Assembly (NCBI GenBank): GCA_010093705.1
Contig: MU006095.1
Location: 558,001-622,000 of the forward strand
Direction: 5' to 3'
Origin: Patellaria atrata CBS 101060
Lineage: Eukaryota
Length of the DNA: 64,000 nucleotides
Position numbers and translations under genes: made by a program. The notes under the pieces were generated by a model. That model was given only the letters and a program-made list of their open reading frames with translations. It searched no databases and was not told the origin of the DNA. Shown here piece by piece: positions 1 through 64,000 of this stretch. Each line of letters starts with the position of its first letter. Positions within the stretch are counted from its first letter, which is position 1.

Positions 1-401
1 CACAGTAAAGGATTGCTTGGCACCCTCAGCCTCATTTCAAACTTGGTAAGCCTACAAGGCTGCAAGGTCTCCATCCCCAAAAGATACCCCAAACTCTCTT
101 CACTTACCTTACCTTTACTATACCCATTACCTCTCTTTCACCTTTTCGCCAACCCTTCTGTTTTATCTTGTTTTCTTTTGGTTCTTATCACTCCTCCGCG
201 CGCTTTTTCTGTCACGACCGCCGACGCGCAATACGTGCTTGCGTAAGAGTGTAGCTACCGAGAGCCTCCCCGCTCAATACAGCTCAATCCGAGCTTGCTC
301 TGTCTGTATTTCCTTCATCAGATCAATGTCCCTCTGCGAGTTTGTTTATTAAGAAAGCCCTTGCGCTTCTTTGAGTACATTGTTAGGAGGTTGGTTTCGA
401 A

Positions 402-3400
402 ATGTCACGGCAGCAATACCCTTTTGCGGGTGACGACAGCGCGCCGTCTCCGCTGTAAGTTTGCATCTGATCGCCACCTGATCCTGTGAGCGAGGATCTA
501 ACTTGAATGACAGAGATCAAAGGCCGCCAAATCCATTCCCTACCGGACAGCCTCCATCTTTCAAGACAAATGTCAATCGCATGAAGACTAAGAGATGGGT
601 TGAAGCGAAGTCGTATTCTTACGATGGAGATGACTGGGGAGACGAATATGATGACTACGACGAGCCCGCTCTACCCCTAAAACCGACAGGTTTGAGGCAG
701 CAAGGCCATGCAGGCGGCGCTGGAGAACCCTCCCGTAGCTTTACAAACCCAGAGGCCCAAGGACGGCCGCCGGTACCACGGAAAAACTCTTTTGAGGCTG
801 GTGATGAGCGACGTACATTCTCATTGACATCTCCACAAAGCTCGCAAGGCTTTACTCGGCTCCCGCAAGTTGACACCACGAGATCATCTTCTGAGAATTA
901 CATACCTATCCCTAGTGGGGTTACACCAGCGTCTGGTATACCTCAACAATCACAAGGACCATATACTCAGTCCAATCGTGTCGCTAGTGCTGCGAGCTGG
1001 GTCGCACCCTCAGAAGTGAGTGAGACAACTTCTACGGGAGATCCACAACTACGTAGGGACTTCTCGCCGTCCGCGCTTCCACCTCCGCTACAAACTCGAA
1101 TGTCACCTCCTCCGGGTGTTGGCCACCAACCTCCTCCAACCAGCTTCCCACCACGAAAGAGTAGCATCGGCCAGCAATCTCCGTTAGCTCAAGCTCCGCC
1201 ACCTTTATCATCTGCAGCTGAACCATCTGTCGAACAGCGGGATCGTTCCAATAGTAACCCAGCAAAAGCGCCAGCATTCATTCGACCGGCGGACATCTAT
1301 AAACGCATCGAGGCAGAGCGCCAAAAGGAGCGTGCATCGCTCGACACGGAACGTCCCAGCCTAGACACCCTACGAGGACGTCCGACAGATGAGAGTTCGG
1401 AGGATCAGAAGCGAGCAGAGAGCGCAGGACGGAGCGGAGCTCGTACTAGTTTAGATCGTGTAGATGAGAGCCATGAGATTCAACACCAGCTCCCGCCGCT
1501 AGAAACTGTCGCTGAACGGAAGAGCGAATACATGCCTACCTATTCCGTTGAGGGGTCCAGTGAGGCAGCTGGCGCTGGAACGGGGACAATTGACCCAACC
1601 ATGTCAAGGCATGAAACTCGAGCCGATAACTCATCGCATCAGCGCTCTGACTCTGACTGGCAACCAACACTCCCTCCAGTCAGTAGGATGTCCACTTTCG
1701 GTGATGACTTCTGGAAATCCGGACATTCTCGGGAACAGAGTGTAGATACTACAACTACTCCAGTACCTGATTCTGCGCCAAAGGATGCTGCTGGCCTTCA
1801 GCATCAACCATCTCTCGGATTTAAATCAGTTGTCCATCAAGCATTTGATAGGAAGGATGATTCGTCTGTTCCCCCTACTCCTGTGTCACGTCTAGCATCT
1901 GGCGATGAAGGTGGTGTCTCGAGGAGCAACACGAATAGTACGACTGGCATAAGCCCCATTATCAGTCGGGTACCAAGCACTGCTGTTAGAGCGCGTGATA
2001 ACGCAACTCCTGCAATTGAAGAAGAGCCTGTTGATCCAACCATATCCAGGTCTCGCCCAAACTCCGGATTCTACCCTCCTGGAGTTCAAGTGGCTCGGAA
2101 ACCCTCTCCAAATCATTCCCGCAACGTGTCGTCGGAGTCTGCTAATTTCACACCCGGTTACCGGCGTGACTTGAACACACCAAGTCCTAATAATAGCCCC
2201 GCAAGGTCTCCAGCAATCGGAACGAGCCTGGAATTTCCGGTACCAGTAAGGGGTGAGCTATCGAATACCGGTCATATTGACTCTATCAAGAAAAATCTGC
2301 CTTCAAACCCGCAAGCCTATGCAACAAGAGAGGCGGATTTAGCTCACGATATTAATGCAAGCCCCGAGCATGGACCCAAATTATTCATAGATACCGTGAA
2401 GCAATCGCAGATCGGTTTTCTCGAGACACATAAGAGTCCGCCGTTGGATATCTGCCCTACCCAGGCGCCGAGTAACGCTATTCCGCGGGCTGAGTCGCCC
2501 TCTAAAGGAAGGGTTGCCGATCTTGCTGGGAAGTTTAATCAGATTGACTCTCGACGTAACTCAACAAACTCAGTGGGATCTAGACATAGCATTGACTCGT
2601 GGGAGAGGGAGAGTGTCAACGAGCTTCCATCCCGCAAGGGAAGCCCTTCTAAACAGCTTGCTCCGGCATTCGAACCTACCGCGCAACAAGCCGAACGCCC
2701 AACGTCGGCAAGAGAGCAGAGCTTCCGACCTAAGCTACCAGGACAATGGGAGTCTTTTGCGACAACTGTAGATTCCCCCACTCCGACCGAGCAAGAGCAT
2801 GGTCAAGGATTGTTCTTGAATGAAAATGTTTCACCCTCCATTGCACCACCGATAGCTCAACAAGCTGCAACACCCGTCGAGGTTTCGAATCATGTAAATG
2901 AGGATCTTGATATTGCTCCGACTACGACGAAACATCCTGCTGCTGCGCCGGAAGAGACGAAGGAGAAATCCCCGAGTTTTACCGAAAATCCAATGGCAGC
3001 CTTGGCAGCAGCTGGAGCGGCGATGGGCGATGCCATCAAAGCTTCGGTTGGTTTTGATCATTCTGACGAAGACAGAGGATCACAATCAGAGGTCAATAGA
3101 ACCGTTACAGACGTTCCTGAAACTTCTAAAGATGGTCAAGCTAAGGGTCGCTTCGTCGGCGACATTTATATTCGTCCCCTCACTCTGGACAGGACTGCAT
3201 CTTCAGTCGCTTCTAGCAGCCCTCCCACTCCTCCTCCAAAGGACGAAAGCAACAAGACGATATCCAATATTCATTCTGAAGAAAGCAAACTTCCTTCAGG
3301 TCTTACTAGCAAGGATAGTCATGAGCCGATGATGTTTAACACCTCACCGTCACTTGGGCGTCCACCTATTCTATCTCAGCTTAGTACAGATTACTCGCCA

Positions 3401-4747
3401 AATGATGAAGAGAGTGACAGGTTACGAAAAGAACTTGTTCGTACTCTGAGTCCTATTAAATCTGAGAATGATGGGAAACATAATGCTGGTCCGGCTCTAG
3501 CGCACCTGACAGTCGAGAACACATCGCAACCGGTCAACAGAGAGAGCTCTATACTGCCGGCAGAGTATGACACTTACTGGGCTGGTAAATTTGACGATTC
3601 AGAGGATGATAGCACCACACCTGTAAAGCGTTCCCTGGAGACAACTAGGGCTCCACCTGCGATTCAGGTGCCATCTTCTATCGCTACTGATACCCATCAG
3701 TTATCAAATCAGCGTCCAGAGGTTCCGCACGAACAACCAAGCTCAGCTGCTAGCGTTTCGGAAATCTCAAGATCTGAGGCCCGATTCAGCTGGGAGACAG
3801 GTACAGAACAGCTCAATCAGCCCTCGATTGCTAGCACTTTAGGGAGTCCAGCGCCAGTTAGCTCAACATATGATCAGGTTGCTTCAGCAACGGCTGAATC
3901 ACCAGCACACTCCGAGTCACCCGCTGATCGAAGTTTTGATGAAAAGCTACCTGCTCCGTCCGACGAACATCCGGCTATGCGGGATACTTCGGTCCTTGCA
4001 ACTCATCCTCAAACGGAAGCGGAAATCATATCACATGTGCCACCACCTGTCAGCAAAGTACCAGATGATCAACGAGCTTCTAGGGAAGGTTTGCACGTTG
4101 TAAATGCCGAACCAGGCGAAGTCCCCGATCCTGAACCTCCCGCCCAGGTATTCCAATCTGGGCATTCAGAAGACGCAAATCCCGCTGTGGATAATCACAA
4201 ATCTCTTCCTTCACATCATTCGCGAGTTGTGCCACTCGGTTTCCGCGAAATTTTAGCGTTGAAGTCTACCGCGGAACGTATAACTACCTACAACAAGACA
4301 CGCGAACAATTTGCCGGCATGGACACTGGTATTCATCATTGGATCAATTCTACAATTGCAAATCAACCAGAGCACGCATATTTGGCATCTCTTCCTCTTA
4401 GACCAACCGTCACGACAACGGGCCTCACAGGAACAGGAAAACACAAGTCATCCCCCTCCATATCGCGGTTTAATAAACATAGTCCCGGAAGTGGTCAAGC
4501 ATCTGGCTCCCATGGCCAACAACCCTTCGATTCTACAACATCTTCTCCTGCCGTAAACCATCCACCGCAGAGCCAATATAGCACGCCTAGTCCAAGTGGT
4601 AATAAGCTAAGTGGCCATCAAATGCAAGCTAAACTTCTCAAGAATGCTAGCGTTTTAGGTGGAAAGGCCACAACTGGCGCCAAAGGTCTGTTCGCGAAGG
4701 GAAAGAGTAGATTTAGGAGCTCTGGGTCTGAGAAGGTAGATCATTAA
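402..4747 (+). CDS. Large low-complexity (Ser/Pro-rich) fungal protein of unknown function, short isoform; exons 402-454 and 514-4747
   Basis: The 1414-aa ORF has no ATG at its start. ATG 402 plus a GTAAGT...CTAAC...CAG intron (455-513) joins it in frame (MSRQQYPF...SPL-DQRPPNPF). Motif-like islands are KTKRWVEAKSYSYDGDDWG, FIRPADIYKR and C-terminal KGLFAKGKSRFR. Confidence 0.85.
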
Positions 4748-5076
4748 CTTTCCCTTTCGAGTTAAACAGTCTATTTGTTTCGTCTTTGTTGCTTTGATTG
4801 TACGAACATCTTAATATAAAATGGCGAATCTGCTTTCGTCTATGGATATAAATGCCTCAGACATGGTCGGGTTTCGAAATAAACGTGGGATACCGGCTGG
4901 AGCGTTCTGTTCATTTACACTGTTTATGCATTTTCCTTCCTTTTCTCATGATTTGATGCGTCTCTTAATGATTTCATACCACATGTAGCGCTAGGGTCAC
5001 TGTCATCAATGTCAATCCACTTTTCACAATGGTTCCTACTGGATGAATGTGTATATTGATGCCTTCTTGTCCATAG

Positions 5077-8000
5077 GACTTCCTACCCCAGCGCCACCAT
5101 TCGATATCCTCGTTCGACATCGCCCATAATAGATCCCCCAGCGTTACAGATAAGAAGAAGAAAAGGCTCTCGTCTCCCTTTAGTCGCCGATCTCAATCAA
5201 GACCCACTAGCATCGTGCTCCCGATCACTACAGATTTCTCGGATTTTGAGCGAAATACACCGATGAGTGAAGGTGCGGTCGGCAGGCATAGAACGTCGTA
5301 TATCGATACTGGAAGGGTTGAATCGTGGAATCTACCTGAGCCACCGCCAATCCCAGATACGGATGACATCGACCGACTCGGCGTTTTACCAAGCCCCGCT
5401 ACGGAGCATTTCAAGCAGGAATTCAATGTTTCGGCAGAACAGCGTCTAAACGCGGTCGAAAAAGAGGAGAGAATTCTGCAATCTGTCGTTAGAAATTCAA
5501 CACCGAATATGAGTCGAAGCCAGACTCCAGACCTGAATCAGGGTCAAAGCAAGCACGAGCGAAGAATCAGTGTGGGTACGGTTGGAACGGGCTCCGAACT
5601 GAACTGGCCACTCGGTGACGTTAGTGCGAAAGAGTTGAGAGAAGTGAGGCGGAGTGTTGATATTCCTGTACCACCGCTACCCCAAGTCGAGGTCAAACTT
5701 AAATCTTTCGATGCTGATGACTCAATAACCGATAGCCCGGGTGATGACGTTCTGCCACATTCGCAAGTACATGGTGATGTAGCTCGTTCTGACTCCCCTA
5801 AGACAGTGTTATCTGGAGAGGAAGAATCTACTGATCTCCAAGCACGGCCGCGACTACAATCTCGCAACCCTCTTACTCGTTCTGGTACACATGCTGTATC
5901 TTCCCTGAGGTTGGATAATTCCGCCGTTCAATCACAACCATCAAAGTCTCTCGTCCGTTCTGCTACTCTCGGGACGGTGTCCTCCATTGAATCTCCTGAG
6001 CTTGGCCGCTCATATACACATAAAACTGTGTCAGAGATGGCTCTCTCGGATGGCATCCCTCCGGTGTCTGAGGTCAGTGCTACAGCAACAACACCGAAAC
6101 TTGCGGCCCTATCTCAACCACCAAGCCGGGTCTCCACCCCTGATTCCTGGGAGGGGAAAAGGGAACAAACACTTACTGAAGAAAATCTAAAAGAGTTGTT
6201 GGAGGGCCGGCATCCTATTCGGCATCCGTCGTTATCTAGCCTGGGGGCGGAAGATCGACCTGATTACCACACAGAAACAGGAAATAATCTTCGCATACCA
6301 GGTGCTTTTCTCGAAACTCCAGCCGGTGAGCTGGAGGAGTCTTTCCACGATGACCTGCACCCCGTAGCCTCAGAATCAGCAGAAATATCTACGGCCGAGG
6401 TCCAAACCGTCAAGTATACGTTAGCCACTCCAACTTCTATAACTTTGGAGTCTCCCAGCAACCGTACTGGGTTGAAGACGTCACCAATCAACCAAGAACC
6501 TGCCAGCGTTGATAATCAATCACCACCACATGAGCAGCCTACGGCTTCGACGCCTGAACGGGTTACTTTAAGGAGGTACAATACCAATGATCTTTATGGT
6601 GAGACTCCCGTCGTCAGTCCAGTGCGGAATAGTTTCTTGGAAAGAGAAAAAGAAGTAGAAACCAATGGTCCAAACATCGAACCTCGTCCCGCAACTCCAG
6701 ACCGTCCGATGTCTTTTGTCATGCTTCCACGTGATGGGGGTGTCCCACAGGATCGAATAAACCGGGATAGTGATAGCAGCGATGATGATGATGATGATGA
6801 TGATGACTTTGAGAAGATTGAACATGCCAAGCAATTTGAAGCAACTTCCCAGCAACTATCTCCAGAACCAAATCAAACGCAAGGCGACTCATACAATCAT
6901 CAGCGCGGGGTTTCAGGTGTTACTGAACATCCCGGACGCGCATCATTTGGTAAGGCCCAGTGGACTGGATTTGCTCATCCCTCCAAAGAAATGTCTGATA
7001 CTTCAACAATTCGACCCGATAGACGCTTTTCTGGAGGTAAGCCTCACTTTCCACATATCCACGATCCAACGTTAGTTCCAAGAACAAGACCCCCAATACC
7101 CGAAACCGGCACTGCAAGCATCGAGATGAAATCGGTTTCCCAACAAGATGGCGGTAGAATGATGTCGCCTCAAGTCATCGATCCTCGTAAATCTTCTCCA
7201 GAGTATCAGCTTCCTGGAATAGGACCACCTTCAGCACCATCGGTTGACACCGCTCAGCAGCAGCGCCCGCCTTCTCTGCTTCAGACAATTAGTAATAGGG
7301 CTACGTCGACATCGTCTTCAGCTCCCGCTCCTCCTAAGAATGATAGGATAAATCCTGAACTTACAAGTTCCGCACACCTCGATGTAGGTTATCCTTCCGT
7401 CTCTACTCTAGAAGATCACGCCATGGAGAAGAAGAAGCGCAAGTCTTCATTCTTTAGTGCATTCAATCAACCACCTGTTTCGAGTGGCGAGTCGCAAAGA
7501 AGCAAGGAAAGCACATCTGTGCAACCACCGCAGACTTCTGCTTCAAATATCTCGGACATGTTAACGGACCTTCCAGAGGCTAAAGGGAAGAGTATATTCC
7601 CGTTTGGCAGTCCCACACGTTTGTCTACCGAAGTACCAGAAGGAAAGAAGAAGAAAAGGTCATCTATCTTTAGTGGCATATTCGGAAGAACGAGCGCATC
7701 TACTTATGCTCTCAAACCAAGCAAGTTGCTAAAGTCTGAACCAAAAAAGGAAGAAAAACAACAGAAGCAACAAAAGCCTGTAGCTGTACCCCGACCTTCG
7801 GGTTCATATCAACAGGTATTCCCTCAGCCGCCACGACTGTCCTTCGGCTCGCAGCCGCCGAATCAACAGCAAGGGTTTCAGCAGAGACACTCGCCTGGTC
7901 CCTCTGCTCCTTCTCAACAGCATGTTCACGAACAGACAACTCAACCAGACTTTCGCCCCAAGGTTACACAAGAGGGCGACCAAAATCGGATTCTAACAGG

Positions 8001-11000
8001 ACCGCCTGGTTCAGCATATGAGACTACGCGACAACAGTATCAATTACAATGCACTCCCACTACCCAAGGCGAAGGTCGTCGTTCTGTTTCTATGCCTATC
8101 TCACCCCCGGCGAATGCTACTAGTTCTCCTTCACGTTCTGAAGCCTATCCACCCCTAGGAGGATATTATGCACCTCCAAATTTCCAAACTGCGCAAGGAT
8201 ATCCGGACGAGAAAATGATTCTGAAGGCCATAGCTGCACAGGAGCAGTCTTCTAAGCAAACTGCGCGGCAACAGCAAGAAACTGCTATGACCAGACGACG
8301 TTCTTCGCCGGCTGGATCCAGTGAATGGCAATCTCGTCATAATTCTATGGGACTCGGTGGTACTACCATACCTGAAGAACGCAATGCACCATCGGAGGAG
8401 GACCAGCGGTTCCGGCCGGAGCAGATCCAGCGTGCCTACACCGATGCTCCCAATGGCTACAATTACTCACAAAGCAGCGATAGGCATATCCCACCATCTA
8501 ACCCACAAAGTACGCAAGTTTCTGCACAACAAGCACTAGAACCTTCTCGGACAACTGAATCGCAGCCAAGTGATCCACGCAATCAAGTATCGGCTCAGAG
8601 CATGACTTCAGAGGCTCGCGGCCCTGTTCCTCAATGGCGAATTGAAGAAGAACCGGAGCAGTCAATCATGAAGGTTAACCCTAGAACTTCTGAAAAAATT
8701 GAAAAGGGAATTCAGGATGATAACTCTCATTCCTCAAACGTGCATAGATGTCAGTCCTCTGAACAGATACATCTACCCCTTAGTGTGCGCCATGAATCTA
8801 CGGACTCGTCGTTTGGTGAGCGCATAATTTCTCAAATTTCGATGCAGTCCCTTGGAGAATCGCAATCGGGAGCTCCTGACCAATCGGGATCTCGGTCTAG
8901 CAGCACTTCGACGATGGTTTCACCAATATCTTCTAGAGGATCGATTCCGCATCTTCAAAGCTTAGTTGGCGGTAAACTCCAGGGACAGAGGATGGGGAGC
9001 ATCAGTGAGGGTGGAGCCGCTTCTACACGAAATCAATCGGAACAACAAAGACCTTGGAGCGTGGAATTTCCCCCAGAAGATGATGAGGATAGGAAAGACA
9101 AACTAGGTTTCCCGAGAAGGCTCCCTTCCTCTCAACACCCATCGCAACAACATCGACATCAAATGGAGCAGAAAAAATTACCAAATCCACAATCCTCTAC
9201 ACAACAATCATCTTTGGGTCCGCAATCGGGAGTGCAGCAAGCTTCTCCAATAAATCATCAGACAAGTTTACAAGCTCTGGAGGGGACTATACAGCCTTCA
9301 GTTTCATCTCAACCGGTTACTACTCCACAAACTTCAGCACAAAATCCTCCTGTACCTCCCAAGGATATGGCATCAAATCTTTCCCTATCACTGCAACCCC
9401 CGGTATCTCAAAGCGGTACAGATACATCGGAGGCAGAGCGAATCAGAGCCGAACTAGAACGTGTTCGTGCCAAGTTGGCATCTGTTAGAAATACTCCTCA
9501 GACTGGACTGACTGTACCCGAACAACAACAGCTTAGAGTTGAAGATCCAACCCGAATGAGGGATCGAACGCCATCACCGTTAAGCCAAATTCTGGTTGAT
9601 CCTAGGTATCAACAAAGTCATTCTCCGCCGCAGCAGCAACTTTCACCCGACCTCAGATATCATCAATCCGGGATGACACTTCAGCCCTATCAGACACCCG
9701 ACCCTAGATTACAACAACGTATTCTATACGCTGATCGAAGGGGACAAAATGCGCCTCAGCAACAACAATACGTTGTGTCTCCACACCGCCAACCTTCTCC
9801 TAATGCGCCGTCTCACCCACAAACTATGATTGGCCACTACCAGACGCAACCTCAGGTTCGACAGAGTAATGATCCGCGCTATCAATCACCATCTCCGCCA
9901 CAACAGCAGCGCCCAACTTTACCCACAATTCGATCAGGTACTCAGCAGCCTCGGTTAATTGTACAGGAGCAATACTACACGCCACTCTCTATACCATTAC
10001 CATCACAGCGTACACAGTCTCAACAATCAATTTCTCCACCACAATCTTCCCCGCAACCCAGTCCTCAGCTGCCAACTCCTCAGAGGCAATCTCCCGACCA
10101 AGGCTCACAGCAGCATACTCAAATTCATCAACGAGTCCCTAGTACAGCTCCATTACCCATACGGATAAATCTACCTGATACTTCAGTCTCTAACGTTCGA
10201 CCACCAGCTGCATATCCTCTCCCCATCTCACCACCGGATGCAGATATAAGGTCTCCAGTCGACCCGCGTGCAAAAGCACTTCCTCCACCTCCACCGCCAA
10301 CAACAACGTTGCCCCCAAGCGCACCAATGAACTTAATCAATGCGCATAGCTCATTACGAAGCCAGGGCATTAATCCCATGACGGTAGAAGGGAGGAAGGC
10401 CTACGAAGAACAATTGGAGTTATTGCGGCAGCGACGACAGAAGCTAGAGGGCGAGGTTTTAGCTGCGGGTGGATCTTCTAATCAGAAAGACAGCGAGACT
10501 CAAATTGCGAATGTCCCATCGCAACCCAGCGTCCAGCAGGGTGAGCAACAGGCTGGCACCGCTACAGTCACAGAGCAAGCCCAAAGCGAGAAGCAACAAA
10601 GACAGCGCGAACGCGAAGCAAAACGAAAGCGCATCGAGCAAGAATCAATGTCCTCGCAGCCCACATCGTCGCAGCACCCTGTTCCTCAAGCTCAAGCAGA
10701 GGTACAGAGGTCGGTTCAACAACCTCAAGGATTCCAACAACCGCCGATCAATAAGAATATCAAACCTCTACTTCCTCCACTCCAACCTTTCAGTCCGATA
10801 GACTTGCCTTCTGGTTATCAGTTTCCGACTCCAGGCTCGGCGACACCAGCTGCTAGTGGTCAAGGCCCGTTCAAAAATCACGTCCAAGGCATTGTACATA
10901 TTCAGAACCCGCAGCCGGGAGCAGCCGGTGAAGATAGCTCACCGAAACAAAAGCAACAAGCTCACGCTTCCCGTAAAGACTCGGTGCAGACTCAGTCTCA

Positions 11001-11424
11001 GCAGCGGACCCTAACGGATATGATACCTAAGTCACCTGCTCCTGAACAAACGGTAGTTACGGCACCGGCCCCTGCCCCTCCTCTATTGCGGGAGTACGAA
11101 GACGTCTCTCCACCGGCACCAAGTGCATCATGGGGCATTGGCACCTCGTCTCCAACACCTCCTGTTGAGTCAGCACAGCAATCGAGGTCTCACCTCACGT
11201 CTCCGACCCTAGGATATACACCAAGTGTTGCTGTCCAACAGCAGCTTCAACAACAGCAACATGGACACGGAGAGTTAGGGCCAAACTTTCACGTCTCGGA
11301 GCTCGATGGGGCGGCGACCATGGTGCCGAGACCGAAGACACCAGATGAGGAGGAAGAGGTTGTGATGATGGGAGTTAGTTATCCCGGAATGGAATGGACG
11401 CCTATGTGGGATGGGGAATATTGA
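5077..11424 (+). CDS. Giant Gln/Pro/Ser-rich disordered coding region; either the last exon of the 402 gene or a separate gene from ATG 5263
   Basis: More than 2100 open codons start directly after a CATAG acceptor ending at 5076. It ends with MMGVSYPGMEWTPMWD, resembling a SYPGxEWxP tail I recall from uncharacterised fungal proteins (not verified). Confidence 0.8.
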   Translation, partial: DFLPQRHHSISSFDIAHNRSPSVTDKKKKRLSSPFSRRSQSRPTSIVLPITTDFSDFERNTPMSEGAVGRHRTSYIDTGRVESWNLPEPPPIPDTDDIDRLGVLPSPATEHFKQEFNVSAEQRLNAVEKEERILQSVVRNSTPNMSRSQTPDLNQGQSKHERRISVGTVGTGSELNWPLGDVSAKELREVRRSVDIPVPPLPQVEVKLKSFDADDSITDSPGDDVLPHSQVHGDVARSDSPKTVLSGEEESTDLQARPRLQSRNPLTRSGTHAVSSLRLDNSAVQSQPSKSLVRSATLGTVSSIESPELGRSYTHKTVSEMALSDGIPPVSEVSATATTPKLAALSQPPSRVSTPDSWEGKREQTLTEENLKELLEGRHPIRHPSLSSLGAEDRPDYHTETGNNLRIPGAFLETPAGELEESFHDDLHPVASESAEISTAEVQTVKYTLATPTSITLESPSNRTGLKTSPINQEPASVDNQSPPHEQPTASTPERVTLRRYNTNDLYGETPVVSPVRNSFLEREKEVETNGPNIEPRPATPDRPMSFVMLPRDGGVPQDRINRDSDSSDDDDDDDDDFEKIEHAKQFEATSQQLSPEPNQTQGDSYNHQRGVSGVTEHPGRASFGKAQWTGFAHPSKEMSDTSTIRPDRRFSGGKPHFPHIHDPTLVPRTRPPIPETGTASIEMKSVSQQDGGRMMSPQVIDPRKSSPEYQLPGIGPPSAPSVDTAQQQRPPSLLQTISNRATSTSSSAPAPPKNDRINPELTSSAHLDVGYPSVSTLEDHAMEKKKRKSSFFSAFNQPPVSSGESQRSKESTSVQPPQTSASNISDMLTDLPEAKGKSIFPFGSPTRLSTEVPEGKKKKRSSIFSGIFGRTSASTYALKPSKLLKSEPKKEEKQQKQQKPVAVPRPSGSYQQVFPQPPRLSFGSQPPNQQQGFQQRHSPGPSAPSQQHVHEQTTQPDFRPKVTQEGDQNRILTGPPGSAYETTRQQYQLQCTPTTQGEGRRSVSMPISPPANATSSPSRSEAYPPLGGYYAPPNFQTAQGYPDEKMILKAIAAQEQSSKQTARQQQETAMTRRRSSPAGSSEWQSRHNSMGLGGTTIPEERNAPSEEDQRFRPEQIQRAYTDAPNGYNYSQSSDRHIPPSNPQSTQVSAQQALEPSRTTESQPSDPRNQVSAQSMTSEARGPVPQWRIEEEPEQSIMKVNPRTSEKIEKGIQDDNSHSSNVHRCQSSEQIHLPLSVRHESTDSSFGERIISQISMQSLGESQSGAPDQSGSRSSSTSTMVSPISSRGSIPHLQSLVGGKLQGQRMGSISEGGAASTRNQSEQQRPWSVEFPPEDDEDRKDKLGFPRRLPSSQHPSQQHRHQMEQKKLPNPQSSTQQSSLGPQSGVQQASPINHQTSLQALEGTIQPSVSSQPVTTPQTSAQNPPVPPKDMASNLSLSLQPPVSQSGTDTSEAERIRAELERVRAKLASVRNTPQTGLTVPEQQQLRVEDPTRMRDRTPSPLSQILVDPRYQQSHSPPQQQLSPDLRYHQSGMTLQPYQTPDPRLQQRILYADRRGQNAPQQQQYVVSPHRQPSPNAPSHPQTMIGHYQTQPQVRQSNDPRYQSPSPPQQQRPTLPTIRSGTQQPRLIVQEQYYTPLSIPLPSQRTQSQQSISPPQSSPQPSPQLPTPQRQSPDQGSQQHTQIHQRVPSTAPLPIRINLPDTSVSNVRPPAAYPLPISPPDADIRSPVDPRAKALPPPPPPTTTLPPSAPMNLINAHSSLRSQGINPMTVEGRKAYEEQLELLRQRRQKLEGEVLAAGGSSNQKDSETQIANVPSQPSVQQGEQQAGTATVTEQAQSEKQQRQREREAKRKRIEQESMSSQPTSSQHPVPQAQAEVQRSVQQPQGFQQPPINKNIKPLLPPLQPFSPIDLPSGYQFPTPGSATPAASGQGPFKNHVQGIVHIQNPQPGAAGEDSSPKQKQQAHASRKDSVQTQSQQRTLTDMIPKSPAPEQTVVTAPAPAPPLLREYEDVSPPAPSASWGIGTSSPTPPVESAQQSRSHLTSPTLGYTPSVAVQQQLQQQQHGHGELGPNFHVSELDGAATMVPRPKTPDEEEEVVMMGVSYPGMEWTPMWDGEY
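6780..6806 (+). repeat. (GAT)n microsatellite encoding poly-Asp
   Basis: About 8 tandem GAT units inside the ORF (SSDDDDDDDDDF). Confidence 0.9.
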
Positions 11425-13020
11425 TATCCTTGGAAGGAACCGTTTTTTTTTTCCCACGTCAAAATATTTCTTCCAGGAAGATGTGTTGGTGATGAGGTTC
11501 TTTATATGCTTCTACTGTACAAATTTCCCTCATTTTAACTTACTTTTCATTGTGTCTATTTCTCGGAGCAAGCGCGGCGTTCTGGACAGCAGCTATAGTG
11601 AAAGCTTCGGATATCTGTGTCGGTAATTTTGTCTTCCTTCTGGTTTATGCACATTTTCCTGGATGTTTTATTCCCCTGCTCGTTCGAGAGATACCACACT
11701 TGTCGTTTATTGCATCAAAATATCTACTTCTATGTTTATTGTACATACCTTTTGTATTTCGTTGACATCTTTAAGAAGAAGACATAATAATGACTGCATT
11801 AACCTTCAATCTTCTTTCCCGAGTCGCTTGATTGCCCTCGTCGGCGGTAAGGTTAATGAATATTTTATCACACAATAGTACAGAACGATTTACGGATATA
11901 AGTACGAGAAATACTAACGATTGACGTGTTACCGGTACGTGTACGAGTACGAATAAACTGAAGATGCTCACTCAACCTTATGAGCTTGCTGGCTGAGCTT
12001 GGATGGCTTAGCGTGCTTAGGTTGCTTAGCTAAGTCTTGTTTACATTAGTACTTCGATGATTTTTGGACTAGCGTGCAAATCTTTGTATAACTCCCTCCC
12101 TTGCTCCGCTTGGTGCGACGGGACGTGATAGCATGAGCAGGGAATTTAAGTCCGCGATATCTTACTATATTAATTTCTGATAAGCATTTCTAACCTCAAT
12201 CCGATGACGGGAGCTTGTATGTGATGAAATCCAATGCAAAGAAGATGGGTATTGTACTGTACAGTTCACGTACGAAGCCGATGGCGAAAAACGGTCGCGG
12301 CGACTACCTTACAGCTGTTCATCAAAGTGTCAGGCATGTACTCAGAATGTGATACCATCGACCATGTCTCGGCATACAGTACGGATCTGTACTGTTGTGA
12401 TTACGATGGTGCGCTTCATACAATTAAGTTACGGCTTTCCTAGTCCAAGTCTGGAATCTGTACGAGCCAGTTGATTATACATCCCATTTTTTGTCCCCTT
12501 CGGGGTTTTATACAAGTAAGTAGGGTTGTATATCGTATATTGCTCCTGCAGAGATGTGCAGTACGGTAAAAGTGCCGCGGAATTATTACCTTACTTAATA
12601 TTGCTTGTGCGACCATCCTTTTGGCGGGGAGCTTCTACCTAAGTACAGTACTAGAGTACATCGTCATTACCTTACTTTTCTTGTTTCTCCGTGTCCTTTG
12701 CTCTACCTACTGTTCTCTATCCTAAGGCAGCTCTTCAATTGGTTTCTTGGGCTCGGTTTCAATAAAGCCGCTTGTCCATTGCCCGTCACTCAGTTCCGTC
12801 AGTCCTCGCGATTTTATCTCTTGTTACCGAGTACAGAAGTCCTTTAACAGCAATTGGTTTTCGGACCAACTGGGTAAGTGTACAAACTCAAGTGAAGAAG
12901 GAGCTACCTCCAGTATCCTGACCACCTTGGCATAAAGGCGGCCAATCTAGTTTTATATCTCTCCCCCCCTTCAGACATCTCTACTCTCTTGCATCTCTCC
13001 TGTTCAAACACACCACGAAG

Positions 13021-13791
13021 ATGAAATCTCTAGCAGACGGCAGGATTCTCTCCGCAATGGCAATTGTACTACTCTCCGCGAGCCTCGTTGAAGCACAACC
13101 CGTAAATAGGAAAACCGAAGTCCAATGTCATTGTTCCATACTCTCCATCTCATCCCAAGCGTCCGGTTCCGTTCATCTACACAGTGAGCTCGATCTTACA
13201 GATCCATGCAGCATGACTGGATCTAAACTCTCGAATTTACGAAATGTGAATCCGTATGAAACCGATTCGCCAATATCAAAACTCTCGCAAGATGGTATGT
13301 TACCACTTTCTGTCCTTCATAAGCTTGTACCCGGTGTGGACGATGGAGAAGGCGTTGTCAAAGAGATTCCTCTGGCTGTCACCCCGGAAATGATCGCCTT
13401 AAGGAGAAAGGAGCCTCAGAAGCGAAGTAGTCTCAATTGCCATCAGGTTTCTAAGAGTTATGGCTATACTTTGAAGGAGCATGCAAAGAGTGAGGGAACA
13501 CTGGGTTTAGCGATGGAAGGGATGAGTCTCGCAAAATGGGTCCTTGTATTAGTTGCAGTAGTTTGTGCAATGGATTCGGTGAGGCTGTTTTTGAAGAGGT
13601 ATGCCCTGAATACATATGAAGCCTTATGACGAGCTAACATCGGTAGGACTCGGGGAACCCATACGGACAATCAAGACAGGTTTCTCTCGGCGAGGGAGGA
13701 AAAGCGTCTACAGAGAGAAAATAGGACGCCGTTAGTAGATTTCAGCAAGGAGGATCAGTCTGGCGGTTATGGAAAGTCAGTGAGGACATGA
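13021..13791 (+). CDS. Hypothetical secreted or single-pass membrane protein; exons 13021-13598 and 13647-13791
   Basis: Hydrophobic signal-like N-terminus (ILSAMAIVLLSASLVEA) and a hydrophobic segment WVLVLVAVVCAM. Intron GTATGC...GCTAAC...TAG at 13599-13646 continues in frame to TGA 13789-13791. Confidence 0.7.
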
Positions 13792-14082
13792 GTATCGCGA
13801 TGTTTTGTCACGAGTCTCCTATTATTCAGTTTTCAAGTTCGATACCCCGACAAGTAACAATTACGGCCTTTGCTTCTCAATGGACCGGGATGGAATGGTT
13901 TTGGTTATTTTCCAGATAAAAATTCAGTTCGTGACTGTTTACGTGCATTCCTAAATACATTGTATTGGTGTTTAGCCCTGGCATGAACCTATGGAACTTT
14001 TGCCTCAACATCATTTCTCGTTCCTTTACAGTTCTTACATTGTTCTCGCATTGTACGATTCTATTCTTCTTCCGTCTTAACC

Positions 14083-15060
14083 ATGATGAATCCGTCACTT
14101 CTCTGTCGCTTCCTTGGTTCCTACGTGCTATTAAGTAACACAGCGACAAATGCCCACGTACTCTATAGGCACGAGGCCGTAAAGGCGGCACCCATAGAAG
14201 AACGACAGTGGACCCAACAATTTGAAGCTATTACCATTATTCCAGAGAAAATCACAACCGCAACACATTATGTGTATGGATACTTCACCCCTTCACCATC
14301 GGCTACTCCCATTCCAATCACCCAGCAGAGCCAAGTTGAAACATCATTCATACCTCAGATAACGATGTGCGTTCTTCCACCAATAGCTTTCTTCGAAGGA
14401 TCTTTCGTCAATACAAATACCATGGGTTCTCCATACTTAAACTACTCCATGTCTATCCCTGATGTACCAGGAACTTGTACCACTGTGTATACTTCAACCT
14501 CTACAACCCTTTGTGCAACCGTTCTGAGCGGCCTTATTAGTCGCGAGACAGTCTCAGATTGCGACCAAACAATAACATTTTCCAGTCAATACGGATATTG
14601 GCTTGAGACACCATCACGCGCACAGAATTGGCCCATGGACACAATCACTCCTATGCTGACGATACATACGTTAATCACATATTATATGGCGCCATGGCAG
14701 GAACTTACGACTGCCGCTCCGCCTACAGATGTATCTGCGAAGATTTGCGATAAGCCTATGGATGGTACTCAGACATGTGTGAGTCAAAGAGAGGTTTGGG
14801 AGGTCCAAATGGTTACATTGACGAGCGTGTATGCCAGCGAAATTGATCTAACCACGAGATTACCAGGGCCAGCTACTTTTTTGATTGAGACGTTTCATCT
14901 AGAACTTACGAAGACGGTCACAACAATAACTTTGTCGACAACTTTGTATCTGAACTATGAGGTTGAGCAGGTATCCATCAGTAGGAGCACAATTACTCCA
15001 ACAACCATTGTGCCATCAGTTTCAATCAATATGATATTATTACCAGCAAATCATATGTAG
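14083..15060 (+). CDS. Secreted Thr-rich, Cys-containing protein of unknown function (may have small extra exons to about 15255)
   Basis: 325-aa ORF with a signal-like N-terminus, spaced Cys residues and the segment YYMAPWQEL. A downstream GTAAGT (15195)...GCTGAT...TAG intron-like signal suggests additional exons. Confidence 0.75.
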   Translation: MMNPSLLCRFLGSYVLLSNTATNAHVLYRHEAVKAAPIEERQWTQQFEAITIIPEKITTATHYVYGYFTPSPSATPIPITQQSQVETSFIPQITMCVLPPIAFFEGSFVNTNTMGSPYLNYSMSIPDVPGTCTTVYTSTSTTLCATVLSGLISRETVSDCDQTITFSSQYGYWLETPSRAQNWPMDTITPMLTIHTLITYYMAPWQELTTAAPPTDVSAKICDKPMDGTQTCVSQREVWEVQMVTLTSVYASEIDLTTRLPGPATFLIETFHLELTKTVTTITLSTTLYLNYEVEQVSISRSTITPTTIVPSVSINMILLPANHM

Positions 15061-15573
15061 GTCTCTCAGGTTTACAAACTCTTCACGTGGCTGAAGATTG
15101 TTGATAGCACGGGTCCTAACCCAACACAAACAAGGACGCGGATGATGCTTTGGAACTCAACAGTCACTCTTCCACCTACTCAAGGGGTCAATCCGTAAGT
15201 GACGATCCATATATAAGGGAAGGAAAGCGCTGATGATAATTTAGAAACGGCTTAAACTACATGCCCCCTTAAGACGCCCCGTGGTACCCCCTTTGGGTCA
15301 TTTCATTACTTCGCTGGCGTTTGTGACTTTCCTTTCTTTTTTGTGGTATTTTGCTGGCACAAGCCGCAAGTCAGTTTTCGTAATCATAATATCGGTATAA
15401 ATCATGCAAGCACATTATCATATGACTCCCGAGCACTGTGACGTGGTACAAACCTTTATGACTATGCTTTCTCGATGATAATTCATCCTCTTTTTTTTTT
15501 AACTAGAACTATCAATCTTCTTATATTTTCCAGAACACATTTACTCTAAATTGAATCATACCTGTCTAACAAT

Positions 15574-18500
15574 ATGCGTCTTCAACATCTTTTACTCTTT
15601 GCATCACTTGCCGCAGCAAATCCCCCAGTACGAGATTCTAAGGGGGTTAGGAGAGATGCGGTTGGACCTAACGACGGAAATACTATAGTCATCACTTCAA
15701 CTGTCTATGTATCCCCTGTACTAAGGTGGCTTTCTAATGGTTGTTCGACGACCAGGACAGTCAAGAAAGTTTCCAGCACCGTAGAATACCTTCCGGCCAT
15801 AGTTGTCTCTCCTCTTGAGATTAGCGACTCACCAGTATTATCAATCGTGCCAATCGAGGATATAACACCCACCGATACCGAAGAGGGCGAGGGTGTATTT
15901 TCAACAATCAGACCGCCTCTGATTGACAGTGCACCGCCAAGTCCAGTTGTGACATGGAGGAGCTCATCAAGTGTCTCCTGGATCACTTTCACAGGAATCC
16001 CTGACAGTTCTATATCTAGAGAGTCGTCTCGTTTGCACCTCAGTAGTTGGGAAGATTCCCCTATTACTCCTCCAACTATCTCCTCAAGCAAACATGCAAC
16101 GACGGTTTTGAGTGATCCTCCCATAACGGAACCTATAGTCAGTATCCAACCGGTTCTGACCTTGACCAGTCCAATTTTTACTTCGATTAAGCCCTCGCAC
16201 GACATTGATGGAAGTACATTCCCCACCCAAGATTCTACATTCGAATCACCGACCATATCTCTATCTCGGCCGACCGCTGCACCTGTACTTGTAAGTACAG
16301 TGACCAATGGGACCACGGGAGGCATAATTCATACCAAGACTTCCCTTCTCTCATCAAACATCATTGAAAGCTCAAGATCTTTTTTAATACCTACACCATC
16401 ATCTTCTTCTTCCGCCTTAGAGACCTCTCTACCGTTAACTACAGACATACCGGTTCGCTCAACGATTCTTTTGCCTTCGCTCCCACAGTATACTCTACCG
16501 CCGATTTCTACTATAACCGAAATCACTACGTTGAGCACGAGGTCATCAAAGTCAAAGTACTGGACAACTCTCCCACGCTTCCCTAAGTCTTCTTCTAGCC
16601 TTAGACATAGTGATAACAAGGCCGGAATCATGGGTTCAGTCGCTCTAACTCTTTCCAATAATATATCAACATCCACATCGACACTTCCCTCACTCTCTTC
16701 CTCCATATGCACTTCAACAGGATATACCCCACCGATTCCAGCGTTGGCCGCTACAATGCATGTACCGAGCGATGAGAGTGTACAAGTACAAGCAACAGGA
16801 ATATCTCTCGGTCAAGTTAGCACCTCAACTTTGATATTGGGACATCCAACTTTAAGTTTGATGAGCATTTCAACGAACCCGATTCCTCCCCCTGTCTTCG
16901 TCACCATCCCGAGTAGTTCTCCAGATCTGGGTGATAGCTTCACAGCCGCTCTAGGACCGAGTACAACAAGTATTCTTGATGGTACCAATGGGACCGACTC
17001 CGATTCCGGTATTGGATATCACTTCTAGGGCAGATAGTATAAACGGAACAGTTACACTTTTCTTCAATGCCGGATTTGAGACGGGGATTTCGGGGAGCTC
17101 GCTTTGTACGAATACACGGACTTTGTATGATACTACCTACGAGATTCTAGCGAGCACATCTGATCCAACTGCCGGTGCGGTAACCGGAGCTGCTGGTACC
17201 CCGTTTGAACAACTTTTAGGAACATCAATAGACAGGAGAGAAACGTTGGAGCCTAGTGCTGCGATGTCTTTCCTTTCATCGGTGCTGGCAACGCGGGCGA
17301 CGATTCGATTGGGAGCCCCTTTGCATAGTTCTAATAATGCCCCTTCTTCTGCCAGTTTATTAGGAGATACCGTCTTTACTGAGAATCCAGGCTTCATCGG
17401 TGTGCCTGGTGCTTCTACTGGATCTGTCTCAAGAGACGGGAGCATATTTCTAACCCTTAGTCTGTCTAGAGTAACGATCCCGAAATCGAGAGCTGACTTT
17501 TCGGCCCCGAGGATGACTACCTTTACTCTCAGCTCTGGGAACGGGGAGGGAAGTGCGAGTCTGATAACGGTAATCAGGACGGTGAGGGCGACTCGGACTG
17601 TATATACGGATCCAACCTCCTCCCCGCCGATGTTGACTTCGAACTCACCGATTTCTTTATCCTCGAGTAACCTGGGAAGCGTGGTCTCAGACATTTCTGG
17701 GAACAGCGAGGGAAGTGCCAGTCTCATAACAATAATCAGAACGGTGAGGTCAACTCAGACTGTATATACGGACCCAACTTCCTCCCCACCGATGTTAACT
17801 TCACACTCATCGGTTCACCTACCCTCGAGTGGCGGTCCGGGAAGCATAGTCTCAAACATTCTAGGGAACGGCTCAGGTGGTATCGAAGTTGTTACGATTA
17901 CTAGTACGGTTACGAGGACTACTCGAGTCGAATCAACGGGGTATTCAACATCGACTCATCCTCCGTCATTGTCAGAAGGGTCAGAGTCTGTGTTATCTTC
18001 TCCCACTCCTTTTACCTCACCATATTCTTCTATCTTAGCGTCACCCTCTGTTCTATCATCACATTCCGTTGTGACATCACCACCTACCTTCCACTCCTCC
18101 CCCACCCTGCCATCACCCTCCGTGCAGTCATCGCCACCCAGCGACTCTATCCCCGCTACTATAACTCTCTCAGCACTCACCCTTCAAATCTTCTTCTCTT
18201 CTCTTATCCCTACTCCCACTCTTACCTCAGACCTAATAGCAATGATGGCAACACCCCGTCTCTCTCTCTTGACTTCCACCTTGAGCGACTTAACAAACAT
18301 CCAACTCCTATCCTTTCCAGCGACCACCCTCCCCGTGTCACCAGTCTTCGGCACCTCCTCTGCTGGCAATACCGTCGACTCCGTCCCAGGAACCAGTATC
18401 CCGTCCTTTGGACCCGCTATCGACCCCTTTCCACCCGGCTTCACGCATTTTCCTCCCCGTGGGTCTGGCGCTGGAAATACATCTCCACCCACGACGTCGA

Positions 18501-18655
18501 CAATCACAATTTCCCCAACCCCAGCAGAGAGTAAGACTCCTCCTCCTCCTTCTTCTGATCCTCATCCACGTCCACCTCCCTCGAGAAGCGAGACTCAGAG
18601 ACCCAACAAGCCCCCGACGCAGACGACGGTGGCGGCTGGGTTGCTAGCATCCTAG
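15574..18655 (+). CDS. Ser/Thr/Pro-rich mucin-like secreted protein, split over two frames (intron, frameshift or pseudogene)
   Basis: Signal peptide MRLQHLLLFASLAAA. ORFs 15574-17028 and 16976-18655 overlap in different frames and share the same S/T/P composition. Confidence 0.6.
17534..17865 (+). repeat. Two diverged tandem copies of a 162-nt (54-aa) coding repeat
   Basis: SGNGEGSASLITVIRTVRATRTVYTDPTSSPPMLTS starts at 17534 and SGNSEGSASLITIIRTVRSTQTVYTDPTSSPPMLTS at 17696. Confidence 0.9.
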
Positions 18656-20594
18656 CCAAATTGCCGAATATTTTCCGTCGAGGCCATTCTCCTAACTCCT
18701 TACTGCAGGAGACAGCAATGGAGTAGAGAAGCGGGATACAGTCAAATATACCGACACTGAAGTAGCTCCACACTCATCCCCCACCACCTCATCCTCGCAA
18801 CCGTCTCACTACGGCATCATCCCCCTAAAACGAAATTCAAATCCCCGAGTCGGAATCGGAGGAGAGTAGTTTTGCATGGCTCACTAGGCGACGGGATTGT
18901 GAACTTTTCCGTGGGAGAAAGGGGGGAGGGGGGAGGGGGGGAGGTGTTTAGGGCTGTTAAAGTCGAAGTTGAGAGACGGGATTCAAATGGTTTCAAACCA
19001 TCAACACTATCCAAACGAACATATCCATACCCACGCTAACACCGATAACGGGTACAATACCCAACTCGCTGGCCAGGAGAGCTCTACGCACTCTTCAATT
19101 TCGCATTTATACCACCCATCTTCTTCTGCGAGTTTGGGCCTGCAAACGCTGGCGACGCTTCCCTCGACTTCGACTTCGACCTTGACTGACGGTGCAGCTT
19201 TGCTGGCTGCGAATGAGATGGGGTTTGATGGTATTAAGAAGGGTGGACGTTGGGAAGGGAAGGGGGAGTGGGGGGGAGAGGGAGACCGAGGCCGAAACTT
19301 CATGAAAACGGAAATGGGACACAGACGGGAGGGAGGATTCTTTTACGCCCGACTTGGATAGGGGTGTGAGTGGGGGTGTTTTCAGGTATAATGTATCTTT
19401 GATGTTGTTTTAAATCCTGGGTTAGAACTAGAGGTCTGTTGTGTTGGGTCTATGATGTAGCATAGTATTTATTTCAAAGAGGTATTAGTATTTTCTCCAG
19501 CAGCGTAGAGTCATGCGTCTAAGGCTTGCGGCAACGAGGGTTGGTATCTCACATCGTTTCTCCACAGTCGCCTATTTGACATCGAGGCTATATCCCATGT
19601 ATGTGAGTGATTTCAGATGTTATGGGAGGCAGTATAACGGGTTCATGCGTCCGGGTGCTTGATATTGATGCGGTGGACCCGGCGGTGGTTGCTGTCGTCC
19701 GTATCCGGTCGGTTGCTTACCATTACTCGGTCCGTATCCAGCGGCCGGTTGCCGAACGGGCGGCTGCGATGGCTGGCCATACGTTGTTGGGGAATTGGAG
19801 CTGGTTGCACGTGGATTTGCGGTGGTTGATGGACTACTTAGTCGCTCCGGAACGGGTCCGTCGCCTGGTGATCCGTCATGACCGAGGACGCGGGTGATGA
19901 GGTTTGCACTGTACTGTACATTAGGAGCTATGTATGTCCCCTATGGCAAAATAGAATTCAGATTCAGACCTACTTCTGGTTTGACCGTACACTTAATCCA
20001 GGTATAGTCAGGACTGAAGAAAAGATAATATTTACTATATATATACATAATTCCGATATTATTACGGGAAGTGAGTAGCCATGTATTCAGCGACATGGGG
20101 GATACAGGTAACCAGTCCGGTCGGAGGTGTGTAGGGACTTATGGGGAGAGGCGGGATTGGAGTTAAGAGTTAGGGGAGTGGATGTTTTGGTATACGTTAG
20201 GCTGGATGGTTGGAATTGAGAGGGGGTAGTGCGTGTGGGTAGGAGGAATTTTGGGGTTATTATGGGGAGGGAGGGTAGATTTGAGTTCAGTGATGAAGGG
20301 AATGCGGATGATATGTGTTCCAGGACCTATGTATCTCCTTGTATAGCAAAAGCGGAATGGACATTTTTAGCTAGTGAGCACTTGGGTGTTATATACTTGG
20401 TCTGGGGGAACGTAATTCTGTTCGAATTAAGGGGCCGCATACGCTACGGGATATTATAGATACAACATACGGTTGATTGCCTTCTAGTACTGATACAACT
20501 TATTGATTATGCTACCGAGGAGCCTCTAACCCCATCCCACTCGCACAGAACAATATCCAAACAGTACAGATATTCTGTACGCAGACTACCGGCA

Positions 20595-21568
20595 TCAATT
20601 GACACCACCGGGTATGTCAGGGAAGAGAAATGTATCTTCAAGGAGCTCCCATTTCGGCGTGCCTTCGAGTGACTCTTCAGGGGGGAAGTTTGCCTTGTGA
20701 AAGCTGCACCGCCACAGCTCCCCTTTATCCTGCTTACAGACCGTCCATGAGGTGTTGCCCCGATTGTATTGAACCATCCTGAGACGGGGGAGGTCTTCAG
20801 CGGTCTCTTTGACGGTCTCGTGGAGCTGGTTTATCGTCCCCGATCTATACCGATATCCAACTTTCAAGACCAGAGTTGTGAGATTCGGCATTGCTTCGAG
20901 GTAGTTCAAGAGTTCGTCGGAGAGGTCCTCGTCCTGAAGCTCTTCGAGAGTGAAGTCCCGTAGCTGATATCTGCGCGTGTATCCTCCATTTTCGCGCATG
21001 CGGTTCATGTACTTTCAGACCCAACCCTGGTCTATATCCAACGTGACGTTTCGCACGAATGCTAGGAAGGTGTTGGTGGGGAGGTTGTCTCGGATACCAA
21101 GACGCAAATTTGATACGTTGAATGGGAGTGGTGGTCGGGGCCATAGTCCCCAATGGAGCTTGCAAACTTGATAAACAAAAACTGCTGGAAAGACGAATTT
21201 TGTTCGTTTGGCTATTGCTTCAGCGTACTCAGCACTGATTTGTCGATTCACTAAGAGGAGAGGATGGCATGAAGGGTGTAGTCCGTCATCTTTTTTCTTC
21301 TTTGTCTTCTCGTCACTTTCTCGAGCCTCTACTTCCTCTTGTCGTTGAACAAGCGAGAATATATCATAATATCGTTCAAGGTCGGTCTTGGCCGTAAAAA
21401 CTATCAACTCTTCATATACCATCAAGCGGAGCTCAGCGGAAAGGGCAAGAAAAGGGAAGTAATCCTGCCTGGAATAGTAGAATTTTTAGCGGGTTTTCGA
21501 GATCATCTAGGAAAGGTTCGTAAAGATTCGGGTCGCCCTTATTACAATGGGTTAGCGCGACCAGGCAT
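20595..21568 (-). pseudogene. F-box-like hypothetical protein with an in-frame TGA at 21015-21017
   Basis: ATG 21568 plus a GTAATA...CTAA...CCAG intron gives MPGRANPLQDYFPFLALSAELRLMVYEEL (F-box-like), then LLLVNRQISAEY. ORFs 21015-21425 and 20595-21008 are in the same frame, separated only by GWV*KYM. Confidence 0.6.
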
Positions 21569-23779
21569 TTGATGCTGAAGTTAAAGATTACAAGTTGTGA
21601 ATTCATAGGTGATTCGGTTCAACTGATTTTGATATTCGAAACGGTGAGTAGCGCGATTGGTGAGAGCCAAATGACCCATGAATTACAACTGCGGGAACTT
21701 GCTCCAGATAGAAAGGAAACAGAGCAGCTCTGAATGATAATGTGCAACACAGCTGGAAGAGCTGGGGGAAGGGGTGTTGGATTAAGATGCGGCGATAGAG
21801 AAATGTTGTAGGAAGTGGAGAAGGTTGAGGTCGAGGCGATGTTGTGAATAGATTTACAAACGCTACAAAACTTGAATTTAAATTTGTGGGTAGAAGTTGT
21901 GAATATCTCGTCGAAGACTCGGTTTGTGTACACGTGATTGTGTACCTGTTGAAAGACCGAGCCATCAGACCTCCTATGCGCAGGAGATAATTGCGGCCAG
22001 CTTCAATGACAATATGCAAGGCTTCCATTGTGCGTGACGGAAGAATAGCGGTATATGTGAATATCTAGTTCACGAGAATCCACCACCGAGCGAGAAGAGA
22101 TGTCCTCGTTTGAATGCTTCCTTCGAGACGACTATAGAATAACGAATTGTGGAAGCGCAAGAGGGATGAGTGATAGTTTACTGAGCGGACCTATTCGCCT
22201 GAAATATCTGATTCGTGGTGAACATAAAGCATCATGAAGTAATAGCTCGATGGCAAGAAGATGAGGTTAGCTTGAGGGTCGTGATGCCCACTGCTTGCTC
22301 CCGAAGGTCATATGGTGAGAGTGTAAGATGAATTGAAAGGCCTGGAAGCAATGAAACGACATTTATTTTTGCTGATGACTTTGGTTCATAAATTTAGTAT
22401 TCCGTATTGGAATGGGGATTTATTTCGAAATATTCAGGAAACGTTGACACTCTACTCGGATGGTTGCTGTACAGGTCAGTTGCTGTACGCCAGTACCTTC
22501 AAACAACATCAAGTCAGAAATACCGATAGTTCTTCATGCGTGGTATCTCCTTTCATGTTAGGACAGCTATGACTGACGGTACAGTAGGCTTCTAGCAGAA
22601 CCACCTTCGACTTGACGATATATGGATAAGATAGTCACGTTCAAGTCGGCTTAAGCAGTACCTTGCTACATTGTGTTCAACGATAAGCGTACTGTACAGT
22701 ACATAAACTGAGGGAGACCAGATAGAGTAAGTGTGTATACTGTACAGTTGCTGTCATTTGTATGATTTCGTCTTAGAATTTGAAAATGGATTCATGGTGA
22801 AGTCTTTCAGATGAAAGAAAAGAAAAAGGAGGTGGAAGCGAGAAATTATTGACGGGGATAGACGTTATCAACGGACCGGGATAAAGCCGGGAAGTGGGAA
22901 GTGGGAAATTGAGGTTAGAGATTGATCCGGGATTCTGGGATCCTTCACTCTTTCCCGATCTCGTACTTTCCCTTGGGATAAGACACAAATAGAAGGCGCG
23001 TGTTGGCTCATGCATTATTCATGCATTATTCATGCATCACGAATATGGGACTGCGGGACACTCTCAAACCTGAGTACTACTGTCTCGGAAATCTTTGGGG
23101 ACCTTTGTAAACTACAATTATAGAGAACTCCTCATATGAGCGAATGTCCTGTAGAACATGGATCAATGATGCTGACGATTAGTATGCAGCTTTGGTGCAG
23201 TAGTGAAATTAGTGAGGTGGATGGCGCTGAAGATAACCTGCACGGTATTCTCGAAGTTCCATGTTCACTTGAAAGAGTTTGCGACGCGTGGTGTACAACC
23301 AATGGGGGGCCAGAAAAGGGGCATTTGGGGGTTGTTGATAGGCGGTTCTGGGTACTTTGGTACCTACTTCTCGGGGTACCAGTACCTATTCTCACCACGG
23401 TAAAGCGTGCAAGAAATAGACAAACAGCCAAAAAGAGCTTGACCTTTGCTGCACCACTCCCCGCAGGCGCAAGCCGGCCACTTTCCAACTTTCCCTTTCA
23501 ACTTCACCACCACATCCTGTTGATAACTTCCAGCTTCCACTTCGCTTCTTTTCTTTCCGACCTCTTACGACGACATCACAACTCTCTACAACCTGAGCGA
23601 CACCATACAGCTCCCTTTGCCGTTGCACCAACGATTTGTCGCGGCCCGTGTCTCAGCGCAATCCAGGTCCCATTGAACGACCTATCATCTCAACATCTCA
23701 AAATCTCAACGAGATAATAACATACCCATTCTTCATGGATCCATTCTGTCGATAGAGATTATAATATTCCCTCGCCATA

Positions 23780-26158
23780 ATGCTTCGTCCGGCGACACCA
23801 CTATCCATTCTATTCTTCGCCGCCTTCGTCTTGCTTCTCCTTTCCACCCTATCAACCCCGATCATCAAGGCCATTCCTCTCGCAACCGTCGAGGGTGTCA
23901 ATTTCGGTGTCCTAGGATATTGTAGGGGAGATGACTGTAGTGGCATAAGTGTCGGATACAGTACCGGTATGTCTATGCCACTGGACTTGTTGTCGTCCAG
24001 AAGATCCCCGTCCGCCTCCCTTATGAGCCGCTTGCATCTACACTTCAGCGATATTGGAATTTATGGATATAGAGCGCTTTGCTAACAACGCCGCTTTTAG
24101 ACCGATTGTCCCAAAATGGAGACTTCTCTTTACCTTCGAGTACTCGTAATTCACTTTCTTCCATTCTTATCGTCCACCCAGTTGCGACTTTACTTACATT
24201 AATTTGCTTTGGCCTTGCAGTGGCCGCTCACTTTCATGCCCCAGCACATTCACCCAAATATCTATTAGCACTTTTGATTTTAACATTCCCCACTCTTCTA
24301 GTCACACTTCTTGCTTTCTTAGTTGACCTTTTATTGTTTGTTCCACATGTTGCATGGGGAGGATGGGTTGTACTGGCAGCCACCATTATAATTGTTGCCA
24401 GCGGCGTAGTAACATGTGCAATGCGTCGCACATTGGTCAGTCGGAAAGCTCGGAAGAAGAGGATTGCGGAAAATAATGAGATGAATGGGGTGAACTATCA
24501 AGCCAGTCGCAACCATCCCACAATACCATTACCTCGGGCAGAATCACCGCCACCTCTCAACACCAATGGTCATAACGGAGATAAATTACCCGCATTTGCA
24601 GCGTTCGAACTCCAAAACAACAAACAGCTATCTGAAGATCGGACCCCGCTGAACCCTCGGAATCCATCCATAAGAAGCGCAAGTACTAATGGAGGCCACA
24701 CACTGGACATGGACGGTAGCCCTACAGGATATGAGGATCGACCACCTTTACCCTCGGTAACTATGACTCCGGGTCGAAACCGTGGACCACCACCAAGAGA
24801 CCAATACGGCAACCCTATTCCACCACAAGCGATGCAACGCAGGAGATCTGCTGAAGGAAGTATGAGATCCAACGGGATGAATGGTGGACCTCCGGGTTAT
24901 GGGCGTGGACGTGGAGGATACCCTCCAAGAGGTGGACCTATGCCAAGAGGTGGTTATGGTCCGAGAGGTGGACCGCAAAATCGTGGACCTCCACCACCAG
25001 GATGGAATGGGAATGGGAATGGGAATGGAAGAGGGATGGGGCCTATAGGACCTCCCCCAATGAACCGTGGAGGGATGATGATGGGAAGAGGAGGCCATCC
25101 ACCGGGGTACGATAACAGGTACTACGGACAGCCACCGAGTAGAGAGCAATCACCGTACGGTCAGAGAAGAGATATGTCTCCAGCGCCTCCGATGCCTCCA
25201 ATGCAAGGTCCAGGAATGATAGGACAAGCCATCGAGATGGATGCTAGATCAGGTGCTCCGTCAGGACAAAATTCTCCTACAAGGACGCAGAATTACGGTC
25301 TACGGGATAGCGACGGGGATGTCATGGGGATGATCAACCTGCAACAACAGCGTCAAGCGGGAGACATTCACTCAAGACGAGGTTCGAGCGGACCCATCAA
25401 CTCCGAGTATGCCCAAGAGTAAGCTCCCCTCCTCACACCCATTCACTCCTAAATATCCAGATCCTAACTCAACGAGCAGTTCCTACGTCCCCGCCCGCGC
25501 AAACTGGGGTCCTCCACCTATCCACTTCCAACAAAATAACTCCTCCAACACACTCAACAGCTCCAATTCCCGCGGCCTGTCGCCCATTCAAGACTCTCCC
25601 CGACAAACCCCAGTCGAGCTTGCAGCCGATACCACACCAAAGGTCACGCACACTCGCTCAAACTCAGAACAGTACTACGAAGATGTAGACCCACGCTTCG
25701 CGCAATCCGATCCCACTCCCCCCCAACCGCCACAACCAGTAGCACTCCCTTCATCACTCGTCCCAGGCTACGTTCAATCCCAAACAGCAACCCATCTCCA
25801 CCCTCCCAACTCCGCTCTCCCTTCCTCAACGCTCGAGCGCGATCCTTCCTACGAAAGTATCGCAGAAGGCGCACGCTCCCCTGCGGCGTCTGAAGCGTCA
25901 CATTTCACCTCTATTTCCCAGCGCGGCGTGAATCCGAATTGGAGACCACCGCCTCCCCCACAGCCACATATGAGCGGATATCCCCCGCCGAGGAGACCGG
26001 ACGTTATACTAGAAGCGAACCCGGATTTCGCGCTTAACCCAACGAAACTGAACAGGAGGCCTGTGAGTACGGGACCGAATGGAGGGAGGCAGCCGGGGAT
26101 GATCAATTTGGGTGGTGTGGGGGCGCAGGGGAGATATCCCGGGCCTGAGGCGATATAG
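23780..26158 (+). CDS. palI: pH-response regulator PalI/Rim9 (SUR7/PalI family) with long Pro/Gly-rich tail; introns about 23968-24100 and 25419-25478
   Basis: N-terminus MLRPATPLSILFFAAFVLLLLSTLSTPII and the FGVLGYC motif. Hydrophobic helices include LAFLVDLLLFVPHVAWGGW, followed by CAMRRTLVSRKARKKRIAEN. Splice sites are canonical. Confidence 0.9.
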
Positions 26159-26794
26159 ATCATAAGCCTGGTGGATGTGAGATTGGGGGGCATTGGTGCA
26201 CTTTCTGTATACGTATAGACAGTTCTTTTCTCTCACGGTCTCTTTCATTTCTTCCTTCTTGGGACCTCTACAGGTTTTATTCTGAGACGGCCGTTTCTTT
26301 TCGAACTTAATGTTGCCTTACCCTCGTTGGGCTTCGTTTCGGCTTTCTTCTTGGGTCTTGGCTTTCTCTTCAGGTATTGTCCTTATGTGCATTTTTCTTT
26401 TCTTTTTTCTTGTCATGGGCGAGAGGTTCGGCACCCTTTTTCTCGCGTAACGCTTCGATTGGTGTATCTATCTATTGTGTAGTATCGAACGGAGGAAACG
26501 GAAGTTTTGGGAGAGCTAAGTGCGAAGGGGGAAAAGGGGGCTTGTGTATAGAATAAGGTACAAGGGAAGAATACATAAATACCGTAGGGTAGTAAGTAGC
26601 GAATGGAGAAGATTAATTCGATCAATTCGTTGCGTTGAAACTAGTGATGTAAATGATAGGTAGAAGCCGTATTGTACGGCGCTGTATATCAATCCCGCCA
26701 ACCCCTCCTTACCGTAGATCCCATACCTGATCATATCTCAAACCCAAATCCGATTTCACGGCAAGAATCAACTGTATACCCCACCCATCCATCG

Positions 26795-28517
26795 TTATAG
26801 ATACTTTGACCTGATAGCCTGACTCAACGTACTAATCCGACTCAAACCCCCATGCTGCATGTTACTCAACAGGGCCTCCTCGAGCGCGGATTGCGTCACG
26901 CTCGTATCTATATCATATAACCGTCAGTCTCCATCAACTCAAACCAAACCACCCAGAATCACACAACCCATCCAGACAGCCCAACATAACTCCCAAGATG
27001 AAAAAATAAATAAAAATAAGATAGATAGACAAACTCACCATCCAAATCACTAAAACTACTCCCCATACTCGGACTCCCCTCGCTGCCCTCCCTCCTCTTC
27101 CCCCGGGGCGAGAGTCTCGCCAATTCGGCTCTGCGACGTGGACTCAGGGGCCCCGGCTTCCTCTCCCTCTCCCCCCTCTGTCCTTGTCCCGAAGCCGAAA
27201 CCGAAGCCGAGGCCAACGAACTCGCGGACGAGTCCACCGCAGGTTTCTTCCCCTCCGCCCGGCCCTGTTTCGGCAACGTGGTCGTGGCGCCTGGATCCGG
27301 ACCTCCCGCCGCCACGCGCGCGAATGGTAACGAGTGCGAGGACGATTCCGAGTCTTCCTCTGCCGCGGTCTCGGGGCCTGAAGAGAGGGTTGAAAGGGCG
27401 GGGTGAGGTTTGGCTTTGTGCCGGGGGGCGCGGCGGAAGATTTGGGAGCGGTGGGTGAGGTTTGTTTCTTTTGTTTCGGAGGAGGTGGAGGAAGAAGAGG
27501 AGGTGGAGGCGGGGGAGGAAGCCCCGGTGGGTGGTGTAGGGCGGCGGCGGATGGGAGGGTGGCGGAAGGAGGAGGGGAGGAGGCGGGATTGGGTTATTGT
27601 GTTTGTGGAGGGGGTGCGGGAGAGGGTTGAGACTTGGGTGGTTATGTTAGCTGGACCCAAGGTATGCTTGTTGTTTTGCGAAATTGGAGGGAGGGAAAAG
27701 AAAAGGGGAAGGGGGGAGGGGGGAGGGGGGAGGGGCTAACCAGGACGTGGGGTGCCGGGTACGCTTGCCTCGCCTTTTAGCAATGGGCTTTCTTTCGGTC
27801 GTATAGATAGTGCGGAAGGGGCGCAGGAACCTGATGCGTGAGTGTTTGTTTGCGTTGCGGTGAGTGATGTAGGGACAAGGTAGACTTACCTCTGCCTCCA
27901 CTGCCCAACCTATGCATCGGCACTCCGCCCGCGGGCGTCGCAACGCGTTCGGAGCCTAGCGAGGGTGTCGCGTTCAGGGCGCCGACTTTCTTCATCTGCG
28001 CTTTGACGTGCGAGAGGTGCCGCTCGTAGAGCCATGCCGCTTGCTGGAGTATGAACGTTGGGGAGACTTGGAATTTGTTCGCTCTGCGGTTTTTCTGATC
28101 AGCTGGATCTAAGGGTACCGTAGGATCGAGTATGCGTACAGTTCTTGCCCTACGAACACGTTAACCTGAGGGTTAGAAAGTGTAGGGGCATTTACTCACA
28201 GTCCAGATCACCCGTCTTCGGGCTCCGTGATATGATCTTCCACAGCTGCTTGTCTTTCGCGGCATCCCACTCCACCTGTTAACGTCAGAACCCCAAATGC
28301 CCACTACCTTACAAATAACAAAATCTCCTACCAGCGGCGGATCCACAAAGTCTCCCCTGGCAAAAGGCAGTCGGATGAGCACGGTATAGTGGACCTCCGG
28401 CTCTGGCGGAGGTTGTCGCTTGGGGGTTTTCGTTTCTGCTTTCGGGGCGAGGTTTGCGGATGGTTTGCGGGAGTGGGTACCCTTGGATGCAGGACCTGCC
28501 TGCGATGGTGGTGACAT
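26795..28517 (-). CDS. ATG29: Autophagy-related protein 29 (multi-exon, includes a 10-nt microexon 28140-28149)
   Basis: Spliced N-terminus HYTVLIRLPFARGDFVDPPLVEWDAAKDKQLWKIIS...DWQELANKFQVSPTFILQQAAWLYERHL. C-terminus SMGSSFSDLD...TSVTQSALEEALLSNMQHG, with TAA at 26795-26797. Confidence 0.88.
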
Positions 28518-29622
28518 GTTGTTACAGAAAAAGCTGAGTGGGGATGCGAGTGAGGTAGCCTTATGGAAATGGTCGTTTGCTTTCTGTGAAGCTATGCTAT
28601 GAATGCAGATCTTCGCAGGGTAGCTTCACATCTACTATACGTGGGGGTTGTGGGTTGTGGGTTGTGGAGCATACCACTAAAAGCAGCTCTTCAACGCCTA
28701 TTAAGAGGCTCGTGAGAAATGGTTTTAACTCACAGCACCGAAATATTTCTCCAGAATATTATCCAAATCGAAAGAGGACATAAAATGAATCTCTCTTCAC
28801 CGTACAGCACACGATCACTGACATCAGACTACCTCCCCGTCGTTAGTCCAGTGATGCTAAGGAACACGAACACCCACGATTATTTATTTACAGATGAGTT
28901 CATATTAAATAAGTCACAGCGGGATTCAATGGGGAGGAGTAATTTTGTGCCGCAAAGTTGATGACATACATCTCCTCATGAATTCATTGTTGCAAGAGCA
29001 GGGCTCACCAGTCAATTACGAATTTAGATATTATGTACATATCTTACTAAACTATGTGCTATAGGACAATAACAGTATTAATTATGATTAAACAATATTA
29101 TACATCTAAGAGCAAACTATACTTGATCCAATACTTGTATAAGCTTTGGAGTGTTTGGGTATTTCATAAACTAGGTAAACCTCCATCAATTGTCTAACGC
29201 CATGCCCACAACCCAACAACGTTCAGAGGTGGGATAAATAGCAGAGGGTGATAGAAGTGAGAATGTTCGACAGCGTTTGAAGTAATGCTAAAGTACAACT
29301 ATCGGAGCAGCAAGGAACAGAGGTAGAGTCCAGTGAAAAAAGGACTTTGACCGTAGTACAGTTCCAGGGGTTTAAAAAATAGTTCCCTAGAGAAATGCTA
29401 AATACTACTCCACCGGGTCGTGACGGCACTGTACGGCTAAACCCACTGGCGGACGGTGGAGTTATTCCGGAAAGCTCCGAGAATACGTACAGAGAGAGTA
29501 CGCTTGTGCTCGAGCAATGGTGGACTGGCGCAAGTGTATGGAGCGGCGAATGATCAGTCTGGTACAACATTCGTACAAGCTCAGATACAATGCGCCCTAT
29601 TCAAACGCACGCTAGCGTTCCT

Positions 29623-31501
29623 TTATCCGAGTGTCCGTTTCGTGGCTTTGGTGGGCATACCGTCTCGAGGATGCGAAGTTGTCAACATCACAGCGTAGCA
29701 TGGGTCATCCCATAGAGTTTCGATTCCATTTGGTTTAGACTTCCATCGACCAGCCCACTCGGTACCGTCAGGTTTGATCTTTGTAATCTCGTTTCGATCG
29801 AATACCGTAGTAAAGTCAAAAGACCGTAGAGTCAGCACTAGAACAATCTTGGATTCTAGGAGCGCCATCTCCTGTCCGATACAGTCCCTTGGTCCCTTCG
29901 AAAATGGGCGCCATGCATTTTTAGGGTTTGGATATTGTTGTCCCGATGAATTGGTGTTGAGGAAGCGTTCGGGAATGAACTCATGTACAGTTGGTCCCCA
30001 GAGTTCGGCAGACCTATGCATTCCTAGATGTTGATCCCACACGAGAAATCCATCCGTTGGATATTTCTCGCCGTTATCTGGATCTACGATGAAGTGGCCG
30101 GGTACACCAGCGCGTACAGACGATCCCGGAGGATAGAGGCGTAGCGCTTCTTTGATAACGGCCAAAGTGTACGGCAAATCATTGAGTTTCTGTGGTAATT
30201 CTTTTATCATTGCAGCTGCATCGCTTGGATTTGTACCGAAGACTTTATCATGTTCCTGACGGATCTTGGCTAACTTTTGAGGATGGCGAGATAGAAAGTG
30301 GAAGGCGTAACATATACCAGAAGCAGTGGTATCATGGCCGGCAAAGAGGAAGATTCTGATTTGGGAAATGGCATACTCCATAAAGGTATCATCCAGCATT
30401 TTATCCTGTCCTTCTGTGTCTTTATCGACAAATCCGTTGCTCTTTGCTGCTTGTTTTTGTGCGAAATATGATTCTAGAGCAAGGTCAATAACGTACTTTG
30501 GGCCTCCTTTTTTGTTAGTAGTACGACGCGTAACAAATCGTTCTTCCAGTAATCTCGTCAAATGGGATTTCAAACGTCCGCTGTAATACCATTGCTTGAT
30601 AGGTCTCCTAGGATCATACAGATGGAAGATATTGATTGTTTGAGCGTCAGGTTGCGAGTCCACCAGGGCACGAAAGGAAGAAACAATCTCATTTTCCGCT
30701 ATTTGTGAGTTAGATCGATGATCCCTGCGGGTTCTAGGTTAGATCATTGACAATAATCAGAAGATGCATGATTCTTACAGTACGACACGGCACTATCTTG
30801 TTAGCTTAGTTTGAGGAGAAAAGGTGTGAAGTAGCTTACTATGACATCAATCGTGAGCCGTGTCACACGTTCATCAAGCCGGAACAGTTCTCCAGAATCG
30901 GCCAGGCTTTCGAGCACACTAACAAATACAAGACTTTCGTCTACGATACTTGGAACGAGACTCATCATATTACTGATACTAAAACCTGGATTGAAAATTC
31001 CCCTCCATTTCTTCCATTCTTTTCCTTCTAATGAAATTAATGCTTTTTTCCCCGCTAAAGGGTTAACATATAAGGGAACTTGTTCATGCTTGGGTAAAGA
31101 AGGAGCTACAACCGCTTGATTTATGAGTGTTGGTGACATAATAATGCACAAATTAGGGCCAAACGGCCAAAAGTCTAAATAGAAAAGAGGTGGTAAATCA
31201 TATTTCTGCTGAATAAAATGTGGAAGAATATGCGGATGTATCCGGGGCGGAAGAGTTTCTTGAACATCGGCAAATACGAGAATATGACCCCATATTGGAT
31301 GATGGGGAGGGCCAGGCTACACGAAATCAGCATTCACTTCGAACTCAAGTATATGATGGTATTTAGTAGATAAAAGAGTTATAATACCAGATTCTTGAAT
31401 TGCCGACGAATTCGATACCCACGATAGAGAAAACGGACGATTGAAAAGGCGATCACCAGAGCAACGCTGACGAGATATGGATGCGTGCTCAGGGCGTCCA
31501 T
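29623..31501 (-). CDS. Cytochrome P450 monooxygenase (multi-exon)
   Basis: I-helix FLFAGHDTT, K-helix EALR, PERF and heme motif FSKGPRDCIG. Upstream exons include PGPPHHPIWGH and WKKWRGIFNPGFS. ATG at 31501. Confidence 0.93.
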
Positions 31502-32332
31502 GATAATGGAAAGAGGAAGTTAAAATTCTGCTAGGACATTGGAAATGGAGGACAAGTGGACGGGACCATTGTGATGAAATAGGTGAAATAGCCAGAGAAA
31601 GTTTGAGGAACACCTAGACCCTAGGAGCGGATTCTGATGGACACTAGCCCGTACTCGGTTAGCTTGGTGGACGCCGCACCGGATACCTTGCGTTCCCGAC
31701 TCCGTACCGAGGCCGGACCGTCCTTTTATTGGGCAATCTTGACTTCATGCTCTGTTTATAGCAATTGTTTGCTCTAGTACAAACAACAACCCAATATACG
31801 GCACAGTTCTACCACTAGTTATGCGAATCAAAGATTTCATAGCGCATGACTACGAAGAGAAATGATGTACAGGTGCTAGTAAAATCTACTACGTACTGTA
31901 CAGTACATGTACTTTGGCTGTAATTGGACTGGTACGTGCAATGCAATGCGGTATCTCTAATACCGTTAATGGGGAAGAAAAAAACCCAGAGCGTTGGAGA
32001 ATAGAGTTTGGTGGAAGTTTGATGTCATGACCCCTGAGTTGTCTTACAAATTCTCCCTGTATAACGGGAGTATGGATTGATAAATGAAAAGAGGCAGCTG
32101 AGCCGCCTAGGTATGAGTCTATCCTTGGAAGAAAATAACTCAAGCTATACTTACATCCTTATAAATCGCGGCTTGATACTTTTACAAGCTGGTCACATCT
32201 ATCTTTCTGCTCTAGTTCTATCCCTCTTGATATATTCTTCTAAGTTCTTGAACGCGGAATCTTCCTATAACCCTAAGTGCTTCTCGAGACAAACTCTTTA
32301 TACCAACGTCCTGCCCTAGACCCGCGATATCT

Positions 32333-33217
32333 TCAGAAGGGCACATCCATATTCTCTACGTTCTCGTCCTTCTTTTTCTTATTTTCCACCTGAGCCACGA
32401 TTTCCCTGATAAATCCCACCAATGCTCCGACGTACTGTTTCTGGCTGCTGGGTAGAAAATGACCACCAGGATGATAAACCACCCTTCCCTCGCTCTTCTC
32501 GCAAGCTTCTACAAGCCTCAAACTTCTCTTTTCTTCCACAACCGTATCTACAGAGCCTAAGATGTGCAGCATCGGCGTCTTGATCTTAGGCTCATAGAAC
32601 GCCCTATAAAGCTCGCCCTTTCCCGTGCTAGCGGCGCCGAATCCTGAATATGAGACGGCAAACTTGAACGGCGGATGAACCATATCTGTCATATACCCGG
32701 TATCCTTCTCGAACGACTCCGGATATCTCATCCCACTCTCCAGCTGCAACTTCTCAAAGGCCTCCCGCCGTCCAGGTTCCAGTAAGGAGGCCACCATACC
32801 CGCAGCCGCACCGCCCTGACTAAATCCTATGACTCCGTCAAAAGGCCCCTCTTCCTTTAACACCTGTGCAATTTTCTCTAGTCCGATTTCCAGCCCCTCG
32901 TACGTGTACGGCTCTGTGTCACCTTTCCGTCTCCACCAACCCCATGCGTCAGGTTCTTCTAACGCTTGTGCACTAGAACCTAATTCCGCGTTCTGTGAGT
33001 TTGAATGGCTAGGATCGACATGCGCGGAGTCGAATGTGAGATCGGAGGGGAGAAGGCGGATTGGAGCGGTGGGGTATACGAGGGTACAGCCGGCAGGGAA
33101 AGCTTTCTGGAGGTTCTTTTCGAGTGCACGAGTTTTGGCGTGGAAGAGGGGTCCAGATTGTGTGAAACCATGAAGCATTAGAATGCGAAGTGGATTCCGC
33201 GGATTTTGGGTCGTCAT
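32333..33217 (-). CDS. FSH1/OVCA2-family serine hydrolase (alpha/beta hydrolase)
   Basis: LRILMLHGFTQSG, nucleophile motif GVIGFSQGG, LHILGSVDTVV and HPGGHFLP. First ATG at 33217. Confidence 0.92.
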   Translation of the reverse strand: MTTQNPRNPLRILMLHGFTQSGPLFHAKTRALEKNLQKAFPAGCTLVYPTAPIRLLPSDLTFDSAHVDPSHSNSQNAELGSSAQALEEPDAWGWWRRKGDTEPYTYEGLEIGLEKIAQVLKEEGPFDGVIGFSQGGAAAGMVASLLEPGRREAFEKLQLESGMRYPESFEKDTGYMTDMVHPPFKFAVSYSGFGAASTGKGELYRAFYEPKIKTPMLHILGSVDTVVEEKRSLRLVEACEKSEGRVVYHPGGHFLPSSQKQYVGALVGFIREIVAQVENKKKKDENVENMDVPF

Positions 33218-33564
33218 TTTGTGGCGGGCAGTTACGGTGACTTGAATGCGGGGTGGTAGGAGGCCGTGGCGTATTTTCTCTGGATGTGGTCTGAAGTGAC
33301 ATGGAATTACAATAGCATGGTGCATAGGTGTAGCTTCGTCACCGGAGCAGGTTTCTATTGTCTATACCAAGCTCAACAACATCCGAACGGAAGCTTCTGC
33401 AAAATTGAAGTCATAGCTTTCGCGATCGGAGTTACTCCGGCAACAAAAGCAATGTGAAGGGGAAGGCTTGATGTTTTTGATAATACATAGCACCCTGTGA
33501 AGGCGTCGTCTAGAGCTATCTTTTGGTCTTTTGATCTTTTACAAAGATACGGCGAAACTACAGC

Positions 33565-35259
33565 TCAATGTGCCTTTCCAACCTTGGTCTTCTCCATCTT
33601 CGTAGGTTGAATCCGAGCCATCATCTCCTCCTTCGTGATTAAGTGATCTATCCTCTCCAGCAAGCCTAGTAAATTCTTCATATTCCCACTCCACTCATTC
33701 AATACGTCATCTGCATCTCTTGCCTTCGCAAAGTTGACAATCTTGGCAGGACGGTCAATCTTCGCGTAAATGGTCTTTGCAGTAACGAGCTCGCTAATAT
33801 ACTTTTCGGTCTCGTCTTCCGAGAGATCGAGGAGTTCTGTTAATCGGGGAATTTGAATGCGAGTGTAGTACTTAGCTACCACTCGGACATTGTGCTCGAT
33901 GACGCGTTTTCGTAGGTCCTGCCAACGTTGGAAAGCCTTTTCATCTCCTGACTGGCCCTTTTCTGGGTCGAAGATATCGGTGTTACAGAGATAGGCACCG
34001 AATCGCTTCGCAATCACAGGCCATCTCATTAATTCCGGGATAGTGAAAAGTTTAAGGATCTGAGATTCCTGAGGAAGCATGGCGTTGCGGCTATCCCTGT
34101 GGATGCGGTGAAGTAGATCTGATTGCTCATTGTCGTGAGGGGCGAGGAGAACGAAATAAATAACCCTTTGCAATGTCTGAAAAGCATTAGTGACGCTATA
34201 GATATATAATGACAAAAGGAACGCACCGCTCGCAACTGAGCCTCATTGTTCTCCACTGCCTCAGTATCTAGTACTTGTCTGTAGTGTTTACACACGTCCA
34301 AGTACTTATCCTCATGCTTCGCCAGAATAATTTGTTGCTCATAGTACCGTAGCTTGAGGTCCGTGACATCATCCTCCGGCTCTGGTGGAGGTTCATCCGC
34401 TGACCGCTTCTTCTCTTTCTCCTCTTTCTCCTTCTTCTCCTTTTCTAATTCCTCTGGTGTCTTCCTGGGTTTCCTTATAAAGTACCTTGTGCTGATCTTT
34501 CTACTCAGGATACCGGCTTGTGTCCAATCGCCCTTGTCGATACAAAGCGCGACTTGCTCCAAAATGAACTCAGTCTTCTCCCTTCTAGACATAGAACCGA
34601 AAGTTTCCACTTGAAGTTCGCAAAGGATGTCTGCGGCCGCAGTGATGTCGCCTTGCTCTTTCTTGATATTCGATAATATCCTTGTAACCCGGGCGCGTTC
34701 GACTTCAACGAATATCTTGTGTATTGTTAGCAAGGCCACTACAAATTCCAGAGAAATGCTGAAAACCGTACCTTTCCCTCCGTTACTGTCCTTAATGTCT
34801 CGATGGTTGATAGCTTCGTGTCAAGGTTTGGCGCATCGTCCAAGAAACCCATCACTACCTGCACCATCTTTGTTGTTGCCTGTTTGAGCTGTCCATGCTT
34901 CTTGGAGAGTAAGAGGACCTGCTCGTTCAGAAAGTTCCAGTCTCCAGAGTTCTTGCATATCGTAACTATGCCAATAAGTATCCTAGACGTCGAGGCGAGG
35001 TCAGAGGCCTGTGGTATAATCAGTCGACGCTTTAATTTAGCGCGGTTGAGAAATAGTGTGGTACCTGTCTGGTCTGCTTCTCAAGGGGGAGTAGCTTCTC
35101 TACTGCTGCTTGGGCATCAGACTGAGAATACATTAGCATAAAGTACTAGAAAGTAGAGGGAATGAGCTACCCTACCTTCGCGATTTCCTCCGCCTCTGGT
35201 AACTGCTTGTCAACCTCTTTGGTAAAGTCCTTCTCGGCTTTGAGCAGGCCTTCGGACAT
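33565..35259 (-). CDS. RPN5: 26S proteasome lid subunit Rpn5 (PSMD12), multi-exon
   Basis: Start MSEGLLKAEKDFTKEVD, then LLSKKHGQLKQA, IFVEVERARVT and LQVETFGSM. PCI domain EHNVRVVAKYYTRI...IYAKIDRP...HLITKEEMM. Confidence 0.95.
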
Positions 35260-35409
35260 GGTGGCAGTATTGAGGGGTGGATTTCTCAGTATCTAACACA
35301 CAGGAGGAAACAATTATAGTCGGTAAACGGTCAGAACGAGGGAGATGCGGTTAGTTGAGTGAAATGGAATGGATGAGGCGTTTTGTCGACGAGATGTTGC
35401 TCCAGCACC

Positions 35410-35415
35410 GGAGCT
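35410..35415. promoter_or_regulatory. Possible Rpn4-type proteasome gene element GGAGCT
   Basis: GGAGCT lies about 150 bp upstream of the RPN5 ATG. I recall this hexamer as enriched at proteasome genes of filamentous ascomycetes. A 6-mer can occur by chance. Confidence 0.3.
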
Positions 35416-37398
35416 CAGGTAACCTTTGGGTCTTGGCTCAACGCTGACTAAGCTGCGATCTATAAGTTAAAGTTAACCTGGTAAACCTCACTTCCTACTT
35501 CATCAGGCAATTGAAGGAAAAACTGTCACTGTTCTCACGAGCTGAAGAGATTCGTACTACTCGTATGGATTTCACCCCATCTATTCTATCGCTAAACATC
35601 TTTTATTCTTCCCAAATCTCTGTCCCTAGATAGGAAGTTTCAGTGTAGTTTTCTTTAGAAAGTATTTACCGTTTGTTAATCCCACTACTCTGAAAAAAGG
35701 TTTTTTTTTACACTCAACGCCGCAGTGATCTTTATTCCATGCGTAGGATTAGTGTAGCGGTGTGGTATTTAGTCAAGTACAGTTAATTTCCATCGTCGAT
35801 TAACCTTCCTATGACAATCGATAAAACTTGAAGAGGATACGATAGTTCAGATGTTGCAAAGAAATATTAGCTCTTTCATATCATATTCTCCTCTCTCCTT
35901 TCTACTTTATTATCTGGTTAAAGGAAATATCATTCGACGAAACTTCGTCGAGTCTACATCAAACTTCCCTTGACATGAACTGGAGGTAGGTCTAGCATAG
36001 CTTTTTGCTAATTTCGGTGATGCGTAACTTTTGTCTAACCTATGTCTTTTGGAAACTCTTTGAACTCTCAAGTAGTGATCTGTACCATGAACTCCAGCTG
36101 TCCCAGCTTCGATCTAAGGATACTCAGACTCGAGTCACGCCGAAGCAAATCCATTCGATACATTACCCATCGTTGAATTACCGCCTCAGGGAGTCCGAAC
36201 AAGATGAGAGTATCCGCATTGTTACAGTCAGGCATCGCCAGTTCTATACACCTTGCGATGTCAGTCCGCGCGCTGTCAAATCCGGACCCTCGCGACACCT
36301 CTATGCTGCATGCTACCACGTCATACACTTTCTATACCCAAGTGTACAGCCACCGCGCTGACTATGGTAGGGGAAATTCGGGTCTGGGTCTTCGAAAGCG
36401 GGTTTGCGGCTTCATATAGTATTTTGCAAAACAGAACAGAAGTATATTACCATCGAAACCTTCAAACACTAATACGAATGGTATCTACTGGAATGTATAC
36501 GCCGTATCTCTGACCTCAGGATTCAGGTGTACGAAAACTGTTAATTTACGTGCTTGGGACATACGGTACATATTCTGTGGAAATATAGTTATCCCTCTTG
36601 ACTGGCTGTACGAGGTGAATCGGGCTCTCACCTCTCCGTTAAAAACCTCATTGTACCTAAATAAAATGCATACTGTATTCTGTACAGTCAACTGAACGTT
36701 CAGCTTTGACTCCGCAATTGTATATTATTAAGATGTTCCAGCAGCATATTTCGACGATCAAGTTTTCAGAACCAAAGTTTGCACAAACGTTCACTAATCC
36801 AGTGCGCACAGAACTTTTTACATGGTAAATCACGCTCCAGGCTCCACTATGATAGGCTTAACCGCACAGCAGACTCACTCCAAAGCTCACAAAATACAGA
36901 TTATGCACCCGACAGAACTATGCCAGAGGGGGCGGGGAGGGGGGGGGAGAAGTATACAATTACACTGTCGAACAGCTTTCCAAAAACGCTTTTATCGTAC
37001 CTCTCTCCTCAATAACACTCGCTCGCTGAAAAGGACAATAACCAAAGACACGCTCAAAACCAGAAAAGTGGTATAAAGCAACACCTCTCATGGAACCCCA
37101 ACCGCCCATGATTAATCCAACGATGCAGAGGCATCTCGAGACATCTAATAAGAGGACACTGAGGTAGGTGTTGGAAAGGAATTTTGTACAAAGGCAAAGA
37201 GGTAGTCACAGATGCAATGCCGGCTCCAAAAGCGCCGCAAGAATTGTATCCAAAATCATCAACGCTATATTGCGTGAAAAGTTATAACCAAGCTCGCTGC
37301 TTCAGCCAACTATATCCTCGGAAAGCAGTGTGGATGTGGCGGGCAAGGACTGATCACCTGCAGTCACATTAGCCTCCGTGTATTATTTCGATCTGGCT

Positions 37399-39954
37399 CT
37401 AGTAGAATCCTCTACTCCTCTCGCTTCTTGATGGACTTGTCCTGCTTCTTTCATCCTCCTCGAGCACATCGCTCAACCGTGTTGGATGGTGGTGTCTGAG
37501 TCCCCACTCTCCGGTTCCCAGATTCCCACCGCTGCCATACGATGCACCTTCGTAATCAGGGTCGGATCCATACTGCACCCCACTACCAGAAGCCACGCCA
37601 GAACCTGAGGCGTAGCCGGGGCCTCCGTATCTTTGCGCGTGCTGTCTTTCGCGCTCGATATCATCGCCGACATCATAATCGTCGCTTGCTTCACTTCTGC
37701 TCACCGTGGGTTGTCGGTACGGTATTGGACGGCCTTCTGTATCGAGCATGATGTTGCCAGCGGCGTCTATTTGATACTCTTCCTCGTCCTCTTCAGTGGA
37801 TTGCACATACGACTGTGCGTCGGATGCTGTGCGAGGACGCCCCTGGGCGGAGTGGATGAAGGCATCTGGGTGTGCATAGAGGGCGCCGGCAGGGCCTTGC
37901 GAAGTAGAGTTGTAGGATTGTTGAGGTGGTTGTGATGATGGAGCTGTAGGACGAGTGGGTTGGAGAGGGGCGGGGGCAGTGACGGGATGAGAGGTTGGTG
38001 CTTGGGATTGAGGAACCGCTGTTCTTGCGGTTGTTCCTGATGAGGGTACTTGCTGCGTCCTGTACGATCCCTCCGCAATGCTTGGGACGTCTGGGGCATG
38101 TTGTTGGCGTTGATCTTGGGGAAGAGACTCCCCGCCATAGGGATCTGTGTTTGTGGGAGACTCGCCCTCTTCGTACGAATATCTTTGTCGTACACGAGGG
38201 TCTCTGCCGCTCTGGCTACCCGGAGCACTTTCCTCACCACGGTACGGATCGGCTTGACGCTGGCTCGATTGTCGACTTGCCATACCTGCGGCCATGGGAA
38301 CGACTTGGACACCGCCGATCAACGTAGGTTGGCCTTCGCGAAGTGACATGGTGCGTTCACGTTCTTCCTGTTCCCGTCTCCCTAGCTCTTCCCATGCTCT
38401 TCTCGCTTCTTCTTTGGAAATCTGCAGCTCACGTCTCATTTCTAAGACCAGCTTGTCTGCATTTCTCTTTGCTATTTCGGCGCGTTCTGCAGTTTCCACT
38501 GCTTCTACCCGCGCACGGCGTTCGACCTGGATTGTTCGCTCCAATTCCGCTTGCATTTCCCTTGCTCGTTCCTGTTCATTGCGTGTTTCGAAAAACCAAC
38601 GTTGGAACTTTCGCTCTGATGAGGCTCGCAACCTTTGCAATTCCACCACTGCGTGAAACAAATTGGCGCCAGCTGCTGATAGATCCGTAATCTGTCTCGA
38701 CATTTGCTGCGCTAAAGGCTCTCGTCGAACCTCTTCAACATTTTGTTCCAACCGTCGGATCCAAAATGATGTTAGCCCTTCCCAATGGGAAGAAAGCTGT
38801 TCCCATCTTTCGAATGCATGTGGAAATGTGGAGATTGTAGGATCTTTAGCCTGTGCACTTTGTGATGCTGAGGCACCAGCTGGAGCAGACGGTTGAGCCG
38901 TGGAGGGACCTGTACGGGGTTGTTGTGAAGTTCCCGGGGTCGCAGACGGCTGTCTCGAGTGAGCAGGTTGCGCACGGGAAGTTGAATGACCGGCAGAAGG
39001 AGCCTGTATCTGTTGTACGGGTCTCGGTTGACCTTGCGACTGAGATGTTGCGCGCGGCCTATGTGAAGGTGCACCGGTTGTATCTGCGGCGGGCAGTGTG
39101 GTAGGTTGATTTGGGGGACCACCTGCATTACCTAGGATCGTCTCCGGGTCTCTCACCGATGAACTTGGTGGCACCAATCCTCCTTCACTTACATTTGTTC
39201 GACGTGGTGCCGACGTATCTCTCGGCTGACCAGCAACGCCAGCTGCAGGGGGTCTCCTACTTTCATCCTGGGCTCGTGATTGTTCCTCAGCAGCTCTCTG
39301 CTCTTCTCGCCTTTTTGCGGCTTCGCGTTCCTGTCTTCGATTCATGATATCGCGAGGGGTCCGTACCTGACCAACTGGTACAGGGCCGGCCGCAGCGCGT
39401 GAGCCACCATTCGCAGAACGGCCACTACCTGCACCTGCTAGGCCTCCACCACTCAAATCTGACATCTGCGCGTTCTCCTCCACCCGATCCGGCGTGAATG
39501 GGTGGGGTTTACGGATGGCCTCTTCTAGGGTGTATAAGATGGCAGAAGCAGTACGTCTAGAAATGCGAAGGGCAGGATGGGGAGCAAAAGGATCGGAGGA
39601 AACAGAAGGATAGCGTTTGCGGCCGGAGCTGGAACCGACTTCTTCAGTGTCGGCAGCAAAGCGAACTGTTTGCTGCGGACGTGTTGAAGTCTCGAGTGAA
39701 GCGGATCTGGAACGCGGTTGCGGCTGCTGTTCCTCGAGATTCGGTGTGCGCCGAAGGCTGTGAGGAACGCTTCCAGAGGAACTCGAGGGTCTTGAAGGGT
39801 CTTGAGGACGAAAAATGGGTTGGAGATGCTGCTGGCGTTGCTGGAGAGAAGGAATATAAGTTTCGTTGCCGTAAACGTCGTGGGTCTCGTGAGTGGGTAC
39901 GCGTTGGGTTGGTTGTGACAGGTTTGGGGCTGCAGAGCTGCCTTGTGATGTCAA
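37399..39954 (-). CDS. Fungal coiled-coil protein of unknown function; start uncertain (TTG 39954 or ATG 39465)
   Basis: 851 open codons. Ordered core FPHAFERWEQLSSHWEGLTSFWIRRLE...GANLFHAVVELQRLRASSERKFQRWF, a coiled coil, and C-terminal HHHPTRLSDVLEEDERS. Confidence 0.88.
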   Translation of the reverse strand: MTSQGSSAAPNLSQPTQRVPTHETHDVYGNETYIPSLQQRQQHLQPIFRPQDPSRPSSSSGSVPHSLRRTPNLEEQQPQPRSRSASLETSTRPQQTVRFAADTEEVGSSSGRKRYPSVSSDPFAPHPALRISRRTASAILYTLEEAIRKPHPFTPDRVEENAQMSDLSGGGLAGAGSGRSANGGSRAAAGPVPVGQVRTPRDIMNRRQEREAAKRREEQRAAEEQSRAQDESRRPPAAGVAGQPRDTSAPRRTNVSEGGLVPPSSSVRDPETILGNAGGPPNQPTTLPAADTTGAPSHRPRATSQSQGQPRPVQQIQAPSAGHSTSRAQPAHSRQPSATPGTSQQPRTGPSTAQPSAPAGASASQSAQAKDPTISTFPHAFERWEQLSSHWEGLTSFWIRRLEQNVEEVRREPLAQQMSRQITDLSAAGANLFHAVVELQRLRASSERKFQRWFFETRNEQERAREMQAELERTIQVERRARVEAVETAERAEIAKRNADKLVLEMRRELQISKEEARRAWEELGRREQEERERTMSLREGQPTLIGGVQVVPMAAGMASRQSSQRQADPYRGEESAPGSQSGRDPRVRQRYSYEEGESPTNTDPYGGESLPQDQRQQHAPDVPSIAEGSYRTQQVPSSGTTARTAVPQSQAPTSHPVTAPAPLQPTRPTAPSSQPPQQSYNSTSQGPAGALYAHPDAFIHSAQGRPRTASDAQSYVQSTEEDEEEYQIDAAGNIMLDTEGRPIPYRQPTVSRSEASDDYDVGDDIERERQHAQRYGGPGYASGSGVASGSGVQYGSDPDYEGASYGSGGNLGTGEWGLRHHHPTRLSDVLEEDERSRTSPSRSERSRGFY

Positions 39955-41612
39955 TTTGACTGTACAGGCAAACCCCTAGCGGTCTACAAGGCTCTGGTAA
40001 GAGGGGCGACGGCGTAAATTATGAATTATTCTCCCAAAATGTAGAGAGGAGGGATAGGGTTATTGTGAGGTTGTAGTGTTTACAAAAGCTTCGAGGGAGC
40101 AATTCGAAGGCGCAAAATCCGTGGCAAGGAAAAAAAGACGGCCTGAGAAAATCATGGATTAGTATGATATGAAGAAGGGTGAAAAGATTTGTCTAGGGGT
40201 GAATTGGTCCAGCTTGTAGAGTTGTAAAGCGGTCGAGGTGGCTGGAGGCTGGTGGAGCTCTCTCTTCGAAATGGCTGGGTGACGGTGAAAAAAGGTGGCA
40301 GGTGCCGATAAAGCTGGGCTTTACTGTACCCTTGCCGAGCTTCCAGCTTGGAGCAATTTTGAAGCTTCAGCAACTCTTTTGAAGAAAAAATCTTTAAACT
40401 TACTGCACGTCATTACCATTGACCGCTTGTTGCCCAAATATCGTGTCGCGATCTCAATTGCTCTTTCATATGCAGTGGACGGATGCAATTTGAGGGTCTT
40501 GAGCGGTCGGTCCTCGCCTCAACCGAGTCGGCGACAACAAAAGCTCAACAACGTCACGACGAAGAAATCATAACGACAAGCGAACACTGAAGATGAGGCG
40601 CGGAAGGAGAAGAACAGCTCAATTGGATGCATACGACTGACATGCCTAAGGTGGAGGAGGCGACTGGAACGAATGCGATGTGAGAGAAGAGGATGATGAT
40701 GATGATGATGCGAGGTAGAGGTACCGTTTTACTGGCCGGACTCGGTTCCCAAGCCACTGTATAACGTTGCCAACGTCGAAATCGGGCTTTGTGGTGGTCT
40801 GGATACGCGTAGGACATGCGAAAGAAGAGCTTTCAGGCTTACGAACCGACCGCAAGTAAAGAGAATGCGGGAAGGGGGTGAAAAGGAAACCTTGGAGTAC
40901 TCCAGTCGTATCGTTCCTGATTGTTTGTGGGAAAAAGTTACAAGCTAAGGCTTGCCATGCTCACAACGCATACCTGCATAAGCGCCTTGGACAGATGCCC
41001 ATCATCTTTTGTCCATCGCCTTGAAAGCTCGAAAAGAAAAAGCAGATTCCATTTCAAAAGTACGGAGAGAAGAAGAGGTCTTTACGCTGTTATGATCTTG
41101 GATGACAATCCTGTCCTTGGTCTCGATGGCTCAACGACAAAGCTATGCCATACTCAATGGAAAGGATTCCTATCAGATCAGGTTTCATTTGAGATGCTAG
41201 TCTTCTTTATACTCGTCAAATCACTCCGACGTTCTGTCTGTGGACATTCCTCACGGTTCTCATACCACATTCCTGGGTAGATTGGTTAGTTAGCCTATCT
41301 AGACATTCCGGTATTCAATCAACTTACGGCCTTTACTATAGAAGCCGTCGCGTGCCGAAATTAGGATATGGTTTCTGCATCGGAAAAAAGTATGTTCGGG
41401 TGTTCATAAAATCGTGTTTCGACCAGGACATATATAGTGCCGCCGGACCTCGTTATTCTCGAGCTATGCCTGGAACCACCATTCTATGAGACCCTTTTAT
41501 ACTCCAGTAAGCAGAGTAAACGATGGGCTGACGTACAGGTACCATAAGCCGCGAGATATACCATTGATAAACGAGCTAAGTTGGTGTTTTCTCGTACTGA
41601 CGGGAGTTATTC

Positions 41613-42458
41613 CTAAAACATGCAGAAGCATGTACGGTGGTATACAACATCTTCATCATCATCCGTCTCTTCGGATACCTTACGGCTTCTTTTCTTTCCC
41701 TTCTTTCTCGTACGGTTGTTGGATTGTACCGGAATCTCCTCAATCTCTCCTTCCTCTGGTTCCTCTGGTCCCATTAACCTTCTCAGTTCCCTCATCTTCC
41801 CAGCGGCTCTCTTCGCTACCGTATCCGCCTTGTTATTCCCCCCGATACAATGACCTGGGATCCACCTGAGTTCAATGGCGATCTTCAGGTCACTTAGTTT
41901 CTTTGCCAACCTCCGTATCTTTTGTACAATCTCTGATAATGGCTCTGATAATGGCTTTTTCAGTAAACCACCTATACCGCGTACCCCATGCAGCGAGTCT
42001 GTTAAGACAACGACTTGCTGTATATGGGGACCGCTCAGGGACCCAGCGATTTCGAGTGCCCTGGCGATCCCTTCCAACTCCGCAGCCGTACTCTCCCCAT
42101 GCCCGACCTGGAACCCGTACACTTCACTCTTCTGCCATTCCGAAGAGGCTGGTGTCTTATACACCACCGCAGCTCCTCCTGCCGTCTTGTATCCCTCGCC
42201 CTGCACCGAACCATCTGCCCAAAACACCAGCCTCTCCGGCACGATGGCTCTTTGGCTCTCTCTGAGCCCTGCGGCTTTTGCCTCTTCCCTTGGCTTGATG
42301 ACGATAGAGCCAGGGAACTCTGTTGGCACCCCTGTACTCTCTGTCGATGGTTGGGGAACAACGCCGCCCCTTTGGAGGTTTGTACGGAGTTTTTTATTGC
42401 CTCGGCTTTCGTCGTTGCCGAGTGAGCGCTTGTTCGTCTGTTGCCCAGCAGGGAGCAT
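41613..42458 (-). CDS. Stand-alone RNase H1-like protein (non-LTR retrotransposon-type RNase H domain)
   Basis: Motifs FWADGS, AELEGIARAL, LTDS, WIPGH and GNNKADTVAK give an intact D-E-D-H-D set. Single exon, ATG at 42458, basic and acidic C-terminal tail. Confidence 0.8.
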   Translation of the reverse strand: MLPAGQQTNKRSLGNDESRGNKKLRTNLQRGGVVPQPSTESTGVPTEFPGSIVIKPREEAKAAGLRESQRAIVPERLVFWADGSVQGEGYKTAGGAAVVYKTPASSEWQKSEVYGFQVGHGESTAAELEGIARALEIAGSLSGPHIQQVVVLTDSLHGVRGIGGLLKKPLSEPLSEIVQKIRRLAKKLSDLKIAIELRWIPGHCIGGNNKADTVAKRAAGKMRELRRLMGPEEPEEGEIEEIPVQSNNRTRKKGKKRSRKVSEETDDDEDVVYHRTCFCMF

Positions 42459-43831
42459 TGTGTGATCGAAGAGATATGCGTACGTGTACGCGACGTTCAA
42501 AATTGATGTGTGGTTGTGGTAGGTTGACCGATAGCTAGGTTCGACAGAGGGTGTGTGATGATGCAGTGTATTTTAGACCAGCAAACAGCACTTTCAACAT
42601 ACCATTCGCTTACCGCCTTGTCAACAGCGTTTTGCTAAATGGAGCAGGAACGGCCTTTTGCGGTCGACCGACACGGCAAGTGCAAATAGGGGTCTACGAT
42701 CCCAATACCTTAGGGATGCAGCTTCAAATGTCAGCATGTAGGTATTGTCAAAATCATTTCCCTTTCACTTTTACTAGGTCTATCTGTTCTTTCATAATAT
42801 CGGAGTATTATGCCTCTCCCTTCTGCATCAACCGCTATAGGCGACTTCAACAAGCGCTGTTTATTGTACAGTCAGACCTGTGCGCAACTAGCCCCTCCTT
42901 TCAAGTTTTATGAAGCACGCCCTCCGTCTCTTAATCAATATCAGCGTCAGTCTTTTCCTAAACTCGACTGTATACAATCATCCCCCTACGCAAGATCTGG
43001 CGTACCTCCAACCTGCAACTTCACCCTCCCCGTCTTTCAGTCTACGGAATTACGACATCTTCAACAAAAGTCCCTGCTGTACATCATACACACATCCAAC
43101 TGTAGGCGCAAATTGAGCTCTCCCACCTCACTTCAAGTCCTTTATCCCACACAGCGAACGGCCTTCCAATCCATCTGTCAATTGTCCCGTCCCACGCATA
43201 CTCAAGCGCAGACGTAATCTCAAGCTGTACCCGCTCTATTGTACCCCTCTTCTCTATCTTTTATACGTAGTACGTGGTAAATTCAATGGTACGGAGTACC
43301 CTTTTGCTTTCGTTCTGTGTCGGATGACGTTGGTGATTCTGTGCGCAAAATCCCCGTAATTCCCGAAGTCAGGCCGAACCAGCCCAAACACTGAGATTTG
43401 TGCTCGTACGTCTGTTAGGATGGGAGTAAAGGCCGTATTGTATACTTGACACCGATATTATTTTCTACATACCATCCGAGAAAGGGATGGAGACTCTTCA
43501 TGGTCGAACAAGAGCATGTGATATCCAGATTACCTCGTACGGTTGCCCTGACAACAGGCTACTCCGCTCTGAAGCATCGGTTGACGCCAGATGACACAAG
43601 TCTTTTTAGGGTATAGTTCACTAAGACGTTAGGGAGGAAAGCGATGGTAAAGATGTACCTGTTGTGCAAAAGGAAGATACTACTTCAAATATCCTATCAT
43701 TATATTTACTCATTATCTTCCATTTCCGGATTGATTTATACATATCCTGCATAATTCCCCATTATTTTACTTCAAATCCACTCATATGAACTCCGTCGTC
43801 TCCCACATCCTTTCCCCCGCCCCCCCCCCCC

Positions 43832-45622
43832 CTACGCAGACGTCGTAGCAGTAGGTTCGGGCAAGGGCACAAACGGCTCCGTATGCGTACTCTCCGCTGT
43901 CCCATTCGTCCCATAATCCCCAGTAACAACCCTCCCCCCATCCGCCAACACAAGATGATGCAACGTGCGTCTGAAATGTTCCAACGTCGCCACGGGTTGA
44001 TAATACGGCGTCTCATGTCCCGCCTCATAGATCCGCGTGAAGCTAAAATTCCCATACTCCCTCACCTCGCCATACTCGACCCCATCGACCGTGAACGGGA
44101 CGTACCCCGCGGCGCGGAACCGATCGGAGTGGGTGTAGTTGAGGGCGAGGGCGACTGCTTCGCCGCCGAACCAGTTGCAGATGTAGTCCGCGTCGCCGTA
44201 CTGCAGGGCGACGCGGACGCCGCGGTCGAGGATGCTTTCGAGGTCGGATTTGAAGTTTGGCCAGACGAAATCGCCGGTCTGTTGGAAGCCGGTGCTGACG
44301 TAGGGGCTGCTGGCGCGGGTGTAGTTAATATTTACGCCGAGGGCTTCTTGGGTGGAAGCGAGGTTGAGGAAGTCCAGGAAGTAGTCTTACGCTGGAGTTA
44401 GCTTTTCGCGTTGCAAAAGGTGGCGACGTGCATTCCGGGATTCGGGAAATGCGAGACTCACCTGGAGGGGTGGGATCATCGTATGGATGTCTGATGTCGT
44501 ATACACCACGACCGCCGAACTCGTAATATGGTTGCTCGACTAGGCTGCGGCACATTGTGGTCGCTGCGGAACAAACGCGGTAGCCCTCTTCGGTGCTTCT
44601 GTCGAGTAATGCGCAGTAGGCGATCTGGTCTCTGCAACCGCTGGGGAAGTAATAAGCCTGCTTCATGAACGTGTAAACGGTATCATTGATTGCTTTGATT
44701 CCGTAGGTATTGTTGACGGCAAACTCGGGATAGTAGGGTGCTTGAATGCCTTCGTCGATGAGGCCGTTAATGATGCCCAAAGTATCCATTTGGAGCGCAG
44801 TACCCGGCATGGTGCCATTCTGGATAGCTAGATTTTGGTCGTAGAAATAATCATAAAAGCCAGGACCGTAATGACCCCCGTACGACTCGGTCCACAAATT
44901 GAAAGTGCGGTTGCTAATGTCGGAATCTATTCTAGTTGATAGGTCTAAGAAAGCTTGGATGATATGCCATGCGCCCACGGCAGCAGCATCGGTGGTGTTC
45001 GTCGTGTCTGGATCAACTATGGAGTATCTTCCGTCTGGAGGGGCTTCCGTAGAATTGAGGAATTCGCCAGTTTCCGGGTCTACGCTCCCTAAGACGGTCG
45101 TTTCGTAAGAAAAGCCTACCCCGACGGGTTGCGACAGGTAAAGCATGTTCGAGACTTCATTCCAAGAATACGGGTTCAGCTGGGTTTTCAGTTCTTCAGT
45201 CACGTTGCATGGTCCATGTTCCTGGAAGAGACCGATGAGCGAGTCGGAACCGGGACCACCATTCAACCACCTTTAAAATCAGTCATTATCTGGTGAGCAT
45301 TAGAGTTACATTGTGCTTACAGAGTCAGCGGTTTCTCAGACGGGTTTTCTCTCGCTTCGAAAAACCAAAAGAACATGTTGGTCTTCTCATTCAAGGATAT
45401 ATATCCAGCATAATCATCAACACCTTCAGTTGTTTCGCAGACACCCGCTTTCCCGGGTTGCTTGTATCGAATCTTCGCTCCCTGAGCAGATATTATCTCC
45501 GTAACACCTGTGGGGTCTGCGGGAACTTGACGTTTGATTATATGGCCTGGGATAGATCGAGCAAGGCCGAATGAGGAAACAGACGCCGCAACGATGGCAA
45601 CGGACACGAGAGACGTCAACAT
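43832..45622 (-). CDS. Secreted serine carboxypeptidase (peptidase S10, carboxypeptidase S1-like); introns near 45271-45319 and 44388-44460
   Basis: Signal peptide, [20 protein letters not shown], catalytic Ser in [20 protein letters not shown] and catalytic His in [11 protein letters not shown]. Confidence 0.93.
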
Positions 45623-46296
45623 TATGGGACAATTGGATGAGTAAGCCCAAAGTGTTCTTCTGGGAAATAACCAGGTCAATGGGAACCAAAAGTATCATAA
45701 CTACTTCGGCCTAGAAGGACCATTATATACGTTCTTCTCCCATGACGTTGACTTGGGCTAGGTCACTGCCTCACTGGATTCACCTGCGGCTTCCCGCGGG
45801 ATCATCGGCTTGCTACCATAATTGGGCCTAAAGGAGGTTTAGGTAGGCATGGGAAGTATGTCCTTGTCCATGGATGAGCCGTTAAGGTAGCTCAAATGTT
45901 GTGTGACGGGCGAAGTACTGCGTGCTGCTTCCATTGTGATGACGTTGAGATTATAAACCGGTAGCTCGGTTGAAGATATTGTATTTTCCTAGGGACCTTG
46001 TCTTTTATCGAAGCTTTTGGGCAAGCAACATGGATTTCTTAGCTGTGTATGCAAGCCTAAGGTAGGTAAAATAACCAGGCAACCTGTAAGGTAGACCCCA
46101 TTCCTTTGTCACAGTAGGGTAGGCATCCTTCGGTGTTTGAAGGCTTCCCGAACACATGATGACAAATCCTGTTAGTTTTTAGCTCTTAACAATCTTGACA
46201 TTTCTGTATAGTACGACTAATAAGTTAGAATATTTCATAGAAGTACCCTAAACTTACTGTGGTGAGCATTCCCCCGTCGCATAATTGAAGTAGGTA

Positions 46297-46373
46297 GGGG
46301 AGGGGCGAGGGGGGAGGAGGAGGGAGGAGGAGGGGGGAGGAGGAGGGAGGAGGGGGGAGGACGGGGGAGGGGG
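46297..46373 (+). repeat. G/A-rich (GGA/GGG) low-complexity tract with G-quadruplex potential
   Basis: ggggaggggcgaggggggaggaggagggaggaggaggggggaggaggagggaggaggggggaggacgggggagggggg-like run of G tracts. Confidence 0.85.
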
Positions 46374-46915
46374 TATCAGAATTTTACCTTAGGTTGTTAT
46401 ACTGGATACCTTAGAACTCATTTACTTATTTCGACAAGGATGACCTGAATAAGATAGTTATCAGATAAGGTAAGTGCGTACTGTACCCCGCCATATGCAG
46501 ATCGAAATCCTCACCAATGGACAACTAATTAGGCAGGTACTTAAGCATAGAACGACAGATCGAACAGGGTAAGGTAAGAACCATTAATTCACAGGAACAA
46601 CCTCGGCGCAGAATTGATAGTGAGCAATCCCTTAAGTTGTGCCTTAGGGTATATAAGGTAACTCATAAGGTAACTCATAAGGTAAGCAGTGGGGTATTTG
46701 AATGAGAGAATATGAGAGCAATAATTTACCTAAGGAGCGTGGAGCATGGAGCCATCTCAGCTCCGTTCAAAAAGATATACAGGTCCCTTAGGTTATTTCT
46801 TAGATCTAAGAAATGAAGGTCGTTGATCCATCACAAGTAGTTCGACTGGGCATCTCTATACGGTATCGGACGTATTTTGACGCCTGTCGATAACCGCACA
46901 ATGATCACACAATGT

Positions 46916-48161
46916 CTACGTTCCTTTACCATACTTTGCCAACAGTTCCTTCATCACACTCACCGCTCCACTCCGATAACCCCCTCCGAAAAGAGCATGA
47001 TGATTCAATTGGTGATAGAGCATATAAAGCTGCACCCTATCCTCGTACTCCTCAGATGGCTCTGTTTTCGGACAGATCTCATGGTACTCGCGAAGGAATG
47101 CTTTCCCAAAGCCCCCGAACATCCTCATGATTCCTAACTCGTACTCGCTGTGAGCATAGCATGAGGAAGGGTCAAACACCACATCCTGCACCGACGTCGA
47201 GTCTCCGATAGAACCCCGTGAGGCATTCCCGGACCAGAGATCCCCATGGACAACGACTGGAGTGACGCCTTCACCATTGTTCAGATGGGAGGCGGAGAGC
47301 AATCGAGGTACCACCTGCGAGATTGTCTGCTCAACCAGCTCCCGCAGACCAGCGTCCGATCCATTCGCCATCTCACTCCGAGCCAGTATGAATCTGAGCC
47401 TATTCTCTCCGAAGAATTCCGCCCAATCTTCCTTCCAACTGTTGTCCTGCGGTGTGTCTCCGCAGCACGTTGTTACCGGGAAGCCAAACATCGGTTTTGA
47501 GTAGTTTTCCGGGATGGGTGCGGGTGTCGTGTGAAGCCGCGCAAGGTTGGTTGCGAGACTGGTCCCTGAAGAGCCGGATGATGATCGGGATGTTAGGCGT
47601 AGGAAATCTTCTACAAGGAAGTAGGTTGAGGGAGATGAGGTGAAGCGACCCCATCCATACGCGTCGGGGCATATCGTAGGACATGCAGCATGGAGAGCAC
47701 GGAAGGATGCATATTCGCCTTTAGAATTCGGAGTATTAGTCAATGCTTGATCAGTGATTCGTCCAGACCCCGTCGTGACATTCCTCGCCTAGCCTCAAGG
47801 GTTTCTCCTACTGTGCTTTACAGACAAGAGGTGAATGGACCAGATATCTGCAACTGTACTGTACAAAGCACCCCAGGACATATAATCTGCTTGCATATGT
47901 CTACTCTTGAAACGGCCTCGACATCTGAATACAGGAAATTCGACCAGAACACCGATCGGGCAATAGCATACCTTCGAACATGATCTCCGCATCTTTTCCC
48001 GTTCCGGTTTTCATGAACCAATTCATTTCTTTACCATCGGAAAGCTTCGTAGTAATCCTCAGCGTTGAGGCAGACGAGCAACCACCGCCGCCATGAGACA
48101 CGACGCTTGTTCGATCGGGGTCTAGGTTGAGGAGCTTCAAGACCGCTTCATCGACTTTCAT
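46916..48161 (-). CDS. Fructosamine/ketosamine-3-kinase family protein; one intron of about 250 nt (about 47720-47971)
   Basis: WFMKTG...MFEG|EYASFRALH, FGFPVTTCCGDTPQDN, VVHGDLWSGN, HSEYELGIM and LYHQLNH. Confidence 0.93.
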
Positions 48162-49237
48162 GGTGACTGGCGTGATTTGCCCGCACAAGGCAGATATAAT
48201 GGCAAAGAAGCATCGATGTACTTATGTGGGACGGAAGTTGTTCCAATATATGAGGTGAGTCAGGATAAGCGGTGGATGACGCAGACCAGGCTGCCGATTA
48301 GAACTGTAGGTTTCGTCACGGAGATAAAAGTAGTGATATTGACTCAGTTATGCTTAAACGAGCATCTTCTCTATTTCTTCCTCCTTTGGTAATGAACCTT
48401 TCCAATTGTATAAGGTATTATTGAATCGAGCACTGTGTACCTAAATCTGATTTTTTGAATACTGTACAAAAGTATGGAGTCCCTTAATGGGGCACGATTA
48501 TTCAATAAGATGAGGAACTGAGAACTAAACTAGCCCAACTGAGCCTAGCTTTAACAGTGCTATAGTACCATCACCCCTTCTCTCTGTGCTGTGTCATCGT
48601 CCTCAATTTGAGATATCATGTTTGCACAAAGGAGATCTGGAGTACCAAATACGCAACGTGCTTCACGAAAGACTCCTGATCTGACATCCAGACGCATTTG
48701 GCCTTGGTGATGGGATTCTCCTATATGTTCGTCACTATGCAAGTTTGAATGTAAATGGGAAGACAAGCTGAATGATTATAATCATTTTGAAGTCTGGATA
48801 CCCTTCTAAGGAAGAGTGTTGGGTCTTCATATTTCTGATCCAATTTGAATCCGTTTAAACGGATTTGACCAGTAGTTCGTCTGGGAATCCATTGACCTAC
48901 TACTTCGTAAGGTACAGCACTCCCCACCCTCAGGGGGAATTATATCGAATATAAGAGTACAATATCACCTAACTGAAGATTACGCGACTGCCCCACTAGA
49001 AAGGTACTTGCGATTAACAAGACCCCATACAGCCCGAGAAAAGCGAGGGTTTCCTCAAATTCTGGCTATATCGATCACATTGTCTGACACTTCTCTGAAA
49101 TGGTTTATTTACAATATTCATAAAATGAGTTCGTGCTCGGTAGACTTCAATGTCTCATCTTACTTATATTCTTTTGATTTTAAATCCAACAAAAGATGAA
49201 ACCTCCGACGCCGTATTCCTAAAATTCAAAATCGCTT

Positions 49238-51104
49238 TTACCTTATCTTGCACAACCGGTTATCAATAACTTTCCAGTTCTCTGTTCCAGGAGTTGCCTC
49301 GGTGTAAAAGACACCGTTTGGATCCCACTTTTTCCTGATCCTCAAGAGCCGCGCATATTTGGAGCCCCAATAGCATTGTTGCCAATTGGGTTCTTGCAGA
49401 TCAGCCTGCACCTCTGAGTCAGTAAAAGAGCCATACGAAAGATATCATCTAGTGTGAAAATACCTCATTAACATAGCATGCACCATTGGGACTGGCGTTC
49501 CTGAGAGCTGGTCCTGTAACGTTAGTGATGATATTTTGGGCTGCGGCCTTCTCAGCAACGGTTGCATTGATCTCGACTGGAATTGTGGCGATAGAGAAGC
49601 TGACTGCGTCTCTCCAGGCTGGATGAGTGGGATTGTCCGCTTTGGGCATTCCATGGCCTGGACCAACAATGTGGCCGATTATGACGGGTGTATTCTTCAC
49701 GGTGAGCTTGTAAGCTTCGATAATCTCGTTGCCGCGGTTTTCTACATCAGAACGAGTGAATAGACGACCCCCGGTGATAGCGTTTACTCCAGTCCCCTCG
49801 TCCTCGAACATCTTGATGTAAAGCTGATAGAATGACGGGTACTCCTCCCACCGGGTGGTATATCCGACGCCAGCTGCATCGAGGTCATCTATAAGGGGTT
49901 TGATTACCCGCTTAATCTTTGCCATGTTCATATTCGGTCCAACAAATGGAGCAATGTGTAGGAAGCCATCTCCCAATTCGTAGTAGACGAACATGCCGTT
50001 GTCAACCCAGTAGGGAGCGCGGTTGTGGAAATACGCGACCGCTTTCCAGAACAACTCAGAATCTTGACCCGCGGCTAGATCAAGTTGCAAACCAGCTGTG
50101 GGCAATTCATCAAAGGTCTTCACAGTCACGGAAACTACGACGCCGTAGGTTCCCGGCCCTCCACCTTTCAGCGCCCAGAAGAGGTCTTGGTTTTCTTCTG
50201 CGTTTGCGGTTACATACCTGCCGTCCGCTGTGACAACGTCGAAAGAAAGGGCCTGATCCGCTGCCATTCCGTGATAAGTGGCCATTGGACCGTGGCCACC
50301 GCCTTGGATATATCCTCCGGCAAGACCAACAGTAGGGCACTCGCCTCCAACAATAACTTGAGGAGGAGATTGCGCATTGGCACGTCCGTAAATCTCACGC
50401 CCCTGGACGCCGGCACCGAGGGTGACTGCTTTGCCACGGTAATTTCCCGGACCAGAGTACTGCTTGTGCCAAGTGGCCTCCTGGAAGCTGTGCGTGTTGA
50501 TTGCTAATGAGCCGTAACCGGACGCTCTCCCCATGAAATCATGGCCAGTGTTGCGGATGAGAAGCCTTATGTTGTTCTTTCGAGCGAAATCAACACCAGC
50601 TTTGATGTGCTCCTTCGTAGTCGCCATAATCACATAGGCTGGGTAATTCCCGAGCAGACAAGGCTCGTTAGGATTACCCGGCGGAATACAAGTAGTATTC
50701 GCATAGTAATTCCACATGTTGTCGACTTGCTGGTCGGTACTGTTGATCCAATTAACCACAAATCATAGTACACTTGAGAGGGGGAAAACATACTGCCATT
50801 GCTGGCTCAACCAATCAGTCTTCAGTTTTTCGCAAGCTGCCGCATTGTAGGTAGGTTTTCCCTCGAAACTTTTGAAACAAACTGCTGGAGGAGGAATAAC
50901 TTTCTCAAGCCTTCCACCAACTGCTCTATCTAGAGCTTTCCACTGCCCAACGGCTGGCCAGCACCTATCACCAGGAGCGCATTTGCAATCGGCAGCTCTC
51001 GCGATTAGACTTCCCTTTTCGATCCAGGGGGTTGTGGGACTAGCTTGGCTCTGAGATGATATTAGAGCTAAAACCAAAATACCAACCGCTCCAAACACAC
51101 CCAT
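49238..51104 (-). CDS. Secreted FAD-linked oxidoreductase (berberine bridge enzyme-like)
   Basis: Signal peptide, CKCAPGDRCWP, covalent-FAD motif RNTGHDFMGR and GGYIQGGGHG. BBE C-terminus YVNE|ADLQEPNWQQCYWGSKYARLLRIRKKWDP after an intron. Confidence 0.93.
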
Positions 51105-53100
51105 GATGAAATTGAATATCGAGATAGAGTAGTGAGACTGTGCACTTTAGAATTTCCAACCACGATTGTGGGAGAAGGGTAGAGTTATAATGTGGAGGAA
51201 AGGGAAAGCCAAGCTCAATCAACGAAACCTAGTCCCTACTCATCTATCGTAAAGAAGGGATAGACTAGGATGCAGTAGTAGGTAACTAGGTATTGATGAC
51301 CTGTACCTTGTTCAGCCATGATCCCAAATAAAGGTTCAGGAACAACGCCTCGATTGGAATTGGGAACCGCCGGGACCTGGTTTCTTTCTGGTTCCGAGGA
51401 ACTACAGTCGCGGTCAAGGCTACCCGAATAGCTAGCATCTCGCCTTGCGCTTGCCGGCTCTTAGAATGAAGAACTAAGCGTTTCTCGGCAGATATAGTGA
51501 TAAGCAAGAACTAGAGCTGAATCAGAGGTTAGTAGCTAATAATTCTCTCAAATCCCGATCTAATGGATCCAGTGGTTGGAGCAGGAGAAATTGTGGCGTT
51601 CGGCGACTGGAAAATGGTGAACAGTTTGCTTTAGGGTTGTATCTCATAGGGACTAGGGAGGGGGTGGATGAGAGATGAGGTTGAAGGTAGTCAAAGTACA
51701 AGTATAGAACTAATACGCTAAAGATGACTAAATGAGGGGATGCTTATGGCGCATTACACTTTACTTCAGAATTGACAAACACCGCTTCGCTAACTGTAAA
51801 CATGGCTTCTCTCCGCGTTTACAGATCAGCTATCTGAGAAGTACAAGGCTCACCTCACTCTGGGGAGGAGGGAAAACTTCCCAAGCCCATGTGTAGCCTT
51901 GCTCGCCGCCATGCCATGACAAGACACGCTTTGGTCTTGACCGGACTCGCCATTCGTTGTTCCTCGTGGGATGCTTGTCTGTGGCGCGGCCTTTTCTCCG
52001 TACTGTAAATTTCAAATCGATTAGAAATGCTACATGCGGATATCCTCCAAATATCCAAAGGGTCCTCGAGTGTATGGGATCGGTAGTGGTAGTTTGAAAA
52101 AAAGATTGACTGAATACAACCGGCTATTAGATTGCTCTCAATTCATCAATTGCTGACAGCACTAAGCTCCTTCAACCACAGGTCTACTTACTACCGATCA
52201 ACAATAATAAACAAGGGCGCTTGTTATAGATGAAGATTACGACAGAATATTACTGTACCAGACTGTCGCGCTACAGATTCGATATGACTCGCCTAGATTA
52301 GTTTCTAGAGATCCCCGGTAGTGATGCAGGTAAGGTATCCCCAGCCCTCTTGCTAAAGTGCATAAATTTGAATCTTCAACAATTTGACTTTCTTCCATCT
52401 TTCAGTTTCACTACTGCTCCATACTGTAGAGCCCGAACCGGCGACCTAAAATTGTTTGCCCTGTTTTCCACTCTTAGACTTATGGAGAGGCAAGTTCATG
52501 CAGTTCGTTGACATTTCGAATAATAGTGCGAAGTGTTTTGAGTTTACCTTCAAAATTACCACGCCACTAGTTTGGCAACTTAACCTAAACAGCAACTCCA
52601 TCATGGTAGACGGCGCGCCCTCTTCTGTCAGTTCTGTTCTATTCTTGTCTGTGCGGGGTTTCTCTGACCGAGAGAGCGGCACGGCTATATTCAGTTTTTC
52701 GCTATGCCACCTCAACGCTCCTGTTTTGCTATATTTGATGAGCATACGAGTGAGAAAAATTTTGACCCTCAGTATAAGGTTGGGTATAAGTGTGTTTCAT
52801 GATCTCACGATGAGAGAGACTTAGGGAATACAGCTATGTTTTCATAGCAAGAGTACAGCAACCGAAGGCCACCGCGCGAAAGGAAGACCTGAACGAAATC
52901 CCCGGTCTACTAGTAATTCGTGAAGTCGATGATTGTTCTTGCCGCGGACCTTATCGGTGGAAGTCCTCGAAAACGTTCTAGAGGAGAGGGAGATTGAATA
53001 ACCTTTTCCTTTAGGCACGGGTCGCAGGGCTCATCCCGAAGCTCCCGAAGCTCCCGTACCCGCACGACTCGGACGTGGCGAATATTTCTGTCTAGCGGAC

Positions 53101-54798
53101 TCAACACTGCGGACCACATCTCTTCATCCGAGTCAGATCAACGATATTATTCAGTTGCGGGGCTAGGATGTCAAGTTCATCTAGCCCCGCATAAAATTTC
53201 AAACCTTTCTTTCGCCGTAGCGGTAAATCCATAGCCGTTTCGCTCTCAACCTCCGTCGGTGAGACCTGAGTAGGTTCACTTACCGTCGCTTTTCTTTTTC
53301 TACCCCGCTTTGCTTCTGGAGTTTTATCTTCGATTCCTTTGTCTTTCGGCTTCTGTACCTGCTTCGACTTCGGCTGTCGCTTCTCAGGTTCTGGTATCTG
53401 GAAAACCTCTTCGGGAAGTCCTTTCCGCAAGATTGAATCGAGAACAGTACACTCCACTTGCTCACAGGGATCGAACGGACCGCCCTTTTTAGATTCTAGC
53501 TATGCCCAATCCTCAAGTACTTGTTGTGTGCCGTCAACATTAGCTATCGGGGGGTGCATCGAGTTTGACTCTAGTGACAGCCGTAGGTTGAAACTTTATT
53601 TTGAGTTCGAATGGGTTCTCCGCAGCTTTATTTCCCCTGCGGTGTACTAATTCCACATTGAATGGATTCGCCTTCTGACTTGACGGAGAAGATACGAGTG
53701 TTTGAATAAGCAATAACGGAGCTACATGCTCCAAATAACCTTTGGTCCAGATGTTGAATCTCTCTCGCAAGAACGTCCGCAAGTTCTCCTCGTCAACTCG
53801 TAAGTTCCATCCATTTCGAAGTTCTCGCGGATTGTGTAATTGTTCCAGGAAAGAGACTTTTGGATTATTATAGTGGTCCACGTGCATCCAACGAGGGAAA
53901 CCCTCCGGTATCTTGAATCGGTTCCGGAAGAATTGTTGAAACCTTTCACTCCAGATGTCCAGACCTTTTTGGCACGTCGCTGCACAAAGTTCTTTACCCA
54001 CACCAGCTTTCGCTGTTATATGAGCGTACAGCCCTCCACATTGAGGAAGTCCTTTGGTGTTGTAGTCTCCTCCACCTAAAACTGCAAACAGCGCAAACCC
54101 CTCCCTATCAAGGCGAGATTTCTCTCGTATTGTACTTGCTCTGTGCGCCTGGACAAGGGGCTCGCTCTTTTTATCATTCGTACGATGCTCACGAATAAGG
54201 AGTTGACAGCCGAACATAAAGATGTCCCCGTCATCACTTCAAACCGCATCGACAATACCCTCTCTTTGTAGGCGGGCACATTTTGCCTCAACCTCACCCG
54301 GTGCACGATGTGTTGGCACACCAAGGTACCGTAGTAATTGTACTAGTAGTCTTGTTCGCTCGTAATCTACACTATTTCCACCTTTTTTGTTTCGCTTCCG
54401 AGGCCTATGTGGTCCATCGAAGACGAAGAGGAATTGGATATTGAGTTTTAAGAGTCTTATGAGTCGGTGAAAGATACTTTTCTCGATAGGGTTTGCTGCT
54501 GGATCATAGATATGAATAAGACGTATTTTCGTTGGATACGCAACACTTACTCTCTCGGATCTCCGCGACTTTTGCCTCAGTCACGTTATGGAACCGCCAA
54601 CCCACCTCGTCAAGGGCAACCGGCAACGGTCTTCCCGTTCTAATAAAATGCTCGTTTGCCAATTGCGCGATTGGAAAAAAACCTCTCCGTCGCCAATGAT
54701 CTTCTATAATCTGCTCGAACGTTAATGAGAGGACTTCAGGACAGTACACCTGTATTGAGTGATGACATCTCGGACGGACATACCCTTGGAATACCCAT
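53101..54798 (-). pseudogene. XPG/Rad2-family (GEN1/Yen1-like) structure-specific nuclease, disrupted
   Basis: MGIPR start, VALDE, FLFVFDG, APGEVEAKCARLQREGIVDAV*SDDGDIFMFG and GGGDY. Lesions: TGA at 54239-54241, a frameshift near the C-run at about 53550, and TAG at 53500-53502. Confidence 0.85.
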
Positions 54799-55201
54799 CT
54801 GGGAACTTATTTTATCCAAAAAGTGATCCGTTGTGCATGGAAGCGAGCGAAACACGTTGTTGGCTTGTTGCAGCGCCTAGATGCAACGCGTGAATGGAGA
54901 GAAAGAGGCAAGGGAGAGGAATCACGTTCTCGGGGATCGTCTCGGAGAGGACCACCAATGACGCGTTTTGTATTTCTCCATCGCGTTTCTGCACCGTCAA
55001 TTCATCACCGTTAGAATTATCGAACACTTTGGGAATTTAGAATGTTTTTGTCGTATTCATAATCTCTTTACTATAATATAGCGTGTAGGTGCAACTGGAT
55101 GTAATATAGGAGGTATAGTAACATAGGAGGTATAGTCATACTCTGCAAAATCACGTCTGCGTTATCTTGGGGACGAAAAAAAGGCCCCTGAAAACCCAAG
55201 T

Positions 55202-55452
55202 AAAAAAAAAAAAAAAAAAGAGACAAAACAGTTCCCCGCCGCTCCTATTCATGGAATGGACGAACGGCGTGCTACTTCTGCTTAAGAGCATTATCCCCCC
55301 TCTAAGGTTCGACCTCTGGACCGGTTGGTTTTGGCCTGATCCGTGTGGTGGGGGTTTCCCACCACATGGCCACAGGTCTCCAGAATATAGAAAAAAGTCA
55401 CGGCTTGTTTGTTCATAACCCGCAGGTGGACAGCACTGTTTAGAGGGGGGGG
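55202..55452. other. Nested inverted-repeat element next to an A18 tract (candidate structured ncRNA or MITE-like insertion)
   Basis: Pairs: CCCCCCTCTAA 55295-55305 with TTAGAGGGGGG 55440-55450; TCTGGA 55315 with TCCAGA 55379; TGTGGTGGG 55344 with CCCACCACA 55358. Separate hairpin at 55237-55269. Confidence 0.5.
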
Positions 55453-56846
55453 TAGGTGGGGGGTCAAAATAACAGCTCGCCATATTTAACCTTGATCTAA
55501 AATCTGATAAGCTGTGTATTTACTCTTACCATACTTCGGTAGGATATTCCTTTCAGCTGGGCTAGTCCTCCACCGCTAATCAATAACACGATAAAGAATG
55601 TAGCCTTTTCATCAACCTTTTCCAACTGTACTGTACTATACGGTACGGTTCATATCCGAACAGCACAAAAACCTCGTTGGTTTATGTGTCCTTGTCGCTG
55701 GGTTGAAGTATTGTCCCTTACCACAAATTTGCCTACGGAACATTTTTAGGACACAACTTGATCGGGTTTTGTGGTCAAAGTACCCTATCTTCCATTCTTG
55801 GATGCTATATCAGGTTTCGCGTCTAGATCGTCGTATAGTACAGCCTTATTCCTCGTATATCTACGCCATTCGATTCCCAATCTCCACTTTTCCATCTCTC
55901 TCTCCCTCTCTTGCTAATTGAATTTATGCAAGAACCACACTATACAGTCCGTAATGTGGGCTCCTGTATTGCCGTTCTTTCTTTGTTCTCCGGTATTTCT
56001 GCTACCACTAATCATTCGGGCCATACTGTCTCGAACATATTTGAGACAGCCTTTGATCAACTGCCCTTATATCTCCTCGGCCTTCTTGCTCTCCGATTCT
56101 GCACCTTTACTCACCAGTTGTGCTTCGAGGGCTGTGCTACTCTTTTCTGGCGCTGTAAGTCACCCGTTTAAGAGAATATTATCGCCATTTGGCGAAACTT
56201 GGAAACTCCATCCCTCTGGGGCTCCTTGGATACCACAGCAACAAATTGAGCATGGCGGAGTGGATGGCATTACGCTGTTCTGTTTGTGAGATTTCAAATT
56301 CGTAACTGGCTTACCATTGACGTCGTTCCGATTGAGACGGTGCAGAACGATTTAAACCAATGGTCAAATCTTTCCTCAGACTATAGAACCCAAATACGAT
56401 GGCTTTTCTAAATGGAATGATACAAGTGAGGAGATAGGAGGTACTCATCGCGCTCTATGTGCGGTTCATGTCATAGCACATCTTTTCAAGGCGGTGGATA
56501 TGGCCGCGGTGATATGTTACAGCTTATTACATGCGGGAAAGTATGGGAGCGGAGTGATTGTATTCTATAAGATCTTTGTCAAACCTGGCTAATTAGGATA
56601 GCGTCAAGAAACAACTTGAATGTTGAGAAGACGGCCTTTTACATATAAATAGAGAAGTGTCATAATTTATTGTGCATTTTCATTGTTCGTTTGATACAAA
56701 AGTCAAGGTCTTTCTTTATTAGGATAGAATCCGCCTACTGTACAGTATCTACTCATAATCTCTACCTGATATCATTCAAGTCAACACCTGAGCTAAAAAA
56801 CCGTCTCAGTACCCGTGATACCAAAACGAGCCGTAGTGTAGAATAA

Positions 56847-57330
56847 CTAGACGGTGAAGTATCTCCAGTGAGGTTCGGTTTCCAGTACAGGTTCTATGTT
56901 GATCTTGTCCATATACTGGATAGGAAGGCTCGGTAAACCTTTAGCATCACGGTTGCGTTTAACTTGGCGTTAAACATGCCCAATGGCCCTGATATCGTTG
57001 AAATGACTCGTGCCGATTGAATATATGCATTTGGGAAAGGTATCATTGTAACCACCGGCGGAATCGCAATTAGTGATCTTAAAGCTGATGAAGGCGGGAA
57101 AGTTGCTAAGGAGGACGAAGCTTTTGCACCATTCTTAGGAATGGCTTCTAAGTCCATTGAAGGAGATATTTTCCAGTCCCTTACAACTGTTCCTCAGTAA
57201 GACACGTAGCTGGGGGCCTGTGATACGAATACCTTCGAGTCTAAGCTTCCGGAGAGTAGTCCATGTCTCAAAATAGTGACCAGTGGTTTCGAAATGTCTC
57301 CTTGCGGAATAATTTGTAGTGGTGATATTT
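56847..57330 (-). pseudogene. Relic of an LRR/F-box-type hypothetical gene
   Basis: One frame reads WTTLRKLRLEGIRITGPQLRVLLRNSCKGLENISF...HS*EW...DIRAIGHV*RQVKRNRDAKGLPSLP, with TAA stops at 57135-57137 and 56970-56972. Confidence 0.45.
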
Positions 57331-60300
57331 CAAACTTGCAAATTCCGCGCTTGCTTCGCTGAATTTAGTAGTCGGCCGAAGAGGTCGTTATATGCCACGT
57401 TGTTATATGTTGTGTGAACGTAACATAGATCTAACTCCCTTCGGCCAGGAAGGAATTGATGTTACTAAATTTGACAAGGTCGTGATCTACGCAAACCCTG
57501 CGCATAATAGCACCTCGTTTTTCGCCATATGTGCTAAGGAGGGGAATCTGGAACTCCAAATGCTGCATCTTAAGCTCGCCTATAGTATTGAATATTCCGC
57601 CCGGAAAGTCCAAATTGGGACGAATGTTATCCAAATTGCCGGACAGTGGGAGAAGTATCGCAATAGTATTTATGTTGCAGAATTTACCTATGATAGTCTT
57701 GAGACCAAAGTCGGATTTGATCACACGCGCGTAATTGGAACAGGTACTACAAATCCAGCGGTGGTCAGAAGAATAGCTATCACGACACCAGGCAACTCCG
57801 AGTCTAAGATGCTTAACAAAAGGCGCTATAGGGTTTGTTGCTAGCGCTTCCAACCGAGCTAAAGGTGGCGCCTCTTACCCGAAACAGAAGATTGAAGATA
57901 TGGTCTTGAATAAGAATGGCGTCACAGCTTTGGAGAAATTTCTATTAATAAGTCGAACACTCGCAAGATCATCGCGGCTCCTGGAGCGGTTGAAACAGAT
58001 CGGTCCGTCATCTATCTCAGCAACAAGATGACTGACGATCTATTGAAGCTAGTTAGTATTCTCATGTACGTGTGTAATGAATTATGGAAAGAGGGTTGAT
58101 CAAACATGTAGAGTTGTTACTTAAGATCCTTACTTACATTGTCAACAATTTCCTAGGGTAGATAGACCATGGTATACCCTAGTAGCTAGGATATCTATTC
58201 GGAAGATGTATCAAGGGATGTGTAGAAAACCCAAAAGTCTAGAAAGCTGCAGGATTCAATGAGATTAATTGTTGAAGTAAGATGATCACTCGCGGAATGT
58301 AGACCTCGAAGGTTTTAGTTGAGGACGCTGGACACCAAGCAGGCATGTAGCTGCAGGCGGATTCGAAGGTGGAGAAAGCTCTGGAGATACTACAAAATAG
58401 AAGTTGCTCTGCGTGCTGCTGTAATTAGTGTTTGACAGATCTCTAGATGTGGGCGTACCTTAGCAGTGACCCTGTTGTGGAAGTTCTGCGGCGAACTAAG
58501 TACCCACCTGAAAATGCTCTCCTCCCAGCATACAGAACCCTTCCCACACCCTCCTCGACATGAATTATTTGAATATATTCCGCATTTCCATGCTATAGAA
58601 TGTGCAACAACACACCATTCTCGTTTATCCGACTTTTACATCTTAACATCCTTCTCGATTGGAATAACTTTCTCTATACTTTATTGATGCTCGAGTCGGG
58701 TTCCACCCATCGTACCAGCTTACTTTATAATGCAACACCCTAACGCCCTCGTTAAGACACTTTTTGTTTTGACGAAGCACGTTCTGACGCATTGATATTA
58801 TTGCAGTCAGAGGTGCACATTGGATGTAAGTCGAGCTCCTCGTGGACGAATCGTGTAGATATGGTTCCACCGAACGGATCAACAGTCTAGGTGTTTGATC
58901 AAGAGGAGGGATTAAAGGAAGTAGGACGATATACGCACACAAAAGTGTAAGAGAACAAGCTCAGATGAACCAGATGGACTGTTAGGCTAGAACAGAGGGG
59001 CAGGATACTCAAGGATTGAGACAATACGGACTAGATCTAAGGAAATTCTCTAAGAAACGGACATTTCTCGACAGGGAGAAAGAGAGATCTCCAGAAGACC
59101 ATAGTTCCAAAAGCAAGAGAAAAGAAAACGCCAAAAAAAAAAAAAAAGGAAAAAATGTTGCTGCGAAGCGGACGAGAAAAGACAAACCATGAAACGTGAG
59201 ATATTCCAGGTAAAGATGGTCTGACTAAGAAGAGCAAGCTTTCCAGTGACGATTCCTAGACCCCGATAGATCAAGATGATGATGAAAAAGGCCCTGGACC
59301 TATGGCTAGTATGATAAGAAAAGACTTGGGACTAGTTCGTGAGCATCCGCTCAAATATAGTAGAAGAAGCGTGTCCTCTATCATAATCAACACCTCTAGA
59401 GATGGGATACTGTCGCACAAAGAGTGAAAATGGAACAAATACATTGTTATCGGAGGATGTAACCGCTTTTCCTGATGGGCGTATTGTTAAAGATTAACGA
59501 TGGTCCTGCACCCGCTTATGTTGATACCCCTTTTACTCAAGCTGATACGACCACATCTATGGCGGGTTAGGCCATATTCAAACCACGGGATCACTGAACG
59601 GACATCTCCCTGCACCATTAAAGCCAAAATAAATTCTCAGGGGATCGGGATATGCCTAATAGACTGCCATAATCTTGGGGGTGAGCGTATATCATCGAAA
59701 GACCATGTGATGCTCGCATTGACTGATGTACTTCATGAAATTGCGGAGTATAAGAACCCGCTTTGCAGAAGTATGTCCCGTATTTCAATTGCGACAGAAG
59801 AACAAATTGGCTTCGCTATCTTAACCTTCATACTGTTACTCCCTCGTGGTTGTTATGGCGTTGTGGAATCCTAGCGACGACAAACTTCCATTTCTACGGC
59901 ACAACAGGATTTCGGGAAAGAACATGATTTTTCGACCCCCCTTAAATCTCCGATGAGCCTTCTCGGATATGAATGCACGCACGTACTGGAGTTCCATTTA
60001 TAGCAAAGCAAGGAATATTTCAAGCGACTTTGCACCTAACCCGGTCCTCACACTCCAATATTCAGCTTGTTCCCAAGTTGCTATTAGCTCTTTTCAGAAT
60101 GTGCGCCATCATCAGCACTAGATCAAACTGGAATGTGCACGAATTGGTACCATAATAGACTGGGGGTATGCTTTATCGTCTAGGTACCCAGATAGGGAGC
60201 ATATATTAAAATGGTAGTGTGAATTCGGATCGCCGAGGACGGACTGCATATCCATAGAGCTATTGCGTTCAAAATTTCCGGAACCAGTGTGGATGACTGT

Positions 60301-61510
60301 TTCTGGATGTCCTCCTTTTACTCCCGGACTTCGCAATCAAGATACCAATCCGTAGAGGAAGATATTTGTTCTATTGAGGCCTGATTGGGGGCAATCACAG
60401 AGCACGGCAATACCTCCCCCAAGAGAATGCGAGGGGGCTACAGAATTTTTTCTCATCTTCCGCATCCTTCAATGCCATGCCCTGCCATTGATCCATGCAA
60501 GTTGTTGCTCTGATATCAATGACGCTTTCCTCGGCGCCAGCTGCTCTGTTGTGGTGAAAGAGCAAGCCCTGTATAGCGGCCGGCACAAATATTCAGGCCA
60601 TCGCTATGTTTGGGGATACTTCTACTGGATACTTTTGTCAGCCTGGAGCCGATGTGAAATCTAGAGCCTACAGAGCTCAGCTTTCTCTCGAGATAGTTGA
60701 AAGCTACGGCTACTCACGAGAGGATAATCCGTTGGCCATTGGTACTGTACTATAATCTCACGAGAGCTAAATTGGCTTATACATTGATCGGCTGAAGTTT
60801 AAATATCTCTCTGGGTATTGGTGAGGGTTTGAGCCTTTTTGCTGTCTTGTTGGATGTAATGAATTTCGGATGGAGTTCTAACGATGATCGGCACGCTTTG
60901 CGGAAGGTACAAGCTACGGTACCTAGCTCCAGTTCTCGTTCTGAGACGCTAACTACCTTAGGATCTAGAAACCTTAAGTTCTGCCGATAACGGCTTTAAC
61001 GACTAACCTGACGTCAAACGTGACCAGTAAGATACCTTTACCCAGGTCCACCATCGTCGGATTTCTACTATTATATCCATGGGTTTGAGAGAAGAGAGTA
61101 TGTGGATGAGGAGGCAAGGAGAAGGGAGTGGAGAATATTCCTTCAGCACCAGCAAACGTTTGGGAAGAGAAGAGACGTCTGAACATCCATCCCTTTAACG
61201 ATCCTTAAGCATAAGGTAGCTGACGATCGGTTTTAGCACCTTTGCGGAGTACTGACCTCAATGATGGGCCTATAATCTGGAGGCCTTTCCATATTATGAC
61301 GGACAGATTGTGGATGCACCATCTCACCTCACCTGGTTCGGTTTACGTGCTATGACCCCACCAGATCGCAAAAAGAAATCAACAAAATCGATGCTAACCC
61401 CCGCAGCATTCTCCTAGCATGCGATTTTCTCTTATTCTTGTGTTATTTTTTTTTGGCCTTTTTCTCTTTTCCTTTCTTTAATAGATCCTAGTTCTATAGC
61501 ATCTATAATC

Positions 61511-62983
61511 ATGAACCCTATTGAAAGTCTAAAGCTCGACGAATCCGTTCCTTTACGCAGATTATCAACTTCGTCATCCTCGACGATAGATTTAACCGAC
61601 GATGAACGACTACTTAACTCTAGCACAGCCCATCTTGGACAAGTGGACAAGAGCTCCGGCCTCCCGCCCATGGATTGCGGTTGGCATGCTTGGAGTTTTC
61701 TCTTTGGTGTTTGGCTGATTGAATCATTGTGCTGGGGTACTGTTAGGATCTGAATGATTGCAGTCTACACATTTCTGATCACTATAGGGTTCGCCTTAAC
61801 CTTCGGAATCTTTCAGTCCTATTACTCCCAGCATCCATTATTCGCCAACCACAAATCTATACCAACCATTGGAGCGCTGACCACCGGCGTCTCTTATCTT
61901 CTTTGCCCTTTCATCAACCCAATCACCTTGCGGTTTCCTCAATATCATCGACATCAACTCTGGTTTGGCTGGTCACTCTGTATCCTAGGACTAGTTTGCG
62001 CAAGCTTTGCAACGCAGGTCTGGCATCTCATTCTGTTCCAAGGCATCTTGTACGGGCTCGGATGGGTAATATGTTACATTCCGTTCCTCATCATGATCAA
62101 CGAATGGTTCGACAAACGACGTGGTCTTGCATACGGGATAATTTTTGGAGCATCTGGTATCAGCGGTCTAATTCTTCCCTTTGCCTTGGAGACTCTTCTG
62201 CATAAATATGGATTTCGCAGCACATTACGAATGTTCGCTGTTAGTGTCGTTGTGGTTAGCAGTCCTGCTTGGTTTCTAATAAAACCGCGTCGCTCACCAA
62301 AATCCACACTTCAAGCCGGACCGTACGAGACCGAAAAGAGCAGTAATCATTGGAGATTCCTCCGTAACCCATACTTTTATCCCTTCGTTTTCGCTGTCCT
62401 GCTTCAAGGATTTGCCTTTTTCCTCCCTAACATATTCCTTCCGTCGTATGCAATGGAAATGGGTCTTTCCGCGTCTTCTGCTGACATCTTACTTTCTATC
62501 ACAGCATTGGCACAAGTTCCAGGTCAAATATTCAACGGTCACTTTTCTGATAAGACCAATGAGCATCTCCCCTCATTTGTATCTTGCCTAGTGTCCGGTT
62601 TCGCGGCCCTTCTTCTATGGGGGCCGGCAAAGGATTTTATGGTTCTGGCGGTGTTTTCCCTTGTTTGGGGTGCATTCGCGGCTAGTTATTCGGTTTTGTG
62701 GACACAAATCTCCAAAAAGCTCTCATCAGGCCCAGAGGAAGCAATGACTATATATGCGGTCTTATCTTTCGAGCGAGGTATTGCAAATGTTCTGGCAGGA
62801 CCTATCAGCGCAATACTAATCACGGAAGAGGTCAACATAAAAGAATATGGACTGGCAAAGTATAAGAGCATCGTGCTATTTACAGCTATTTCCCTTTTAC
62901 TCGGGAGTTTAGCAGGTGTAACGTGGATATTCGATCGTCGGAGAAAGGCAAAGCACCATACTAGAACACTGGGAAGCTTTTAG
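61511..62983 (+). CDS. MFS transporter, monocarboxylate transporter-like (Mch family); intron 61737-61787
   Basis: PPMDCGWHAWSFL, WG|FALTFGIFQSYY, EWFDKRRGLAYGI and about 12 hydrophobic segments. Confidence 0.92.
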
Positions 62984-63639
62984 TCAATTACCCTAGGTAT
63001 GGATATACCTTGTCAGACTAGCTCTTTGTCTTGTCACCGCGGCTTGAAAGCAGCACCTTAAAATCAACTCTCGAGATTAGACGTACCACTTTCGTTCTTA
63101 TTCGAATCATGGCTTATACAGGCGCAAGTTAGAGCGGATTGATCGATTGGCAAGCATGACGAAGTAACTCCAGAAACCACCGTGCCCCCGTGGCCGATCA
63201 TCTGGTGCCCCGTAGTCCTTATTCGTTAGCAAAAAATACGGAGCGCAGAACGGTCAGCTAGAGGATGGCCATTTTGTGCGTGGAATGTCCTACTAAAGAG
63301 TATAGTAAAACCTCCCGAGTCACCAGACTGAGAAGGTTGGAATGCAAACTGAAAACGCCCTATACTTTTAGCAAAAGAAATCGTAATCATCATTTTAATC
63401 TATGAGTGAGAACAATTTGTATACCGCCCAACCCATCTCTTCGAGGTCTTCCCTGTGGATGAGCATGATGGATCCATGTTTCTAAGAATACGGAGCCAAG
63501 GCTTTGTCATCTAGATCATTAGATTTGTCGGAGGGGTCATATCCCCGGTTACAGAATGAATCTTAAAAGATTTCTTAGATGTCGGCTATTCCTAGTCGAG
63601 GAATGCTCCCTTCTTATCTGCGCCGGTTATCTTGTTGCG

Positions 63640-63900
63640 CTATGAGATATCTGCATGACAACCACATCCGTCGCCACGACATCAAACCTCAGGTCCAACA
63701 AGAAGAGCAAAATCGTTAATAGAGCTGAACTAATACCCGAATGCACCTGTTAACGGGGATTAAGTTTACCTCACCAACTTCGGCATTGGTTGTGACTGGA
63801 CGAGCTTCGGGCAGAGCGGATTCACTAAGCGCATCAAGAAATACTTCCTCCGATGTCTGGTCCCAAGCGTGCTTATTCTTAGAGATTATGCTCCGTTTTA
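63640..63900 (+). pseudogene. Degenerate Ser/Thr protein kinase fragment
   Basis: YLHDNHIRRHDIKPQ (catalytic loop), VNGD*VYLTNFGIG (DFG changed to NFG, with a stop) and SSDVWSQACLFLEI (subdomain IX), spread over shifted frames. Confidence 0.7.
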
Positions 63901-64000
63901 CTCCACTTAGAAGTACACCAGCAGTATTGCTCTACATGAATATAAACGAATAGCTCAAGGGAATTGTAAGTCTGAAATTCAATCACAATTATATACCACA

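Follow-up and report, generated by a model that had tools for sequence, protein, structure and literature searches.

A putative conserved intron with a weak donor links two long reading frames of Patellaria atrata and may set splicing against intronic polyadenylation

The locus in Patellaria atrata

The window analysed here is a stretch of 64,000 nucleotides from Patellaria atrata CBS 101060 (contig MU006095.1, positions 558,001 to 622,000), and all positions are counted from its first letter. In the list of open reading frames, two long frames follow each other on the + strand: ORF1, open from stop to stop at 482-4747, and ORF2, open at 5077-11424. As shown in Table 1, both can be read as parts of one gene of three exons (402-454, 514-4735 and 5077-11424), and it is this single gene, with two alternative fates for its second intron, that we consider the probable content of the locus. 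When exon 402-454 and intron 1 (455-513) are taken into account, the joined coding sequence is 10623 nt long without internal stops and encodes 3540 aa, as the preliminary description had calculated for splicing of 4736-5076. The product made without removal of intron 2 would be 1428 aa long and ends in ...SGSEKVDH.

Table 1. Features of the two-frame locus in the window
Feature	Position	Strand	Description	Basis
Exon 1	402..454	+	Likely start ATG 402-404; MSRQQYPFAGDDSAPSP plus two bases of a Leu codon	Stop-free joined frame
Intron 1	455..513	+	59 nt, canonical GTAAGT ... CTAAC ... CAG	
Exon 2, ORF1 body	514..4735	+	Ser/Pro-rich	Translation, alignment, composition
Intron 2	4736..5076	+	341 nt, 38.7% G+C vs 50-51% in ORF1/ORF2; 6 stops in ORF1 frame	
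5' splice site of intron 2	4736..4741	+	GTAGAT after AAG; non-consensus, A not G at +5; sequence GAGAAG/GTAGATCATTAA	
Retained tail	4736..4747	+	Val-Asp-His, then TAA (4745-4747); read only with intron 2 kept	
AATAAA	4878..4883	+	Present; candidate only, cDNA ends of relatives lie far closer to the intron 3' end	
TGTAGC ... TCAATGTCAATCC	4984..5018	+	Candidate region for 3' end signals of the short mRNA	
Branch-point-like site and acceptor	5056..5076	+	TTGAT (A at 5059), pyrimidine-rich stretch, acceptor TAG (AG 5075-5076)	
Exon 3 = ORF2	5077..11424	+	2115 codons plus stop; Ser/Pro/Gln-rich	
Conserved motif KKKKRLSSPFSRRSQSRPTSIVLP	5152..5223	+	Upstream of the first ORF2 ATG (5263)	
C-terminal motif SYPGMEWTPMWDGEY	11377..11421	+	Long product only	

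N-termini homologous to exon 1 (MS..SPLD..) are uninterrupted in cDNA contigs of relatives, and the homologue of intron 1 is missing from cDNA contigs L014, L015, L016 and L049 when compared with the genomic sequences L013, L047 and L008. Exon 2 contains conserved islands near its N-terminus (KTKRWVEAKSYSYDGDDWG) and close to its end (FREILALKS...AKGLFAKGKSRFR). In ORF2, the motif KKKKRLSSPFSRRSQSRPTSIVLP keeps R30, S33, F35, R42, P43, S45 and P49 unchanged across nine lineages. The expectation that orthologues would have a downstream frame ending in SYPGxEWxP agrees with the finding that YPGxEW terminates the downstream frame in many loci, and also deposited and metagenome proteins.

Conservation of the second intron

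The fungal 5' splice consensus is GTRNGT and that of the branch point is CTRAY. The GTAGAT of the window departs from the former and is thus a weak site, which does not by itself exclude an intron, and its TTGAT differs from the latter by one mismatch, 17 nt upstream of the AG. The preliminary description had placed a phase-0 donor at 4736, three codons before the ORF1 stop (KVDH, then TAA at 4745-4747), and this was borne out; likewise, the acceptor CTTCTTGTCCATAG/GAC ends at 5076, exactly where the ORF2 frame starts (5077) and 62 codons before its first ATG (5263). This last coincidence follows in part from how ORF2 is delimited, as the acceptor TAG is itself the in-frame stop at its border, and for the same reason the coincidences within the window alone are modest.

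Comparison with relatives gives a different picture. The donor sequence AAG GTA was found at 52 of 57 ORF1-like frame ends, corresponding to 28 of 30 lineages (90% level), so the anticipated conservation of a GT after Lys just before the stop was seen there. Synonymous sites beside the donor are variable (GAA/GAG/GAC/GAT), and GTA makes up only 8-33% of the Val codons within the same ORF1 frames. Six proteins, from Bipolaris, Curvularia and others, end in KAEK, a tail that leaves no possible GT at the donor position. In all 28 AAG/GTA lineages an in-frame stop lies 1-3 codons past the donor (three in the window), in the three forms KV, KVD and KVDx before the stop; the retention of an early stop in three different forms points to translation of the unspliced message.

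ORF1 is followed, 121-380 nt further on, by the opening of another long frame on the + strand in 32 of the 33 loci with 3' sequence, the exception being the L068 lineage; unlinked halves in related fungi would have spoken against the fusion. The offset of the downstream frame relative to ORF1 is 0, 1 or 2 depending on the lineage; therefore an intron fits these loci and read-through does not. Entry into ORF2 from ORF1 by stop-codon read-through or ribosomal frameshifting has nothing further in its favour than same-strand adjacency, and was rejected as contradicted by the sequence: six stops interrupt the ORF1 frame across 4736-5076, ORF2 of the window lies in a different frame from ORF1, and their relative frame differs among lineages. 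We regard its probability as negligible.

The splice signals were compared in 25 lineages, all with GT...AG ends (GT at 4736-4737 and AG at 5075-5076 in the window), with conservation of donor, acceptor and phase and of a branch-point-like motif. The intron 2 donors are GTAGAT, GTAGAC, GTAGAG, GTATAA and GTATAG, with A at +5 without exception, whereas the donors of intron 1 in this gene are GTAAGT, GTAGGT and GTACGT. A phase-0 YAG acceptor lies 0-45 codons from the opening of the downstream frame in 25/25 lineages, and within seven codons in 22 of them. A CTRAY- or TTGAT-like branch motif is present at most 45 nt upstream of the acceptor in 21 of the 25; the relatives have CTGAT or TTGAT 15-25 nt before YAG, the same layout as in the window (C/TTGATG, 15-25 nt, YAG). 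The homologous introns are 169-388 nt long, and each of the 25 lineages has its intron in phase 0 despite the differences in genomic frame offset. Conserved peptides such as SREASEEPE and KKRRxSSPFxRxSRSRSRPxSIVLP stand between the acceptor and the first ORF2 ATG, which is found 8-318 codons into the frame and is non-homologous between lineages.

With the relatives included, the coincidence of donor and acceptor is far beyond chance, and the alignments argue that 4736-5076 is a real, conserved and ancient phase-0 spliceosomal intron with a weak donor, presumably spliced in P. atrata itself. In one clade, intron 2 (81.6%) is no less conserved than the coding sequence on either side (79.6% and 72.2%). 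A structured intron was also considered and discarded: intron 2 of the window is no better folded than its shuffles (z = +1.22, with 88 of 100 shuffles equal or better), and of the 38 pairs in a long hairpin predicted for the L013/L047/L008/L044 clade, only 2 show compensatory change among the four sequences.

Fused and divided gene models

The deposited P. atrata model M501DRAFT_765085 (P0003), 100% identical to the window, contains SGSEK/DFLPQ, that is, the 4735/5077 junction. The intron 2 junction is therefore already in the public annotation, and the alternative intron cannot be presented as a new discovery. In other respects this is a poor model, incomplete at either end: its start is the internal ATG at 1532, and it exits ORF2 at 9042 over 83 nt that lack GT-AG ends.

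Fusion at the homologous [DE]K position is also seen in five other deposited models, which represent three fungal classes: those of Saccharata proteae (P0004, K490DRAFT_63294), Zopfia rhizophila (P0020, K469DRAFT_314160), Phaeosphaeriaceae sp. (P0024, GQ44DRAFT_817594), Alectoria fallacina (P0045, ALECFALPRED_002946) and Coccidioides immitis (P0183, CIHG_10516). As at 4735/5077, all six join an ORF1-like part to an ORF2-like part right after the conserved [DE]K. They show intron 2 as constitutive, and the short isoform is recorded in none of them. An intron at 4736-5076 and the resulting fusion of 3540 aa are thus supported by the P. atrata model, by five more models and by conservation in 25 lineages.

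Most annotations split the locus. Among the proteins matching the ORF2 profile, 26 of 29 begin within ORF2, and 117 of 120 shorter proteins stop at the ORF1 stop codon; in Glonium stellatum, the halves are the adjacent locus tags 370920 and 370919 of one contig. Many of the split annotations come from gene callers unable to model introns. A protein search with the whole of ORF2 returned only its self match, as the list of candidates was filled up by low-complexity words.

Transcript ends in relatives

Seven cDNA contigs of relatives lack intron 1, and the six of these that reach the intron 2 donor are all unspliced there, although they form a small sample from other species and minor or conditional splicing is compatible with 0/6. 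In contigs L015, L049 and L016, intron 1 is gone, whereas the sequence runs on through the donor and the stop for a further 218-229 nt, and the three end at aligned positions 44-51 nt before the acceptor. Contigs L028 and L059 end 187 and 245 nt past the stop. Contig ends are an imperfect proxy for RNA ends, as they carry no poly(A) tails and a genomic-type contig (L002) also ends 194 nt after the stop. With this qualification, the short RNA may end at a true poly(A) site.

The AATAAA at 4878-4883 that had been put forward as the polyadenylation signal is indeed within intron 2, but this role is unsupported, as the cDNA ends of relatives correspond by homology to about 5010-5035 in the window, near the intron 3' end. 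A TGTAGC..CATAATCAT..TCAAyGTAATC block is conserved upstream of the cDNA ends in the L013/L047/L008/L044 clade, and the stretch 4984-5018 of the window weakly resembles it, as judged by eye.

No spliced intron 2 junction was found in RNA contigs among 73 loci. When short protein fragments across the junction were searched, only the Coccidioides gene model continued past it, with no RNA-derived fragment doing so. One lineage has 8.2-8.6 kb cDNA contigs that extend from ORF1 into ORF2-like sequence. The two sequencing runs listed as containing the window are genomic, with flat cover over genes and spacers and no joints, and are uninformative on expression.

Discussion

The arrangement described above is likely to reflect a choice between splicing and polyadenylation at intron 2, in which a weak donor (AAG/GTAGAT) followed within three codons by an in-frame stop would give the transcript two fates. 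If the donor is left unused, the mRNA would be cleaved and polyadenylated within intron 2 and would encode the 1428-aa protein; in relatives, this intron-terminated form would be the abundant RNA. If the donor is used, the 2115 codons of ORF2 would be added, producing the 3540-aa protein, which would gain further short conserved motifs and SYPGxEW at its C-terminus. The ratio of the two RNAs may be regulated. Of the intronic polyadenylation switch that had been proposed from the window, the short RNA is indirectly supported by the relatives' cDNA contigs that pass the donor, three of which end before the acceptor, whereas the switch itself is unproven, with 0 spliced contigs. More tentatively, and with somewhat less conviction than we hold for the three-exon gene, it could be proposed that a choice made at a single, deliberately weak donor is older than the split of Dothideomycetes, Eurotiomycetes and Lecanoromycetes and has been retained, deciding whether a Fyv8-like, largely low-complexity protein of about 1400 aa is made alone or with a tail of about 2100 aa. 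The motifs of this tail are an RSxSxP-type basic/Ser cluster, LGILPSPAKS, LQSVIRxSTPP and the terminal SYPGxEW.

The split gene models, as in Glonium stellatum, would be explained if ORF1 and ORF2 were two independent neighbours, the ORF1 mRNA terminating in the 329-nt gap and ORF2 having a promoter of its own, within this gap or close to it, and an internal ATG as its start of translation, with the GT and AG never joined. Relatives' cDNA contigs that stop before ORF2 and the lack of spliced RNA among the contigs examined agree with such an arrangement, as does a conserved Met (..RGMQ..) that lies 14-17 codons past the acceptor in a Lecanoromycete-like group and could be an independent start. 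However, no start codon is conserved across lineages, and conserved coding sequence precedes the first ATG, which in the window comes after 62 codons and in other lineages after as many as 318. Two neighbours would also leave unexplained why the GTA Val codon is invariant and why a branch-point motif and an acceptor, the latter invariably in phase with ORF2, are conserved, and 121-380 nt would have to accommodate a promoter and a 5' UTR besides a terminator; moreover, the 8.2-8.6 kb cDNA contigs of one lineage run from ORF1 into sequence resembling ORF2. Independent genes are thus, in our opinion, unlikely.

The fused models of six genomes and the conserved splice signals and phase would equally be expected from an ordinary constitutive intron, with the 3540-aa protein as the sole functional product, the RNAs that run past the donor as by-products of missing processing or premature termination, and the early stop as incidental. 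We give this slightly less weight than the existence of two separate genes. Against it, the same cDNA contigs have lost intron 1 but kept intron 2 (6/6), the donor stays weak in 25/25 lineages with A at +5 where intron 1 has G, and the stop within 1-3 codons persists in 28/28 AAG/GTA lineages in its three forms. In one clade, moreover, the intron is as conserved as the coding sequence at its sides. The reading with two transcript fates is the one that we prefer.

Mechanistically, a choice of this type would not be of a new kind. The secreted and membrane forms of the immunoglobulin mu heavy chain are the classic case of a composite terminal exon where splicing and cleavage/polyadenylation are alternatives: near the exon end, a suboptimal 5' splice site competes against a poly(A) site of the next intron, and an early stop gives the short product. 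By analogy, the layout proposed here would share the weak donor set against an intronic poly(A) site, and the early stop; however, immunoglobulin mu is a vertebrate system with known regulators, whereas regulation at the present locus is a possibility. A fungal gene with an alternative 3'-proximal intron is also similar, as retention or removal leads to different C-termini and the retained form is the abundant mRNA, but its two forms differ by a short peroxisomal targeting signal; here the difference is a 2115-residue extension, and the donor closely precedes the stop that ends a frame of 1425 codons. In the titles and abstracts of the literature matches listed, nothing was in print on a splicing/polyadenylation isoform choice at this gene, and none of the papers listed for P. 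atrata deals with the locus.

The comparison corrects an annotation problem, as the locus is one gene in six deposited genomes and two in most others; if the proposal is true, most annotations of these fungi wrongly divide one regulated gene in two. Should the two fates be confirmed, the locus would show, with unusual depth and clarity for fungi, how a weak splice site competing against an RNA end inside an intron diversifies the proteome; the effect on the product would be very large (1428 vs. 3540 residues). Its invariant features, the GTA, the A at +5 and the early stop, are directly mutable for testing.

As for the protein itself, Fyv8 is the Pfam family PF27837, and the function of yeast FYV8 is poorly known; among the literature matches listed, FYV8 receives only passing mention. 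A search of a local Pfam copy, which may not include PF27837, at E values up to 10 gave no match for ORF1, ORF2 or 12-13 orthologues. The Coccidioides protein P0183, which shares the C-terminal motif of ORF1, carries a precomputed PF27837 (Fyv8) match, and in an Atlas cluster (score 0.91) Fyv8 is annotated on 25% of the members.

The proposed joint between the two frames

Two long frames lie on the forward strand, an upstream one (ORF1), into which a canonical 59-nt intron (intron 1) leads from an upstream ATG, and a downstream one (ORF2). Joining 402-454, 514-4735 and 5077-11424, that is, across intron 1 and the proposed intron 2 between the frames, gives 10623 nt or 3540 aa with no internal stops, and unspliced reading past 4735 gives 1428 aa with the C-terminus GSEKVDH. 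The preliminary description, which had proposed this splice as one side of a choice with intronic polyadenylation, was correct in all its sequence statements (donor, acceptor, position of the first ORF2 ATG, AATAAA and fused length). The coincidence of the acceptor with the opening of ORF2 is a weaker point than it appears, because the in-frame stop bounding the frame is the acceptor's own TAG.

Features of the ORF1-ORF2 region in window coordinates
Feature	Position	Strand	Sequence or basis
Upstream ATG	402	+	sequence
Intron 1, canonical, leading into ORF1	455-513	+	59 nt, GTAAGT...CTAAC...CAG
ORF1 open frame	482 to TAA 4745-4747	+	frame scan
Intron 2 donor	4736 (G of GT)	+	GAG AAG / GTA GAT CAT TAA
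AATAAA	4878-4883	+	sequence
Block TGTAGC	4984	+	likeness to relatives' block by eye
Block TCAATGTCAATCC	5006-5018	+	order as in relatives, by eye
Intron 2 acceptor	5075-5076 (AG)	+	TTGATGCCTTCTTGTCCATAG then GAC
ORF2 open frame	5077-11424	+	frame scan
Homologue of KKRRxSSPFxRxSRSRSRPxSIVLP	5152-5223	+	upstream of ORF2 first ATG
RSQSRP	5188-5205	+	
ORF2 first in-frame ATG	5263	+	62 codons in

Deposited protein models

The deposited P. atrata CBS 101060 model M501DRAFT_765085 (P0003, 2510 aa) matches the window translation at 100% identity and contains ...SRFRSSGSEK/DFLPQRHH..., the exact 4735/5077 junction. Therefore, intron 2 was already public, and its junction, annotated beforehand, is not itself new. 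P0003 is otherwise a poor model: its start is placed at an internal ATG (1532), and it exits ORF2 at 9042 to re-enter at 9126 in a different frame, which costs it the conserved C-terminus (SYPGMEWTP). The 83 bases omitted (9043-9125) open with CA and close with CC, without GT-AG ends; an artefact of modelling or of cDNA is the probable reason why they are skipped.

An exhaustive protein search with a profile of the ORF2 N-terminal region returned 29 proteins, three of them fused: P0003, P0020 from Zopfia rhizophila (3191 aa) and P0024 from Phaeosphaeriaceae sp. (3305 aa). The remaining 26 begin within ORF2 at mutually non-homologous methionines, several being the chance ATG of an acceptor motif ATGCAG/. 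Fusion at [DE]K/ was also seen in Saccharata proteae P0004 (2785 aa), which spans the full length from KTKKWVEAK near the N-terminus through SYPGMEWTP, in Alectoria fallacina P0045 (2527 aa) and in Coccidioides immitis P0183, so that species with fused models span Dothideomycetes, Lecanoromycetes and Eurotiomycetes. Among 120 shorter proteins, tails were of KV type in 103, KVDKP or KVDKS in five, KAEK in six, DKQV(Q) in two and KGDH in one; two had no motif and one was fused.

Conservation of the intron 2 splice sites

Scanning metagenome contigs with an alignment of 13 ORF1-like proteins yielded 73 loci, and a profile of the ORF1 C-terminus identified 57 frame ends including that of the window, 52 of which carry the tail ...[DE]K-V-(D/E)-(x)-stop or ...EK-V-stop. 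Dereplication at 90% nucleotide identity left 30 lineages, and AAG GTA was present in 28, the exceptions being L066, with another tail, and the L068 group (CAG/GTGCAA). The valine of the KV tail is always encoded by GTA, yet GTA accounts for 8-33% of valine codons in the same ORFs, and the codon preceding AAG varies freely (GAA, GAG, GAC, GAT). The fixed GTA, with free variation two codons before it, reflects constraint at the nucleotide level, in keeping with a splice donor. Position +5 of the donor is A in all 25 lineages compared (GTAGAT 15, GTAGAC 4, GTAGAG 1, GTATAA 4, GTATAG 1), unlike intron 1 of the same gene, which has G, a pattern pointing to a donor that is kept weak.

A long forward-strand frame opens 121-380 nt past ORF1 in 32 of the 33 loci with enough 3' sequence, the exception being the L068 lineage, and its offset relative to ORF1 is 0, 1 or 2. 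In 25 lineages the opening coincides with, or is shortly followed by, a phase-0 YAG acceptor (TAG in 10, CAG in 15). In most of them a CTGAT/TTGAT motif resembling a branch point precedes the acceptor by 15-25 nt, and the implied introns measure 169-388 nt (median 267). The original sequence observation is confirmed.

Within the clade of L013, L047 and L008, the intron is conserved on a par with flanking coding DNA (L013 vs. L047: intron 81.6%, ORF1 79.6%, ORF2 72.2%); at wider distances conservation is limited to its two ends. A long mid-intron hairpin is predicted in L013 (11044-11328), L047 (4570-4855), L008 (4947-5243) and L044 (13763-14034), pairing GGACTAC.. with ..GTAGCyCC and including the conserved TGTAGC, with compensatory change in just two of 38 pairs over the four sequences. 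Excess structure was looked for in intron 2 of the window and none was found.

The start of ORF2

Directly after the acceptor, a series of conserved peptide motifs (SREASEEPE, KKRRxSSPFxRxSRSRSRPxSIVLP, RLGILPSPAKSAFS, LLQSVIRNSTPP) begins in nine lineages of Dothideomycetes. The distance from the acceptor to the first ATG ranges from 8 to 318 codons across the 25 lineages, suggesting that ORF2 lacks an independent start. In many loci the frame terminates in ...SYPGxEWxP..W... Against this reading, a Lecanoromycete-like group (L012, L030, L032, L050, L052, L061, L063, L067) has a conserved methionine (..(R/Q)GMQ..) 14-17 codons past the predicted acceptor, which could be an ordinary residue or the internal start of an ORF2-only product in those lineages.

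RSxSxP is a 14-3-3 binding consensus. The RSQSRP of the window, RSRSRP in relatives, lies in the basic/serine motif just past the acceptor and fits this consensus as a candidate site, an element that would belong solely to the long product.

RNA-derived contigs

Some of the contigs are cDNA, as shown by a missing intron 1 homologue compared to genomic counterparts: L014 and L015 lack 53 nt relative to L013 (99-100% identity), L049 lacks 57 nt relative to L047/L048 (99.6-99.9%) and L016 lacks 48 nt relative to L008 (83-86%). The missing pieces are intron 1 homologues (GTAGGT or GTACGT...CTGAC...TAG), and the N-termini are continuous (MSGPFRF..SPLDRSASPF), as they are in L068, L069 and L070.

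Six of the seven cDNA contigs reach the ORF1 end, and all six retain the donor, the stop and sequence beyond. L015, L049 and L016 end 229, 226 and 218 nt past the stop codon, 44, 48 and 51 nt short of the acceptor, at mutually aligned positions. An isoform branch in a de Bruijn assembly would be expected to break the contig after the acceptor, not before, and thus these look like real RNA ends. Two putative cDNA contigs sharing name prefixes with the proven ones, L028 and L059, end 187 and 245 nt past the stop; the genomic-type contig L002 likewise ends at 194 nt, a caveat on contig ends. A further caveat is that L068-L070 extend beyond ORF1 into ORF2-like sequence. Poly(A) tails were not found in the cDNA contigs, and the spliced intron 2 joint was absent from every contig found.

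The conserved blocks TGTAGC..CATAATCAT..TCAAyGTAATC immediately precede the cDNA ends in the L013/L047/L008 clade. As similar blocks occur in the same order in the window, judged by eye, a homologous RNA end would be expected near 5010-5035, away from the AATAAA at 4878.

A probable single gene with two proposed products

An in-frame stop lies 1-3 codons past the donor in all 28 AAG/GTA lineages, in three forms (KV*, KVD*, KVDx*). A translated read-through message needs such a stop; a constitutive intron does not. That the intron is simply constitutive is improbable. The splitting of the locus in most annotations, many of them produced by gene finders built for eukaryotes (Glonium stellatum, for one, has 370920 and 370919 as neighbouring genes), counts against a single gene. 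So do six proteins from Bipolaris, Curvularia and others (P0132, P0139, P0144, P0157, P0161, P0163) ending in ...EKAEK*: alanine replaces the valine, and therefore GT is impossible at the usual donor place; this group may use a GC-AG donor or have lost the joint. A single gene with a real, conserved intron, whether constitutive or optional, is nevertheless probable. That both fates are used, the short product when the donor is passed over and the long one when it is spliced, is the best explanation and is favoured with less assurance.

The layout would comprise a weak donor at an exon end, an immediate stop, an intronic RNA end and a long alternative 3' exon. Immunoglobulin mu represents this composite-terminal-exon type of choice, which ORF1/ORF2 would resemble. 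A fungal example of this type is the final intron of malate dehydrogenase genes (PMC7491326). In contrast to these known cases, the size gap between the two products is unusually large.

Divergent lineages and protein nature

In L068 (3598-5290; likewise L069, L070 and L072) the tail is DKQVQ* with a donor-like CAG/GTGCAA, and the tail of Plenodomus lindquistii P0134 resembles it. In the cDNA contigs of this lineage (L068-L070, 8.2-8.6 kb), ORF1 is followed by a spacer of 1.7 kb without a long frame and then by ORF2-like sequence. The latter lacks the usual N-terminal motifs, and its similarity to relatives begins only at about residue 640-740 of their ORF2 (residue 1805 in the fused P0024). 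In the cDNA-like contig L066 (3952-4035), from a more distant relative with the N-terminus ..QKTKKWTTAPSYNYDGDDW, ORF1 terminates in KGKSRFAPGSVRTKSSGNYEAS* and has no KV donor tail; intron 2 and the extension may be absent from this lineage.

A local copy of Pfam gave zero matches for the protein. Serine, proline and glutamine are abundant in both parts and hydrophobic residues make up about 19-20%, a composition that would fit long disordered regions. Two leads, a precomputed match on the relative P0183 and an Atlas cluster (at 0.91, 25% share), point to the Fyv8 family (PF27837) as a candidate membership.

Follow-up and report, generated by a model that had tools for sequence, protein, structure and literature searches.

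A conserved and probably UUG-initiated N-terminal extension in an uncharacterised protein family of filamentous ascomycetes

The gene at positions 37399-39954 (minus strand) of a 64,000-nucleotide stretch of Patellaria atrata CBS 101060 DNA (contig MU006095.1; the whole stretch is referred to here as the window) is a member of an uncharacterised family that is found across several classes of filamentous ascomycetes. Comparison with orthologous DNA suggested, with a probability of about 0.8, that translation of this gene is initiated at a UUG codon at 39954, with leaky scanning to the AUG at 39465, and that both start codons are preceded by a probable leader intron and a short upstream open reading frame (uORF). 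Non-AUG initiation at this UUG had been proposed previously from the sequence of the window (the original prediction), together with the expectation that orthologous loci would show coding conservation upstream of the AUG, a conserved near-cognate codon and AUG depletion. Orthologous DNA supported the proposal, and all three expectations held.

The main frame on the minus strand was open from 39975 to a stop codon at 37401-37399, a total of 858 codons. The 163 codons predicted to be open from the TTG at 39954 down to the first in-frame ATG at 39465 were confirmed, and the protein-like block that had been pointed out within them, RISRRTASAILYTLEEAIRKPHPFTPD, was located at 39567-39487. The window sequence is sound; over positions 34000-44000 it was identical to contigs from two DNA runs of one sample, which are colinear with the window and probably derive from its own source sample. 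A search for RNA runs over 37300-40800 found none, and this was counted against UUG initiation. The features of the reading frame were as follows.

39976..39978, minus strand: in-frame TAG located 7 codons 5' of the TTG, the upstream limit of the main frame
39466..39954, minus strand: 163-codon N-terminal extension, conserved as protein and free of ATG in all frames
39487..39567, minus strand: the most conserved block of the extension in protein alignments
39463..39465, minus strand: first ATG of the frame, encoding a conserved Met, in the weak context CAG-ATG-T
37399..39465, minus strand: portion of the ORF that starts at the AUG, 688 codons and a stop, with the conserved core and the HHHPTRLSDVLEEDERSRTSPSR motif

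Two protein searches returned 1632 and 1690 relatives at E ≤ 0.001. The named relatives, which included an orthologue in Thermothelomyces thermophilus (MYCTH_2142157), belonged to the Dothideomycetes, Lecanoromycetes, Geoglossomycetes and Sordariomycetes and had in common a central core and a C-terminal motif, which in the AUG-initiated part of the protein correspond to a highly conserved, coiled-coil-like central core and the HHHPTRLSDVLEEDERSRTSPSR motif. Relatives from the Pezizomycotina were annotated as 'hypothetical protein', and a protein atlas contained only 'hypothetical protein' clusters of Ascomycota. Pfam analysis gave no family at E ≤ 1 and none above the gathering score, and no gene-named Neurospora or Aspergillus orthologue was found among the 120 best matches of either protein search.

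The N-termini of the eukaryotic gene models of this family were discordant: the models started at the conserved Met or were flagged as partial. Seven partial models were named in one protein search and three in the other, and six of the seven from the first search began within the extension without a Met. Gene callers that permit TTG or GTG starts began the protein at the start-codon column of the alignments described below, printed as L, V or M. There is a systematic annotation error in this family, whose models invent upstream exons, use an internal Met or are marked as partial. A few NCBI models from other species (among them P0077, P0030, P0003 and P0025) had an in-frame Met shortly upstream of the L or V codon, an observation that was counted against UUG initiation.

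Because the homologue matches spanned 97-100% of the stop-to-stop ORF in the protein search, the extension was regarded as conserved protein sequence. Orthologues were represented by 80 metagenome loci, 78 of which contained the N-terminal region and, with the window, made up 79 sources. In 78 of these 79 sources, the frame downstream of the upstream stop reached its first ATG at the same conserved Met, and the Met at 39465 was conserved in every orthologue examined. ATG-free extensions reached 242 codons among the loci that had neither a contig-end cut nor an internal intron, and the extension frame stayed open in all lineages in spite of many indels. One locus (L049) was considered as a counter-example and rejected as frame-damaged; compared to L046 it carried deletions of 25, 30 and 34 nt, and its ATG was outside the homologous frame.

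The expected coding conservation upstream of the AUG was evident in the dN/dS ratios of the extension, which were below 1 (0.11-0.33) in 18 of 20 pairs, the other two pairs being saturated; the ratio for the window and L001 was 0.17. Three loci (L003, L005 and L012) had a GT..AG intron within the extension that preserved the frame, and the extension of a fourth (L014) was split in the same way, although the junction itself was not read. The last 40 residues of the extension were among the best-conserved stretches of the protein. The synonymous rate was lower in the extension than in the core in all 13 pairs for which both could be estimated, and therefore the extension is also under some nucleotide-level constraint.

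Two in-frame near-cognate codons lie at the 5' end of the extension.

39952..39954, minus strand: candidate UUG start (TTG), the first near-cognate codon after the stop, in the context GTCAAA-TTG-ACA with A at -3
39919..39921, minus strand: second in-frame near-cognate codon (CTG), a possible extra start 11 codons past the TTG, in the context CCAAAC-CTG-TCA with A at -3

The TTG was present in the GTCAAA-TTG context, as the original prediction stated. In 30 aligned sequences the start-codon column contained TTG (23 sequences), GTG (5), CTG (1) or ACG (1), always with a purine at -3 (A in 19, G in 11), in agreement with a conserved near-cognate codon; the loci behind these counts are not phylogenetically independent, and the 30 codons were picked by alignment, four of the picks (L020, L025, L063 and L080) being guided by seeking a near-cognate codon. 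The share of TTG among the 711 Leu codons of the same genes was 15.3%, and in a control set of six invariant core Leu columns with mixed codons TTG was found in 1-5 of 17-30 sequences. The start-codon column was also the 5' edge of protein conservation in the alignments. Orthologues with an ATG in place of the TTG, which would have pointed to a sequencing error or a private mutation, were sought among the 30 that were checked at the DNA level; since there were none, both explanations were excluded.

Most lineages had an in-frame stop shortly before the start codon, at a distance of 3-10 codons. In three loci (L046, L061 and L075) there was no AG from this stop to the TTG, and therefore no splice acceptor is possible between them. 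In fungi, UUG ranks with the weaker near-cognate starts, and this was counted against its use here. When positions +7 to +66 of 32 sequences were folded, the mean z relative to shuffled sequences was 0.05, and there was no general structure, such as a start-enhancing hairpin, downstream of the UUG; upstream of it (-66 to -7) the mean z was -0.69, a value driven by Sordariales-type loci. The conserved sequence TGACGTC around the start codon of Dothideomycete loci was considered as a CRE-like DNA site and was dropped as the main explanation because elsewhere the bases after the TTG vary (TCG, TCT, GAA, CAT) while the TTG is constant.

The original prediction reported no ATG in any minus-strand frame from 39466 to 40152, and this absence was confirmed: the minus-strand ATG at 40155 was followed by that at 39465, leaving a gap of 690 nt. 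The roughly 10 ATGs said to be expected by chance proved to be too high a figure. The mean in 5000 mononucleotide shuffles of the 687 nt was 6.9, with 0.06% of the shuffles having none, and a first-order Markov model gave an expectation of 3.4, for which the Poisson chance of zero is approximately 0.03. Because the gap was the second-longest ATG-free stretch on the minus strand of the window (the longest, at 27917-27066, was 851 nt), the depletion in the window alone is only modestly significant.

On sequence comparison, it is the orthologues that make the ATG depletion significant. There were no ATGs in the 489 nt from the TTG to the conserved AUG in the window, and 16 in the 21,966 nt of 45 distinct extension sequences, whereas downstream stretches of equal length had 264 and the dinucleotide content predicted 119. 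In a profile of 29 loci, ATGs occurred far upstream at 6-10 per kb, were absent (0 per kb) from the 100 nt immediately preceding the start codon, stood at 0.8 per kb within the extension and rose to 16-23 per kb over the first 200 nt past the conserved ATG. The predicted depletion was thus observed in all frames down to the conserved AUG in the orthologous loci; it was not absolute, since some lineages had one or two out-of-frame ATGs inside the extension. The conserved AUG was not itself in an optimised context, position -3 being a pyrimidine in 36 of the 41 distinct contexts, and this was counted against initiation at the UUG with leaky scanning to the AUG.

Upstream of the TTG, three leader features were recognised.

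39955..40142, minus strand: ATG-free leader of 188 nt, between the putative acceptor and the TTG
40143..40403, minus strand: putative 5'-leader intron of 261 nt, identified by its consensus signals
40404..40419, minus strand: 3' end of putative exon 1, with upstream ATGs at 40419 and 40413

The motifs of the intron acceptor that had been proposed near 40143 (ACTAAT...CTCAG) were present, and comparison with relatives supported the proposal. The signals of the putative intron were a donor, GTAAGT, at 40403 that is a perfect match to the consensus, a branch sequence, ACTAAT, at 40163-40158 and an acceptor CAG ending at 40143 (CTCAG at 40147-40143 on the minus strand). Donor, branch and acceptor had the same arrangement in eight of eight Dothideomycete-type sequences, with introns of 139-261 nt. 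The ATG at 40155 falls within the putative intron.

With an acceptor near 40143, there would be an exon 1 containing upstream AUGs and a short uORF, a consequence that the original prediction missed. Through the predicted splice from exon 1 to 40142, the two upstream ATGs would open a uORF (32 or 30 codons) closed by the TAA at 40061-40059. Upstream ATGs preceded the putative intron in all eight of the Dothideomycete-type sequences, where the uORFs had 3-63 codons and varied in frame and sequence. We infer both the intron and the uORF from these comparisons. In Pleosporaceae-type loci the sequence TATAAG, which could be taken for a TATA box, was found approximately 130 nt before the start codon; because a consensus branch and acceptor precede it, it may instead belong to the leader.

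The same exon 1 could instead provide an ordinary AUG start, if the segment from the ATG at 40419 or 40413 to 40404 were joined, through the donor at 40403, to an acceptor close to the TTG. Exon 2 would then begin at -5, +13 or +25, and the extension would be normal coding sequence behind an AUG. In the window these ATGs are in phase with three AGs around the TTG, the joined frame contains no stop and the donor matches the consensus perfectly; furthermore, the gene models of several species begin MTG..., and L001 has ATG-ACT-GGT... ahead of the donor. The original prediction had itself named an in-frame spliced AUG exon, with an acceptor near 39962, as a challenge to UUG initiation. Such a splice is formally possible in the window, but it is not conserved in relatives. 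The exon-1 ORFs end before the donor in three of the eight sequences (L006, L008 and L013), and the in-phase AGs of L001, L011, L010 and L024 are mostly GAG, at unrelated positions, some of them past conserved residues. In all eight sequences a consensus branch and acceptor are present 148-188 nt upstream of the start codon and are followed by an in-frame stop, and, as noted above, an AG is lacking from the interval between stop and TTG in L046, L061 and L075. The intron required would be at least 444 nt, which is long for a fungus. An upstream AUG exon also leaves unexplained both the fixation of TTG/GTG and the depletion of out-of-frame ATGs, which ends exactly at the conserved ATG. It was considered to be unlikely.

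Rather than taking place mainly at the TTG, non-AUG initiation might be shared among several in-frame near-cognate codons, including the CTG at 39921, that all lie upstream of the conserved block. A second CTG or TTG with a purine at -3 recurred 11-16 codons downstream of the TTG in several lineages, ACG codons flanked the TTG in many loci, and the Neurospora crassa cpc-1 gene is described as initiating at several near-cognate codons (PMC5487733). However, protein conservation begins at the TTG column, which is the only column fixed as TTG/GTG across all lineages, and initiation of this dispersed kind is improbable. Exclusive use of the AUG at 39465, with the upstream conservation representing RNA or DNA regulatory sequence rather than protein, would be consistent with the finding that the extension had a lower synonymous rate than the core in all 13 estimable pairs and with the many gene models that begin at the conserved Met, but it is very hard to reconcile with dN/dS ratios of 0.11-0.33, a frame of up to 242 codons that many indels have not closed in any lineage, internal introns that preserve this frame and the strong conservation of the last 40 residues.

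In the favoured reading, UUG initiation with leaky scanning, the leader of the mRNA would probably contain a single intron (40403-40143), with a short uORF beginning in exon 1. A full-length protein of 851 residues would be produced from the UUG at 39954, which is in a good context, with A at -3, and would be decoded as Met by the initiator tRNA. Since UUG is a weak start, most scanning 40S subunits would probably bypass it, and because there is no AUG in any frame over the next 489 nt, these subunits would reach the conserved AUG at 39465 and produce a 688-residue form. This shorter form would lack the conserved N-terminal domain, including the RISRRTASAI...FTPD block (RISRRTASAILYTLEEAIRKPHPFTPD). 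We infer that the region is present in the mRNA, that the UUG is actually used and that the two forms are made in some ratio.

Conserved non-AUG starts are already known, although well-supported fungal cases are few. The closest precedent is cpc-1 of N. crassa, the GCN4 homologue, which has a near-cognate-started N-terminal extension that is conserved across the Pezizomycotina (Ivanov et al. 2017, PMC5487733). Both genes are from filamentous ascomycetes and have an ORF upstream of the first AUG that contains no in-frame AUG. Purifying selection acts on both extensions (dN/dS of 0.285 for cpc-1), the conserved near-cognate codons of both are in a favourable context and both leaders contain uORFs, which are putative in the gene described here (PMC5487733). 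The start codons differ, being ACG, AUU and CUG in cpc-1 and UUG here (GUG in some lineages), and the well-known functional cpc-1 protein starts at the AUG (PMC5487733). Unlike that of cpc-1, the present extension has no AUG in any frame and includes one of the best-conserved blocks of its protein. Conserved uORFs overlap the extension in cpc-1, whereas the exon-1 uORFs here vary in length and frame. The cpc-1 extension is experimentally supported, while the gene described here is known from sequence comparison, and the cpc-1 near-cognate starts have less than 1% of AUG activity in vivo, which was counted against UUG initiation (PMC5487733).

The fungal 6-phosphogluconate dehydrogenase gene, in which non-AUG starts add a peroxisomal targeting signal, resembles the proposed arrangement in having an upstream non-AUG start and two isoforms from one mRNA; its extension is described as a cryptic targeting signal (PMC7214817), in contrast to the 163-residue conserved domain found here. 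A literature search for fungal non-AUG starts found cpc-1 and 6-phosphogluconate dehydrogenase, and no paper on the present family was found. In human non-AUG-initiated N-terminal extensions CUG is the usual codon. Human genes with conserved extensions of this type, such as that in the PTEN 5' leader (PMC4892431), were detected by the same logic, in which phylogenetic comparison reveals coding sequence ahead of the annotated AUG, and the same mechanism of a near-cognate start with leaky scanning has been proposed for them; they concern another kingdom and other genes, and the candidate codon here is UUG.

A broader and decidedly tentative proposal is that this has been an obligate UUG-started gene since the common ancestor of the sampled classes and that it senses start-codon stringency. 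The sensor might then consist of the weak UUG together with the 0.5-kb stretch that lacks AUGs, the intron of the leader and the uORF in exon 1; it would gauge the eIF1/eIF5 balance, stress or nutrient state and set the ratio of the full-length protein to the form without the RISRRTASAI...FTPD regulatory domain.

The comparative signal is unusually clean, with a near-fixed UUG/GUG column, an AUG-poor stretch of approximately 0.5 kb that ends at the first AUG and a reduced synonymous rate. If UUG initiation is true, the family would be a good natural model for the use of a weak UUG start and leaky scanning in fungi. If the obligate-UUG sensor proposal is also true, the N-terminus would be wrong in hundreds of fungal genome annotations for this family. 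Because the protein is widespread and uncharacterised, a correct N-terminus is a precondition for its study.

On the minus strand of the window, a reading frame is open from 39975 to its stop at 37401-37399 (858 codons stop-to-stop). The features of its 5' region are listed below; the leader features are predicted from sequence signals.

Features of the gene and its putative leader (window coordinates)
40419 or 40413 to 40061-40059, minus strand: putative upstream ORF (uORF), from ATG 40419 or 40413, spliced, to a TAA; 32 or 30 codons
40403-40143, minus strand: putative leader intron
39978-39976, minus strand: in-frame TAG, directly before the ORF opening
39954-39952, minus strand: TTG (context GTCAAA-TTG-ACA), the first near-cognate codon, 7 codons beyond the TAG
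39465, minus strand: first in-frame ATG, 163 codons downstream of the TTG

A Pfam search with the stop-to-stop translation identified no families. A protein search with the same query returned 1632 relatives at E ≤ 0.001; among the best 120 of these, the named ones were mostly 'hypothetical proteins' of Dothideomycetes, with some from Lecanoromycetes and Geoglossomycetes, and query coverage was 97-100% for many. When the Sordariales-type orthologue L032 was used as the query, 1690 relatives were found, with names from many Sordariomycetes. Alignment of the window protein with 19 relatives revealed that conservation begins at K-L-T-S-Q-G-S (consensus LTSSGP) and spans the entire extension, the 163 codons between the TTG and the ATG. 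The Met at 39465 was invariant, and the segment directly before it (RISRRTASAI..LEEA.R.P..FTPD..EENA.M) was among the best-conserved parts of the protein.

Metagenome contigs were scanned and 80 orthologous loci were obtained, of which L015 and L043 are without the N-terminal region. The first in-frame ATG encoded the same conserved Met in 78 of 79 sources (78 loci and the window), and ATG-free extensions reached 242 codons in loci that neither a contig end nor an internal intron cuts short. L049 was considered as a counter-example and rejected; it carries deletions of 25, 30 and 34 nt relative to its close relative L046, and its ATG lies outside the homologous frame. A frame-preserving GT..AG intron was present within the extension of L003, L005 and L012, as read across the junctions, and L014 has the same split, its junction not having been read. 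In all four the split follows ...SLQLRQ, and the first exon begins with a GTG, set in the context F-A-V-T-S-S, a few codons downstream of a stop; this intron is a gain in one subgroup.

Selection was estimated by the Nei-Gojobori method for 20 locus pairs. For the extension, dS was unsaturated in 18 of them, with dN/dS values of 0.11-0.33 (0.17 for the window and L001); that of the core, the rest of the gene, was 0.03-0.17 in 13 estimable pairs. The synonymous rate was lower in the extension than in the core in all 13, L010/L013 and L032/L052 among them (for example, 0.27 compared to 0.89), so the extension is under additional nucleotide-level constraint. Such a reduction suggests that the RNA sequence itself is constrained, with ATG avoidance making up only part of this constraint.

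The codon at the first conserved column was read in 30 aligned extensions, a set that includes three near-identical pairs. It was TTG in 23, GTG in five, CTG in one and ACG in one, and the base at -3 was A in 19 and G in 11; for L020, L025, L063 and L080 the alignment was ambiguous and we chose a near-cognate codon. By comparison, TTG constituted 15.3% of the 711 Leu codons of the same exons, and at six invariant core Leu columns it was found in 1-5 of 17-30 sequences, with every Leu codon type occurring. A near-cognate start, unlike a structural Leu, would be expected to alternate between Leu and Val in this way, spelled TTG/GTG and preceded by a purine at -3. In most lineages an in-frame stop lies 3-10 codons upstream of this codon. 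Folding did not detect a hairpin downstream of the UUG as a potential start booster.

An 8-bp inverted repeat, GTCACCAC..GTGGTGAC with a loop of 4-6 nt, was invariant in all six Sordariales-type loci (L032, L028, L052, L048, L070 and L046). It lies between about 30 and 8 nt before the TTG, and the in-frame TGA is provided by its 3' arm; upstream folding z-scores were lowest in these six loci. The repeat may represent a hairpin in the RNA or a palindromic DNA element.

No minus-strand ATG occurs in any frame between 40155 and 39465. The ATG gap of the original prediction is real, and within the window alone only modestly beyond chance. Mononucleotide shuffles of the 687 nt concerned contained a mean of 6.9 ATGs (0.06% of 5000 had none), the first-order Markov expectation was 3.4, and the ATG-free stretch before 39465 ranks second in length on this strand. 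The longest in the window (27066-27917, minus strand, 851 nt) overlaps a Pro/Ser-rich stop-to-stop ORF (26959-27735, 258 codons, no Pfam match) and could be explained by its composition alone, or be a further leader or extension poor in AUG.

Across 45 distinct sequences, the extensions contained 16 ATGs in any frame in 21,966 nt, compared to 119 expected from dinucleotide content and 264 in equal lengths downstream.

ATG density in 29 loci
300-600 nt upstream of the start codon: 6-10 per kb
-200 to -100: 3.4 per kb
Last 100 nt before the start codon: 0 per kb
Start codon to conserved ATG (14,346 nt): 0.8 per kb
First 200 nt after the conserved ATG: 16-23 per kb

In most loci an out-of-frame ATG (frame +1) follows 22-61 nt after the conserved ATG (39408-39410 in the window, 55 nt); avoidance therefore ends at the conserved Met. 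Such an abrupt end at the first AUG is the predicted signature of selection on scanning ribosomes, and the profile fits leaky scanning from a putative weak start to the conserved AUG. Among 41 distinct contexts of the conserved AUG, 36 carry a pyrimidine at -3, and one or two out-of-frame ATGs are tolerated in the extensions of some lineages; both weigh against a tuned second start. We infer that ATG depletion could instead protect the mRNA from initiation in other frames and from decay.

Leaders were compared in eight Dothideomycete-type sequences (the window, L001, L006, L011, L008, L010, L013 and L024). In all of them a consensus donor lies 290-450 nt before the start codon and is followed by a branch point resembling CTAAC, a YAG acceptor and an ATG-free exon-2 leader of 148-188 nt, a shared layout that backs the acceptor originally proposed near 40143. 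With the putative intron at 40403-40143, ATG 40155 would therefore be intronic. Sordariales-type loci have a comparable putative intron ending about 50-70 nt before the TTG. Putative exon 1 contained ATGs in 8/8 Dothideomycete-type sequences; the resulting uORFs (3-63 codons) varied in length, frame and sequence, and in three of the eight they terminated before the donor. A short motif, CCATTGCAAC in L006 and L011 or the similar GCATTGCAGC in L001, directly follows the putative acceptor and is absent from the window. The promoter region is bounded by a minus-strand ORF immediately upstream (41613-42572), in which an RNase H domain was identified (PF00075, E = 3.5e-10) along with a weak reverse-transcriptase-like match.

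In the window, three AG dinucleotides near the TTG share the phase of the exon-1 ATGs, including the one near 39962 named in the original prediction as a possible refutation, so an AUG-started form, spliced in frame near the TTG, is formally possible, if improbable. However, this arrangement was not conserved: the exon-1 ORF is closed in three relatives, and in the remainder most AGs of the right phase are GAG sites, scattered over unrelated positions. Nor does such an exon account for the fixed TTG/GTG or the ATG profile. In L046, L061 and L075 no AG separates the upstream in-frame stop from the TTG, which leaves no acceptor through which an upstream frame could be joined. Annotation of the N-terminus has proved difficult in this family: its eukaryotic gene models have N-termini that are unrelated between species, begin at the conserved Met or are marked partial; gene callers permitting TTG/GTG starts begin at exactly the start-column codon. 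In a few NCBI models (P0077, P0030) an in-frame Met precedes the Leu/Val codon by a short distance; if real, these would represent AUGs gained at this site in particular lineages.

No publications on this protein family were found in the open-access literature. The closest precedent is Neurospora crassa cpc-1, for which PMC5487733 describes an N-terminal extension from conserved near-cognate codons across Pezizomycotina (dN/dS of 0.285) and a leader with uORFs. Compared to cpc-1 as described there, the gene studied here differs in that its conserved codon is UUG, its extension contains no AUG in any frame and includes one of the protein's best-conserved blocks, and its putative uORFs are variable. 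The comparative evidence supports the original interpretation of UUG initiation with leaky scanning, and we consider it probable (roughly 0.8) that translation of the conserved N-terminal domain begins at a non-AUG codon, either the UUG or one adjoining it.
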